DNA from: Vicugna vicugna
Taxonomy: Eukaryota
Assembly: GCA_013265495.1 (NCBI GenBank)
Contig: MU057944.1
Coordinates: forward strand, 124,001-186,000
Direction: 5' to 3'
DNA length: 62,000 nt
Each line of letters opens with the position of its first letter. Position 1 is the stretch's first letter. The notes beneath the pieces were generated by a model, which was not told the DNA's origin, made no database searches, and saw only the letters and a program-made list of their open reading frames with translations. The position numbers and the translations under genes are program-made. Shown piece by piece: positions 1 to 62,000 of this stretch.

Positions 1-1332
1 GCGCTTGATCTGGGGCAGTTGCTGTGAGGGTCACAGTGGCGGCTGGCTTTGTGATTGTGTTGTTTTCATTATTATCAGCGTGAATCTCACGCCACAACCT
101 TGTGTGCAGGAATCAGGCCCAGCCCCACGAGAGTGGTGGACGGGTCCCTGCACACCTGCCTGGGTCACACGATAATCCAGGAAGGGTCTGTTATGTCTGG
201 AGAATGAGGAAGGGGCCTAGAATCTTCCATCCACCATGGTCTCAGCTGACCTGCTCTTTGTCCAAACCGGCCTGGTCCCCTAGAGGTGGACAGCACTCTT
301 GCCTAAGCCTGGGTGCGTCTTTGGTGACATGAGGGTCCCAGGGCTCCAGGTCCAGACCCACTACTCCTGTGCGGTGCCGACGCATGGCCGTTCCCCTCCT
401 CAGTCCCGCCACCTCCTCGCCATGCTCATGGAGACCCGACACACTCCCCACGATCCGCAGACCCGCAGACTCTCCTTCCAAGGTTTGGGGAATTGTCCAG
501 TCTCCTCTCTTCTAGAACGTTCCACATCATCACCCCTGGAAGCACCGCCTCTTCCACTCCCCTGGACTGATCCCCTCCGTGAGCTTCCTGTCTGGGGAAC
601 TAAAGTCAGAGGGTAAACTCTCCTTTCACACACAAAGCTCCCCGAGGCAAGGGGCCTCAAGGCCTCACCTTCTCTTGGAGGAGGGAAGGGGAGCTGGGGA
701 GAACCGTACACAGAGTCTGGTGTTTTGCAGCAGTGAAATCCATCACGAATTATTACTGCAACAGAGCTGCCGCCATTATTGTTAGCGGGTCTGCGGAGGG
801 GAGGAAGGAACCTGCCGGGCATCTTCTTCTACCCACCTAGTCTGGACCAGAGCTACCACTGGCAGTGACTCTGAGCCCTTACACGGATAGCAGTGTGTGT
901 GCATGTGGGAGGGGGGGGTTGTGTAGCGTGATTCATTCTTGACTTCATTCATTTGCTGAGTGCAGAAGATACGGGAGTCTGATGCACCAGACGTGACTCA
1001 CATGCTCACCCTGGGCTCATCCCCACTTGGAGCTCACAGACCGAGATGAAGGGAAAGAGGGGTGTCGAGGGAAAATGGGGGTGTGTGGCCAGAAGAGTGG
1101 GGGTATGAATACTGCACAGACAACCTGGCAAGGCCATCGCCGGCAGATAAGCACCTCACTTCCCGTGTCAGAAGTTGAATTAGAATGCAAGTCTCTGGAG
1201 GACCGGGCCCTTAAACTGCCCTGCTTTGGGAGGCACTTGGAGCCCAAAGGCCAGACTTCAAGGCTAGCCGCGGTCTCATGCTACTTACGGGACTTCTCTG
1301 GGTTCGTTTCCTTGTCTACAAAATGGGAAATA

Positions 1333-1424
1333 AGGAGGGTGGGTATCGCTCAGTGGCAGAGCACATGCTTAGCATGCGTGAGATCCTGGGTTCCATCCCT
1401 AGTATCTCCTCCGTTAAAAAAAAG
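1333..1424 (+). mobile_element. tRNA-Ala-derived SINE (Vic-1-like, camelid)
   Basis: gggtatcgctcagtggcagagcacatgcttagcatg...gggttccatccctagtatctcc plus A tail; A/B boxes and AGC anticodon. Confidence 0.8.
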
Positions 1425-1464
1425 TAGGGGGAACTAAAAGTTACTTCATGGAGCAGTTACATAG

Positions 1465-1613
1465 TAGCACTGTCCAAAATGGTAACCCCGAGCCCCCGAG
1501 CACTTAAAATATGGCTAGCCTAAGGAATTGAATTTTTAAACTTTATTCAATGTTAATAAATTAAACTTTTATTGTTCACATGGGGCTTGCAGTGGCCGCA
1601 GTGCACAGTGCAG
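1465..1613. mobile_element. MER3-like hAT-Charlie MITE
   Basis: cactgtccaaaatggta...gagcacttaaaatatggctag...aggaattgaatttttaa...cacatggggct matches recalled MER3. Confidence 0.7.
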
Positions 1614-1754
1614 TTATGAGGACTCAGTGAGCTCATGCATGTGAAATTGCCCTGTAAACTGTAAAGTGCAGTGAAGGAATGGTCTTTGCCCTGGACCAGG
1701 CTGGATGCTGTCAGGACCATGCTCATGATTATTGACTGGTCTTAAGGAGGCTCC

Positions 1755-2600
1755 ATGGGAAGCCAGTCGTGAATTCTGAGAGGAGGAGAGGTGGGATCTG
1801 ACATGTGTTTATGGTGTGTTGAAGACAGACGCCAGGGAGGAAGGGCGGAAGCAGGTGACGAATAAGGAAGCTACTGCAGGAAGAGATGCCTCTATCCAGG
1901 CAAGAGAGGATGGTGGGAGGGAGCGGAGACGGGGCAGTGCCAAGTGGGACAGGGTGCTGTGGGACTCAGGGTCTAGTTTCAACGCAGAGCCAGCAGAACT
2001 TACTGGTAGATTGGATGGGGTGGGTAGGAGAAAAAGGAGAACTCAAGGAGGACTCCAGGGATGTGAGCTTGAGTAACTGGAAGGAAAGCGTTACCATTTT
2101 TTGAGCTAGAGAAGACTTCGCAGGAGCAAGTTTAGGGGGTGTGGGGTGGAGGGGACTCAGGAATTCCGTTGGGGGCAGGTTGAATTTGAGGTGCCTGTTA
2201 ATCATCCCTGCGTTTGGGATTCAAGGGCGACGTCAGGGCTGGTCGTATAAATTTGGGAAGCGTCAGCATAGACACAGTGTTTAAACATTTAAATCCATGG
2301 TACCATGCAAGTGAAGATGGATACATAAGAGGAGACGCCTAAGGACCGAGCTCTGGGGCCGACATGTGGAGACCAGAGGGAGGGAGGGGAGCCAACGAAA
2401 GCTATTGAAATGGCAGCAGGTGAGGCAGGAAGAAAACCAGTGGAGAGCGAGGTCCTGAGCTACCGTGTGTCGAGGAAGCGAGAGCGATCACCTGTCAGGC
2501 GCTGCTGAGAGGTCAGGTACGACGGGGGGTGGGGCTGGAAGACCGGCCATTGGGTGTAACGGCGTGAAGGTCATCGGCGACCTTGGACTGTTCAGAGGAA
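1755..2600 (-). mobile_element. L2 LINE fragment
   Basis: Typical antisense L2 text: atccaggcaagagaggatggt, tcaaggaggactccagg, ttgagtaactggaagg, tttgaggtgcctgt. Confidence 0.75.
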
Positions 2601-3361
2601 TGTTGGCATGAGTTGCTAGCTGGCTGACTGGATGGATGGAGGAAAGTTCAACCTAACTGATGCAGCTGCCTGCAGCATCCCTTCACCTGTAACGGCAATT
2701 AAGCAGATGTTGTCTGACACCCTGGATGCCAGAACCCAAACTGTCAGGACTCATCCCCGTCTCCAGTCTCCCAACTTTTTGGATCCAGCCCAGAAAAGTT
2801 GGTGTGACCCTCCCCGCTCGCTATAAGATTAGAATCTTGGCATCTTCTGCTTTGATGATTCTTCTTTTGATGATCTATAATGCTCTCGGTCAAATTTTTC
2901 CTCTTTTGAGGCTTGAGAAGGGAAAGAAAGGGACGAAAACAGGAGAAAATGCTAGGTCTGGCATTCTGGTTCGTACTTGCATTTCCCAAACTGTTGCTTT
3001 GCCAAATTTCCCCACCTTTCGGGGAGAGGGGATCTGCAGAGCCTTCTACCTCTGTAAGCAGGGGTCCCTGGTGATTCTCCTTCACTTTATGGCCAAGTGA
3101 GAAAAGGTTTGAGATATGCGTCTAAATTGTAGTTGGAGACTTAGAGATTTTATGTGAAGTGTTACCTTTCTTTGCATTTATTTGGTTGTCATCATCCACT
3201 GGACAAGCGTGGAGGTAGGAGTTCAATCAGCCTGTCTGACATTATCCTTAGGTTTTTTTTTTTTTTAATGAAAAGGCCTATTTTCCATGAAGCATTCTCT
3301 CCCCTCTACTAATGAAAATCAGATACCTTGGAGGCATGAGGCTCAGACCAGGCTTTCTACC

Positions 3362-3563
3362 CAGAGTGTACTGGAGTCAACAGTTCCAGGCTTGTGAAGG
3401 TCAAGGGTTAACTTCTCAGCAATATTGTGAGCCTCACATTGACAGCTTGAAACTGACAATGGTGAGAGCATTTACACCAAGGCAACTGGCAACCACAACA
3501 CATCAGGGCTCCTCCCCATCTCCAGGACTGGTGGTTAATTAAGCCTCTACCAGCCCTCCACTG
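3362..3563. mobile_element. MER63-like hAT-Blackjack element
   Basis: atggtgagagcatttacacca...atcagggct...taccagccctccactg terminus. Confidence 0.6.
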
Positions 3564-4246
3564 CCTGTGGTCCTCAGCACTAGGACAGAGATCCTCTGGG
3601 ATCTGTCTGAAGTGTAGTCTCAGGAAGTTCCTGATTTCCTGGGAGGGAAGAGCTTTCAGCCCAGGTCTGACTGCCACACAGGTGCACAGGAAGATATGTT
3701 GCCCACAGACTCTAGCAGTTGACGACCCCTGCTTAATCTCTGCAGGGTGACAGTGTGATGGGTGAGGATGGTGTAATTCCTGGGAATGGGGAGAGTAAAA
3801 GCAGTTGTTTGTCTGACAAGAGGAGGGAGAAGGAAACCGAGGAGGACTGTGATCTTTACAGATGTTCGGCTACCTTATGAGGGCATCTCATAGACTAGCC
3901 GCAAAATCAGGAAACTAGAGATGAGAAGATGTCTTTATCAGTTTCCTGCCCCCAGTCTGATCTGCACAATCCCTGCCTCTGTTGTCACCTGTCCCATTTC
4001 TGACCTTGCAGTAGCTGTGTCTATTACATGCACAGATGCAGCCAACAACCAGGACGGCGTTGGTGATAGTGGCTGCTGGGGGCTCATTATAATGTAAGCT
4101 GGGGAGGGAGCCCTAGGTGGATGACTAAACATGGTCTTGGCAACAGAGCAAAGAACAGATATTTGGGAGGACACACCTTAGGTGTGCAGGTAGGAGCCAG
4201 GACTCCTGACCATCACTTCTGTGCAGCTCTTTGCAGGGAAAGCAGA

Positions 4247-4490
4247 CGTGGTGTTATGTAGTCGTTAATGAATGGTATCTGAACTAGGTTGTCTGGGTTC
4301 AAGTCTTGTTCTGCCACTTACTCACTCTGTGACCTTGAGCACGTTTCTTACCCTCCCTGTAGACCTTAGTCTGCCCATCCATAAAATGGGATGATGAGGA
4401 TGAGGATAGTACCAAAAAAAAATCATGTGTTTGTGAGGATTAATGGGTAATCTACATAAAACATAGGGCTTAATAAATGCCAGCTGTTAA
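4247..4490 (+). mobile_element. MIR SINE
   Basis: ctgggttcaagtcttgttctgccacttac...tgtgaccttgagc...ataaaatgggatgatg. Confidence 0.75.
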
Positions 4491-4631
4491 CATCCTCTGG
4501 CAGGCCTTTTTAAAGATAAGCACATCTGGATTTAGAAAAGCCCCGTTTACTACCTAGGATACAGCAAAGCCACTCACACTGAAATAACAACTAAAGAAAA
4601 CTGAAAGGTCTTTGGGCAAGTAGAAACCAAC

Positions 4632-4790
4632 TTGTATTAGTCAAACATCCTTGAGTTTCTGGTGAGAGAAACTCAACCCAAACTATTTTAAGCCAAAAAA
4701 AAAAAAAGTGCAACAGCTATGGTGCAGATAATTGCAAATACCAAGGTGGGTCCTTCAGGCATGGCTGCATCCAGGGGCTTAAGTTGTGTC
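4632..4790 (-). mobile_element. MLT1 (MaLR) LTR fragment, K/L-like
   Basis: tgtattagtca...agaaactcaacccaaact...ttcaggcatggctgcatccagggg. Confidence 0.6.
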
Positions 4791-4954
4791 ACCTAGACTT
4801 TCTTAGACTCTCCTCCCCACCATCGGTCTTGATAGATCTGAGTCATGGACCAATCCCTGGACTGAAAGACAAGCAGATGGGGTCAGTTCTGCCCACCCCA
4901 GCCAATGTGAGGGGGAAGGGATGTGGAACAAACACCCAGCACAGGTTCACCACA

Positions 4955-5190
4955 AGTTCATGGTTAGGGGAAGGGCTCTGAGGGCCTCAGACAGGTGGGG
5001 TCCAAATCCTGGCCGCACTGTTTGCCGGCGAGGTCACCTAGGACAAGGCTATGTCTCCTCTCTGTGCTTCAGTTTCTTCATCTGTGACACGTGGCTAATA
5101 ACAGCAGGCATTTCACGAGACTGCTGGGGACAAAACAGGTTAACAAGGGTAACCTTTTAAAACATTCATGGCACTTCAGAAATAAGCAAT
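4955..5190 (+). mobile_element. MIR SINE
   Basis: ctctctgtgcttcagtttcttcatctgtga core. Confidence 0.7.
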
Positions 5191-5359
5191 CCATAGACGC
5201 TGTTGTTGTAATCTGACATTTGCGGTTAACGTGAATATCCTATACATACTTTCGTTCATTCAACAAATATTTCGGTGTCTGGTATATGCCAAGCCCCAGG
5301 TGTGTTGATAGACCCTAAGGCCTGTTGGAAGAGGTAAGACATTAAACAAGTGGTTACAA

Positions 5360-5470
5360 GGCGGGTAATAGCTCAGTGGTAGAGCGCGTGCTTAGCATGC
5401 ACGAGGTCCTGGGTTCAATCCCCAGGACCACCATTAAAAACAAGCCAAAGGAGGACAAAAATAGCTAAAT
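5360..5470 (+). mobile_element. tRNA-Ala(AGC)-derived SINE (Vic-1-like) inserted in an L2 3' fragment
   Basis: tagctcagtggtagagcgcgtgcttagcatgcacgaggtcctgggttcaatcccc, A-rich tail, and degenerate TSD (aaacaagtggttaca / aaactgatgattaca). Confidence 0.8.
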
Positions 5471-5752
5471 AAACTGATGATTACACAATACCGAGGGGGA
5501 GCGGTGGATTTCCTGTATGAAGAGCAGAGACAAGAAGGCTGCATTTAAAGTCAGATGAACCTACAGACGTGGTTTCCAACTCCAGCTCTGCCGCAGATCA
5601 GCTGTGCGACCCAGGACAAATCATTTGTTCTCTTCGGTCCCAACTTTCTTCTCTCGAGAATGGAATGACAATTGCTGGTGGATTCTGATCCCAACTGCCC
5701 GCCATCTCAGGGCCTTTATCACCCCCCAGACCCGGGCTCATGGGACCCAGAC

Positions 5753-5950
5753 CAGGGTTTCTCAGCCTTGGCCCGGTGGACATTTTGGAGCTGGATGATT
5801 CCCTGCTGTAGGGGCCATCCTGTGCACTTGAAATATGGCACCCCGTCCCCTACCGTCATGATATCCCCAGTCATGACAACCAAAACTCCAGACATTGCCA
5901 CGTGTCCCTTGGGAGCAAAATCCACACCCGCCCCCATCCCCACTTGAGAA
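5753..5950. mobile_element. MER20 hAT-Charlie element
   Basis: cagggtttctcagccttgg...gacattttgg...tgacaaccaaaactccagacattgcca...ttgagaa. Confidence 0.8.
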
Positions 5951-6589
5951 GAATTCCTCTGATTAACTATTTGGTCTGGGGCATCCTTCCCCAGAACTCA
6001 GTTTCCCCATCTGTCAAGTTAATGGCTTGGCCCAGAAGATGGATAACCATAGGCCTCCCCAGAGCAGTATTCGCCAACTCCAGATTTGTGGTGAAATCCA
6101 GCCAAGTTCCACCGGCAGGCGGGGACAAGGAAAAAAAGGCCACTGGCACTTCGGCTGGACGGAGATGAAGTTCTCCAGATGTTCACATGGACGCTTCTTC
6201 TGCAGCCCCTTCTCTTGCTCTGGGCCCTCATGGCCAAGTTTCCTGTTGGCCGCCATGTTTGCCCAGGTACTAGGGGAAGGAGAGACACCTTTCCCTCCCT
6301 CATCCACCTGAAAATCGGAGAGTCAGTGGAATATTAATGAACCTATTGGCAAGTTCCTGGTTGGTACTGAGCTGGTTCCTGGCACCTGAAATGGCCTCAT
6401 CTCCCCCATGTGGCCTCCAAGCCCTGACTCCATCTTGCTGAAGGACTTTGTCTTGGTTTTCTTGAAGGTTCCTCTTCTTGCAGCTCAACTTTGCTAAGAA
6501 AATAAAGAGCCCTTTCCTCTCCTTTTAAATCCCCGCGTGTTTCTGCCAAGAGCTGAAGGACCTGCCGGAGGCCTGACATTGCACTCGGC

Positions 6590-6800
6590 ACTTGACCTCT
6601 GGAGTCAGGTCTTGGTTCAAATCCCAACTGGATCAGTACTTGGCCGGTAACCTCAGGGCTGGTCACTGGTTCTCAGGGCCTCAATTTTCCCATCAACTTA
6701 ACAAATAATGGGGTAGAGACCCCATTCTTGTGGGGCTGTTGTTAGAATTCAATAAATTAATGTATGTAAAGCATTTAGCATACTTGCTAACATGTGATTT
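6590..6800 (+). mobile_element. MIR SINE
   Basis: tctggagtcagg...ggttcaaatccc...tgtatgtaaagcatttagcat. Confidence 0.65.
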
Positions 6801-7289
6801 ACTAATGATTATGTACCTTGTGAATAAGAAGTCCAGTGAGATTATTTACATGCAGTGCTTGGTAAATTGTTCAGGGCTACATACGAGTGTAAGTAATACT
6901 AAGATGTTATCAACATTAGAAACATCACCTTGCCAGCTTTCCACAGGGAATACAGCCAGGCATGAACTGTCGGTATCACCGTCCTTCAGCATCAGACGGG
7001 ACTTACTCCGGCTTCAGGGGCAGAAAGAGCCTGGGTCTCTGACTGGAGCACTCATTCAGGAAGGGGACTCCTTGGCTCAGGTTGACTCCAAGGCCCGCTC
7101 TGAAAAATCCACACCATGAAACTGTGCCCTAGAACCAGCCCTGTGAAGCTCAGCGGGGCTCCAGAATGGATGGTTGGAATGCGGTTTGATGAGTGCGGAC
7201 CCTCCCGCATGGCGTGGACGTGTCTAAGACGCAGTTGGGCTCAATCGTGTCGTCACAGCACAGCGACCACCAGGGAACGGGCCCCGAGT

Positions 7290-7445
7290 GCGAGCCGCCA
7301 CGTTCGTCTAAGTACATTGCGTGCATTATCTCGTGAATCCTCATGACAACTTACTAATCCCTGGTTGAAAATGAGGAAAAGAAGGCTCAGGAAGATTAAA
7401 TCACATGACCGGAATTGCAGAGCGAGTAGCCGTGGAGCTGAGCTT
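7290..7445 (-). mobile_element. MIR SINE
   Basis: aatcctcatgacaac...atgaggaaaagaaggctcag. Confidence 0.55.
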
Positions 7446-7619
7446 CCTCCCCGGGCTCCTCAGACACCTGACCCCTGCGGGCAGCTGCACGGACGGAGGC
7501 CAATGTGTCTGAACCTGCTTTGGAATAAGGCTGTGTCATGCGCTTAGGGGAGGTCAGGGAGTCAGGGGAGGGAGGGGTGACAGGACAAAAGTGAGGTGCC
7601 CCTGAAAATCCTGAGCTGA

Positions 7620-7830
7620 TCATAATGACAGTTGCAGTAGCAGCTGTCCCGGACACGTGCCAAATGTTTTATGTACGTTTCCCCGCTTAGTGCTCGCAGC
7701 AAGCTGCCGAGGCAGATGCCCATTCGGCAGATGAGAAAGCTGGAGTCGGTGGGGGCTCATGGCTTGCCCCGGGAATTGTTTGGAATGATTGGTGGAGCTA
7801 GGATTTGAACCCAGGCAATCTGGCTCTAGA
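7620..7830 (-). mobile_element. MIR SINE
   Basis: cagatgagaaagctgg...ggatttgaacccaggcaatctggctctagag. Confidence 0.65.
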
Positions 7831-7844
7831 GCTGCTCTGAGTTC

Positions 7845-8290
7845 CCACGGCCGCCTGACAAACTACCCCAAACTTAGTGCTGTAAAATGCTAATAATCGC
7901 ATTATGCTGGTGAGTTTTGTGGGTCAGGGAATTGAACAGGGCTAGGGGGGCTGGTTTCTGCCCCACGATGTCTGGGGCCATGGCTGGGAACTGGGCCTGC
8001 TGGGCGGTCAGAGGGTCCACTTCTGAGACGGCATCTTCACTCGTTTAAAGAAGTGGGCCGGTTTGACTCCACGGCTGGACTCGGCCGTGACTGTGGATCA
8101 GAGCACCTGCATGGGGTCTCGCCGTGTCCCCTGGGCTTCTCAGAGCACGGCAGCGGGATTCCAAGAGGGAGCTGTCTAGGAGAACCACTGGGAAGCTGCA
8201 GACCTAACCTTAGAAGTCATGGGCTTCACGTTGTCTGTACTTTTCCGGTCAGAGCAGTCGCAAGCCGGCCACAAGGGGATGGGACATGAC
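7845..8290 (-). mobile_element. MLT1 (MaLR) LTR, H/G-like
   Basis: aaactaccccaaacttagtg...tttgtgggtcagggaattg...ctgccccacgatgtctgggg. Confidence 0.65.
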
Positions 8291-9009
8291 TTACCCGGGG
8301 CCTCAGGCTAGTGCTGGGATTGAGAGGACAGAGAGCCAACCCCCTGCCCTCCAGGAGCTCCCAGCAGAGCGCGGGGAAAACGATGGAGTGGAGAAAGAAG
8401 CCCAGTCCAGCATGACCCGTGCTCCCGAGGCCTCTGTGAGTGCTGTGGGCACGGAGCTCTTTCCTGGAGCATGTGGCGACTGCATTCACAGCCTAATTGC
8501 TCCGCCCCATTAGCCAGCGATGCTGGATTCTTGGAGTTACTCACGACGGGTTTAAACCAACATTCCCAAGAATGAATTGTCCTGTGATAAGTAGGGTATT
8601 TCCAGTTCTACCAGAAAAGCCAGCAGAGTGACTGGTCCCCTAGCTTCCTCCCCACCCCCGGCCACTTCCCAACCCTTGTCACAACGGTCAGCGCAGAAAC
8701 AGAAGGCAGAAACTACCACTGGCATGTGCAACTCTGGCCCCAGGAGGCAGAACCCTTTTTTCAAGGCCACGAGGATCATTTGAGGCCTTTGCGGCACAAG
8801 AAGGGCTGGAGGCCAGTCAACCAGCCTTTCGCCACCAAGACCATGGCACAGTTCACGCCTGGCCTTGGTCTTCCATTGTTCGTTTATTCCTTGCTTCCCG
8901 CCAGTACTTAGGCTTGTCCTAAACTCTGGTGATACGGGCAGAGCAGAGCTGTCCCTGCCCAAGGAGCTAATGGCCTTGTGGTTTGGAACAATTTCAGGGC
9001 ACTGCATGG

Positions 9010-9180
9010 CGGGCTCAGGGTCTGGAGTCAGGTCACCTGGGTTTGAGTTCTGCTCTGCCGAGTGCCAGCCGGAAGACCTCACATGATTCATTTCACCTCT
9101 TTCTTCCTCCCTCCAAATTTGTTTCTTCATCAATGTCTGGGGATAATAATAGCATCTTATGTGTACGGTTGTCTCAGTGA
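9010..9180 (+). mobile_element. MIR SINE
   Basis: tctggagtcaggtcacctgggtttgag...ggggataataatagcatct. Confidence 0.6.
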
Positions 9181-9939
9181 GCCTTGGGTTTGCAAATGCA
9201 GCTGCTGGTAGTGACGATGCTGGCGGCCCCTCCCCCTCCCTCTAGACTTATTATAAACTCCTCCAGGGCAGACACTGTTTTCTGCTCCTCCTGTGTGTCT
9301 CTGAGGCTCTCCTTTGAGCTGCCCTTGGCGCTGGCACTCTATAAATACTTACTGAGTCATTAGGGCTGAACCTCAAATTTTGCTGTGACTCTGAAGGTCA
9401 TTTTGAATAGTCATGGCTAGAGCATATTTAGCAAAACTTCAACTTCTTCTAGAGAAAAAAACAAACAGCAAAAAAAGCCCAGTTGAAATCTCTGCAAGGT
9501 AGCTTGGTGAGCCATTCCTGAATTTCAATTAAAACTTTTCTCCCTCGTATTAACCTCTTACCTGGACAAGTTGAATCTCTCTAAGCTTTGGTTACCTTGT
9601 CAGTAGGAAGGAAACTGGCCTGTTTGGGAGGCTTTCGGGATGTGAAATGAGGCAGGGACAGCAGGCGTGGGGGCGGGCACACAGTTGGTTTTGATAAACG
9701 CGGGTCTAGACCTACTATTTCCACCAGTCCAGAGCTCTGGACATCGGAAAAGAAGAGATTGTGCCAAGGGGAACACCAGCTCTGAGGGGCCGGGGTGATG
9801 AGGAAGCACCATGTGGAGTCCCACTTCTTGGAGCACCATCGCTCAAAACCTTGCTCTTCATCTCCCTGCACCCAGGAGGGCCAGTCAGAATGATTGCAAA
9901 AATAAAAGCAATTATAGAACATTTAAAAAAAAATTTAAT

Positions 9940-10130
9940 TGGCATGTATTGAGTAACTGCTAACTTCCAGAGGCTTCTCCAGACTTCTCTGAGAACTTTC
10001 CATGGACTATTTCACTTCCGTCTGGTAACGACCCTGTGAGGTAGGGGCTGCTATCAGCCCCTTCTGCAGATGAGGAAACTGAGACCATTCAGGGACTAGG
10101 CGGGGAGCTAGAATTCACACCCAGACATTT
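9940..10130 (-). mobile_element. MIR SINE
   Basis: ccctgtgaggtagg...cagatgaggaaactgag. Confidence 0.65.
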
Positions 10131-11056
10131 TTGTCCAAAGCTGCTCCTGAGCCATTGTTGACGACGCCAGCAGTGGTCCTTAAGCTCTTTGGTTGGCGGG
10201 CACAGGTCTCCTTAGGACGCGGATGGAAGAGACGACCCCTCCCCCAGGAAGGTGAGCACAGCGCATGGCTGTGCCGGAGCATCTTTCCCAGAGTGAGGCT
10301 GTGAGACACGTATGTATACCCACCATCTTTACCCCCAGGGTAGAACTTGGCATAACTTAAAAGAATATAATTCTTTGTATCCATACACACAGTCGGATAC
10401 AGTCTCAAGGGGGTCGCCACCCTCCCGAGGTTGCTCATCCCCCGCACTTGCACACAGACAAGAATCCCAGTTAAGAGTCACAAAATGACTTCCTGACTCG
10501 AGACGGTTAGGGGTCCTGTTGAACTCTGAGCTAGCGTTCTGAAATTAGCGTGCCACTGACTTGCAAGCAACCTACTTGGAAATCACTTGCTTTCTTTAAG
10601 TCGTTCATAACCACCGCCACCCCCCAACCTTGCTGTTTTATCCTTTAGCTCCCCAGCCCCCACCTGCGCTGCGGAGGAGAGCAGCAGTCAGGAAGGAGTT
10701 GGCTGCCGGCGTTGAAGATCCCTGGTTGCCTTCTGTGCACACACACCTGTGGAGGGAGACGTTATTCTCCCCATTTCTCAGATGAAACACTGAGCCTGAA
10801 AGAGATGCTATCGCTCTCCCAGGGTTTCACAGCCTGTAAATAAAGCCCGTAGTGCCTCCAACACCATCACAACATGCCTTTCTACCGTGCCGCTGTACTG
10901 GAGAGTCAAAGTGGCACTTAATACCGTGCGTGTAACCGAAGTATGGGCTGTGTGGCTTTGCTCTGAGTATAGATACTGTGAAGTTCTCCAAACTGGGGCG
11001 ATTGTCGCTGGAGTCCTAGGAACCCAGGGCTGAGTGCATGTTTGCAGGCCTTTTAG

Positions 11057-11220
11057 AGCAGCGCTTCTGAACTTGATGGGCAGGGCAAGCACCTGGGGCT
11101 CTTGCGAAACCGCAACATTCGATTCAGGAGCTGCGGAGTGGCGCCTGAGAGCCTGCATTTCTAGCAAGTTCCAAACGAGGCCCGTGCTGCTGGTGCAGAG
11201 ACCACACTGTGCGTAGCCAG
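11057..11220. mobile_element. MER5A hAT-Charlie MITE
   Basis: ctgagagcctgcatttctagcaagttcc...gctgctggt...gaccacact. Confidence 0.7.
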
Positions 11221-11979
11221 AGGCGAGACCACCCGCTCGCCTTTCCCCAAGGTTTTCATAACTAAGCAGGAAGCGTTGTTATCTGAGAGCTTCCAGAGGA
11301 GAAGTGTGTTTCTCAAAGGGAGCAGCAGTGGTGGAAGAGGTCGGCCGACGGGGTCGGGGCAGAGCGGACCCGGCGACCCAGCCGCCTGCTAAGACCCAGC
11401 TGCATCTAACACGCGATGTAAAGCTGTGCTCGCTGCCGAGGGATGCGCCAGGGAGAGGAGGAGGTTACCGTCCCCGGGAAAGTGCCCGGGAGGGAGCTAT
11501 TATCTACTGGTATCGAGTCTTCGAGTCTTGGCCAGAAAAACATTTTAACAAGAAATCAAGAATCAACAAAAATAACATTACCTCCAGGTTCTCCTTCATT
11601 AACCTGGAAACGAGGAGACAATCGCTGCTTTCTGGCTTGTGTGAACCCAGGAGTCCAGCCTGGCGAGGGCCGCCCGATCCTCCCCTCCCACTGCCCACCT
11701 CTTCCAGCCAAGCTGGCTTCCTTCCAGGGTCTCCAAAGCTCCCAGCGTCTTCTGCCTTCAGACCTTTGCCCCTGCTGAGCTGATTCCCGAGAACGCTCTT
11801 CCCCCTTCTCTCCGTCTGCGTGACTCCCACCATCTTCTGGGGTCCCCCTTAAACGTCCCCACTTCCCTAGACACGTATTCTGAGCCCCCCAATCTGGTCA
11901 GGTCCCCCGAAGACTCGGCCACTGCATCCTTTATTTTCCTTCAGAGCATTCATCAAAAAGCTAATCTGGCTTCTACCTA

Positions 11980-12077
11980 CCGGATGCCAGGAGCTAGTCC
12001 CCTAGTCATGACAATAAAGTCGCCACGTTCCCAAATGCCATCTAGGGGACAAACTTGTCCTCAGGTGAGAACCACAA
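11980..12077. mobile_element. MER20 fragment
   Basis: gatgccag...agtcatgacaa...ggggacaaacttgtcctcaggtgagaaccac. Confidence 0.55.
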
Positions 12078-12082
12078 TCATA

Positions 12083-12398
12083 CAGTCAGCCCTCTGTATC
12101 TGCGGGCTCGGCCTTCACAGATCCCGCCAGCAGAGAACCCAGAATACTCGGGGAAAAAATCCCCAGGAAATTCCAAAAAACAAAACTTGAATTTGCCACT
12201 GCTGACAGAGATTTCCAGAGGATTTACATTATATTAGGCATTATAAGTAATCTACAGATGATTTAAAGTATATGGGAGGATATGAGTAGGTTATTTGTAA
12301 ATATTGTTCCATTTCATATGGGGGACTTGAGTGTCTGTGGGTTTTGGTACCCTTGGGGGTCCTGGAACTAATCTCCCTCAGATACTGAGGGACAGCTG
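12083..12398. mobile_element. MER2-like TcMar-Tigger MITE
   Basis: Inverted termini cagtcagccctctgtatctg / cagatactgagggacagctg, flanked by TA on both sides; internal ataagtaatctacagatgatttaaagtata. Confidence 0.85.
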
Positions 12399-12525
12399 TA
12401 TACAAACACGTATGTACACACACAGAGACACACATGTACACATAGGCACACTTACATACACACACGTAAAGATACCTATGTTTAAATATTCAGATACGTA
12501 TGTACACTTACATATGCGTACTTAG
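12399..12525. repeat. Degenerate (CA/TA)n low-complexity tract
   Basis: tatacaaacacgtatgtacacacacagagacacacatgtacaca... Confidence 0.7.
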
Positions 12526-12529
12526 ATGT

Positions 12530-12660
12530 GTCTGTTTACTTGTTTATTATAAGCTTTTTGAGGGCAGAATCTTTGTTCTGTTCACTGCTACATTTCCAAT
12601 ACCTAGGACAGCACCTGGGTCCCAACAGGTGCCCAGAAATACTTGTTAAATGAATGAAAA
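12530..12660 (+). mobile_element. L2 3' end
   Basis: tgagggcag...tgttcactgct...aaatacttgttaaatgaatgaa. Confidence 0.75.
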
Positions 12661-14331
12661 AATGAGCCACCGCCACCACCGCTCCCAGTGTGCTTCTGTG
12701 GATGAGATGGGATTGTTCATATGGTGCCATCAGCACAGCACTTGGCCTGAGAAAATGATCAATAAATGTCAATTCTTTCCTCCTCTCTTTCCCTGATTTC
12801 TCCCCTCGCCCCCTGCCTGCCAAAGGCCTCTTTTATTATTTTATTACCCCTCATGAACCCCATGTTTCCTAAACTGATTAAATCATAATTTCCTCTTTCG
12901 CCCTGTGCAAGGAAGCGCAGTCATGGCTAACTGTGCAGTAGCCTCGGCCTCCCCGTGAAGAACCCAGAGTTCCTTCCAGGAGCAATGCCGCAATCCCAGC
13001 TGTACGTGGGCTGCCACTGCAAACCCCCCAGAATTCCAGGATGTCCTCAGCCACTGCTGAGACCCCTGATGAGACAAGCCAGCTAGTGGCCACTGGGCAG
13101 ATGGAACTCCAGCCCTGAACAAAGACACTTGACATTTTTTTAGTTTGTCTGCCTGTGCGGGGTTATCGGGCATAAAATAACCATTTCCATTCATGTTTTT
13201 CACATTTTTTGAAAAAACTCATAGCCTTCCTGCAGTTCCCCTCCCCCCGGGCTACCATGAGGAACCCCAGTTTGGGAACCATCAGCCTGGTGGCGCCGTC
13301 TCTCTGGCGGTCGTGCTCTCGGGGAGCCCGGAGGAGGCATTTTTCAGGATGCAGCTACTTGATCACTTTCTTTCCCCGTTCCCAGTAATGCGCTTTCGGG
13401 CCTAATTAGAATGAAATGTGTTGTTTCCCTTCCTTCTTTGTCTCCATAATGATCTTTATCATTAGGATGGATTAGTTTCCCGTGCCAGGCTCGCTCTCTC
13501 TCTCTCATTACGGTTTCATCGTAGTGGGTGTATGTGTGTGCGCCAGCCTGCTTGCCGTGTGGATGGGAATAGTTAAGCAGACTTCCGCAACCCTGGGAAT
13601 AAAGAAACAAGAGAAAGAAACATGAGGAGAAGTGACAAGGAATGAAAATGGCACCAAATGAGCCTCTTTGCTGACAGCCCCCTCTGGATGATAATTGAGA
13701 ACAGGGAAGCACAACACAGCCCCATTTGTCCTTCCTCTTTGCCGTTGCTTTAATGAGAAAAGGAAATTAACCGATCGGGGACATTCCTGTCATCTTCCGG
13801 CCCGTGAGCACCATTGTGAGGTCCTGGGTGAACGCACATCCCCCGAGCCAAGCTGTACAGGCTGCAGGCACGGAGGCCTGTGCCCAGACTTGCTTCTCCC
13901 CTCTCTGCTGAGTCCCGCGGCTTGAGCACATCCCCCCTTCCCTGCTCAGACTTCTTCCAGCGTGTCTGCTGGCATTTCCAGCACCCAGGACTCCAAGGCT
14001 GGAGAGTCTCTGGGCTGGCCCTCACTCCTTCCTGCACCCCCTGTGCATGAGTTACTTCAAAGGCCAGCAGGAATGGGAGAGGAAGCAGGGGGACCCCAGG
14101 AGTCAGGTAAGATGTGCCAGTCAGTCCCCCAAAATGTTAATTATCCTCAAAGCACTTTTGAGTTGCTAATGAATGAATCACTCTCAATACGCACACTGGA
14201 TGGGGTGACATTCATCCTATTTCACCTGTGAAACATGGCTTTACGCCTGAGTGATTAGTTCCATCTCATGGGAAGATGGCCACTCCGTCTACCTGCTCTG
14301 GAAATCACCGTGTTGTCGTGGAAAGAACATG

Positions 14332-14686
14332 ATGTATCAGTTAGTGTAGATCAGCGACGCCAGAATCTCAGTAGCTTTCAACAAGGCTCTAATTCTCCCT
14401 TGTGCTCCATGTCCAGCGCAGCTCAGTGGTGGCTCTGCTCCGTGTCCTCTTCACTCCAGGACCCAGGCGGACAGACCAGCCTCCATCTGAGACACTGGGG
14501 AAAGAGAACAAGGCAAATCATGTGCTGACTCTAAAAGCTTCTGTTTGGGGGTGACACCCATCAATTCTGTTCACATTTCATTAACCAGAGAAAGTTGCAG
14601 AGACAAACCTGCCGTCATTAGGAGGAAAGTATAATCCTCCTCCAAGAGAAGCAGTGAATATTTCTGAAAAACAATTCAGTCTACCA
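14332..14686 (-). mobile_element. MLT1J/I-like MaLR LTR
   Basis: tgtatcagttag...tcactccaggacccaggc...ttctgttcacatttcatt...cagtctacca. Confidence 0.7.
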
Positions 14687-14749
14687 TGGTGGGCTTCTGG
14701 TTTATAATCACAAAAGCTAACAAGCAAACCAAAAAATGTAGAAATGATA

Positions 14750-15090
14750 CATAAGTGGAATAGTATAATGCAGTGAAATGGCTACAGACTACAACATGGA
14801 GGAATCTTAGAAATGGAATGTTGAGTGAAAAAAATCAAGTCACAAAAGACTGTATAGGTGGAGTATTTGTTAAGAGCTCAAAAAAAGTGGAACTAAACAG
14901 TATGTTTTTAAGAATCCATATTGATTAAATAAGACATTTTTAAAAGAAGGGATTGATAAACCCCAAAATCTCTGATGGAGGAGGCAAGGATTTAAAATAA
15001 GGGAGAGGCGAATAGGTGACAGTCTGATTACACTGGTTCACAGGTGTTTATTTCATTATTACAATTCATAACTTACGTGTGTTGCATACA
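14750..15090 (+). mobile_element. Old L1M (ME/MC) 3' fragment
   Basis: acaacatggaggaatctt...atgttgagtgaaaaaaatcaagtcacaaaag. Confidence 0.55.
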
Positions 15091-15094
15091 TTTT

Positions 15095-15310
15095 TTTTCA
15101 ATTTTTCATTGTGGTTAAATACACATAACATAAAATTTACCATCTTACCATTTAAGTATACAGCTCAGTGGTAGGCAGCACATTCACAGTGTTGTACAAC
15201 CATCACCACCATCCATCTCCCGAACTCCTTCCATCTTGCAAAACTGAAACTCTGTGCCCGTTAAGCACTAACTCCCCATTCCCCCCTCCCCCTGCCCCTG
15301 GCCACCACCT
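15095..15310 (-). mobile_element. L1MB-like 3' end
   Basis: acataacataaaatttaccatctt...cattcacagtgttgtacaaccatcacc...aaactgaaactctgt. Confidence 0.8.
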
Positions 15311-15354
15311 ACGTATATTACTGTCTATGTGTCAAATGTAAGAAGTTTTTTGAA

Positions 15355-15550
15355 AGAAAGAACATGGGCTTTGAAAATAGACCTGGGTTCGAATCCTAGC
15401 TCTAGGATTTACCATCCTTATGACCTTGGGGGTCTGCCTAATCCCATGTACTTAATGGGAATGATAAAAGCTCCCTCCTTGGATGGCTGGAAAGATTATA
15501 AATGTCATACAGAGAGCATTTAGCATAAGGCTGGACAAATATAGTCAATG
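15355..15550 (+). mobile_element. MIR SINE
   Basis: agacctgggttcgaatcctagctct...tgaccttggg. Confidence 0.65.
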
Positions 15551-15989
15551 TTTTTAAAAAGGCAGAAGATTATTAAGTGGTAATTGATTAATTAAGTGTT
15601 GAGCATAGAATTGGCCTGAGTCCATGCCCTTTCGCAGTACTTAAATGGGCCAAGGCTGGGTTGCATGTGTCCCCAGGCGCGGGTGAGTGCTGTGCAGGTA
15701 CTGCCTGTGGGCACAGAGCCCTGGGGGCTGGAACAGACACTAGCAGGGTAGCCTCAGAGGTTCTCCAGCTCATGGTGGAGGGAAGTTGTGCCTCCGTGGG
15801 AGAGTGGGACCAGAGTGATACGTAAGATGAGTCCTGGATTCCAGAGTGAGCAGAGGGGACAGACAGGGGAAAAAGGAGTGGGCTGGCTTAGGGAAACAGA
15901 AAAAAATACAGAAGCACTGCTGGGGTCTGTTTAAAGGAGCCAGTGTGGTCACCAATCTGTTAGGATAATAGCATCATGCAAGATCTTTC

Positions 15990-16572
15990 AGTGAGCCACC
16001 CCTCTGGTAGGAGAATCCCCCAATAGCAGGTGGTGGCCCTGGCCTGCCCCTGTCATCACCCTCCTCCCCAGAGGTCACATGCAGAGAGTTCCCACCCAGG
16101 CGGTAACTTCCGGGGTCTCTTGGCCTGAACACATTCTAAGGCCACAGAGCATGACTGACCCACCCCTCCAGGAGCAGGCCTGGAAGTGCAGCTGGAAAAT
16201 GACCAGAAGCGCAGCTGGAACATGACAAGAAGAGCACTGGGAACAGAACTGGAAGTTCACCTAAAGCAGACTCAGAAGTGCTGGACAGTTAATGCTTCAA
16301 GAATGACCTCAGGCCATAGGTTCAGGAACTGAAGTATAAACACTCCAGCTTCTTCACCCTTCCGTGGAGACAATCCTCGGTGTGTTCTACACAGCCTCTC
16401 AGAGAGTCGCAGAGGATTGACCCCACCTGTCACAGCATTAACCCACTCGTTAGCCTGCTCTTCCTGTGTCCCCCACACCTTTACTTGCTTCCTGGGACCA
16501 AATCCCTAATAAACGCCTTACACCCACACCCTTGTCTCAGGGTCTGCTCTGTAGGGGGAACCCAAGCTGAGA
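15990..16572 (+). mobile_element. LTR16-like ERVL solo LTR
   Basis: ctggacagttaatgc...cttcctggga...aataaa...ccttgtctcagggtctgct...ggggaacccaagctgaga 3' end. Confidence 0.7.
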
Positions 16573-16749
16573 TGGCTTCTGGGTCTGGTGTGTGCCCAGA
16601 GTGACTTAACTCTCCGATCTCTCCTGGGAAAGAATTACCCAGAGGCAGGGGTGAGGAATGGCTCTAATTCTGAAATAGTCTGCCCATCCCCCGACCCCCA
16701 GTCCAGAGGCCAAACCCAACCCTTTCTCTCCCACTTGTACAACCTGCCA

Positions 16750-16992
16750 ACCAAGAATAGTTTCTAAATAAATCAAAAGAATGATATTCCACAAGTGAAA
16801 TTTATGTGAAATTCAAACTTCAGCGTCCGTGAATAAAGTTTTATTGAAACATAACCACGCCCATTCATTTATGTGTTGTCTAAGGCTGCCTTGCCCTGCA
16901 ACGGCAGAGCTGAGTAGCTGGGACATAGCATGGCCTGCAAAGCCCCAAATATTTACTATCCGGTCCTTTGTTAAAGAGTTAGTCAACCTCTG
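16750..16992. mobile_element. MER58-like hAT-Charlie element
   Basis: aataaagttttattgaaacataaccacgcccattcattt...ggcctgcaaagccccaaatatttactatc. Confidence 0.8.
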
Positions 16993-18867
16993 TCTTAACG
17001 TGACAAAATGCAGAGCCTCTCAGACTACAATGGGCAGTAACATCAGTGAAAAGTACTTACAAGTGAAAACCAAACCCTGGAGTCAGAATCCAGTTTGAGA
17101 TGCCTCAGGAATCTTGTCATGAGAACCACCTGGGGGTTACTCAGAACTTGCCAAACAATCACCTCTCCTTTTCCAGCTCGGCAAGTTTGGGTTTGGGGTA
17201 AGTGAGCCAAGCTTGGTCAGCTGGAACGCTCCACTCTGGAAACAGGCTGATCTGGGCAACTGAAATTTCTCTTTAATGGAAGATTGAGCAAAAAGTCCTT
17301 TCCACATCGCCCCGAGGGAAAGATCTTTCAGTTCTGTGTACAGCCCACTTTCCTGATGGAGAAGTCTGTCTCGCAAATGTGCTGAAGCTCTCTGCTGCCT
17401 GGGGACGGCACTGCCCCGCTGGTGAGGCATTGCATCACGGAAAGTGAAGGACAGTGAAATTGAATCTGCCAAACCCGTGACATCTCCCAAAAGCTGAAAA
17501 AAAAATCACTTCTCTTTTAAAAATTTTTTCTTTCCTTTCTTTCTCCCTACATAAATAAAACCATGATCCCTTTCATAGAAAACATCCCCTCTTCCTCACT
17601 TGTCCTGAATTACCCCCGTGGTTGTGGCCCACACCCCACACCATCAACAGTCCAAGAGCTGGGCTTTTTTTATATTCGTCAGATAAAAATATGAAGACAT
17701 GCAGTAAGACGCAAGTTGCAGCCAAACATCTACATCCTCGGTACCTATAAAAGCTGAAATTTTTGGAATTCCTATTATCAAGTTGAAAGCTTCCGCCTAC
17801 CTTCTAAAAGACACAGGGAAATGTGTTTTTAAAGACATCCTATTGGTCGGGATTCTGTGAAACAGACTTATTTTGGGGGCTTTGTCAATATGTAGACTTT
17901 TCAGACCCCACAGCAGATCCACTGATGGGTCATCACAGGGGGTCCAGGAGTTTGTATTTTGTCAAGCTTCCTAGTGCTTGAGTTTGGCATTCCCCCCTTC
18001 CTCACCTCCCGTCTTTGGCTTCTGGCTTCCCTCTAAAGGGTCTGTGAGCCGTGCAGACACCCAGAAGTAAATGCCCTCTCGAGGCAGCAGGCGGAGCCCG
18101 GCGGGGGATGTTGGCCCTGCTGTCATCTGTGCTCTCGTTCCCGGTCTAAATGGAGTCTCAAGGTCTCCCGGGAGCCCAGTCCAGCACCTGCCACAAGCAC
18201 CAAATTCTCCCAGGGAACTCCAGGGAGAAAACACTCCTGGCAGAAGAGAGCTCAGTGCCTGCCCCAGCCTGTCCTCTGGGCCATCTCTGATGACCGGGTA
18301 TCTGGACGCCCTCCCTTCTTTCTCATTAAGGGAAGGGGGGCATCTGTCTTTTACAGGCATCCGCCTCTCTCTCTTCCGCTCTTTGTATGCTACAAACCCT
18401 GGATTGTTTGAAGGCTACTTTCCCCTGCTACCTCCCCAGCATCCTGCCCTCCCCTGACAGCCCACAGGAGCCTCCCTTGCAGGCTTTCCTTTTAGGGTCT
18501 GCCAGGGACAGAGTGGAAAGGGAGGCGCCGGAAGGTTGCAAGGAAACCCCAGATTGTGTCTCCAAAGCAGGCTTTGGAATTACCTTCTGTTGCTGCATCA
18601 TTGCCCACCACCCATGTCCACGCGAGGGTTAGATTTGATCATCACCCTCAGACGTGGGCGGATGAGCCCAGGAAACTCCTGCCGTTGGGCAGTGAGGGCC
18701 TCCTGCAGGCCCAGCCATCTGATGGCCAGGGCCCCGGCCAAATCATCTGACTCATCTCGTATCCCCTGCTCTCACACAGAAAAAGTTTCCGGAAGGAAGA
18801 AAGGGAGGCAGGGAGCAAGGAAGGAAGGAAGGACAGAAGTGGGGAATCCTCGATCTCCCAAAATTAT

Positions 18868-19020
18868 TCCTCATCCATGCATCCTTTCCACAAATACGTA
18901 TGAGCATGTACTGTGTGCCAGACACAATTCTAGGCACCAGGGTATAATGATCAAAATTAGACCTGTGCCCTAAAGACTGGCAGTCGACAGGAGGAAGCCA
19001 CAATAAGCAAATAATCATTT
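18868..19020 (-). mobile_element. L2 3' fragment
   Basis: caaatacgtatgagcatgtactgtgtgccagacacaattctaggcac. Confidence 0.6.
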
Positions 19021-19999
19021 AAAATAGAAAGAGACATGGTCCCCGTGACAACAGTTTCACAAGAGAGGCAGCAGCCCTTTGAGCTGGCTGGGGGACATGC
19101 TGGGGGCTTCTCTGTGGAAGCTCAGCCCTCACTGAGCTCTGAGGGATTGGGGGTGTGCTGCTTCCGCCCACCCTTCCCCCCACCCTCTAACTGTAACTGA
19201 CTGCCCGAGTCCTTCCCCACCTGCTGTCACCCTCACCTACTGCCACTTTTCCCACAGAGAGGGCAGCGGCTGGGAAGGTACAGAAAGTACAGAATTGAAA
19301 AACCCTTTCTGACCGGATTGTGTCTGGAGTTTTTTAACGGCACTCGGTCTAAGACCCCGGTCTCTGGACCCTAGAGAGGGTCAGTGCAGAGGGAGCAGAA
19401 TTGATCTGTCCCCTTTAAGTCCGTGTTGATGGTACAAGAGTTGTTTGAAAAGTCCCTCTCACAAGGGAGGCCGCCTCTGAATGTGAAAACCTCGCCCCAG
19501 CTCAGGAGCAGACAGCCCTGCTTACTGAGATGTCTCAAAAGTTGTGCAAATGACAAGCTCATTTTTAGCTCAAAAGAGGACACAGCTGAAATACTGATGG
19601 GGCAGCCAGGGCCCAGCTCCAGGCCCAGCTACGAAGGGAGGTGCTAAATAGTTGATGAAGAGTGTAATTAATCAGCGGTTCCAGCCCTCTGGCTGCAGGT
19701 TTCAAGCTGACTCTTCTCCAGGCACTCGTCTCCGACCCGCCGCAGCCCAGGACGCTACCACTCAAAGCCTCAGCAGGGTGTGAGCCAGACTGTAAACCCG
19801 CTGCCTCTCGTCACCCCTCTCTCCCTCCCCAGCCCGCAGCCTTTGCTTTGGCCACACCTGCTGCATCGTCAGCCGGTCCTTTTGCGTAGGTTGGTCCTTC
19901 TTCTCAGGGATCGGTTCTCCTCTTTGAGCATCTGGCCCACTCCTGCTCCCTGACTTGCCTCTTACCCACTGTGTAACTCCAGGGAAGTTTCTGAAACTC

Positions 20000-20150
20000 T
20001 TTTTGCCTCAGTTGGCTCATGTGTAAAATGGGGACATTGTAACAGTCACCACTGTGTAGGGTCACTAGGAAGACTGCACGTGTTAGTGATGTCAAGGTCA
20101 TAGACCACTGCATGGCACTTTAACACTTGCTCTGTAGACGGTAGCCACGG
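20000..20150 (+). mobile_element. MIR SINE fragment
   Basis: tgcctcagttggctcatgtgtaaaatgggg. Confidence 0.55.
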
Positions 20151-22089
20151 AAATTATTCATCCTTCCTAACTTGGCTGAAGCCTCTGGGCCTCCCTGAGG
20201 TAGGTGTCCCACAGCGGCCTGTGCTTATGTGATTGCACTGTCACTCAGTTGCTGGTTTGGGGACCTTGCTAGACTTGAAGCGTCTTGCACACAGGCCTGG
20301 CCTCATCCATCTCTGTATTCCTTGTGGCTGGAACTGGGTACACAGAAGAGGCTGAATGAATGGATGAATGAGTGACTGAATCTCCACGCGCACTTCTTCG
20401 GAGTCTGAGATCCTTTGCTCTTGCATAGCTCATGAGGAAGTCAACTCAGAATATTCTGCATCTGTCCCTTGGGCTGAAGCGTGCAGCCACCTGGCCCTGC
20501 TGGGGGTGAAGTAGGGTTTTGTCTGGCCAGCTTACGACTCTGCTGCCTCAGAGGCTGTCCTCCGCCCCAGGGTGCTTTATCCACTCGGAGCAGGGGGCAG
20601 AGTCTGGGCCCCATGGAGGTGGTGGTGCAGCCCAGCCTGCCCACCATCACTCGAGGCCGAGTTTTGGAAAGTGAGTCTCATGGTCCATCTCCCCACCTTC
20701 CCAACTAAGGTGCCTGTAGCTGGCCCCTCCTGGCATTTGCCATTTTTCCTTCTTCCTCCATGACCTCCCTGGTGGCCTCTCCCATCATCCATGCCTCTTG
20801 CTCCCTATACTGGGGCAAGGAGCAGCCCTACAATCTAGGCCGCAGCCATAGGCCTGTCTTTGGATTTTTCCAGCACTGGTCGTCCCCGCCTAGTCCCCGA
20901 CTTTATCTGGCCATGCCTTACATGCTGGGCACATGCTCCAGGCTCTGGGCAACTCTGCCAGCCAGGAAGTGCAGACCGCCCTAGACTAGTAACAAGCAAT
21001 GTGCTTTCCTTGGCTGGGGCTGGAGCTATCGCAGCCTAATTAGCAAAGCCGCCAGATCAGCAGGCCCTCTCATTAACACTGATCCGATCCGTGTCTCAGC
21101 TGCTGAAGCCCCCCCAGTCCATCCGTCAGCAGCCTTCCCCCAGGATCACCAGGGCTCCAGGGGCAGAGGGGGGGAGTGACAGCCAAGAAGGGCCATGCCA
21201 TCCCTGTCATCTGCTCATGTATAGCCCAGCAAGGGGCTCATTTCCCTGGACGGCAGGGCTGGGACTTGGGGGTGGGGGTGGGGTGCTGTGCTCTGGAAGT
21301 TCAATGCGGGCTTCACATCTGTCCCAAGTTTTTTCAGCCCTTCCATCCTGCAGTGACCCTGTGCTAAGTACGGCAAAAGATGCTGATGCGGGCCGTGATG
21401 TTCAGCATCAGAAAGCTCTGTCCTTTTTCTGGTCCAAGCCACCCTGCTCTGGGGCCTGGACCACCGCCACAGCCCCCATCACTGGCCGGCCCTGGGAGGG
21501 TAGTTAGGTTCAGCTGAGAGCACCTGAGGCCAGAGACTAAGAGCAGGTGAAGGGGAAAGGGAGGGGCAGCTGCTTCGGTCTAGGTAATCAGAAGGGCTTC
21601 TCAGAGGAGGTGACGTTTTAGCTGTGACTTGAGTGACAAGAAAAACTTGGCCAGGCAACTGTCTGGAGGAGAGGGGTTCTGGGACATGGAAGGGCCAGTG
21701 AGTGCAAATGAGAAAGAAGATGGCTTCTTGAAAGAAGAGGAAGGAGGCCAGTGTGCAGGGAGCTTGGGAGGGGATTGGCGGGGGCTGAGTAACAAGAGAA
21801 GGAAATGCCGGGTGAATGAATGGATGAGTGAATGCTGTCAGAATTGAAAGCGGTGAGAGACCGCTGGAAACTGGGGTAGTCAAGGAAACTTTCTAGAAAA
21901 GTCACGGGGCTTCCTTCTGCTCCCCCTTTGTAGAACAGATTCTGTGCGGCGCAGGAGAAGAGGAGACCCGTGGAAGGTGGCAGGTGAGATTCAGACAGGT
22001 TCAGCGGGCCCGTGCATGGTGGCACCCTCAGCTGTTTTATGACCAGCCCCAGCTAATAAGCCAGATGCTAAAGAATACCCGAGCTTCTG

Positions 22090-22240
22090 ACTGTCACAGC
22101 AGCCCTGCAGTGGGGGTACTGTAGTTACCCCCCCCCGGGGTACAGTGAGCAAACTGAGGCCCGGAGAGGTTAAATCAGCCTTCCAAGGCACACTTCTCAT
22201 AAATGGTGGAGCCCCAGACATTGAACCCCTACATGCTCTT
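22090..22240 (-). mobile_element. MIR SINE fragment
   Basis: aaactgaggcccggagaggttaa...ccaagg. Confidence 0.55.
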
Positions 22241-22559
22241 AATTATTCCTAAGTGAGAGTTTGCCTTTGCACTTGTTTACAGAGCCAAGGGACCTGCTGT
22301 GCTACGTGACTGGCAGCCCAAGTCCCAACTGAAAGCTGTGTATTTGTCCCTGGGAAAAAACTTGTTCCTGGGCACTGGGGAGGTTTGACCCACCAGACCC
22401 ATTGGTTGGGAGCCCCAGGGTGACTCTCCAGTTTGCTGTCTTTCTACAGTAATCATTTGTCACACATACAAACCTCCTTCCTATGCTTGAAGAAGCCTCC
22501 ATTGCTTTAAGGCCAAACTGCTTCCCTCAGTCGAGTTGAAAATGCCAGCTACTTGTTTT

Positions 22560-22935
22560 CCCAGCATCCCTTACAGCTAAGGAATGGATACAAGACCTAG
22601 GTCCCACCAATCAGACGCAACCATCTCATCCTTAAAACTGGAAGCCAATGACCCAAAGAAGAGGCAAATTCGGATTCAGTTTCCAAAGATTGTGGTGGTA
22701 GCACGTGTGGTGGTGGCAGCAGGCAAGACAGAGTTTCTGTGCCCACCAGTGCAGACTGGTCGTAGGACTGGTTCAATGGTTTGATTTGGGGCATTCATTC
22801 TGGTTTCATGCTCTCCAAGCTTGGCTCTCCCACCCTCCAGGAGATGTGTGAGCTGACCAGACAAACGTGCTTTTTTCTGCTTAAATTAGCTAGAATTGGT
22901 TTCTGTGTTTGCAACCAGCAGCTCTAACTAGCACA
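22560..22935 (+). mobile_element. Old ERVL-type LTR (LTR33/LTR67-like) fragment
   Basis: 3' end ttttctgcttaaattagctagaattggtttctgtgtttgcaacc...taactagcaca. Confidence 0.5.
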
Positions 22936-23314
22936 CTGTCATTAGGCCTCATCAGGTCATTAAAGAATGGAACTCTGATGGGTGGGGGGCACGCTTGGGC
23001 GGCAGAAAGCAGACGCAGGGACCACCTCAAAACTCCCAGAGGAGGGACAGGGAGCTGTCATTCCTGGGGCTAAGAGAGGGACTTTGGAAGATCACTCCTG
23101 AGTATCTGAGACTTCCCAGCTTCCTGCAGCCCCAGCTGATGGCATTTCCTTGTGATCTGGATTCTAGACAGAGAAAGGCAAGAACCGAACTTTCTTGAAA
23201 GCTATGTAACATAGGGGGGAAAGAGGTTTGGAATACAAAGGGACCTGGGTTTGGATTCTGGCTCTTCCACTCACTTAAGTTCTCTGAGTCTCAGTTTCCC
23301 CATACGTGAAGCAG

Positions 23315-23780
23315 GACTTAGCAGTTGAAATGCGTTGTCTCGGAGTACTCAACACCCAGCTCCAGATGGCGTGAAAAATAAACGTTTATTAGAGCTGTGA
23401 CACTGCACTCGAAGATGTAGTTTGACTTGATCGGCAGCTCTGTCTCCTTTCTTGGTGATTCTCTTGGCTCTGCCCTCCTCTGGGCATCAGCTCCCTCCTC
23501 TGGCTGGAGGTGAGACAGCTGCTCAGGTTCTGACACCACATTTGGCCCTGATAACATCAGAGAAAGAAAAGGCGTTCCCGTGAAGCCCCAGAGTCAGGAG
23601 GAGTTTCCCAGCAGTTTATAGCAAACATTCCACTCATCTCATTGGTCCAGAGGAGGTCACATGCCCATTCTCCAGCCAATAGCAGTCACCATGGGAATGC
23701 CACATGCTGATAGGCTTAAGCCTGAACGCCTGAGCCAATCCCCAGCAAGGGTTACGAGATTATCACCATTGGCCTAAAAC
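23315..23780 (-). mobile_element. MLT1K-like MaLR LTR
   Basis: tctcattggtccaga...ggtcacatgcccattctccagccaat...tgagccaatc. Confidence 0.6.
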
Positions 23781-23781
23781 A

Positions 23782-24232
23782 ACACTTCCCAGACTTTTGT
23801 CGGCAGGACCCCGGTCACTTTCAAAAATTAGAGCGAACCCCCGCAAGCTGTTGCTGGGTTATATTTATCAATGTTTGCCGTTTTAGAAATTACAACTGTA
23901 AGAGGTTATTTATTTGTTTTTCAAAAAACAATAAATCCATTATACTCATTATTTTATAATAATAACTATACTTTACAAAGCCAAAAAAAAGGTTAGTAAA
24001 AAGAGTAGCATTATTTTATGCAATTCTCGTTAAAATCTGGCTCCACAGAAGACAGCAGGAGTCTCATACCTGCTTCTGCACTCGGGCTGTTGCAATATGT
24101 CATGATGGTGGTACTTTAAGAAGAAAATTTGACCTCACGCAGAGATGGTTGGGAAGCGGAGGCCCTCACCGACCTCCTAGAAGGGTCTCGGGAACCCCAG
24201 CGGTCTTCAGAGCACACCTTGACAACCGCTTG
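23782..24232. mobile_element. Charlie1b-like hAT element
   Basis: gaagacagcaggagtctcatacctgcttctgca...gaagggtctcgggaaccccag...cacaccttgacaaccgct. Confidence 0.65.
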
Positions 24233-25949
24233 CTTAAACTAAGCAAGAATCACAGAGATAATTGCCTTCACTTCGCAGGGCTGTTGAGAGAGAACTAAGG
24301 GAGATGGCGCACGTGAATCACTTAGCACAGGGTTCAGGGAATGGTGTCTGGCGGTGAGGAAGGGCCGCAGGTGAGCCCAGGTGAAGGCAATAATCCATTA
24401 CCCAGATGAGCCGACTTCTCAGTTCCTTTCCCCAGAGTCCCTCCACCCACACACATCCCATTATACCGTAACTCTTGCTACAGCTCTGGAAGCAAAGACA
24501 AGCTGCAGTAATTGCCCTGGAAAGGAAAATGGGGGCGATGTTCAACAGAGGGGAAGATCAAAACCAAGCTGTCCAACCCAAGCACGCGAGGTTCCCTGAT
24601 CAGAATGAGAGGCGGAAGCCAGGGCTGGCACAAGCCGGGGGTCAGGGCGAGCCTCAGATGTGCTGATGGTCCCTCACAAGGGCAGAATGGGGGGCCCTTT
24701 GTCAGGCGTGGCTGTGCGGATAGAGCAGGATGCAGTCCCGGGTCATCTGAGGTCAGCACCGGGTCAGCAGGTTGGAGCTGGAGATGGGAAGCTGAAAACT
24801 GGATGGATCAAGAAGTCCGAGCAGGGCAAGAGAGAGCAGAGGGGGCTTGGTGATGGAGGAGAAGAGCAAGAGATTTCAGGCCAGAGTAAGAAGCTCTGGT
24901 TTGCAGGGAACAGCTGCAGCAGGTGCGCACACGCACACACAGGTGCAGGGCTGGGCAGGCCGCTCGGACCAGTTTAAGTCCTTGTACGGGGGAGAAAGCA
25001 ATGGCATGACAGGCTGGCCAGATGGCACGGCTTCCAGAACGACGCCAACTTCAGAAGACTCTAAGAGGGGAGGGATTTTACCCCAGCATATAGTGCGTGG
25101 TACGTGGTGGCTACTCTGTAACTATTGACTGGATCCTTGTCCCTGAAAACCAGCAACAGGTCCCAGAATTTCCAGTGCCTCTGTATCCTGATTATAAATT
25201 GCTCCTGGCTCCCGAGTGGCACCAAAGCCTTCAGCTGACAATGCATTTGGACTGAGGGGTCACTGCCTGCTCCACTCACAGGCAGTGGAAGGAGTCCTGC
25301 TGTGGAGATCAGGAGACACTGGTTCCAGCCCCAGTTCTGCACGAGGTCGCTGTGTCACCTTCCCTCTTGGTGACTCGGGACTCCCACCTGTGGGTGGATA
25401 AAGTCACTGAGGAGGTGTGCTGAATGAGGGGCTTGGGGACCCAGCAACAAGGAACATGCAATGTTCCACTAGGTCAGGTTCATAGGTGGGACCAGGGAGG
25501 CAGGTTGCCAGCTGAGAGTCAAGGCACCTGGGAACTTTGGGCTGTGGCCACACCTGGCAATGTGTCCCCCAGCCCTGGTAACCCTTTTATAGAGCCCCTG
25601 TGCCCGGCTGAGCCTACAGGTGTTCACCAGTCTCTGACCTGATCAGGGCTGTCCCCCTGGGCATTAGGGTAGCTGAGGCCTGTGAGCTTGGATCTGGTCT
25701 ATGAGAAATGATTTGAAGAAAAGAAGCCATTTTCAGCCCCAAGTTCAGTTTCTTTTTCCAAATGTGGGATCAGGGAGGCACTAGGAATGGAGTGGAATGA
25801 TCACCGAGCACCTGTGATATGCCCATCCTCTGTCAGATGCCTTAACAACATATGTGACTTTCTGTCCACATGGTACGTATCAGTGTCCCGAGGAATTTGA
25901 GACAGAAGTGCAGTATTTTGGCTGAGATCATGAGGCCAGGATGTGAATG

Positions 25950-26028
25950 TCCTCTTCCCCTCCCCACCCCTCCCTCCCTTCCTCCCCCTCCTCTACTTCA
26001 TTCTCCCCCCACTCCCCTCCCCTCCCTC
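25950..26028. repeat. C/T-rich polypyrimidine low-complexity tract
   Basis: cctcttcccctccccacccctccctcccttcctccccctcc... Confidence 0.7.
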
Positions 26029-26639
26029 TGGGCCCCTGTAAGGTACCCAAGACACTGCAGCCCTGCTGCTCCCTCAGGGAATGTGAGCAGCCCCTTAAGA
26101 AAGCGCTGTCCTCATTTCACTCTCCCTTTGTGACCCTGGATTTCCGCCTTGGGCATTCAGAGTGGCAGGTTCCAACCGCCCTCTCCCCTCTGCCAACAAA
26201 AGCCAGCTCGTAATCCTGCTTTCCTGCCCGCCCCCTCCATCCTCCAAAGTAATGTCTTTCTTCCCGCATTCTTCCTCTGCTGCTCTGGCCCTGTAGCTCC
26301 TTTCAAAGCAGGCCAGTGGGACTTGGGCCAAGTTCATCAGGAAGGCCCAGGGTGGCTGGGGAGGCAGAGCCTGGAGACCTGCGTGCCCCTAGGGGCCTCA
26401 CTCTTGTTTGCTTACCCCGGTGGCTGCACCTTTGGAGTTCTGTGAAGCTGTCGGGGCTGCCAAGAGGAGGGAGCAGCCTCAGAGATCTCAGAGCCAGTGT
26501 TCTGCCTCCAACTCAGAACCGCCTCTCTGGGAGCCGTCATCACTCCCACCCAGGTCCTGCTCGAGCACCCCTGGGAGACAGCCTGAACTTTTCAGATGCG
26601 TTAAGGGAGGGGATAAGAGCTCTGGTTCTGCCATCAGCT

Positions 26640-26790
26640 CCTCCGCTTTGCATGAGTTGAGGCCAATCTGTGTCTCCATTTCACCATCTGCAAAATGGGC
26701 ACAAGAACAGTAACTACCCAGTAGGGTCATCAGGAGGACTGCATGGCTGTGAGGAGCTTGGGCACTGGGTCTGCCTCACAGGAAGGACCT
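26640..26790 (+). mobile_element. MIR SINE
   Basis: ccatctgcaaaatggg...cagtaactacccagtaggg. Confidence 0.55.
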
Positions 26791-26979
26791 AGCAAGTGGG
26801 TGCAGCCATCCCCATGATGAAGTCTATCTGGCTTCTTCCGTTGTCTGGAAATGGGCAATCAGGGGAAGGAGAGGGATGCTGGCATGGCTGGTTCCGAGAA
26901 GAAAGTCTTCTCACCCGGACCACCATGATTCCAGGGTTGGATGTGATGTCCACCTGGTGTGTTGCACAAACTGTCCACA

Positions 26980-27720
26980 GATGTATTCATCCATCATCTA
27001 CTCTGTGCCAGGCACTGTCCCGAGGGCCAGGGTACAGTGGTGACGAGACAGAGATGGCCCCTGTCTTCAAGTCGCCCACTGGTGGAGAAAGACAACCAAT
27101 GAGTGTTTAACAAATGATCTCGGAGATGCAAAAGTGAGATGACAGAAAGAAAACACAGTAACCAGCTGGTGACACCAGAGGGAGTGGTGCTCCAGGTACG
27201 GTGCTGGGGACAGAGCCCCTCTACAGAGCTGGCATCTGACTGAGACGTGTATGGGCAAAGGGCCTTGGGCACAGGTAGGGCAGGCAGTCAGGCAGAAGGT
27301 GCAGCACGTGTCAAGGCCCTGAGGTAGGAAACAGCTTGGCTTACTCATGAGACAACAGGAAGGCAAGTGGAGATCAGTGAATGAGGGCCAGGATAGGAAA
27401 GGATGGCGTTGAGGATGGTGGTGATGGGCAGGGGTACAGGATGCTCTTTATGACACTGTCAGGCATTCAGAGTTTATCTAAAGCGCAAGGAGAAGACAGT
27501 GGAAGGTTCTAGGCAGGGGTGGGGGGATGTCCCATTGTCAGACTGGTTATAAGTCTGGCTTTTGGGTGGAGACTGGAGAGAAAGAGAGTGAGATGGAGGC
27601 AGGGAGGCCACCGGGAGGCCACTGTGAGAGCCTAGGGGAAAGGGGACGGAGTATCAGCCCAAGCAGACAGAAGTCAGGGTGGTAAGAAGCCGTTGGATTC
27701 AAGATCCGTGTGGAGGGGAA
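26980..27720 (-). mobile_element. L2 LINE fragment
   Basis: ctactctgtgccaggcactgt...tcaaggccctgaggtaggaaacagcttgg...ggaggcagggaggcca. Confidence 0.75.
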
Positions 27721-29119
27721 GCCACCAGGACCTGCTGGAGGGTGGGTCCATCCAGGCCACACCCGAGAACCGCCGCAGTGGGAGAAGCATGCTCACAGCC
27801 CAGCGTCCAAGGTCAGGGTTCAAAGGGCTGTGAAATCTGTGTTCCCGTAGCTGCCTCTTTCCAGCCTGTCTCCCAACAGACAGGGCTGATGTATTTGAGG
27901 AAAGTGATGCACAGAGTTATGGGGACAAGGCCCTGATACCCCAGGGTCCCCTTTCTACCTGGTGCTGCGAGGGTCTCCCGTGGTGGCAGGCCCTGCCCGC
28001 TAATAAAACTGATAAAGGCAGTTTATGCAGGGGAATATAATATGCACCTGTGGAAGCGGCAGGTCCTCTGGGCCTGATAGGGATGCAGGGACCAGCCAAG
28101 CGCTCTGCACCTGGAAAGCCTGTGCTAACAGTCACGTGTGTGTGCTCAGAATCACTGCCTGTGCAAGGATGCAGGGGGTGAACGTGGACTGAGGACATGC
28201 TTTGATGGACATAGTCTTTATAGGCTAGAAATTCCGATGTTCTGAGAACTGCAATTTTTTTTTATCTTCCATGCTATTTCCAAGGGGAGCCTAATATGCA
28301 GCTGGAGTTAGAAAAATATATGTCCTTTTTACCAGCTTTTACAGACATTCTGCAAAAGGGCATCACTGAGCCCAGGCGAATGCAGCCAGCGTCGTTGTCG
28401 GGAGCTCAGTGAGTGGGGGGAGCCCACCCACGGGGAGTGAAGGGTGTGGACAGGTAGACCCTCGGAGCAGGAAATGTCCTCGTTTTGTTATTGTTGTTGT
28501 CATTTGAGGGTTAGAAAATTGAGGCAGTTGTCCTCGTGGACACATAAATTATACATAATCCTTGGGATGCCAGGCTTAGGAAATGCAAGGGGAAAAGCTG
28601 CTGACAGCGTCTCCACGCTTGTTAACTCAAACACAGGATCCGAACTAGACTTTTTGAGGCAGGAGGCTGTAAAGTGGCAAGTTTTGTTCAGTGGCCCTGG
28701 GGCCAGTGCAGCTCCGTGCAGACTTTTCTTTCATCCCAGCCCTGCAGATGGGCACCCTCAGGCCTTGGCAGCTGCGTGGGGTGCTCCTGCTCCGACTGCA
28801 GTGGGCAGGCTTTGCCTCAGGCACTTGGGGGACCAGAGGTCAGGACTCCCCGTCTCCACCACATTTGAGGGTTGAGCAGAGAGAGGATGAAAGCCAGGAG
28901 GCTGAGACGTGCTTAGGTGTCTCTTGGTAGATAAAGATAAGGATGCTGGAGGGTGACGTGTGAATCTACTTGCTGGGCTGAAAGACAGGTGCACCTTGCT
29001 CCCCACCATCCCCAGACACAGGCTTTGTAAAAAAGTTGCTTTGTTTGAAAATCAATTTTAAAACATTGTACTAGAAACAAAATGTCATTAACGAAATCAC
29101 AGTCCTAGTCATCTAACAT

Positions 29120-29290
29120 GAGTTAGTAACATTTATTGAATGTTACTCTGTGGCAGACACCGTTCTAAGTGCTTTACCTGTATTTACTCACTTAACCCAG
29201 TGAGGAGGCAGTAATATTGTTCCATTTTACAGATGAGAAAACGAAAGCCCTGGGATGTTAAGCAATCTGTTAAATGTCATACAGCTGGGG
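29120..29290 (-). mobile_element. MIR SINE
   Basis: aacatttattgaatg...ttctaagtgctttac...ccattttacagatgagaaaac. Confidence 0.75.
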
Positions 29291-29439
29291 CAGGATTCTG
29301 TCCTCATCTCCCACTGTGTCCAGTGTCCGGCACCCGGTAGGCACCCAGGAAATGTTTACACCAGTTACATAAAACTGGCATAAAGGAGGTTGGCTGGTTG
29401 ATTGGTTGGTTAGCTGGGTGATAAGCTACTTGGACTGGT

Positions 29440-29680
29440 GAGGCAGCAAAATCGTTAGGGGCCCTGTCTTGAGTCAGGAGACCCAGGTTCCAACCTCAGC
29501 ACAGCCACTTCCTAGCTGTGTGGCCTTGTGGGAATTACTTCCCCACATGTGCCTCAGTTTTCCTCATTCATAAGATGGGCACAGGAATTGCCCCATCTTG
29601 TAGGGTTTGGGTTGTGGATTAGAGGAGATAAGTTCATATAAAAACCTGGTCGGGGGCAGGTGCTTAGTAATGGTCACTGT
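29440..29680 (+). mobile_element. MIR SINE
   Basis: gccacttcctagctgtgtggccttg...tgtgcctcagttttcctcat. Confidence 0.75.
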
Positions 29681-30404
29681 GATGCCGAGTTCCAGCCGTC
29701 AGGGCAGCTCTGCATGCTAGTTCCAAGCAAGTGACCCTGCACATCAGCTTGTAGGATTCGAGACGTGTGCACACACTCCAGACCACAGCCAGACAGCCCG
29801 TGCACTGGAGAAGCCACAGCTTGGGTCTCTCAGGTGCAAATGGGGTTGTTTTCCATCCATCCGAGATAAGCACATCTTCCTACAGGTGCCACTGGTCCCA
29901 AAGCCGGCTGTTCCCTGTGGGGCAGGAAATGCACTTTGAGTAGAAAAACTCCTACTGGCTTGTCTTGCAGCCACCTGCAAAATAGGACCAAATCCCAAGG
30001 TCCTACATTGGAGAAAGAAATGTCCCGCCAGCCAGCATCCAGGACATCCTCCAAGAGCCTACTAACCAACCATTAATGATAAGGGTGAACCAAAAACTTC
30101 AAGCAAATGTTTAATAAGAAAGTAACATACCATGTGAACTTGGCTTACTATTAGCTGCCCAGTAGAACTTGGATGTGAACGGTGGACAGTTTAACAGTTG
30201 ATGTGATTGCCTTTGAAGTATACTGGGTTTTTTTTTTTCTCTCTCTTTCTCACTCTCTTGTCCCTGAGCAGGGTGACCTTCCTAATTGCTTTGCTTAAGT
30301 GGATGTTAAAACTCATTATCGTTCCTTGACTTGGTTGGCCGTGCTGGGACTGGAGCGTGCCACCCAGGAACACACCTGGTCGTAGGACTCAGAAGTGAGC
30401 CGTG

Positions 30405-31855
30405 CATGAAAACAGACACATGGACAATGGAACAGAATTGAGAGCAGAAATAAATCCATGCATTTACGGTCAACCAACATTTGACAAGGGAGCCAGGAAC
30501 AGTCAGTAGGGAAAGGACTGTCTCTTCAATAAATAGTGTTGGGAAAACTGGATATTCACATGCAAAGGAATGAAAGTGGACCCCTCTCTTATACCACTTA
30601 CAAAAACTAACTCAAAGTGGATTAAGGATGTAAGTGTAAGACCTAAAGCCATAAACCTCCTAGAAGAAAACATGGGGAAAATCTCCTTGACATTGGTCTT
30701 GGCAGTGGATTTTTGGATGTGACACCAAAAACACCAGCAACAAAAGCTGAAATCAACAAATAGGACCACATCACATAAAAAGCTTCCGCACAGCAAAGAA
30801 ATAATCAATGAAAGGAAAAAGCAACCTAGAGAACAGGAGAAAATGTTTGCGAACCACATATGTGATGAGTTAATATCCAAAATACATAAGGAACTCATAC
30901 AACTCAATGGCCAAAAAAGAAAAAAATCCATTTTTAAATGGGCAAAGGAACTGAATAGACATTTTCCAAAGAAGACATACAGATGGTCAATAGGTTTATA
31001 AAAAAGCTCTCAACATCACTAATCATTAGGAAAGTGCAAGTCAAACCCACAGTGAGATATCACTTCATACCTGTTAGAATATTCTGCTATTATCAAAAAT
31101 ACGAGAACTATCAAGTGTTGGCAGGGATGTGGAGAAAAGGGAGTTCTGGTGCACTGTGGGAATGTAAATTGGTGCAGCCACTATGGAAAACAGTATGGAG
31201 GCTCCTCAAAACATTAAAAATAGAACCACCATATGACCCAGCAACCCCACTCCTGGGTATATATCCAAAGGAAATAAAAAAGCTAACTCGAAAAAATATA
31301 TGCACCCTCCTGTTCATTGCAGCATTATTTACGATAACCAAGACATGGAAACAACCTAAATTCAACCTAATTTTTTTTTAATTCAACCATGAAAAAGAAG
31401 GAAATCCTACCATTTGCAATTACACGGCTGAGCCTGGAGGACATTATGCTAAGTGAAGTAAGCCAGGCAGAGGAAGACAAATACCATATGGTATCACTTA
31501 CATGTGGAATCTAAACACAAAAGTCAAACTCACAATAACAAAGAAAATGGTGGTGACCAGGGGCAGGTGGGTAGGGAGGTCTCAAGGTCAGAGGAGGATG
31601 AGGAGATGTTGCTCATAGGAGACAAACTTCCAGTTATAAGAGGAATCAGTTCTGGGGATCTAATGTACAGCATGGTGACCACAGCAATGTCGTATTAAAT
31701 GCTTGAAAGTTGCCAAGAGAGTAGATATTAAGGTGAAGGATGTATTAACTAACCTTGTTACAGTAAGCATTTCACAATACATCCATACACCAAATCATCA
31801 CATTGTACACCGTAAACTTACACAGTGTTACATGTCAATTGTATCTTAATAAAAT
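30405..31855 (+). mobile_element. 5'-truncated L1 (L1MA9-like): disrupted ORF2 C-terminus plus 3' UTR
   Basis: ORF2 peptide [38 protein letters not shown] (30983-31381 ORF); stops and frameshifts; 3' UTR ggggatctaatgtacagcatggtgac; ends tcttaataaaa. Confidence 0.92.
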
Positions 31856-32489
31856 GGGGGTGGGACAGGGGGTTAGGAAGAAAAAAACAAGCCACCACGG
31901 TGCCGCCAGTGACCTGGGGGATGTAACCCAACGCTGAACATGAGTCCAGACTTCATTGCAGAGTCCAGCCATTTTGCTTTCTGTCCTATAAAATGAAAAT
32001 GTTAAAAAGGACTTATTTATATTTTTTCAACATCACAAAATATAAAACGAAGTGTAACAATTGAAAGCCCAAATGATTAGTTGAAACATGCAAGTAATCC
32101 TTAAAATGAAAAATCATCCTGTTTACTGTCTTACCAGCGATCTCATATTTTTCTAGAAGACCAGCTGGCGAACCCTAGACACTCCTCACTGAGGGTAGCT
32201 GGCGATGAAATGATCCCAGGCTGCCCCCAGTCATGGAGACGCTGGCTACGCCTCCCTCTTCTGAAGACCTGGAAGCGGGGTCAGATTGGATGATTCCATC
32301 TGGCAATCTTCCCGCTACTGATGGGCCAACACTTTCCCCTCCTCCCGCCCCCTGCCCCCTGTTGGCAGTTAAAAATGAAGCCCCTGCCCCAGAGGAGTAT
32401 CCTGTCTGTCCGTGTTGGAAAAATGACCCCCCACACACACACACACCAGGAAGTGCCCTGAGACTATGGGACTCAGAGTGTGGCACTCA

Positions 32490-32630
32490 AGAGGGTGTGG
32501 TCCCAGGACCAACAGCATAAGCATCTCCTGGTTGTTACAAAAGCAGAACCTCAGACCCACCCCTGGAACCTGCATTTTAACAAAACCCCAGGAGACACAC
32601 CTGCACAGCGAAGGGTGAGGAGTTCTGAGA
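32490..32630. mobile_element. MER5A MITE
   Basis: gtgtggtcccaggaccaacagcat...aacctgcattttaacaa. Confidence 0.7.
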
Positions 32631-33049
32631 TGACGCCCCAGGAGGGCCAATTGAGTTTGAAAAAAAATGCTCTGGGTATGAGGACAAGGCACAGTTACTC
32701 TGCCCAGGCACGTCCTGACTGCTTCCGGAAACAAGTGTCCCCTGAGATCGGTTGGAAGGGGTAGACGGAAGGGGTTTAATGGAGAACGTTCCAGGCAGGG
32801 GGCACAGAGTGAGCCAAGTCGTGGAGATGCTAGAGTGTGGCGGGGGCTGGCGCAAGGGGCTCAAGCACTGCGAATGGAGATGCGTTTCCAGAAACCTGGC
32901 TCAGCTGCTTCTCACCTGAGTGGAGCAGCTGTTTCTCACCCTCCTCTACCCCCATCCTTCCCCAGAGCCGACCTGCCCACTACAGAACCTCCTGTTTTCA
33001 CCGGTGCTGTGAACTAGACTTTGCTCCATCATCCTGGGCTGGGACTCTA

Positions 33050-33490
33050 TGCGATATCTCACAGCTTCTGCGCTAACTCTGTGCCAGAATTATGCTGGGC
33101 ACCTTACCTGCTTTATTTCGTTTATTCTTAAGGACAACTCATCCAGAAGGTTCTCAAGAGGCAGAAGAGTAGAACAATTGGCAGAGCGTGTGCTAGAGCC
33201 AGACTGCCTGGGTTCACATCCCACCTTCTTTCCTTACTAGCCATCTCCTGGGGAAAGTTAAAGTTAATTTACCTGCCTGTCACAAAGTTTCCTCTGCTAT
33301 CAAATGGAAATAAGAGTAGTCTATACTTTGTAGGGCTTCTGTGAGGATTAAATCCATCACACACAGTTCAGTGCCTTGGCGCATAGTAAATTCTACGTGT
33401 GACAGTTATCACTCATTCTCCCATTGAACAGATGAGGAAACTGAGGCTCTGAGCATTTAAGTGATTCCTCCAAGGTCACAAAGTTAATAC
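33050..33490. mobile_element. Plus-strand MIR (~33160-33410) nested within a minus-strand MIR
   Basis: agagccagactgcctgggttcac...gtgaggattaaa, flanked by tgtgccag... and cagatgaggaaactgaggctc. Confidence 0.65.
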
Positions 33491-33559
33491 TCCACTACCT
33501 TTGCAAGTGTTCCCTATGGGCTGCCTTCTCTCTTCCACTTACCTTGACTTGGAGACCCC

Positions 33560-33830
33560 TTTAACATCCTGCCCACAGTCTCCTCCTCCAACCCCACCTC
33601 CCTCCCTCCCCTGACAGAACCACCTCCCTCCCTCCCCTAACAGAAGACATCTCATCTCGGATGTGTGTCTCTGGGTCTGTTACTGCCACCACACCTTTGC
33701 ATAGGCTGTTCCCTTTGCCCAAAATGCTCACCTCCCCATCTCTTCCTATCCTCACTGCACCTTTCAAAGCCAGGCCAGGTAACACCTCTGTCCTCGAGAC
33801 CCCATGGATGTACCTGGTCAGGGGAATCCC
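33560..33830 (+). mobile_element. L2 fragment
   Basis: cctttgcataggctgttccctttgcccaaaatgct. Confidence 0.55.
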
Positions 33831-33992
33831 CCCTCTGCATTCCCTCAGCTGACCACCCCCACGCACCTAGAGGGCAAGGCTTTTACACATCCAGGCTTTC
33901 TTCCACTTTGCCTAAACGATGCTCAGTACGCAATCAGTCCCTGGCGTAGGTGACCCTCCCTCTCAGGTTCCTGACCTGGAGTCTCTTGATTC

Positions 33993-34217
33993 GAGGGTTT
34001 CTCAGCCTCAGCACTGCTGAAGTTTGGGGCCAGATAATTCTTTGTTGGGAGGGTGGGGGTGCTGTCCTGTGCCTTGTAGGATGTTCAGCAGCATCCTTGG
34101 CCTCTACTCACTGGATGCCAGTAGTAAACCCCTCCCCAATTATGACAACCAAAAATGTCTCCAGATGTAGCCAGATATCCCCTGTGGGGCAAAACTGCCC
34201 CCCTTGAGAACCAATGA
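33993..34217. mobile_element. MER20 (near full length)
   Basis: gggtttctcagcctcagcactgctgaagtttggggccagataattctttgttg...gggcaaaactgccccccttgagaacca. Confidence 0.9.
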
Positions 34218-34282
34218 TAACCAGAATTTCCCCCGCAGTGACCAGGATGAGAAAGGGGGTGACTTTAAAATGGGAGGCTGCA

Positions 34283-34566
34283 GATCAGGGTTTGAAATCC
34301 CCAAACCCATATGCAGGGAGGTCATAGACCAGGAAGGGTGGTGGGACATGGTGAACAAGAGGGAGCGTACCCCCTCATGCCAGTTACTACCAGGTGGAAA
34401 TGTGGTCCAGCTTTTGCCAAATCTTGAGACTCTTTCAAAGAAGCCAGAAATCTTGTCTTTTATGTGAAACTCCCCAATTCTTAAATGTTGACAACTAATG
34501 TGAATTTTTTTATAAAACATTGTGGGAAAAACAGAATATGTCTGTGAGCCAAATGTGGGCTTTGCA
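34283..34566. mobile_element. MER102-like (Charlie8-derived) element
   Basis: ttgccaaatct...aagaagccagaaatc...ttttatgtgaaactccc...aaatgttgacaactaat. Confidence 0.7.
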
Positions 34567-34682
34567 CATACTCGGGCCCAAAAGAAGCCTCAATAAATTT
34601 AAGAGGATAGAAATTATTTCAAGAATCTTCTCCGACCACAGTGGCATGAAACTAGAAATCAACCACACAGAACAACAAATGA
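34567..34682 (+). mobile_element. Internal L1 ORF2 endonuclease-domain fragment between 17-bp direct repeats
   Basis: Encodes HILGPKRSLNKFKRIEIISRIFSDHSGMKLEINH (L1 EN SDH motif); CAAATGTGGGCTTTGCA at 34550-34566 and 34683-34699. Confidence 0.85.
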
Positions 34683-35849
34683 CAAATGTGGGCTTTGCAA
34701 CCTTTCCTGTGGACCAAGCTTCTATCCTAGAAGCTTTGGGCAGCTCGGCTCCCTGCCTCCCCCAGGCCTGAGGGTCCCCTTTCTCTCTGCAGTGGTTTGC
34801 ATCTTAGGCACCATGCACAAGCCGTGTGCTAGAACTCTGGACCACACAGACAGCCCCTGCCCATGTGGGCCACTCCATCCCCCTCCTAAAGCCCCATCCA
34901 AAGAATTGGAGGGGTCTAAATTCCTGAGGGTCAGAGAATACAGGAAGTACCCCAGGAAGGGGGTCAAGAAGCCTGAGTTCTCACCCAGCTCTGGCATTGA
35001 TTTGCTGTGTGACTTTGGGCAATCACTCCCCCTTTCTGGGCTGTAGTGTCCTCCTCTATCAAATGTTTGTAGGATGGAGGAAGAGAAGGGAGGATGAAGG
35101 CATGTTCTCTGTTCCTGGAACTTGAATGAGTATCTCCTCTTGGCAGCACAGAGCCCCGCCTGGCTTAGCCAGTGCCCGGCGGGCATTCTTGTCCTGAGAT
35201 TGACCTGGGCAGGGAAAAGCTGGCTCCACTTCCCAGCTCAGTAATCCTGCATTTCAGAGCGGGGAGTGTCTGGGTCTTCCCTGATGGACGCTGTTCTCTG
35301 TGCAATTAAGTTACTGATGCTGGAGGCTGCTTCAAGGGAGGGACCCGCTGTTCTGTCACTGGGAAGGGTCCGACTTCGGCCCCTGCAGGTGCTGATGACA
35401 AAGCTCTGGGTTAGTGAGACCACCTCCCTGCCAAGGGGCGCTCACAGCCACAGGGTGGCTCAGGCGGGTAACCCTGCACCTGGCCTGTCTGCAGTCCCTA
35501 GGACCGTTTCCCAGTGGGCTCTGCAGCTGCGAGGAGCCTTCGTTAGGCTGATAGGAGTGGAGGGCTTCTGGGGGATCTTTTTCTCCAACCTAATTGTGTA
35601 GATGGGGAAACTGAGGCTTAGGGGGGGAAAGGGTCAGCTCAAGGTCACACAAGCAAAAGAACAGACACCCACATCTCCTGACTCCCTGTCCAGGGCTCCT
35701 TCTGATCTAACATCAGGCTCTCCCGGAAGTGGGCACTGGTGAGATGTGCAGGAGTCACAGATAGACAGAGAGACAGAAAAAGACCAGTGGTTGTGGGCTT
35801 CATGCCTTGAGCGCCCAGGCGGGTCACCTACAGGGGCGAGGGAGCAGGG

Positions 35850-36110
35850 GTAAGACAATACGGGAGCGGTGAGGAAGACAGGAAGTGGGTGGGGTGCACT
35901 GTCACCATGTGGGATGGAAGAGGGGGTTCTATCACCAGATCTCCTGGTTTTTCCAAAACAAAGCAAAACATCTGAATTTTGGGGTGTAACTTATCCACGT
36001 TTTTAAGTGTTGGCAACTAATTTTTTAAATGCTTTTTGGTGGAGTACTAGGCAAAGAAAACACCTTCACAGGCCACAGCTGGCTCTAGGGCCACCAGTTT
36101 GCAGCCTCTC
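35850..36110. mobile_element. MER102-like element
   Basis: ttttaagtgttggcaactaat...gggccaccagtttgcagcctct terminus. Confidence 0.65.
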
Positions 36111-36203
36111 CTCACTTCTCTTACCCTCAGTTTACTTTGCTTTAAAATGGGTATCATAGCAGTACCCCTCTCTCTAGGGCAGCTGAGGGATTACATAAGA
36201 TAA

Positions 36204-36219
36204 GGCCACTAGAGGGCCC
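36204..36219 (+). promoter_or_regulatory. Candidate CTCF motif
   Basis: GGCCACTAGAGGGCCC; 12/13 match to CCASYAGRKGGCR; motif only. Confidence 0.35.
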
Positions 36220-37264
36220 GTCATTCCTCTGGGCCCACAGTAAAGACACGGGACGCTTAGGGAAAATGGGAAGGGGCTTGTTAAGTTTAGCACAGGCGAC
36301 TGGGAGACCCTGAGCCAGAACCCAAGATCTTCCCATCAATCCACAAATTCGAGTGTGTGCTTGCTGTGTGCCTGGTGCTATGGATATAATTTAAGACCCT
36401 GACCTTGCCTTGAATTTACAGGGGGGCTGGGATAAGGCCCACCCAGCAGCTCGTGGGGTTGTCCTTCACTCTAGGAATCCCCAGGTATCCCTCCCCTGGG
36501 CCCCTGATCTGGGAGAAACGTTCTACTTTCAAGGGTCAGGTCTTTTAAAAACAAGAAGAATGCAACTTCTTTCACATTGGAAAACACATTTCTCTGCTCG
36601 TGTGTCTCAATGAGAAACTTCAGGCGGGCGATGCCTGCGTATCTGACAAATCTGCCTCTCAAAACCAGTTCCAAAGATATTTAAAAGACAATGCTGGGAA
36701 AAGAAGAATTCAGAACAAATTGTAATGAGTCCCTTTGGGACTAGAGGCCATTGTCGATTTCTGATAAGGTTACTTCCTGGTGTCCAGGGTGCAGAATGTT
36801 CTACTTCTTCCCGGGCTTGGCCCCCACCGGGGCCACTGGGGGGCAGAGTCAGGCCCGTTCCTGGCTTTGCTGGGGGCCCTTGAAGTCACGAAACCCCTAA
36901 TCTGCTCGTGTGGTGGTGATGAATGCCGTGCGTGCTCTGCCTTCAGGGTCGGAGAAGCCTGGAGTCTGAGACAAGCCTAAGTTCTGGCGGGCGGGCAGGC
37001 AGGTAAAGCTCGTAATTACAGGAAAGCAACCTGGGGCATGTGCGGACAGGCCTCCGGAGCCCAGGCAGGTGGCCTCTTGACAAGCAAGGGCCCCAGAGTA
37101 TGGACTCTGGGTGCCAAAATCCATCGAGGTGGGGGAGGGGCGGTTATGTAATGGCGATGCCACAGCCACTGAAAAAATGACCTTGCTACGCTCCACTGCC
37201 TCGTTCCTCCCCACTCAGAAGGACACAAAGACCCAGCAGTCCTTCCTCCAGGCATGGCAGTGGC

Positions 37265-37440
37265 CCTCAACTTTATCAGCTTCAGGGTTACCTGGAGACG
37301 GCTAAAACAGACTGTCAGGCCCCACCCCCAAGTTTCTGGCTCAGGAGGCGGGGATGAGGCAGATAATTTGCATTTCTCATAAATGCGCAGGGAGGGTGCT
37401 GATACAGCTAGTCTAGGGGCCACAGTTTGAGAACCACTGC
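37265..37440. mobile_element. MER5A MITE
   Basis: ggccccacccccaagtttctg...atttgcatttct...cacagtttgagaaccactgc. Confidence 0.8.
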
Positions 37441-38789
37441 TCTAGGGCTTCATGAAGTCAGTCTGCTTGGGCCCCTGATTTGCTGTGTGCCTCTAGGCAA
37501 GTATCTGAGCCTCTCTGGACGTCTGTTTTTCTCCGAAGGAGAAGCTAGCTTTGGCTTTGAACAGAAAAACCTCCCTCGGTGTTGAGATGCCTAATTACTA
37601 TTTGCAGGTAGTTCAGAGACCTTCATGTGAAAGGCCCAGGCCTTGGCACAAGGTTCTTACTCCATGGTTCCTACTTGCTTGTGGCCCCTGTTAAGAGCGG
37701 TTGCTTTAGGAGAGATTGGCACTTAAAGCCTTAAAGGAACAGGACAGGACAGCCTCCCTGTGCCTCAGTGCTCACCCTGCATGCATGAATCTTGAAGCCA
37801 ATCTCTAGCCTGGTCTTTGGGCATCTTGCTTCCCCAGGGAGGTGAGTGGCAGGAGCTCATCGCTGTCCCAGTGGTAAGGCATCTGTGGCACCGAGAGTTA
37901 TAATCCAAGTCATGTCTGCCAGCGGTCCTCCTTTGTCAACTGAACGTCCAAGAGGACTGTGAGCTCTCTGCACGCAGGGTCCTCTTGCCTTTCCCCACAG
38001 AACCTAGGACAGGAGTGGGCTCACAGCAGATGCCGAGTGCAGACTGATGGAATGAAATGAACAAGCAAATAAACAAATGGTTCCTTAACTGAGCAGCCCC
38101 GAAGCCTGGCTATCTCTCTGGCCCTCTGCAGTTACGTGGGCTTTTCCACCTCTGGTCTCCTCTGTTCCTCACAGAACAGTCTTGAGGATATAGGCAAGTA
38201 TTCTTATCCCCATTTCACAAGTGGGAAAACTGAGGCTCCGGGAAGGAGGCCTGACTTGCCCAACTTAACTAGTACGTACAGGGCAGTAGCAGAAAGAAAA
38301 GCGAAGAACTCCGTGCCATAGACCCTTGCCACAGCTTCTCCCAAGGATAATCAGTTTTCTTTCCCATGTCCCTGTAAGAGCCATTCTGCAGGTAATGGCC
38401 ATGGGAGAGGGGTGAATAGGAGTCCAGGCCCTTCCTAGTTCTGGGGAGGGACGAATAGTTTCTCCTTTGCAGAAATTGCCAGTGTTTCCAGGAGGCCAGC
38501 CTTAAGCCCACTGGGTGTCACGTGCTGGTACACCCCAGGTGCCCATGGCAGGCTAGACTGCATGGTGCTTTACCTCTGAGCCCAGGACTGTGCCTGGCAT
38601 GTGGTTGGTACACTATCAGTGTTTGTTGAGTCAATGAGTAAATAACTGAAGAATAACTGAAGACAGACGTGGTTGAAATACTGGGTCTAAACTTGCCAGC
38701 TGTCTGACCTTACAAATCTTTTCACCTCTCGAATCCTTGGTTTCTTCAACTGTAAAATCAGAATAACAATTTTTATAATAATTTTTTAA

Positions 38790-38990
38790 ATGGCATAATA
38801 ATTAAGAGAAATGGCTCTGAAGCCAGAACTGCCTGCCTCTGAATCCTGGCTCCATCCTGTTCTACTGTGTGACCTCAGACGAGCTACTAAACCTCTCTGT
38901 TTCTTGCTTCCTCATTGATAAAGTGAGGGTTGTGATAGTACTTACATAGTGTTGTGAGGATTAAAATGAGCTAATATGTGTAAAGTGCTC
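38790..38990 (+). mobile_element. MIR SINE (within a cluster of MIR/L2 fragments, 38130-39120)
   Basis: tgtgtgacctcag...aacctctctgt...gttgtgaggattaaaatgagctaatatgtgtaaagtgct. Confidence 0.75.
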
Positions 38991-39609
38991 TATCCAATAT
39001 TACTAATAACCCTTAACAATGATGATTCTACCTCTATACTTTGGTAAATTAAATTATAACGTTAAAATAACAAGTACCTTGCAGAGTGCTTGGCACGGAG
39101 GTGGAAGTGCTCAATTAACAGTAACCGTTACTCTCATCTTGGGCACTCATTGGCTTACAGCCCTCTGTGTCTCTTGAAACACACATAGGAAGCTGGGGAC
39201 ATGTGGCCTGAAAGTTGCTGTGGTGCACGTGGTGGTCGCAGCCCCAACTGAGTGTCCCTTCTGTTGAGGTAGGTGAAGTACCACTAGTGGCCACCGGGGG
39301 CAGCAGAGGACCCAACCCCAGATGCCTGGGTTCCAAGTCCTGACTACAGGAGGCAATCAAGGAAGGGTTGACTATTCATTCCACGGTGCCCACAGGTAGG
39401 CGTTCTCCAGAACCCTGACATGGAAGGCATTCCCCCAGCGAACACCCCTCACTTCTGAGGGTTAAGCTACCAACCCTGCCGTTTACCAGCCACATTATCT
39501 TGGATAAATCCCTTTATCTTCCCTAAACCTCAGTTTTCTCATCTGGGACATGGGGATAGGGTGATCCCTGGAGTGAAGTGAGTGCTCAGTCAATGACACC
39601 TGTTGCCAA

Positions 39610-39870
39610 AGTAGCGTGATGGTTATTAGCCCAGACTTTGCAGCCAGGCTGCATTAAGCTTCAGTCCTGCCTGGGCCACTCACTGGCTGTGTGCCTTTGG
39701 GTAAGCAACTTAACTTCTCTGTGTCTGTTTCCTCATCTGTAAAATGGAGATAATAATAGTATGCATAATTCTCAGAGTTGTTGGGGGGATTAAATGAATG
39801 TATAAGGTTCTTAGAACAGTGCCTGGCACCTATGGTAAGTGCTATGCAAATGTTTGCCAGTATTATTATT
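39610..39870 (+). mobile_element. MIR SINE (near full length)
   Basis: tttcctcatctgtaaaatggagataataatagt...cttagaacagtgcctggcac. Confidence 0.85.
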
Positions 39871-40609
39871 AGAAGTCATAGTACTTTTGATGTTACTGCT
39901 ATTTATTCTGAATAAGCTGCAACGTTTCTGCAGAGACCTCCCTGCTTGACATGAACTCCCCAAAAAGAGGCTGAGAGGAGACGGGAGAGATGTGCGCCCT
40001 GGATGAGGAAGGACTTTTTTTCCTTTTTGTAGTTGAAAAACTAACTTGGGACTCAAGACAGTCTGACAGGCAGGGCACAGAGGCCAGTCACACTCTGTGA
40101 AAATACTTCAATGCCTGGCTCTGGGCTAAGCTTCTGCCTCCAAGGCGGGTCTGTTAGAAACTTCCAGAGGGGATTAGGATCTTCACCAGGTCATTCAGGA
40201 CGCAGGGAAGATCGCCAGAGAGTACCGGTGAGGCCATGACAGGTGCACAGAAGTCTCCAGCCAAGAAGATCTGGCCAGGACAGATGGCGGGATGGACCTG
40301 GGGTGAAATCCACACCCCCGCCCAGGGCTAAGATCTAAGTAGGTTTGGGGGAAAATCCCAGGCTAAGCCTTGCTGCTGCACCTGTGGCCCAGCGTCCCAC
40401 TGGGATGGCTGAGGAAAGAAGATGAGATCAGTACCATCCCCCCTGGTGGCCTCGGCCACAAAGCATCCCAGGGCCTGCCGGGGGGCTTCGGAGGAATAGA
40501 TCAAAGGCTGCGGATCTCCATGGAGACAGTGGATAGTGCTTGTCTGGCTTAGAAGCAATGGGTATGTCACTCTGGCTTCCTCCGGCAATGTCCCCAAGCC
40601 CATTTTTTG

Positions 40610-40820
40610 GAGGGTTTACCTTTTGCTAAGCTCCATTCAGAGTTCTGCGTGTGCCTCTTGTCATTGAAGCCTCCTACCACAACCCTGCGAGGTAGTGGCC
40701 ATGATCATCTCCATCTTACAGATGAGGAACCTGAGACTTCCAGGGGTGAAATGATTTGTCCCAGACCGTACACTAGTGTGTGTCAGAGCCAGGATTTGCG
40801 TCCTGGTCTCTCTGCCTCCA
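40610..40820 (-). mobile_element. MIR SINE
   Basis: acaaccctgcgaggtag...ccatcttacagatgaggaacctgag. Confidence 0.7.
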
Positions 40821-40844
40821 GAGAGTGTTCCCAGCCTCCTAGCA

Positions 40845-41416
40845 TGGGCAGCATCCAAGGATGGCCCTGGTGATCCCTGCCTCCTGGTAGTCACGCCTCT
40901 CGACATCCAGTGTGGCCTCCAGTGTGGGCAGGACCTAGTGATTCACTTCTAATGAACAGAACAGGGAAAAAGTGATGGATGTCATTTCCCAGATTAGGTC
41001 ACAGAGATGGTGGTTTCCATCTTGTGCACACCCTCTCCTGCTCTCTCCCAGAGCCCTCGGGGACATAAGCTATGATTTTTCCAAGTAGGTCTGTGTAGCC
41101 CTACAGCAAAGAACGGAGGGTGGCCTTGGGCCCACAGCCAAGGAGGAGCTGAGGTTCTCAGTCCAATACAAGAAACTGAATCTTGCCAGAACCACAGGAG
41201 TGAGCCTGGGACTAGATCTTCCCCAAGGAAAGCCTTGAGTTGACTGTAGCCCTGGCTGACACCTTGCCTGCAGCCTGCGGAGAAGCCCTGAGCCAGAGGC
41301 ACCCAGCTAAGCCCGTGGATTCCTGACCCACAGAAACTAAGAGATAATAAAAGCTTGTTGTTTTAAGCCTCTGAGTTTTGGGGTGATTTGTCACGCAGCA
41401 ATAGATAACTAATACA
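40845..41416 (+). mobile_element. MLT1F-like MaLR solo LTR
   Basis: gattcctgacccacagaaact...tgttgttttaagcc...gcagcaatagataactaataca 3' end. Confidence 0.85.
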
Positions 41417-43169
41417 CTTATTGTCACTACGAGCGACACACACAAAATGTACCCACACAACCACCATGAGAAGGATTAAAAAGACCCACTCAACCGTAGC
41501 TGGCAGAGCTGGGAAAGCCCCCCTCACATCCGCTAACCCAGCCTTCATTTTGCTTTTTGCCAGTGAGGGTGCTTAGATACAGAGACAGAATGACCCTTTG
41601 CCACGGTCACACGTAAGCCAGGCTATGGCTGCTGAGGTCCCCAGACTTCAGGAGTTCACAGAGGTGTTACAGGCAAAACAGTGCAGGTTCCTAAGGACCC
41701 ACGGTCGCTACCTTGTCTTAGTTCCACGTGTCTGAAGAGAGTTATGTTGGATGGGAGATCTCAGTAAAATCTCTCCTACAAAGACTAAAAACACAGCCAA
41801 GAAAAAAAAAAATTCCAGTCGGCTCCAATATTCAACTTCAAGCTGATATCAAATTCAGGGGAGTTCTTTAATACAGCGTTTCTGGGTTTTGTTCCTTAAG
41901 TCAAATATAGCTTGTCATGTCCCTTGCTCCTGTGAGCTAAAAGAAGTTCCCTTGGGAATGAAGGGACACTGTGAACAGAAAGAGCACTGCACTGATCCCT
42001 TATGTCCCTGTCCCCCAGCCTCCTTTTTGTTTCCTTCGGTGGTGTCCTGTTGGCCTGAGGTCAGGATCATGGGGACACTGTCTGGCTTCAGAGCTCAGAA
42101 CTAGAGCAGCCTCCCCACCCTTGGGCTGGGCTGCCCGCACCCGACCCCCGCTGAATTCCCATGATGCCATTGTTCCTTATGAGTCGTCAGGAGGACCGAC
42201 CGGCTGGGGACAGTTCTTGCAGCCTCTCCCCACCCCACCCCCTAAATCCTCCCTTCCTGCTGCCTTGCAGAGGCCCGACGCAAGGTACCCTGGAGAAGCA
42301 CAGAGCGAGACAACTCTCAGGCGCAGCCGTCTCCAACATCAATTCTCAGCAGCCCCCAGGGAGGCCGGGAAAATCTCCTGGGAGTAGGACCAGCTACATA
42401 ATTTGCAGATCCCAGTGCAAAATGAACATGTGAAGACCGTAGTTCAACAATAATTAAGAATTTCAAGGCGACGACATTAACCCCAGCATAGGGCCCCGCT
42501 GCACAGGCTGCGCGTTCAGAAGCTGGCCCAGTCTTGGAGTCTCCAGTCAAAACCACCCTGGAGTTGCCACTCTTAGAGCGCTTGCCCCAGCTGCTCAGGG
42601 CAGAAGGTGGGCTGTCACTTCTTGGCTCCCGCATCTCCTGTTGCAGAACTCAGCAGAAACATCTCCTGGGCCACGGGTGTTCTCATAATCAGAAACATAC
42701 CTCGAGGAATAAAGACCTCCCACCCAAGGCAGCTGGTTTTCTGGAAGGCTGCAGGCTGCCGCTGCCGTCAGAGGTGTGCCTACCAGCAGAGTTGTGAGCA
42801 GAGAGACTGAGGCTGAAGCCAACTGCAGGGGGGCTGGGCAGTCTGAGAACCCCAGAATGCAAGGGAAGGAGGGCCCAATTGCCACGTGAAGTCCTGCTCC
42901 TGAGTGTGGGGAACACACACACACATGCACACACACAGCCAGGCCAATCTTCACTGGGAAAGGAGAGCAGCAGAAATCCCCCAGGGCTGTGGGCCTGAGG
43001 AACAGCTTGAACTATTGAGATGTCAGTAGAAAACACGTGCAGACTCCTGAGAGGCATCAGAGCGGACCGGTGAGGGTGGCCGGGAAATGAGCACTGGCGG
43101 CCAAGGGGCCAGATGGAAACTTCTAGACATATTTACTTTGTTGTTCTTTCTCCTCCCTCTCTGCTTTCT

Positions 43170-43620
43170 TCTTGGGTTTTAAAAAGTTGCCAACATTTCC
43201 AACTTTGATTTCCCCTAAAAATTCCTATTCCTGGTAGCTCTAAAAAAAAAAAAATTCAGAACCTCTGGTAACACAAGAGCCAAATTCCTATATGAGAACA
43301 ATCTGTAGGGGCTGCTGGCCCCTTGTTTGCCACAGTCCCCACCATTCCCTAAGGTCTCCCTGTCATCCAACTCAAGTGGCAAGTTCATGCTTGCGCTGCT
43401 GTTTCCTTGCTATGGAGTTAAGGGGAAAGTGAGTGTTTCTATCAAAAGTGGGAAAACAGGAGGCTGATCAAGAGTGCCATGTATTTCAAGGAATATGGGG
43501 AAAAGTGTGTTTCTTTGTGGAAGTGAAGGGCCTTCCTACAAGTTTAACATGCAAAGAAATTCTCGGTACAAAGAATATAACCTAAATACTCCATGAAACA
43601 AACCACAGCAGCCATTGCAC
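43170..43620 (+). mobile_element. Charlie8 hAT fossil: MER102-like 5' region plus degraded transposase N-terminus
   Basis: From 43445: KVGKQEADQECHVFQGIWGKVCFFVEVKGLPTSLTCK...KEYNL...HETNH (frameshifted), resembling the Charlie8-derived domain of GTF2IRD2. Confidence 0.7.
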
Positions 43621-45099
43621 TGCCCACCGCACTTAGCCATGTCCCCGATGGATCCCTGAAGGCATCTGAAACAGTGTCCTGGACCAGATGTGTCCAGAAG
43701 GCGAGGGCACGCCCATCTTCTCCACCCACCAGGGCTCAGAGCGGTCTTTCTTTTGTTATGTTCTGCCCATTATCCCAGCAAAGGCAGAGGACTGCAGGGA
43801 TTCCCAGCATCTTCTGTCACCTGGTGTGGGGTCAGTTTACTCCTCCCAGAGTGTTGTGGTTTTCCTTCCCCAGCTGGGAGCACCACCAGCGCTTGGTGTA
43901 CCTGTCAGCCCTCCACTGGGCAGTCAGGGGTCCAGTTAGACAGGGGAAAGGGGACTGAGGCAGCCCTGTGGGCCTCTACAGCTGGGCCAGTGTCCCTGTC
44001 ACTGGGAGGACAAGGAAGGTGTGGGTGGTAGCCGGGAAGGCTAGGATGGATGGTGGCCAGGCCATAGCAGTTGCTCAGAGGCGGACCTTCTTGCCCACTG
44101 ACAAGAAAGTGACGTGTGAAATGTTTTAGAGACTTGCAGGGGGGAAAGTAATTTGGTTCCCACAGCTTGTCAGAAAGCCATAAACCAGTACCAGGACATT
44201 CCCAGAATTCAGGCCTGGGCCAGTGGGAGCCACAGGTTACAGAGCCAGGTCTGAAAAGGGTGGGGTGCGTGCTGCCTGGAAGGGCAGAATAAGGACACCA
44301 CAGAAAATGGGTGACTCCTCACCCAGCCATGGAACCCTGGCTCCCCATGTCTACAGTTGGGGGAAACTGGACCTGCCTCCTGGGGCTGCAGGGAGATAAT
44401 AAGTCCTCCTAAAGAGCATCGTAATCCCCAGATCAAAGGGGGTTCAGAGCTGCAGACTCACTCTGCCAGCCACAGCAGTGGGCGGGTTCAGATCTGTAGA
44501 CCCTCCAAGGCGACACCTCTTCCAGGGCTTGTCTGGCCTCATAACTGGCCCCCTACTTACTCAGGGGCCCAGGCCCGGGCTTCCCCTGGGAACCACCTCA
44601 CCTGCGGCAAAAGGGAGTTCATAAGTAGCACTGATGAATGGACAGAGTGGGAGTTACTGATGCCCCATTTTGTAGATGGGGAAACTGAGACCCAGGAAGT
44701 GAGGTGCAGCCACAGCCCCCCCCCCACCAGGTAACAACTTCCTCACGGGTATGAACCATATCAGTTTTCCTCCCCACTGGCACAGCGATTGCTCTCAGTG
44801 TTGTATTTACTTAAAGAAAGCCTGGTCACACAGCGCAGGTGAGTGAAAGAAGTGTCCCAGGGCTCCCCTTTTCCTGCCCGCTCTTTCCGCCCTCTCTCGG
44901 TCACTTGCTGGGACTTCAGCTCTTCAGCGCGGCTGTCACAAGGGTGCCAGAAGGGTGGAGAGACAAATGCAAACGGGAGGACCAGGCACCTTCCCCTCCC
45001 TCTCTGCACTCACTTGGGGCTTTCAACGACCTGGATTCAGGCCTGTCACTCCCGACCCCTGTGACACTGGCCATCTCTCTAACCCTCAGTTTCTCCAGG

Positions 45100-46220
45100 A
45101 ATGACTATGTGGGGATGCGAGGAGTCGCCAGGGCCAGGCGCACAAAGAGGCGACCTGGCCCTCCCCCGGGCCTTGGGGCGAGTCAGGGCGCCGCCGAGGG
45201 GCCGGGGGCGGGGCCGGGGGCGGGGCGAGCGGCGGCCCTCGCCAGCCCGGAAGGAGCGGGAGGAGGAGCCGCCGGAGTGAGAGTCGCTCCCACGTGAGAG
45301 GCTCCGAGGCCGAATTCCTCGCGTGCGGCGGCCGCGGACGGCCCGGCGTCCGGCCGGACGGAGAGCCCTGGTCCGGCGCGCGCGGGCGGCCGGGCGGGCG
45401 GCGGGGGCGGTGCTCGGCTGCGCCCCGATGCGGCGGCGGCTGCGGGGGTTGTGAGCCCGGCGCCCGCCGTGGGAGCCCCCCGCGCCGCCACAGGCAGCGC
45501 CCCCCGGGCACGCGGCATGCGGGCGGCAGACTGGCACCTGGGAGCGCGTCCGCCAGCTCGCCGCACAGGGCGAGCCGGCGCCTTCCTGCGGGGCGGGGGC
45601 CGGGCCGGCGCGCCCCCCGGGGCCCGCAGCCTGCGAGCCAGGTGCGGACGCGGCGGCGCCTGGTGATCGGCCCCGCACCGGGGCACCCTCAGTTCGAGCG
45701 GATGGCGACTTCAGCCAGCCGGCGCTTCTGCGGGAGGAAGTGTCTCGACTCCAGGAAGAAGTTCACCTTCTCCAGTAGGTGCGCGCCGGGAGGGGAGAGC
45801 GGCGCGGCCGCAGGCCTGGGGAGCGCCGAGGCCGGGCGCGCGGGGGCGCTCCGGGCCGGGATCGGGCCGCCGCTGGTGGCAAAGTTCTCGCCGCGCGCGG
45901 AGCCCCGAGCGCCGGACGAGGTGCACGGGGAAGACGCGCGGAACGCCGAGTTGGTCAGCTTCCGAGTGGGGGTTCGCGCTTTCCGGCGGAGCCCCCTAGA
46001 GAGTTGCAGCGGGAGGTCAAGGCCACGCCTGCAGGAGCCGTGCGATTCCGCGGCGCCCAGCTCTGGGCTGGATCCCGCGCCTGTTCTGGGGAGCGTGGGA
46101 AAGGGGCCAGCGTCTCGCGAAGTTGGGGAGGCCCCCTGTGGCCGCACCTGTAACCCATCAGGCAGCCCCATGAAGTGCCCAGGGGAGCGCTGCCTTCCCG
46201 CCGCCCCTCGCCGTGGAAAG
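45100..46220. promoter_or_regulatory. KAZN: CpG island / internal KAZN promoter (kazrin-B first exon)
   Basis: Very high GC and CpG density; tandem GC boxes GGGGCGGGGC at 45205-45214 and 45217-45226; E-box CACGTG at 45291. Confidence 0.9.
45517..45778 (+). CDS. KAZN: Kazrin isoform-B-type first coding exon, apparently disrupted (frameshift after MRAAD; in-frame TAG at 45776-45778; donor GT at 45779)
   Basis: ATG 45517 gives MRAAD; frame from 45539 gives WERVRQLAAQGEPAPSCGAGAGPARPPGPAACEPGADAAAPGDRPRTGAPSVRADGDFSQPALLREEVSRLQEEVHLLQ*, matching the recalled human kazrin-B N-terminus and coiled-coil start. Confidence 0.65.
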
Positions 46221-46639
46221 TGATGATTCGCCTTTGCTAGGAGATAACAGATTTCTCATACACTTGAACGGCTAGAGCCGAAAGAGAAATTGCAGCGGAG
46301 GAGACACAAATGCAGGGGTCTGATTGTGTATCGTTGGCTAATTCGCCCCAGACGGAGAACTTGAGTGTTAAAGTGTTCCGAGTGGATGCGCCTCTTCCAT
46401 TCTGTTCCGGTCTCAGCTGGTCCCTCCCTGCTCAAGTTAGGTCATAGGGGAGGCTGGGGCGGGAAAAAAACGGCGGGACGGCACAGGAACCCCTGGATCC
46501 TCTTAACTCTGGGGTCGGAAGATGGAAGAGGAAGGGCTTCCGAGAAGGGTCTGTCATCATTAGCTTGAACTTTGAGTACTTTTTCCAGGAAGAATTGAGG
46601 GGGGAGGGCACAATATTTCATTACACCATTACTCATTAT

Positions 46640-46830
46640 TTCTCAAACACCTAGTGTGTTCCAGTAGTTTACATACAATGTCTTCTTGAAATCTAATCAC
46701 CACCCCGGCAGTGAGGCTGTGTTGTCTCCAGGAAGATGAGGATAGAAAACAGAGTTTAAGGGACTTGCCCGAGACCCCAAGCCCTGAAAACGTGGCGCTG
46801 GAATTTCATATTTGGTCTGCGGATTGACAC
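46640..46830 (-). mobile_element. MIR SINE
   Basis: gatgagg...agagtttaagggacttgccc. Confidence 0.5.
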
Positions 46831-48599
46831 CAGAATGCCTCTCCCAGGCAGCAGGCTTACCACCTGAGAAACACCAGGGTTATTTATCTATTAATTATTT
46901 CTTTCCTATGAGAAAAAAGCCGACTGCATGACCCCCTAATTCCAGACTGCCTGTATTGGTCTCCCCAGGAGATGGAATCCTGGGGGTCATAGTTCGAGCC
47001 ACAGGAGCTGGGACCACCAACCAGCTGGCTCTGATTAGTGAGCTGCCGCTGGTGTCCTGGAGCAACTGAGGTCTTGGGTCATCAACAGTCTGGAAGAGGG
47101 ACACTGAGGCCTGGAAGGCACTTGAGTCCCTGGGCCCTTGGCTTCAGGGCTGGCCCTGCTGGGACAGTCCAACCACCTCCCCTGTTGCGCAGAGCAGTTA
47201 CAGACCAAGACAGATTGGTGTCAAACAGAGCATAGGTGCAAAGAATAAGCAAATGGGAGGGCTTGGGCTAGATGCTTGACCTTTTTGTGACCCAGTGTAC
47301 CCATCTGTAAACTAGAGATATTAATAATGCCAGCTAACATTTTGATCATTCAGAAACTAGCGTCTGCAAAGCACCTTGCCTAGTTCATAATTGATGCTAA
47401 TGAATGTCAGTTGTCAGCTTTACTTGTGGGGCACCTGTCAATGCCCCCATTGACTCAGTTTCTCACTAGGATGTGATGCTATCCGCTCCATCTCCACCCT
47501 CCTGAACTGTATGAGATGACATTTATCTTGTCTGTAAAATAACTAATGATCCAAGACTGACTGTCCTGCCAGTGGAGGTTGTTATTATGTAAACATGTAA
47601 GAGAGGGCTGGGTGGAGATACATCTGTTTACTTTGTATCTATATAGACTCCATTTTTGTATTCATAATAGCAATATCCTAATGACATGGTGGAGCTGAGA
47701 AAACACCTGTCTCTGAGGTCTGGGGGTGGTTGTTATTCCTGTGGCCCTCACAGTATCCCTGTAGGGCAGAGAGCTGTGGAAATCTCCTTTCCTGATCTAC
47801 AGATGGCATCACTGGCATGAAACAGGATTGAGCCAGCAGCTAAACCAGAAAGTTCTGAGTTCTCTCTACGCCACCACCCTTCACCCCCTACTGGTCTCTG
47901 GTTCTTAAAGACCAAATGCCGTTTCTGAGAACATCCATGGTTGCCGGGCATTGAGGACAGCCTGTCAGGGACATGGGTTCTCAAATCACTGGCTGTTATG
48001 AGGGGTTATCCTCTGGGAGGTAAATGGGAACTCTTCTGGCTTAGCACCTCCAACTGAAGTTATTGCTGAAATAAATATTTTAACCAGGCTGAGAGGGGAC
48101 TTGCCCCAGGATCTCAGCACATTAGTCCCCAGCCTAATGCAATGCTCAGTTTAAGGAGCTAAAAGAGTGCCCTTTTGGATGACAGAATCTGGAAATTGGC
48201 ACTTTCAGAGGCTTGGGGAAGGGGAAAGAGAGAGAGGATCTTTGCTTGGTGGTATGGAGTCCTGGCACCTTGACGTTGCTCACAGGTGATGTCCTGAGAT
48301 CAGCAGTGTGACAGACTCTGTGACACCTGGTGACAGCTCTGGCCTCCAGGCTGGGACTACTTCCAGGGGAGGTTATCATTTATGCCTGGACTAGGCACCA
48401 GAGCAGGAGATGAAGATATTAGATACATGCTCGGTCTGTACCCGGTTCTGCCTGAAATCTGTTGGTCCTTGAGAGTCACGGTAACTCAGTTTCCCTGTTG
48501 GTGTGATGGGAATGAAGGACTCCATCAGAGGGGGCATCTTTCCAGAGCCCCCGCAGAGCGAACTGCTCACCGAGCCTTCTTAGACTGAGAACTTGAATG

Positions 48600-48870
48600 A
48601 TTCTTTCTTTGGTTGTCCGTTCATTCAGTCGCCTTTCTTGAACATCTACTCCTGCCAGGCACTGTTGTAGCTGCCAGGGATACAGCCGCCCGGAGACAAC
48701 TGCAGGGCTTGTTTCCATGGAGCTTCTGTTCCGTGGGAGGAGATTTCCAGTAGGCAGATACACACAAGGATGTGTCAGGGGATGGGAGGTGCTGGGCAGA
48801 AAAATCAGCCAGGTGAGGGGTTAGGGTGATGGGAGCAGGTGGTCAGAGAGTGCACTTGAGAAAGAGGTGA
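48600..48870 (-). mobile_element. L2 3' fragment
   Basis: ttcattcag...ctactcctgccaggcactgtt...catggagcttctgttcc. Confidence 0.65.
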
Positions 48871-49149
48871 GGTGTGTGGGCGCTGAGTCCCAAAGGCAAG
48901 ATGGAATTCCAAATTGCTGATCGGCTGTAAGGAAACAAGTCATTTTTTTTTTTTTAAGTCGTTGGTAAATTAGTGTCTTTGTAGACTGGGCGCTTTATCT
49001 GTTCACATCTGAAGCCTACCCAGGCTACCTTCTTTATTAGTCATATGATTTCTTATCCCCTCTTGCCCCTCCTCCTCACTTAAAGTGCCCTGGAGAAGGC
49101 GGGGTCCTAGTGTATCTGTGTAGAGACTCCCAGCTCATGTCCTCCCAGG

Positions 49150-49330
49150 GCCAGGCTTGATGCTAACCAAACACCCAGCTTTGTCGTAATCAGTCCTCCA
49201 ACAACCCGGGGGTGGGGTGCAGTTGCTGATTTCATCCACAGATGGGGAAACTGATGCTCAGAACATTTAGTAACTAGGCTGAGGTCACATAGCAGGTAGG
49301 TGTCACAGCCAGGACTTTGTCCCAGACTGT
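49150..49330 (-). mobile_element. MIR SINE
   Basis: acagatggggaaactgatgctcaga...gaggtcacatagc. Confidence 0.65.
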
Positions 49331-49869
49331 AGACCTCAAAGCAGTGCGGAAAGACCTTGTATTGATCTTAAGAAAGTAGACCTTTAAAAAAAAAAAAACT
49401 AAACTAAAATTTTTTAAAATTTTAAAAAGAAAAAAATGAAAGTAGATACACATTGTTTCAGGTCCATTTTTCCTTTACATTTTTATCTTTAAAAATATGT
49501 GTCCTCTCCTTGACATTCCTTGTTTTAAGCAACTCAAGTATTTGCTTATCTTTGTGCCTTTAGCAATTTCCTCCTTAAGTCGGCTTTGTGTTATCCCTTC
49601 TGTAAAGGGTTTCTGCTGGGTTGGGGGTGGAATTCAGTCTCCACCTTGGAACTGGACATGCTCTTAGAAAGTCACCCACTAGGATCACAACAGTTTAGTG
49701 TGAGCTTCCCTGGTAACAGGGTGGGACAGATATGATTGGGGGCTTGGCTGTTCTGGATATTCAGGAAGGAAAGTCATTGTTGTTGAAAAAATGTTCGATT
49801 AGTTTCCCTTGGAAGGTTTTTGGGGCCCAGTTCCCTCCAACCTGTGGACTGCAGCTTCCTTCTGCCAGG

Positions 49870-50035
49870 GCAGTGGGCACAGGGCACCGCATTTGGAATC
49901 AAACGCACCTGGTTTGATCTCACCAGTCCTGTCGCTTACTAGCTATGTGTCCCCAAGCGAGTTAGTGCATGTCTCAAGCCTCAGTTTACCCATCTATAAA
50001 TAGGATCACATTACCCACCTCAGAGTTGTTGGATA
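49870..50035 (+). mobile_element. MIR SINE
   Basis: cttactagctatgtg...agcctcagtttacccatctataaa. Confidence 0.65.
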
Positions 50036-50694
50036 GGAATCTGTATGGTTAGCATCCTTCATACCATGGGGCCTGCTACTCCTGATGCCATAGAGGGAGG
50101 GGGAAATTCCCGTTTATCCAGAGTCCAAAGAACTTGTGAGTGTGTGTATGTGTGTGTGTACAATTTTTTTAATTTTTGAAGTTTGAAATAGTGAGATTTG
50201 ACGAGACAGGTGATTCTGGAGGAGTACTAGCTGCTTATTTGGCCTTCTGAATCATCAGGAAATTTCCAGAATGGTCATTATGTGCTCTTTATGGTCTATG
50301 TAATATTCCAACCGAGTCAACTGGATGATTTGCTAGCACCCTCCAGCCATTCTGGGGAGAGAAGAGTTTACTCCCCTTTCAATCGTCTCAAGAGCCACAG
50401 GGCACGCGTGGCTCAAGGTTGGTAGCAAACACGACCCCAGGGTTGGCTTCTCCCACCCGTAAATACATCAGCCACATGGGCACGTACACAGATTTTAGCC
50501 CCAGCAGAAAGCACATCGAGCGCATCATTAAGTGTCCAGAGCATCGCCGTGGGGAGCCTTGTTTGTGAGTCACTGAGGACTTTAAACACTCCAGGGAGGC
50601 TGGCAAGCCGTGGCTGCAAGTGTGTGTGCGTGTGTGTGTCGTTATTTTTTATACATTTACCCTCCGTAAAAGCATTTCGTGTTGAGCGCGTCAG

Positions 50695-50956
50695 ATGAGT
50701 GCCTGTCCGGGAGGGGGAAAGTCAGGATTGCTTCCTGTTCACAAGGACCACCCCTTCTGTACCTGCTGGGACAGCCATCATGAAGGTGGGGACTTCAGGC
50801 TCTCTCTTATCTGCTGTTTGGATGCCTTCAAGAGAAGCCGGTTAGAAGATGTTGATTGTGGCAATTCCTCAGAGCCCTCACCAAATGGCATTAGCCCAGC
50901 AGGTGCTGCCGCAGCCCCAGATTTGGAAAAAATTAACAGCCGGAAAGGTTTGACAG
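50695..50956 (+). CDS. KAZN: Candidate alternative coding first exon of KAZN (87 codons + 1 nt, phase 1)
   Basis: Repeat-free ATG-initiated ORF MSACPGGGKSG...SRKGLT ends at donor CAG|GTAGGT in phase 1, the phase needed to form G|TG (Val) with kazrin exon 2; AP-1 site TGAGTCA at 50566 upstream. Confidence 0.5.
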
Positions 50957-51399
50957 GTAGGTGAGTCCTGCCTGGTGTCCTAGCCCTGAGCTGGGTGATG
51001 CAAACCCTGGGCTCAGGAGCTGGGCATTCAGTGGTGGCGACCCTCCAAGTGTGTCGTGCTGGGCTTTGGGGACCACTTCTGGGAACACCCACCACCCGGT
51101 GGCCCGTCTGCAGGTGCTGACAGCCGCGCCTTTTGTCACTGCCCAGATTTAGAGGCTGGCTCAGGCTCCCAGCTAGTTCAGGCTGTAACTTTATCATAGG
51201 CATTGTGTTCAGTACCTTTTAATTGTGCAGAAGCTTCAGAAAATGCTCCCTGGGGGCCTGGAGAGAGGTTAAAAACAACAGCTGCTGGCTCCCGTGTGCG
51301 TTATTCCCTCACCTTATGGCTCAGCCTTGCCCGTGCACCCCTAACTTTGCAGTCCTATGTGCCGGGCTGGGAAGAATACGCATTTCTGGTTGGTAAGGT

Positions 51400-51493
51400 C
51401 CTATTGATGATGAGGAATCATTTACTGAGGGCCGCCCGGGAGCCGAGCGCTTTGTTACTTGCGTTCCTGTCGATCTTCCCCGACCCCTGAAAG
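51400..51493 (+). other. KAZN: Candidate non-coding alternative first exon of KAZN (kazrin-C-like)
   Basis: CpG-enriched, repeat-free patch ending in AAG|GTACCT; its ORF stops (TGA 51488) before the donor; 5' boundary is a guess. Confidence 0.3.
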
Positions 51494-52100
51494 GTACCTG
51501 GCGTTCTCCCCGTCTTACAGGGCGGACAGCTGAGGCGTAAAGAGGTACACAGGTTGTAGTAAGTGGCTTTGCCAGGCTGCCAGGCTGGCTGCCGGCCCCA
51601 CTGCTTTTCCCCTGCGGAGTCATTCATCAGCTGATGATTCCCTGAGAGCCACCGGGGCAGCAGGCAGAGGCTGTGATGCTGGGAGTCATGGGATTTTCTG
51701 GTCTTTGGCTCGCTGGCACCCAGTCAGCCAGAGGCAGTTGGGCGGGAGGGCGCCTGGGGCCCAGAGCAGCTCCCTTGGCTCCCAGAGACTTACCCCACCC
51801 CTCTGGCCCAGGCAGAATCCAAGGAGGTCGGCCGGCGCGTGACGAGAGGTCCAGCCCTGGCCGTTTGGGAACCTGGAATGCAGAGCCCCGAGCGGGAAAC
51901 CTCGGCAGGGCGGGGATCAGTCCACTCCCTCTCCAAAGCGAGGGAACTGGGCCTCAGAGCGGGGAAGGGACCACGCTCCACGATGTCACGTGGGATCATC
52001 TCCAGGGTCAAACGTGAAAACCCACAAAGGTACTTGGATGCCTTGGCAAGGCCGGGCGTTCTCTCCCTCACCCTCTTCCCTAACCCCCCCTGACCTGTCG

Positions 52101-52285
52101 CAGCGGCCTCAGGCTTTAAGGAGCACAGTAGTCCGAGGGTGACTGCTACTTGCAGATTCTCAGGCTCCACCTCAGGATCCTGACTCTATAGGTCCCAGGA
52201 AGAGCCTGGGAATCTGTATTTTTAATCAAGTTCCCGGAGTGACTTTGACGCAGGGGTTCCACGGATCAGAGTTTGAGAACCTCTG
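52101..52285. mobile_element. MER5B/MER5A-like MITE
   Basis: tgcagattctcaggctccacc...gggaatctgtatttttaatcaag...tttgagaacctctg. Confidence 0.7.
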
Positions 52286-52311
52286 CCCTACACCTTTCTA
52301 GGGTTGGGAAT

Positions 52312-52460
52312 GATTTTTTTAAATATTTATTTATTATTTGATTATTTTAGCACAGGGGGGCATAATTAGGTTTATTTGTTTTTAGAGGAGGTGCTGGGGA
52401 TTGAACCCAGGACCTCCTGCATGCTACATGTGCTCTACCACTTGAACTATGCCCTCCCCA
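52312..52460 (-). mobile_element. Vic-1-type tRNA-Ala SINE (camelid)
   Basis: Reverse complement: GGGGAGGGCATAGTTCAAGTGGTAGAGC...GGGTTCAATCCCCAGCACCTCCTCTAAAAACAAATAAACCTAATTA...CCCCCC plus A-rich tail. Confidence 0.85.
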
Positions 52461-53327
52461 CTAGGTTTGAGTGAATTTTAGTGGAAGAAACCAGGGAGGC
52501 CGTGTACTCTGGCTTACCCCCTGCGCCCTGACGTAATCCTTAGCAACTTCTTTTTCCCTCCCACTGGTGACCCGAAGTGGACTGTAGGTACATTGACAAC
52601 CTAGTTAAATCCCACTTTTTCCTTTTCTAACCCAATTTCCCACCCCCTTCTCTCCCCTCATCCTCACTCAGATTATCAGAATCTACTAGAAAGAGGCACA
52701 TGCTTTCCTGCCTCATGCTCTCACAAGACGGCAGTGGTCGGAAACAGCCAGAGTGAGGCTTTGTCTTTCCTGAGCCCCAGGCTGTCACCAGCCTCCACTG
52801 GACCTTCCACTGAACCAGCGTTCCTTCTGCTTTGAGCTCCTTGGAGGGGCCAGGCCCTGGGCTGGGTGCTGAGGAGTCAGATGAGACCACGCTCTTGACC
52901 GTGGTCCATCTGGATTCTTCAGACTTGGTACCAAACCCCCCGGAGGGGCTGGCTCTTCCAGGCTCCCCAGCCCAGGCCGCCCCCTCCCTTCTGTTGTTGG
53001 TTCCAACATTGTACCAGTGGCAGCTGTGTCTGGCTAGGCGGCCTGTCAGTGTTTCCTCTTGGCACCTCTCCCCGTGTCCACAGTGCGGACAGCAGCCATG
53101 GGGACTGTCTATCACGTTACACCCTATAGGACTTCTCAGCTCCTGCAGGGTGGGAAGCCAAGGGGCCTGGGTGGCAGGGTGGGAAGGCTTTGCCTATGAC
53201 CACCCCTCTCCCTGCGTGGGAGACCAGCAAAGAGCTGAGTCCCGGGGCCAATGGGCTTGAATGCAGATTCTGGGGCCCACAACCAAGATTGACTTAGTAC
53301 GTGTAGGGTGGAGGTAAAGACTCTGCA

Positions 53328-53590
53328 TTTTTTTTTTCTGGCAGTAAAATATAAATCACATAAAATTTACCATTTTGCCCATTTTTAGGCGTACAATTCA
53401 GTGGCATTAAATACATTCACAATGTGTGCCGCCATCACCACTAGCCATTTCTAGAACTTTTTCATCATCCTGAACTGAAACTGTACCCATTAAATCATAA
53501 CCCCCACTCCCCACTAACCCCAGCCCCTGGTAACCACCCCTGGTTCTGCTGTCTCTATGCCTTTGCCTGTTCTGGGTGCCTCATACAGTA
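53328..53590 (-). mobile_element. L1MB-like 3' end inserted in a MER5-type MITE (53255-53665)
   Basis: acataaaatttaccattttg...gtacaattcagtggcattaaatacattcacaatg. Confidence 0.8.
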
Positions 53591-54709
53591 TCTGCAGGAC
53601 CCCACACTTTTAATGTACCATCCATCCCTGCCCCTTTGAGGATGGTCCTGGAACCACATGTGGCGATCCCCTGTCCTAGATGCTTTATCCCAGTGTTTCT
53701 TTCATTTCCTTCATTAAAAACACAACCACCTCACAGGTGTGCTGGGAAGGTTTAGGGAAGAAAGAAATTCAGTTACCTTTTGTGGGGCTAAAACCAGTAT
53801 ATTGTCAACGCCTCTGCCACTGATGCATTAAACGCATCATTTTTGTTTGTTTGGTTTTGTTTGATGTAGTTTTTCTGTTTGGTTGGTTTTTTAAGAGTGG
53901 CTTGAGCTCTTCCTAGTTTGTCTTCTGAAGCATGTTTGTGACTCCTGAGCTTAAGGGCCACTCAGTGCCCTGGGGAATCTGCCTTGGGCCAAAGGTCAGC
54001 TGACGCTGAGAAGTGCAGGGAGACAGCATCTCCTTCTGGGTGTGCCCTGCCTGGGTCTCAGAGAAGATTCTGTCAGCCTGGGGTGAGGGTGGGGGCTGAT
54101 GCAGGCATCCTGTCTAAGTGCTCAGCTTCCCCATTCTAGCTGCCAGGCACTGCCTCCATCCCTTTCAGATGAAGGGCTGGGACAGGGGTCAGGGGGAACC
54201 AGTCAGGTCTATGCCTTTGCAGTCCCAGACTGTAACCACCTGCACACCCTAATTATTTCTTGCTGCCAATCAGGGTTCAAACATCCAACCAAGGCTGACA
54301 GTCGTCTCTGATCTTAGGGCAGGTTTTTTTGTTTTTTTGTTTTGCCAGGTGGCCCTCTGCTGCTTCCCCTTAAACCAGCCCCAGCCTTGGTGGGCTTGCT
54401 TTGGGACCTTCCACTGCACCAGCCCTCATCTTCCTATGCTCCTTCGAGGCCTTTCTGGCTGCATTTACAGCCAAACGGAAGGGAAACTTCCATCCCTGAT
54501 GGTCCCTGTGGATTCCTTCCTCTTGAGCTCTGGAGCAGACATAGATGCTGCCCCTGCCAAGCGGGACTGCCTGCTTCCACTATCAAGTGCAGGGTAGAAA
54601 CTTCTGCCCCACGTAGCCTTCCCTCTCTGTGGTACCCTGGGAGAAACCAGTGGGGAGTCCCTTTTTATAGAAGGGGAAATGGAGGCAGACACGATGTGAT
54701 CTCTTTGGT

Positions 54710-54885
54710 CCAGACTTGTCTGGTAGAACTCCTTGCCAAGATGGAGATGTTGTCTACCTGCACTGTCCTGTACGCTGGCCACTGTGTTTAAAAGGTAGCT
54801 AGTATGACCACAAAACCAAATGTCAAATTCCGCTTCATCTTAAAAGGCCACACGTGGCTAGTGCCTACCACTCTGGATGGTGTGG
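54710..54885. mobile_element. MER3-like MITE
   Basis: tagaact...gatggagatgtt...gccacacgtggctagtgcctacc. Confidence 0.65.
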
Positions 54886-55269
54886 GTGGCCCCGCGTCAG
54901 GGCATGATAGCACAGGTGTGTGTGGCCCGTCACAATTCATGAAGCGGAGACAGGTTTCTTTCCACTGTGCTCCTCGAAGGCTGCCATGCCTCTCCATGTG
55001 GTCCCTGGACCGCCAGCGTCGAAATCACTGAGCTTGTGGTTTTTAAGTTCCTGGACCGCCTACCGGACCTGAACAGTCAAAACTGGGCCCAGGAATCTGC
55101 ACTTGAAACATGTTCCCTCCACCTCCACCCCCAGGTGATTCTGACCTTCCCTGAAGTTTGAGAATCAAGGGCTCCAGCAGATTCCATCTTTACTGCTGTG
55201 GGTCTTCCCAGCCTCCAATGGCCCATGCGCCTTTGTGCCTTTGCTACCAGCCCATCACATGCACCAGGC

Positions 55270-55450
55270 CAGTGGCTCTCGAGATGGGCTGCCAAGACCA
55301 GGAACATCAGGCTCACCTGAGAACTTGTTAGAAATGCAAATTCTCGGCCCGCCCCAGATCTACAGAGTCAGAAACTGGGTGAGCCCAGCTGTCTGGGGCT
55401 TAACAAACCCCTCCAGGTGCCGCTGATGCCGCTGCAATGTGAAACTAGTC
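55270..55450. mobile_element. MER5A MITE
   Basis: tcacctgagaacttgttagaaatgcaaattctcgg...taacaaacccctccaggtg. Confidence 0.8.
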
Positions 55451-56189
55451 CCTGAGCAAGGCTGCTCTGGGAAGCTCCTGCTGCTTAAAAATTTCCCCCC
55501 AAATCCTCTTGTCTGTCTTCTCCTCCCCCTCCCCTGACCCGTTGCCTCTGGACCCTGGGCTGTCCTCTTGCCAGCTGCTGAGAGCTGCCAAGACCCTCCC
55601 ACACCCAGGGACTGTGAGTGTGTGGCAAGAGGAACCCTCCGCCTTTCACAAGGGCCTCCGGGACCCCGGCTGTCACAGGGATGCTCTCTAGGGGAGGCAA
55701 GCCGAGCAGTGGCCAGCAGCACCCCCACCCTCTCTCCCAGCATCCCAGGTGGTGGCCACCTGCTCGTCCTGTGCCCGAATCTCAGAAGAGCAGAGGGCCA
55801 GAGGGCCCATTTCCCTGGGGCCGTCTCTTGGGGCAGGGTCCCTGCTGCTTCCCCGGGCATCCATCAGCCAGGAGGAAGTTGGCACAGCTCATAGCTGTGC
55901 TCAGCAGACAGCCCTTGTCTATTTCATGTCATCCCAGTGTGCACAGAAAGCAGGGCGGGTGGCGGCCAGAGCAGCGCTGGCTGTGCTGCTTACCTGCTGT
56001 AGGACCTTCCCTGTGCAGGTCACTCGTCTCTGAACCCCAGTTTCCCTGTTCTGTGAAGTGAGAGCCACAGTGCCAGCCTGGCAGAGCGCACAGAGCCGCA
56101 GTTGCTTTCCCTGAGCCCACGGATCTGGAAGCGCTTTGCACACTCTGAGGCACCTTACAGATGTGGCCGGTGAGGGCAGACCTGGGCCT

Positions 56190-56301
56190 CGGGGAACCAA
56201 CTCGTCCTGATTTGCCTGGAACTTCCCTGGCTTCAGCACTGATAGTCCCACATCCTGGGAAATCCTTCAGGCCCAGACAAGCCAGGACAGGTGGTCTCCC
56301 T
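56190..56301. mobile_element. MER81-like hAT-Blackjack MITE
   Basis: gggaaccaactcgtcctgatttgcctgg...agcactgatagtccc...caggacaggtggtctccct; inverted termini. Confidence 0.75.
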
Positions 56302-58114
56302 GTCTGTCCCCCAGTGGCTTCTAGACACTCAGCTTTGCCAGCTACGATCAGCTGCTTTTGCCATAGAGAAAATCACCCTCCCCCCACCCCCCGTGCCTCC
56401 TGGTAGTTAAGGTATCACCTGCCTGACTCCTGACCCCTCTCTGCCTTCTGCTGATCGCGTTGACCTGCTGGCCCTGCTCTCACTTCCAGCTCATCCACGT
56501 CTCTGGGCACCGTGGGATGGTCTGGCCGACCCTCCACTCAGATTCCAGCTGAGTGCATCTTCATTAAATTATATCTGCCTATTTGTTCACTTTTTCACTC
56601 AATAAATCAATGCTTATCAGGCCCGGACCGGGTGCCTGGTGCTGACAGGCTGAGCCCTGCCAGCCCTGCCCTCCAGGCGCTTACATTCTGGAGGGGGGTT
56701 TTCTGTATAGAACCCTTCACTTGAACCAGAAGGAGGCCCTTCCTCAGCCTCTCCCTGGATCTGACAAGGCTCCTGGTTCATCCATCTGGCAGGTTTGGAG
56801 GTGCTACTGGCAACCACGAACAGTGACAGCCTGTCTCCTGGCTCCTATTGAGGGGCTCAGGGTCTCCTCGCTGCCCCATGAACCAGCCGGCCCCTTCTCA
56901 CCCACACCTTCTCCTTCTCAGCTTTTAGGTCTCCACCCCATCCCAAGTCCACCCTGTCCTGGGCCCCTGACCCTCCTGCAAAGCCTTTCTTGCTCATCCC
57001 AGCCCCTCAGTGCATCGCCCTTGCATTGCCCTGGGTGGGTCACCTGGAGCACGGGCCTGCCAAGACCAGGTCCTGCAGGAGCATTTCTTGAGCCTTACTC
57101 TGGGCCTTCCTCCTGAACTGGACCCTCTGAGGGGGCAGGGACCGGAGGGTGCCTCCACATCTGCTTCCTTCTGTTCCCCCAGGCACAGAGTAGGGCTTCA
57201 GGAAACGCTCCAAGTGGGAGGAAACATGCAGACATGAATTTTTGAGCTGGAAGCACCTTAGGAGGAAGAACTCTAATCCAGCTGTTAGACTGGCGCCCTA
57301 ATGGATGAGCCTCACCTGGCAGGTGGGCACCTGCAGCCCCACCTGTAATTGTTGGGGTTTTGAGGGGTCAGTAAATACAGCCCTCTTCCCTTCTGGAATT
57401 TGGAACCCACCAAAAGATAGAGGCAGAAGTTGGACAGATGGAGAACGTGACTTGGGTGCTGCTCTGGGTGCTCTCTGGCCCCACACCCCTGCGCTGGGCC
57501 CCGATCTCAGGCCAGACAGCTACAGGCCTGGGTGTGATGATGTAACATAATGAGTCCATTTGGTTTTACTCCCGCCCTCGTCCTGTGTGTTGCCGGGTCA
57601 CTGTACCTCCATCAACAAGTGGACAGCTTGCGTTTCAGTTTCCAGAATCTTTGAACATGGTAGAGCCCCTGAAGTTCTTTTGTCTGTTTAATCTACAGTT
57701 AATTATGGTGCACTTGTCTGGACCAGAATCCTTCTTAAGTATCAGGGGTAATGTTGTAGGTAAAATGGTCCTGCCCCAAACACAGTCCTCCTCTCATACT
57801 GCGTAAAGTCCAGGATATTTTCAGAAACTTAGAGACCGAGAACTTTCTTTGTTTCCAGTGTCCTTGAGAATTTCCTGAAATGCCTTCTGCTTCCCCACCT
57901 TGGTTAGCAGGGCAGGCAGAGGCTGGTCAACTCCCTTTTTGGAATTAGGCTTCTGCAGAGCTTTCAGGTCCTCACACAGAACCCGAGCATTTTAGGATTG
58001 GTGGCTGTACTGGACTCCACAACTTCCCTGCTTGGGGGTAAGAAAATAAGAATCCATTTCATCTGTGGAGTCTTTTCATTGTTTGCTTCTTTGTCTTTCA
58101 AACTAAACCCAAGT

Positions 58115-58212
58115 CCTAGTTACCTGGGCCCCGTAGCTGACTGAGATCCTAGTTCCCTGGGCCTTGTAGCTGACTGAGATCCTAGTTCACCGGCCCTGTA
58201 GCTAGCTGGGAC
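58115..58212. repeat. 33-bp tandem repeat, ~3 copies
   Basis: cctagttacctgggccccgtagctgactgagat / cctagttccctgggccttgtagctgactgagat / degenerate third copy. Confidence 0.85.
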
Positions 58213-58689
58213 CTGGTTGGGGAGGTTTGATTGTGTGTGGGCAGCTGCCAGGGTGTTTGAAATGACCAGCAGCTCTTCTCCCGTTGCTTCCTGCTGGGCT
58301 CCTGGGGAAGGCATCAGCGACTTCCCCAAAGTCCCCATGTGTCCCTGTGTGACCGCCTGGGCTTCTGTCTGCAGCTGACCCTGGTGACCGCGGGGCAGAG
58401 CCCCGCCCACTTGCTGTCCCCACGCCAGCTCTGTCTTCCTGCTTCCTGGGCTGACTTGCTGGTTCTGTTCTCTGGGTTCTTTTCAGAGACTCGCTGTTCG
58501 CCAGTGGACGAACGCATGTTCTGAGCAATTGTGCACCCAGAGGGACTCTTGGGTCTCCCCTACCCCCACGTCACTTTCTACAAGGTCTCGTGTCACTAAC
58601 GTGCACTCGGGTGAAAATCATGTGGGGGAGCCTGATCTAAGCACTCTTGCTTGGCTGGACTGCCTGCATTAAACAACCGAAATCAATTA

Positions 58690-58815
58690 GGTGCATTAAT
58701 CACCCATTTTACAGAAGCAATAACTGAAGCGTATCAGGGAGATTAAGAAACTTGGCCCAGGCCATAGAGCCAGGAAGTAGAAGAGGCAAGATTCAGCTCA
58801 AGAGTCTGGCTGGAG
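58690..58815 (-). mobile_element. MIR SINE
   Basis: cccattttacaga...ttaagaaacttggcccaggcc. Confidence 0.6.
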
Positions 58816-59333
58816 TCTAGCTGGAGCCACCTGTCTCCTGTCCCTGCTGATGCCCACTCTGCCGCATCACCGTGTCCTTGACCTGCAGCAGAGTCTTAAG
58901 TGAGGAATAACAAAGGGACTCTGTCCCTTGAAGGTGCCAGACACACCCCTTTGTCCAGGCCCAGCCCTGGTGGGGAGCTCCTGTGGCTGCCCCCCTGGAC
59001 TGGGCTGGGTCCTTGTGAAGTGGGCGGGGCACGGGGCGGCTCTGCAAACTCCAGCCAGGGGCTCAGGTGTGGTGTGCTCCGCACAGGCGTCCCTGGCAGC
59101 CTGTCTCTCCCAGGGCTGCGGTTTCCTGCTGCTCTTGGCCTTAAGATGTTAAGGTTGGAGGAGAGTTTGGCTACTCTCCATTCATCCTGTAATGTAGGGA
59201 AACGTGATCACTGTCATTCAGGGTGGCATTCGAGGCACCAAGAGATTCGTGCTTAGAGCCCAATAACTGTTAATGAAAAAACCACTTGTACTGTTTGCAC
59301 TTCCTGCTTTCTTACCACCTACCCAGAGAGTCA

Positions 59334-59860
59334 TGTAGTTGCAGGACTATTTGAGTTGCAAATGATAGAAACACGACTAGAACTGACTCATAGAAGAGGA
59401 AATTAGTAGCGCTCCATAACCGAATTGATCAGTGGTAGATCTCAGGCATAGCTGCATCCAGGGGCTCAGAAGATGTCATCTCCCAGCTCTCCTTTCATCT
59501 GTTTGGGCCTTATCCTTTCTGGTGGCAAAAATGACCCCTAACAAGCCAAAGCAGCATTTATCTTTCTAGGATTCCAGTGTAGAGAGTCCCTCATTCCCAG
59601 TGTTTCTAGCAAAAATCCCAGGACTGACTCTCATTGGCTTAGCTTTCATTGTATGACAGCTCTGAGCCAATCACTTGGTCCAGTAACAAGAGATGCTTTG
59701 ATTGGCAGGCCCAGGTCAGGTGCCCTTCCTTGGAATAGGTTGAGGTAGGGGTTGTGAGCCTCCAGGGAAACACACAGGCTGAGAAGGAGGGTGTTAGCCA
59801 AAGGAAAGTCAGGGAGAATGTTCATCCCGAGGAGTGGAAGCCAGGAAGCAGACGCAGGAG
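59334..59860 (-). mobile_element. MLT1K-like MaLR LTR
   Basis: gttgcaaatgatagaaac...tcaggcatagctgcatccagggg...tgagccaatcac...tgattggcaggcccaggtca. Confidence 0.7.
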
Positions 59861-59892
59861 TTGTCCTGCGGAATGTGAGCTGATTCCTTTGG

Positions 59893-59895
<3 letters not shown>

Positions 59896-59926
<31 letters not shown>
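59896..59926. repeat. (GT)15 microsatellite
   Basis: Perfect GT dinucleotide run. Confidence 0.95.
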
Positions 59927-59927
<1 letters not shown>

Positions 59928-60809
59928 ATGCGTACCCCTCACCAGGTGCTGTAAGATTCAAATGCGAGCCTTAGATGTAGGTGCCGTCGGTTATTATTTT
60001 GCGGATTTTCTTGAGCACCTGCTGTGGGCCAGGCCCTGTTCTAGACGTTGTGGAGGAGCTTGGCTTTCTCTTCTGTCCATTGTTCCTTCTGCCTCCCCTT
60101 TTCCTTCCTCTTCTACCTTTAAGGACCAGGAGGACACCTGCTGTCTCAAGTTCCTTCTTAGTCTCCTGAGCATAAGGAGTCACGACCCCTCCTTTTCTCT
60201 TGCTTGTCCTCTGTTCAAGCTTTGTCTTTATCACACCTGTCCCAGGTGGGCTTGTAGGAGGACCCTTGGGCCTGTTGGCCTCCTGAGTATGGGGCCTGGG
60301 TGGGCCTGAGCTGAGCACAGTGTGCCTTCTCCCCCCCGGGACAGCATAAACACATGCTGTGATGTCCCCCTTGCCGGCCCCCTGCCATCTCCCGCTATCG
60401 CTGGGCACGCCGAGGTCAGTGGCAGCAGCTGGTGCTTCAGGCCTGCCAGACAGCATCTGGCTTCTCTCAACCTTCCCAGCAGGAGTCAGATTTTTCTGGG
60501 CTGCGTCTGGAGCTTGGCCATCTCCCTGGCGAGCACTGACTGCTTCCCTTTGGAGATGACCTGAATTCATAGCATGCCCAGCAGGCAGATGCTGCCTTCT
60601 CACAGCCAGGCAGGGAGTGGGCAGCCTGGGGAGGTAAGGATTTGGCAAAAGGGCATGGTTGGCTTCCCTTATGCCTGCTGTTTTTTGGGGTATAGGTGCC
60701 GGCTCCCCATTTCATTTAGTACCTGCCCCAGGGAGGAGAGCGAGCTCCCACTAAGACAAATCTCTGGACCTAGGGCTTTGAATATGGGGACATTGGAGAC
60801 GTACCACGT

Positions 60810-61000
60810 GCTCAGAGCCATAGAGCCAGATGCCTGGGTGCATGTCATCCCCAGCTCCTAAATCCCTCTGAGCCTCACTTTCTTCATCTGTAAATTGGGG
60901 ATGCTCTCCCTACCTAGGAGGGTTTTGTGTGGATGACATGAGAATACATGTACACAGTCCTTAGCATGGTGCTTGGCACATAGTAGGTGTCAGTAAACAT
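60810..61000 (+). mobile_element. MIR SINE
   Basis: ctctgagcctcactttcttcatctgtaaattgggg...cttggcacatagtaggtg. Confidence 0.75.
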
Positions 61001-62000
61001 CATTCATATTAGCCTTATACCACGGCAGGCCCTGGAATGATACGAGGCTCACCGGAGAGATGCCAGGGTGGAGAAGTCCAGGGTCAGTGATGTGTAGGTG
61101 ATAAAGCTCTTGGGGCGAGGTAAGTCTTGTCGAGGAGACGTTTTCGGAGATGACATCGCTAGCCCTTTGCTCCCCAACTCAGAAGCCGTTGTCAGACTTT
61201 GGAGTTGTGGGAAGCCCACGCAGGGGCCCTGAGGGAGCCTGATGTATCTTTCTGAGCCTCAGGTTCCATCTTGTCACAGGAATGATGGAAGCCAAACAGA
61301 TGGCAGATAATGATGTTTACAAAGCATGGGTCCGAGGCGGGGTTGGCAGTACTGGAGGCACCTTTCCATGAGGTGTTTGCCGCCGGGCCCTCTCCTGCCT
61401 GTGCGGACGCTGGGAGTCTTGGCCATGACTGAGGTTTTGCTTCGTTCTCCAGGGCGTGCAGTCTGGGTGTGAGCACCGGGCTCAGCAGTGATGAGGGGAG
61501 GTCCAGGTCAGGGAGCAGAGGCCATGGGTGAACCCCAGAGGGAGAGGGAGCTTGAGTGGGCCTGGGGGACATCCTCAGGCTTGACCCCCTTCACTGCCTC
61601 AGGACCACCAGGTTTCGTGGCTGAGTCTTCGCCTGGCCCAGCCACCTCCAGGGAGGGCCCTGTCTCCCACTGCAGTGTCCCCTGCCAGGGGTGCGCTGGT
61701 GTTCCAGGGCTGAGAAGCAAATGCTTACTTAAAGGCACTCAAACCAAAGGAGGGCTTGCTTGTAAGGACGCAGAGGCAACCTCAGGAAGCCAAGGCCAGC
61801 CACGTGGGGTCCGCACACCGACACCGGGAGCCTGAAGCAGTGCCCTCTCGCCCATCCCCCCTCCCTAGGTATTTCCAAGGGTCCTCCCTGATTGCCTCCC
61901 TGGCCGTACTCCCCTGCCAGGGGGTCTACTCCCGCAGAACCTGTCAATTTCTTAAATGCCTGGGAGACAGAATCAGATTGGCAAGCCCTGGGTCTGGTGA

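What the first reader, a model, noticed from the sequence alone, without database searches (positions are those of the whole stretch)
45722..45784. KAZN first exon contains an intron-less copy of the start of common exon 2, ending in a stop and a new donor
Seen: right after the kazrin-B-specific ...DGDFSQP, the genomic sequence continues in frame as A-LLREEVSRLQEEVHLL-Q-TAG, followed by GTGCGC. No GT donor lies at the QP junction. Established (recalled): VLLREEVSRLQEEVHLLRQMKEML begins the exon shared by the kazrin isoforms, which lies tens of kb downstream in human, and MKEML... is not in this window. Inference: about 55 nt of exon 2 have been placed behind exon 1b. Possible routes are cDNA-mediated gene conversion or partial retro-insertion from the spliced mRNA, or an old exon-fragment duplication. 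The copy ends at RQ->Q* with TAG|GT as the new 5' splice site. It could splice to the normal exon-2 acceptor, or to an internal CAG|ATG acceptor before MKEML.
Basis: partly seen in the sequence, partly recalled or inferred. Interest (0 to 1): 0.75.

Follow-up and report, generated by a model that had tools for sequence, protein, structure and literature searches.

The report
Next-exon patch at kazrin intron start
In this camelid DNA, 52 bases from the kazrin gene's second exon sit exactly between an alternative first exon and the intact start of its intron, likely copied from a spliced copy of the gene in an aborted intron loss that would remove one kazrin form, although an assembly error is nearly as likely.

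Summary
Window 45723-45774 (52 nt) copies the start of KAZN exon 2 (17 of 17 residues match Camelus kazrin B; chance about 1e-21), joined to exon 1b exactly at the splice junction. Two corrections: the donor is not new, since 11 genomic read-through proteins of other mammals show GTAGGT at 45775 is the ancestral intron start, and the TAG is simply intron bases 2-4. The template was therefore spliced. Best reading (0.45): germline repair from a processed DNA copy that stopped after 52 nt, an aborted intron loss. Main rival (0.35): an assembly artefact from retrocopy reads, a published signature. No reads were laid on the locus, and word shares in public runs cut both ways. If real and the old donor is used, ATG 45702 gives a new 24-residue N-terminus in frame with exon 2. 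The scan had no look-alike on other DNA.

The parts
45237..45516 (+). CpG-island promoter and 5' leader of KAZN exon 1b
   Evidence: GC 0.86, CpG O/E 1.08 for 45300-45516; matches upstream read-through translations of other mammals, 81-83% identity
45517..45722 (+). Coding part of exon 1b (kazrin B N-terminus), broken: net 2 nt short just after MRAAD; A55T and C66F relative to Camelus B
   Evidence: 206 nt instead of 208; translations against P0063; C66F in 0 of 87 B-type proteins, T55 in 5 of 87
45517..45666 (+). 49-codon ORF from the old kazrin B ATG, now an upstream ORF ending 35 nt before ATG 45702
45702..45774 (+). Second ATG (G at -3 and +4) and 24 codons plus one base; in frame with exon 2 only if the donor at 45775 is used
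   Evidence: phase 1 at 45774, phase 2 at 45778; the ATG is older than the insert: P0114 and P0033 show it in other mammals
45723..45774 (+). 52-nt copy of the start of KAZN exon 2; last base does not fit the R87 codon
   Evidence: 17/17 residues match; 43 of 50 bases match a bat exon 2 deduced from two reading frames, 6 differences synonymous and 1 in codon 87
45775..45780 (+). Ancestral 5' splice site of intron 1b (GTAGGT), displaced by 52 nt; its exonic -1 base is now A instead of G
   Evidence: read-through proteins ...QP-GRCAPG and P0114 ...AAS-RVGAR; U1 pairing 6 Watson-Crick + 2 wobble versus 7 + 3 before (consensus recalled)
45779..45784 (+).
   Evidence: U1 pairing 5 + 3; use not shown
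45775..46220 (+). Start of intron 1b, colinear with other mammals and with no bases lost at the junction
   Evidence: 87.5% identity over 40 codons to P0018; 3 of 4 HMMER hits begin at query residue 24-25, none covers the insert

Best explanation
Fifty-two bases of KAZN exon 2 lie exactly between exon 1b and the intact first base of its intron, likely because a germline DNA break in exon 1b was repaired from a processed (spliced) DNA copy of kazrin B and copying stopped 52 bases past the junction. Shown: the copy, its junction-exact left end, the intact intron start, the broken B frame. Inferred: the exon-1b end invaded a retrocopy or cDNA, copied through the exon 1b/exon 2 junction, and the unpaired 52-nt tail was looped in where exon 2 resembles the intron start (5 of 7 bases), so that nothing was deleted; a decayed donor would also have brought in the frameshift, A55T, C66F and R87Q. 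This is an aborted intron loss. Predicted effect: no kazrin B protein from this allele; exon-1b transcripts would give kazrin C from the ATG inside exon 2, or a new N-terminus from ATG 45702 if the old donor is still used.
For: Left join is base-exact at the phase-1 splice junction and gives the cetartiodactyl A70 codon. Flanks are the true locus on both sides, promoter and intron. No target-site duplication or poly(A) (sequence). A decayed B-type copy exists in Camelus ferus on another contig (P0096, 9 substitutions before a shifted tail, shares the camelid A48); that it lacks introns is inferred, not seen. Missense density in the window patch (3 in 87 codons) does not differ from that copy (9 in 397; Fisher p 0.46), and Camelus B differs from four whale proteins by only 1-2 residues in the same 87 codons. 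Conversion from retrocopies to parent genes and intron loss by recombination with processed copies are described (PMC5470649; TOGA2 preprint; passages).
Against: No reads were laid on the junctions, so the sequence rests on one assembly. No donor with the window's lesions was found: P0096 has P34H and S67K, which the window lacks, and lacks A55T, C66F, R87Q. None of 14 DNA-type runs holds more than 0.82 of the words, lower than a fixed allele would predict. The 5-of-7 match is reached at 3 of 59 positions and rests on a bat sequence. Pig, sheep and yak B differ from Camelus by 5-7 residues in the same codons, so three missense changes alone are not extreme. CpG content shows no clear drop over the patch (O/E 0.74-1.16 in seven sub-windows). 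Isoform B is kept in 76 spliced proteins across placentals, including Camelus, so its loss should be selected against.
Confidence: 0.45

Rival explanations
1. Assembly artefact: reads from a decayed kazrin-B retrocopy were placed on the GC-rich parent exon during correction or consensus calling, writing in their substitutions, the frameshift and the overhanging exon-2 bases as an insertion at the point where homology ends.
For: Reads from processed pseudogenes give false long indels at intron-exon junctions of the parent gene, e.g. PRKRA (PMC11719938, passages). The insert starts exactly where homology ends, loses no base and is shorter than a read. GC is 0.71-0.88 around it. A B-type copy exists in Camelus. 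No run holds more than 0.82 of the words; a run lacking all four window changes would hold about 0.86. No protein with the insert frame was found.
Against: The RNA word count favours the window's version about 5 to 1 if those contigs are exon only (pmf 0.079 versus 0.015). The window has no N and resolves the whole CpG island, which suggests long reads, with which a 2-3% diverged copy is usually assembled apart (own knowledge). The paper concerns variant calls, not assemblies. The protein collections hold no camelid genomic read-through at all (A48 only in P0063 and P0096), so their silence says little.
Confidence: 0.35
2. Direct repair on the gene's own spliced mRNA: the intron-side end of a break at the exon border primed on exon 2, copied 52 nt back into exon 1b and re-annealed; exon 1b then decayed in place once isoform B was lost.
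For: Strand polarity fits (a sense RNA can only template the lower strand growing from the intron side; inference). Spliced mRNA can template break repair in human cells (PMC12065846, passages). Needs no donor carrying the lesions, and fits the mismatch with P0096.
Against: Needs a break exactly at the border and a primer end with a mismatch at its second base. The published scar is whole-intron deletion, not insertion. Four lesions arising in place imply an old event that all close relatives should share, yet DNA runs top out at 0.82.
Confidence: 0.15
3. DNA-level duplication of an exon-2 fragment by template switching from the genomic exon 2, with no spliced intermediate.
For: Short templated insertions from distant DNA occur (PMC5110952, passages).
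Against: It would have to start at the first base of exon 2 and land after the last base of exon 1b by chance, carrying no intron base, and it does not explain the other lesions.
Confidence: 0.05

Closest known systems
Precise intron loss by recombination with processed copies, and whole intron deletion by RNA-templated break repair (PMC12065846; TOGA2 preprint 10.64898/2026.06.30.735536; passages)
   Same: A spliced exon-exon junction is written into the gene's own locus.
   Different: Here the intron start is kept and 52 nt of the next exon are gained, which disrupts the frame instead of preserving it.
Gene conversion from a retropseudogene to its parent (Casola et al. 2012 as cited in PMC5470649, passage)
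   Same: Parent exon carries pseudogene-like lesions; a decayed B-type copy exists in Camelus.
   Different: The tract runs past the exon end and leaves a non-homologous insertion; the donor alleles were not matched.
Class 2 templated sequence insertion polymorphisms (PMC5110952, passages)
   Same: Short templated patch without target-site duplication or poly(A); spliced cDNAs are among known donors.
   Different: Those are described as coming from distant regions; this one lands at its own splice junction in register.
False long indels at intron-exon junctions caused by processed-pseudogene reads (PMC11719938, passages)
   Same: Same position and same kind of sequence.
   Different: Described for variant calls in human resequencing; here it stands in an assembly, with the cause untested.

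Membership tests
Whole intron deletion / precise intron loss | Spliced exon-exon junction present at the gene's own locus | tested here: met
Whole intron deletion / precise intron loss | Intron removed | tested here: not met
   intron start intact and colinear with other mammals
Whole intron deletion / precise intron loss | Dependence on a reverse transcriptase (Pol zeta in PMC12065846) | not testable with these tools
   historical event
Retrocopy-to-parent gene conversion | A processed copy exists in the lineage | tested here: inconclusive
   B-type 'kazrin-like' on another Camelus ferus contig; its DNA and intron status not seen; no genome held for the window
Retrocopy-to-parent gene conversion | Converted tract carries the donor's alleles | tested here: inconclusive
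   0 of 4 window lesions are seen in the P0096 protein, but that copy is from a Camelus record and may not be the donor
L1-made retrocopy (class 1 insertion) | Target-site duplication, poly(A) tail, TTTT/A site | tested here: not met
   none in the sequence at either end; features as in PMC5110952
Class 2 templated sequence insertion | No target-site duplication or poly(A) | tested here: met
Class 2 templated sequence insertion | End-joining marks (microhomology, untemplated base) | tested here: inconclusive
   one shared G, 5 of 7 match reached at 3 of 59 positions, one non-matching base at 45774 (bat exon 2)
Class 2 templated sequence insertion | Polymorphic and heritable | not tested
   no reads laid; word shares do not resolve it
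Pseudogene-derived false indel | Lies at an intron-exon junction and consists of next-exon sequence | tested here: met
   PMC11719938
Pseudogene-derived false indel | Not carried by molecules that span the parent locus | not tested
   no reads laid
Intron sliding | Both intron borders shift by the same distance (PMC7730772) | not testable with these tools
   exon 2 and its acceptor are outside the window

The most novel reading that the evidence does not exclude
A real, inherited aborted intron loss in camelids that killed kazrin B and at once created a new isoform: the exon-2 copy, read in another frame from a previously out-of-frame ATG (45702), supplies a basic 24-residue N-terminus that splices in frame onto the true exon 2 and so keeps the leucine-zipper-like segment that kazrin C lacks, with the old B start turned into an upstream ORF.
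Probability: 0.12. Interest if true: 0.75.

Novelty: new variant of a known kind. Interest (0 to 1): 0.45.

Why it matters
If real, it is a frozen intermediate of intron loss: a spliced junction written into a mammalian gene while the intron stays. It would show how repair from spliced copies fails at long introns, give a searchable scar (next-exon sequence wedged before an intact donor), and make a natural kazrin-B null or a new isoform. If it is an artefact, it matters as a warning: this assembly would carry retrocopy sequence in parent genes, so apparent gene losses in it need read checks.

Tried and rejected
No whole genome is held, so exon 2 and a retrocopy could not be sought. Self-search of the window: no second copy. 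Protein searches with the insert frame: 0 of 28 candidates scored (169-541 aa); 2 of 662 scored, both intron-only matches from other mammals; 4 HMMER hits, none covering the insert; two window ORFs spanning the insert are not in the collection by exact look-up. These are uninformative, as no camelid genomic read-through was found. Two exact pattern scans of metagenome contigs found 0 matches each. Word shares do not decide: DNA 0.77-0.82 against 0.94 expected if only the insert were missing and 0.86 if all four changes were; the 0.20 and 0.11 RNA rows are small shares and were not used. Cluster lists show no other camelid B isoform, but only 15 of 70, 15 of 28 and 15 of 17 members were listed for the three largest clusters. 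CpG-decay test over the patch: no clear signal. Rejected: ancestral contiguity; L1 insertion (no hallmarks); ATG 45702 as newly made (present in P0114 and P0033); frameshift compensating the insert (net +50 nt, and the old frame stops at 45664). Literature: no paper on camelid KAZN in the listings (20 of 25 listed; 5 of 5; 15 of 4,717, swamped by camelid terms, so weak). No report of a next-exon insert with an intact intron was seen in the titles and abstract starts; most subscription journals are not searched.

Full report
Observation. The window reads ...DGDFSQP-ALLREEVSRLQEEVHLLQ* over 45701-45778. Seventeen residues from the junction are identical to Camelus kazrin B; by base composition the chance is 1.4e-21 at one place and 1.8e-16 anywhere in the window. 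No GT lies at the QP junction, and neither MKEML nor a second copy is in the window. Human kazrin has four first exons spliced to exon 2, B starting in exon 1b and C inside exon 2, with a leucine-zipper-like motif in exon 2 upstream of the C start (PMC2172441, passages; its supplementary figure of exon borders was not seen).

Locus and organism. A search with the B frame gave 33 proteins among 3,195 candidates. Translated matches on both sides, 44866-45500 upstream and 45777-45896 downstream, and a further first-exon-like segment at 50728-50952, show that this is the true KAZN locus and not a retrocopy. The window shares A48 with only 2 of 87 B-type proteins, both from Camelus, so it is a camelid; my calls do not say which.

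The ancestral state. Of 112 proteins held, 87 carry the exon-1b end: 76 are spliced forms and 11 are unnamed genomic read-throughs (8 clusters) that go QP-GRCAPG or close to it. The window's third frame has FTFSS-RCAPGGE, and P0114 reads the border in that frame as AAS-RVGAR. So the ancestral intron begins GTAGGT, this start is intact at 45775, and exactly 52 nt (45723-45774) stand before it. The TAG is intron bases 2-4, and the second GT is ancestral intron sequence. None of the read-throughs is a camelid; for Camelus the evidence is an annotated in-frame B protein (P0063).

From ATG 45517 to the exon end there are 206 nt instead of 208, and that frame stops at 45664 after 49 codons. Against Camelus B the patch also has A55T, C66F (0 of 87) and, at the end of the copy, R87Q (in no held protein). 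Camelus ferus has a second B-type 'kazrin-like' on another contig with 9 substitutions, a two-residue insertion and a shifted tail (P0096), likely a processed copy (inferred; its DNA was not seen). Its two changes in the first 87 codons differ from the window's. Whales differ from Camelus B by 1-2 residues in these codons, pig, sheep and yak by 5-7, so the frameshift and C66F weigh more than the count.

The right junction. Two reading frames (P0033 from a bat, P0063) fix the exon-2 bases: the insert matches 43 of 50, with 6 synonymous differences and 1 in codon 87. Just past the copy, exon 2 matches the intron start at 5 of 7 bases; this is the top score but 3 of 59 positions reach it, so it is a modest hint. 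There is no target-site duplication or poly(A).

Mechanism. Shown: a spliced junction at the gene's own locus with no base lost. Inferred: a break in exon 1b was repaired from a processed DNA copy; synthesis ran 52 nt into exon 2, the unpaired tail was looped in at the short match to the intron start, and a decayed donor passed on its lesions (0.45). Conversion from retropseudogenes and intron loss through processed copies are described (PMC5470649; TOGA2 preprint; passages). Direct repair on mRNA (PMC12065846, passages) with later decay is possible (0.15), but its known scar is loss of the whole intron. The same picture arises in silico: reads of processed pseudogenes give false long indels at intron-exon junctions (PMC11719938, passages) (0.35). 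A DNA-level duplication (0.05) needs two coincidences.

Real or artefact. No genome is held and no reads were laid on the locus, so this is open. Fourteen DNA-type runs under four coded organism labels hold 0.77-0.82 of 102 words of 45500-46500, and four RNA-type runs hold 0.23. A run lacking only the insert would hold about 0.94, one lacking all four changes about 0.86, so every reading needs further losses; the ceiling leans against a fixed allele. The RNA count of 23 words fits an exon with the window's changes (25.7 expected) better than ordinary B (15.9; p 0.03; ratio about 5), but only if those contigs are exon alone and words are sampled evenly. The two hints roughly cancel. Protein and metagenome searches found nothing with the insert but found no camelid genomic sequence either. 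Earlier notes on this genome describe APOE and VAPA loci sharing sequence with processed copies and two possible collapses; they are unchecked, I could not test them, and I treat them only as a lead for a genome-wide scan. No look-alike was noted in other genomes and no note lies near 47500-56000.

Consequence if real. Kazrin B cannot be made from this allele. The old donor lost its exonic G (U1 pairing 6 + 2 against 7 + 3 before; the second GT 5 + 3, consensus recalled), so which is used is unknown. With the old donor, ATG 45702 gives 24 codons in frame with exon 2, 35 nt behind the stop of the upstream ORF; this ATG is old (P0114, P0033) and the frame fit has a one-in-three chance. With the second GT no upstream ATG is in frame and the mRNA would behave like kazrin c or d. 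Mice tolerate loss of exons 5-15 (PMC3398255, passages), which says nothing direct about B.

Comparison and verdict. It works like an intron loss that stopped half way, but is not a member of that class because the intron start is intact; it lacks the L1 hallmarks; it fits class 2 templated insertions in lacking them (PMC5110952, passages) but lands at its own junction; intron sliding needs both borders (PMC7730772, passages) and cannot be judged here. I saw no report of this form in the listings, and none on camelid KAZN; I read passages of eight papers, no full text and no supplement. New variant of a known kind, interest 0.45, held down by a one-in-three chance of artefact that one read alignment or PCR would settle.

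Noticed in passing
window 45761-45784: The end of the copy forms a pyrimidine run followed by CAG and TAG, directly before a GT. This resembles a 3' splice site abutting a 5' site (a recursive-splice pattern, recalled) inside the long intron of transcripts that start at exon 1a. Use untested.
   Followed up: no
window 50728-50952: Matches the 75-residue N-terminus of a seal kazrin isoform (P0109) at 64% identity; likely another alternative first exon about 5 kb behind exon 1b.
   Followed up: partly
P0096 (XP_032325888.1, Camelus ferus): B-type 'kazrin-like' on a different contig from kazrin, with 9 substitutions, a two-residue insertion and a shifted tail but an open frame of 410 residues; likely a young retrocopy.
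   Followed up: partly
window 43862-44041: 68% match to the predicted N-terminus of a pig kazrin model (P0014); may be conserved upstream sequence rather than an exon.
   Followed up: no
whole window: Only three self-matching repeat pairs at E < 1e-8 in 62 kb, so few young interspersed repeats.
   Followed up: no
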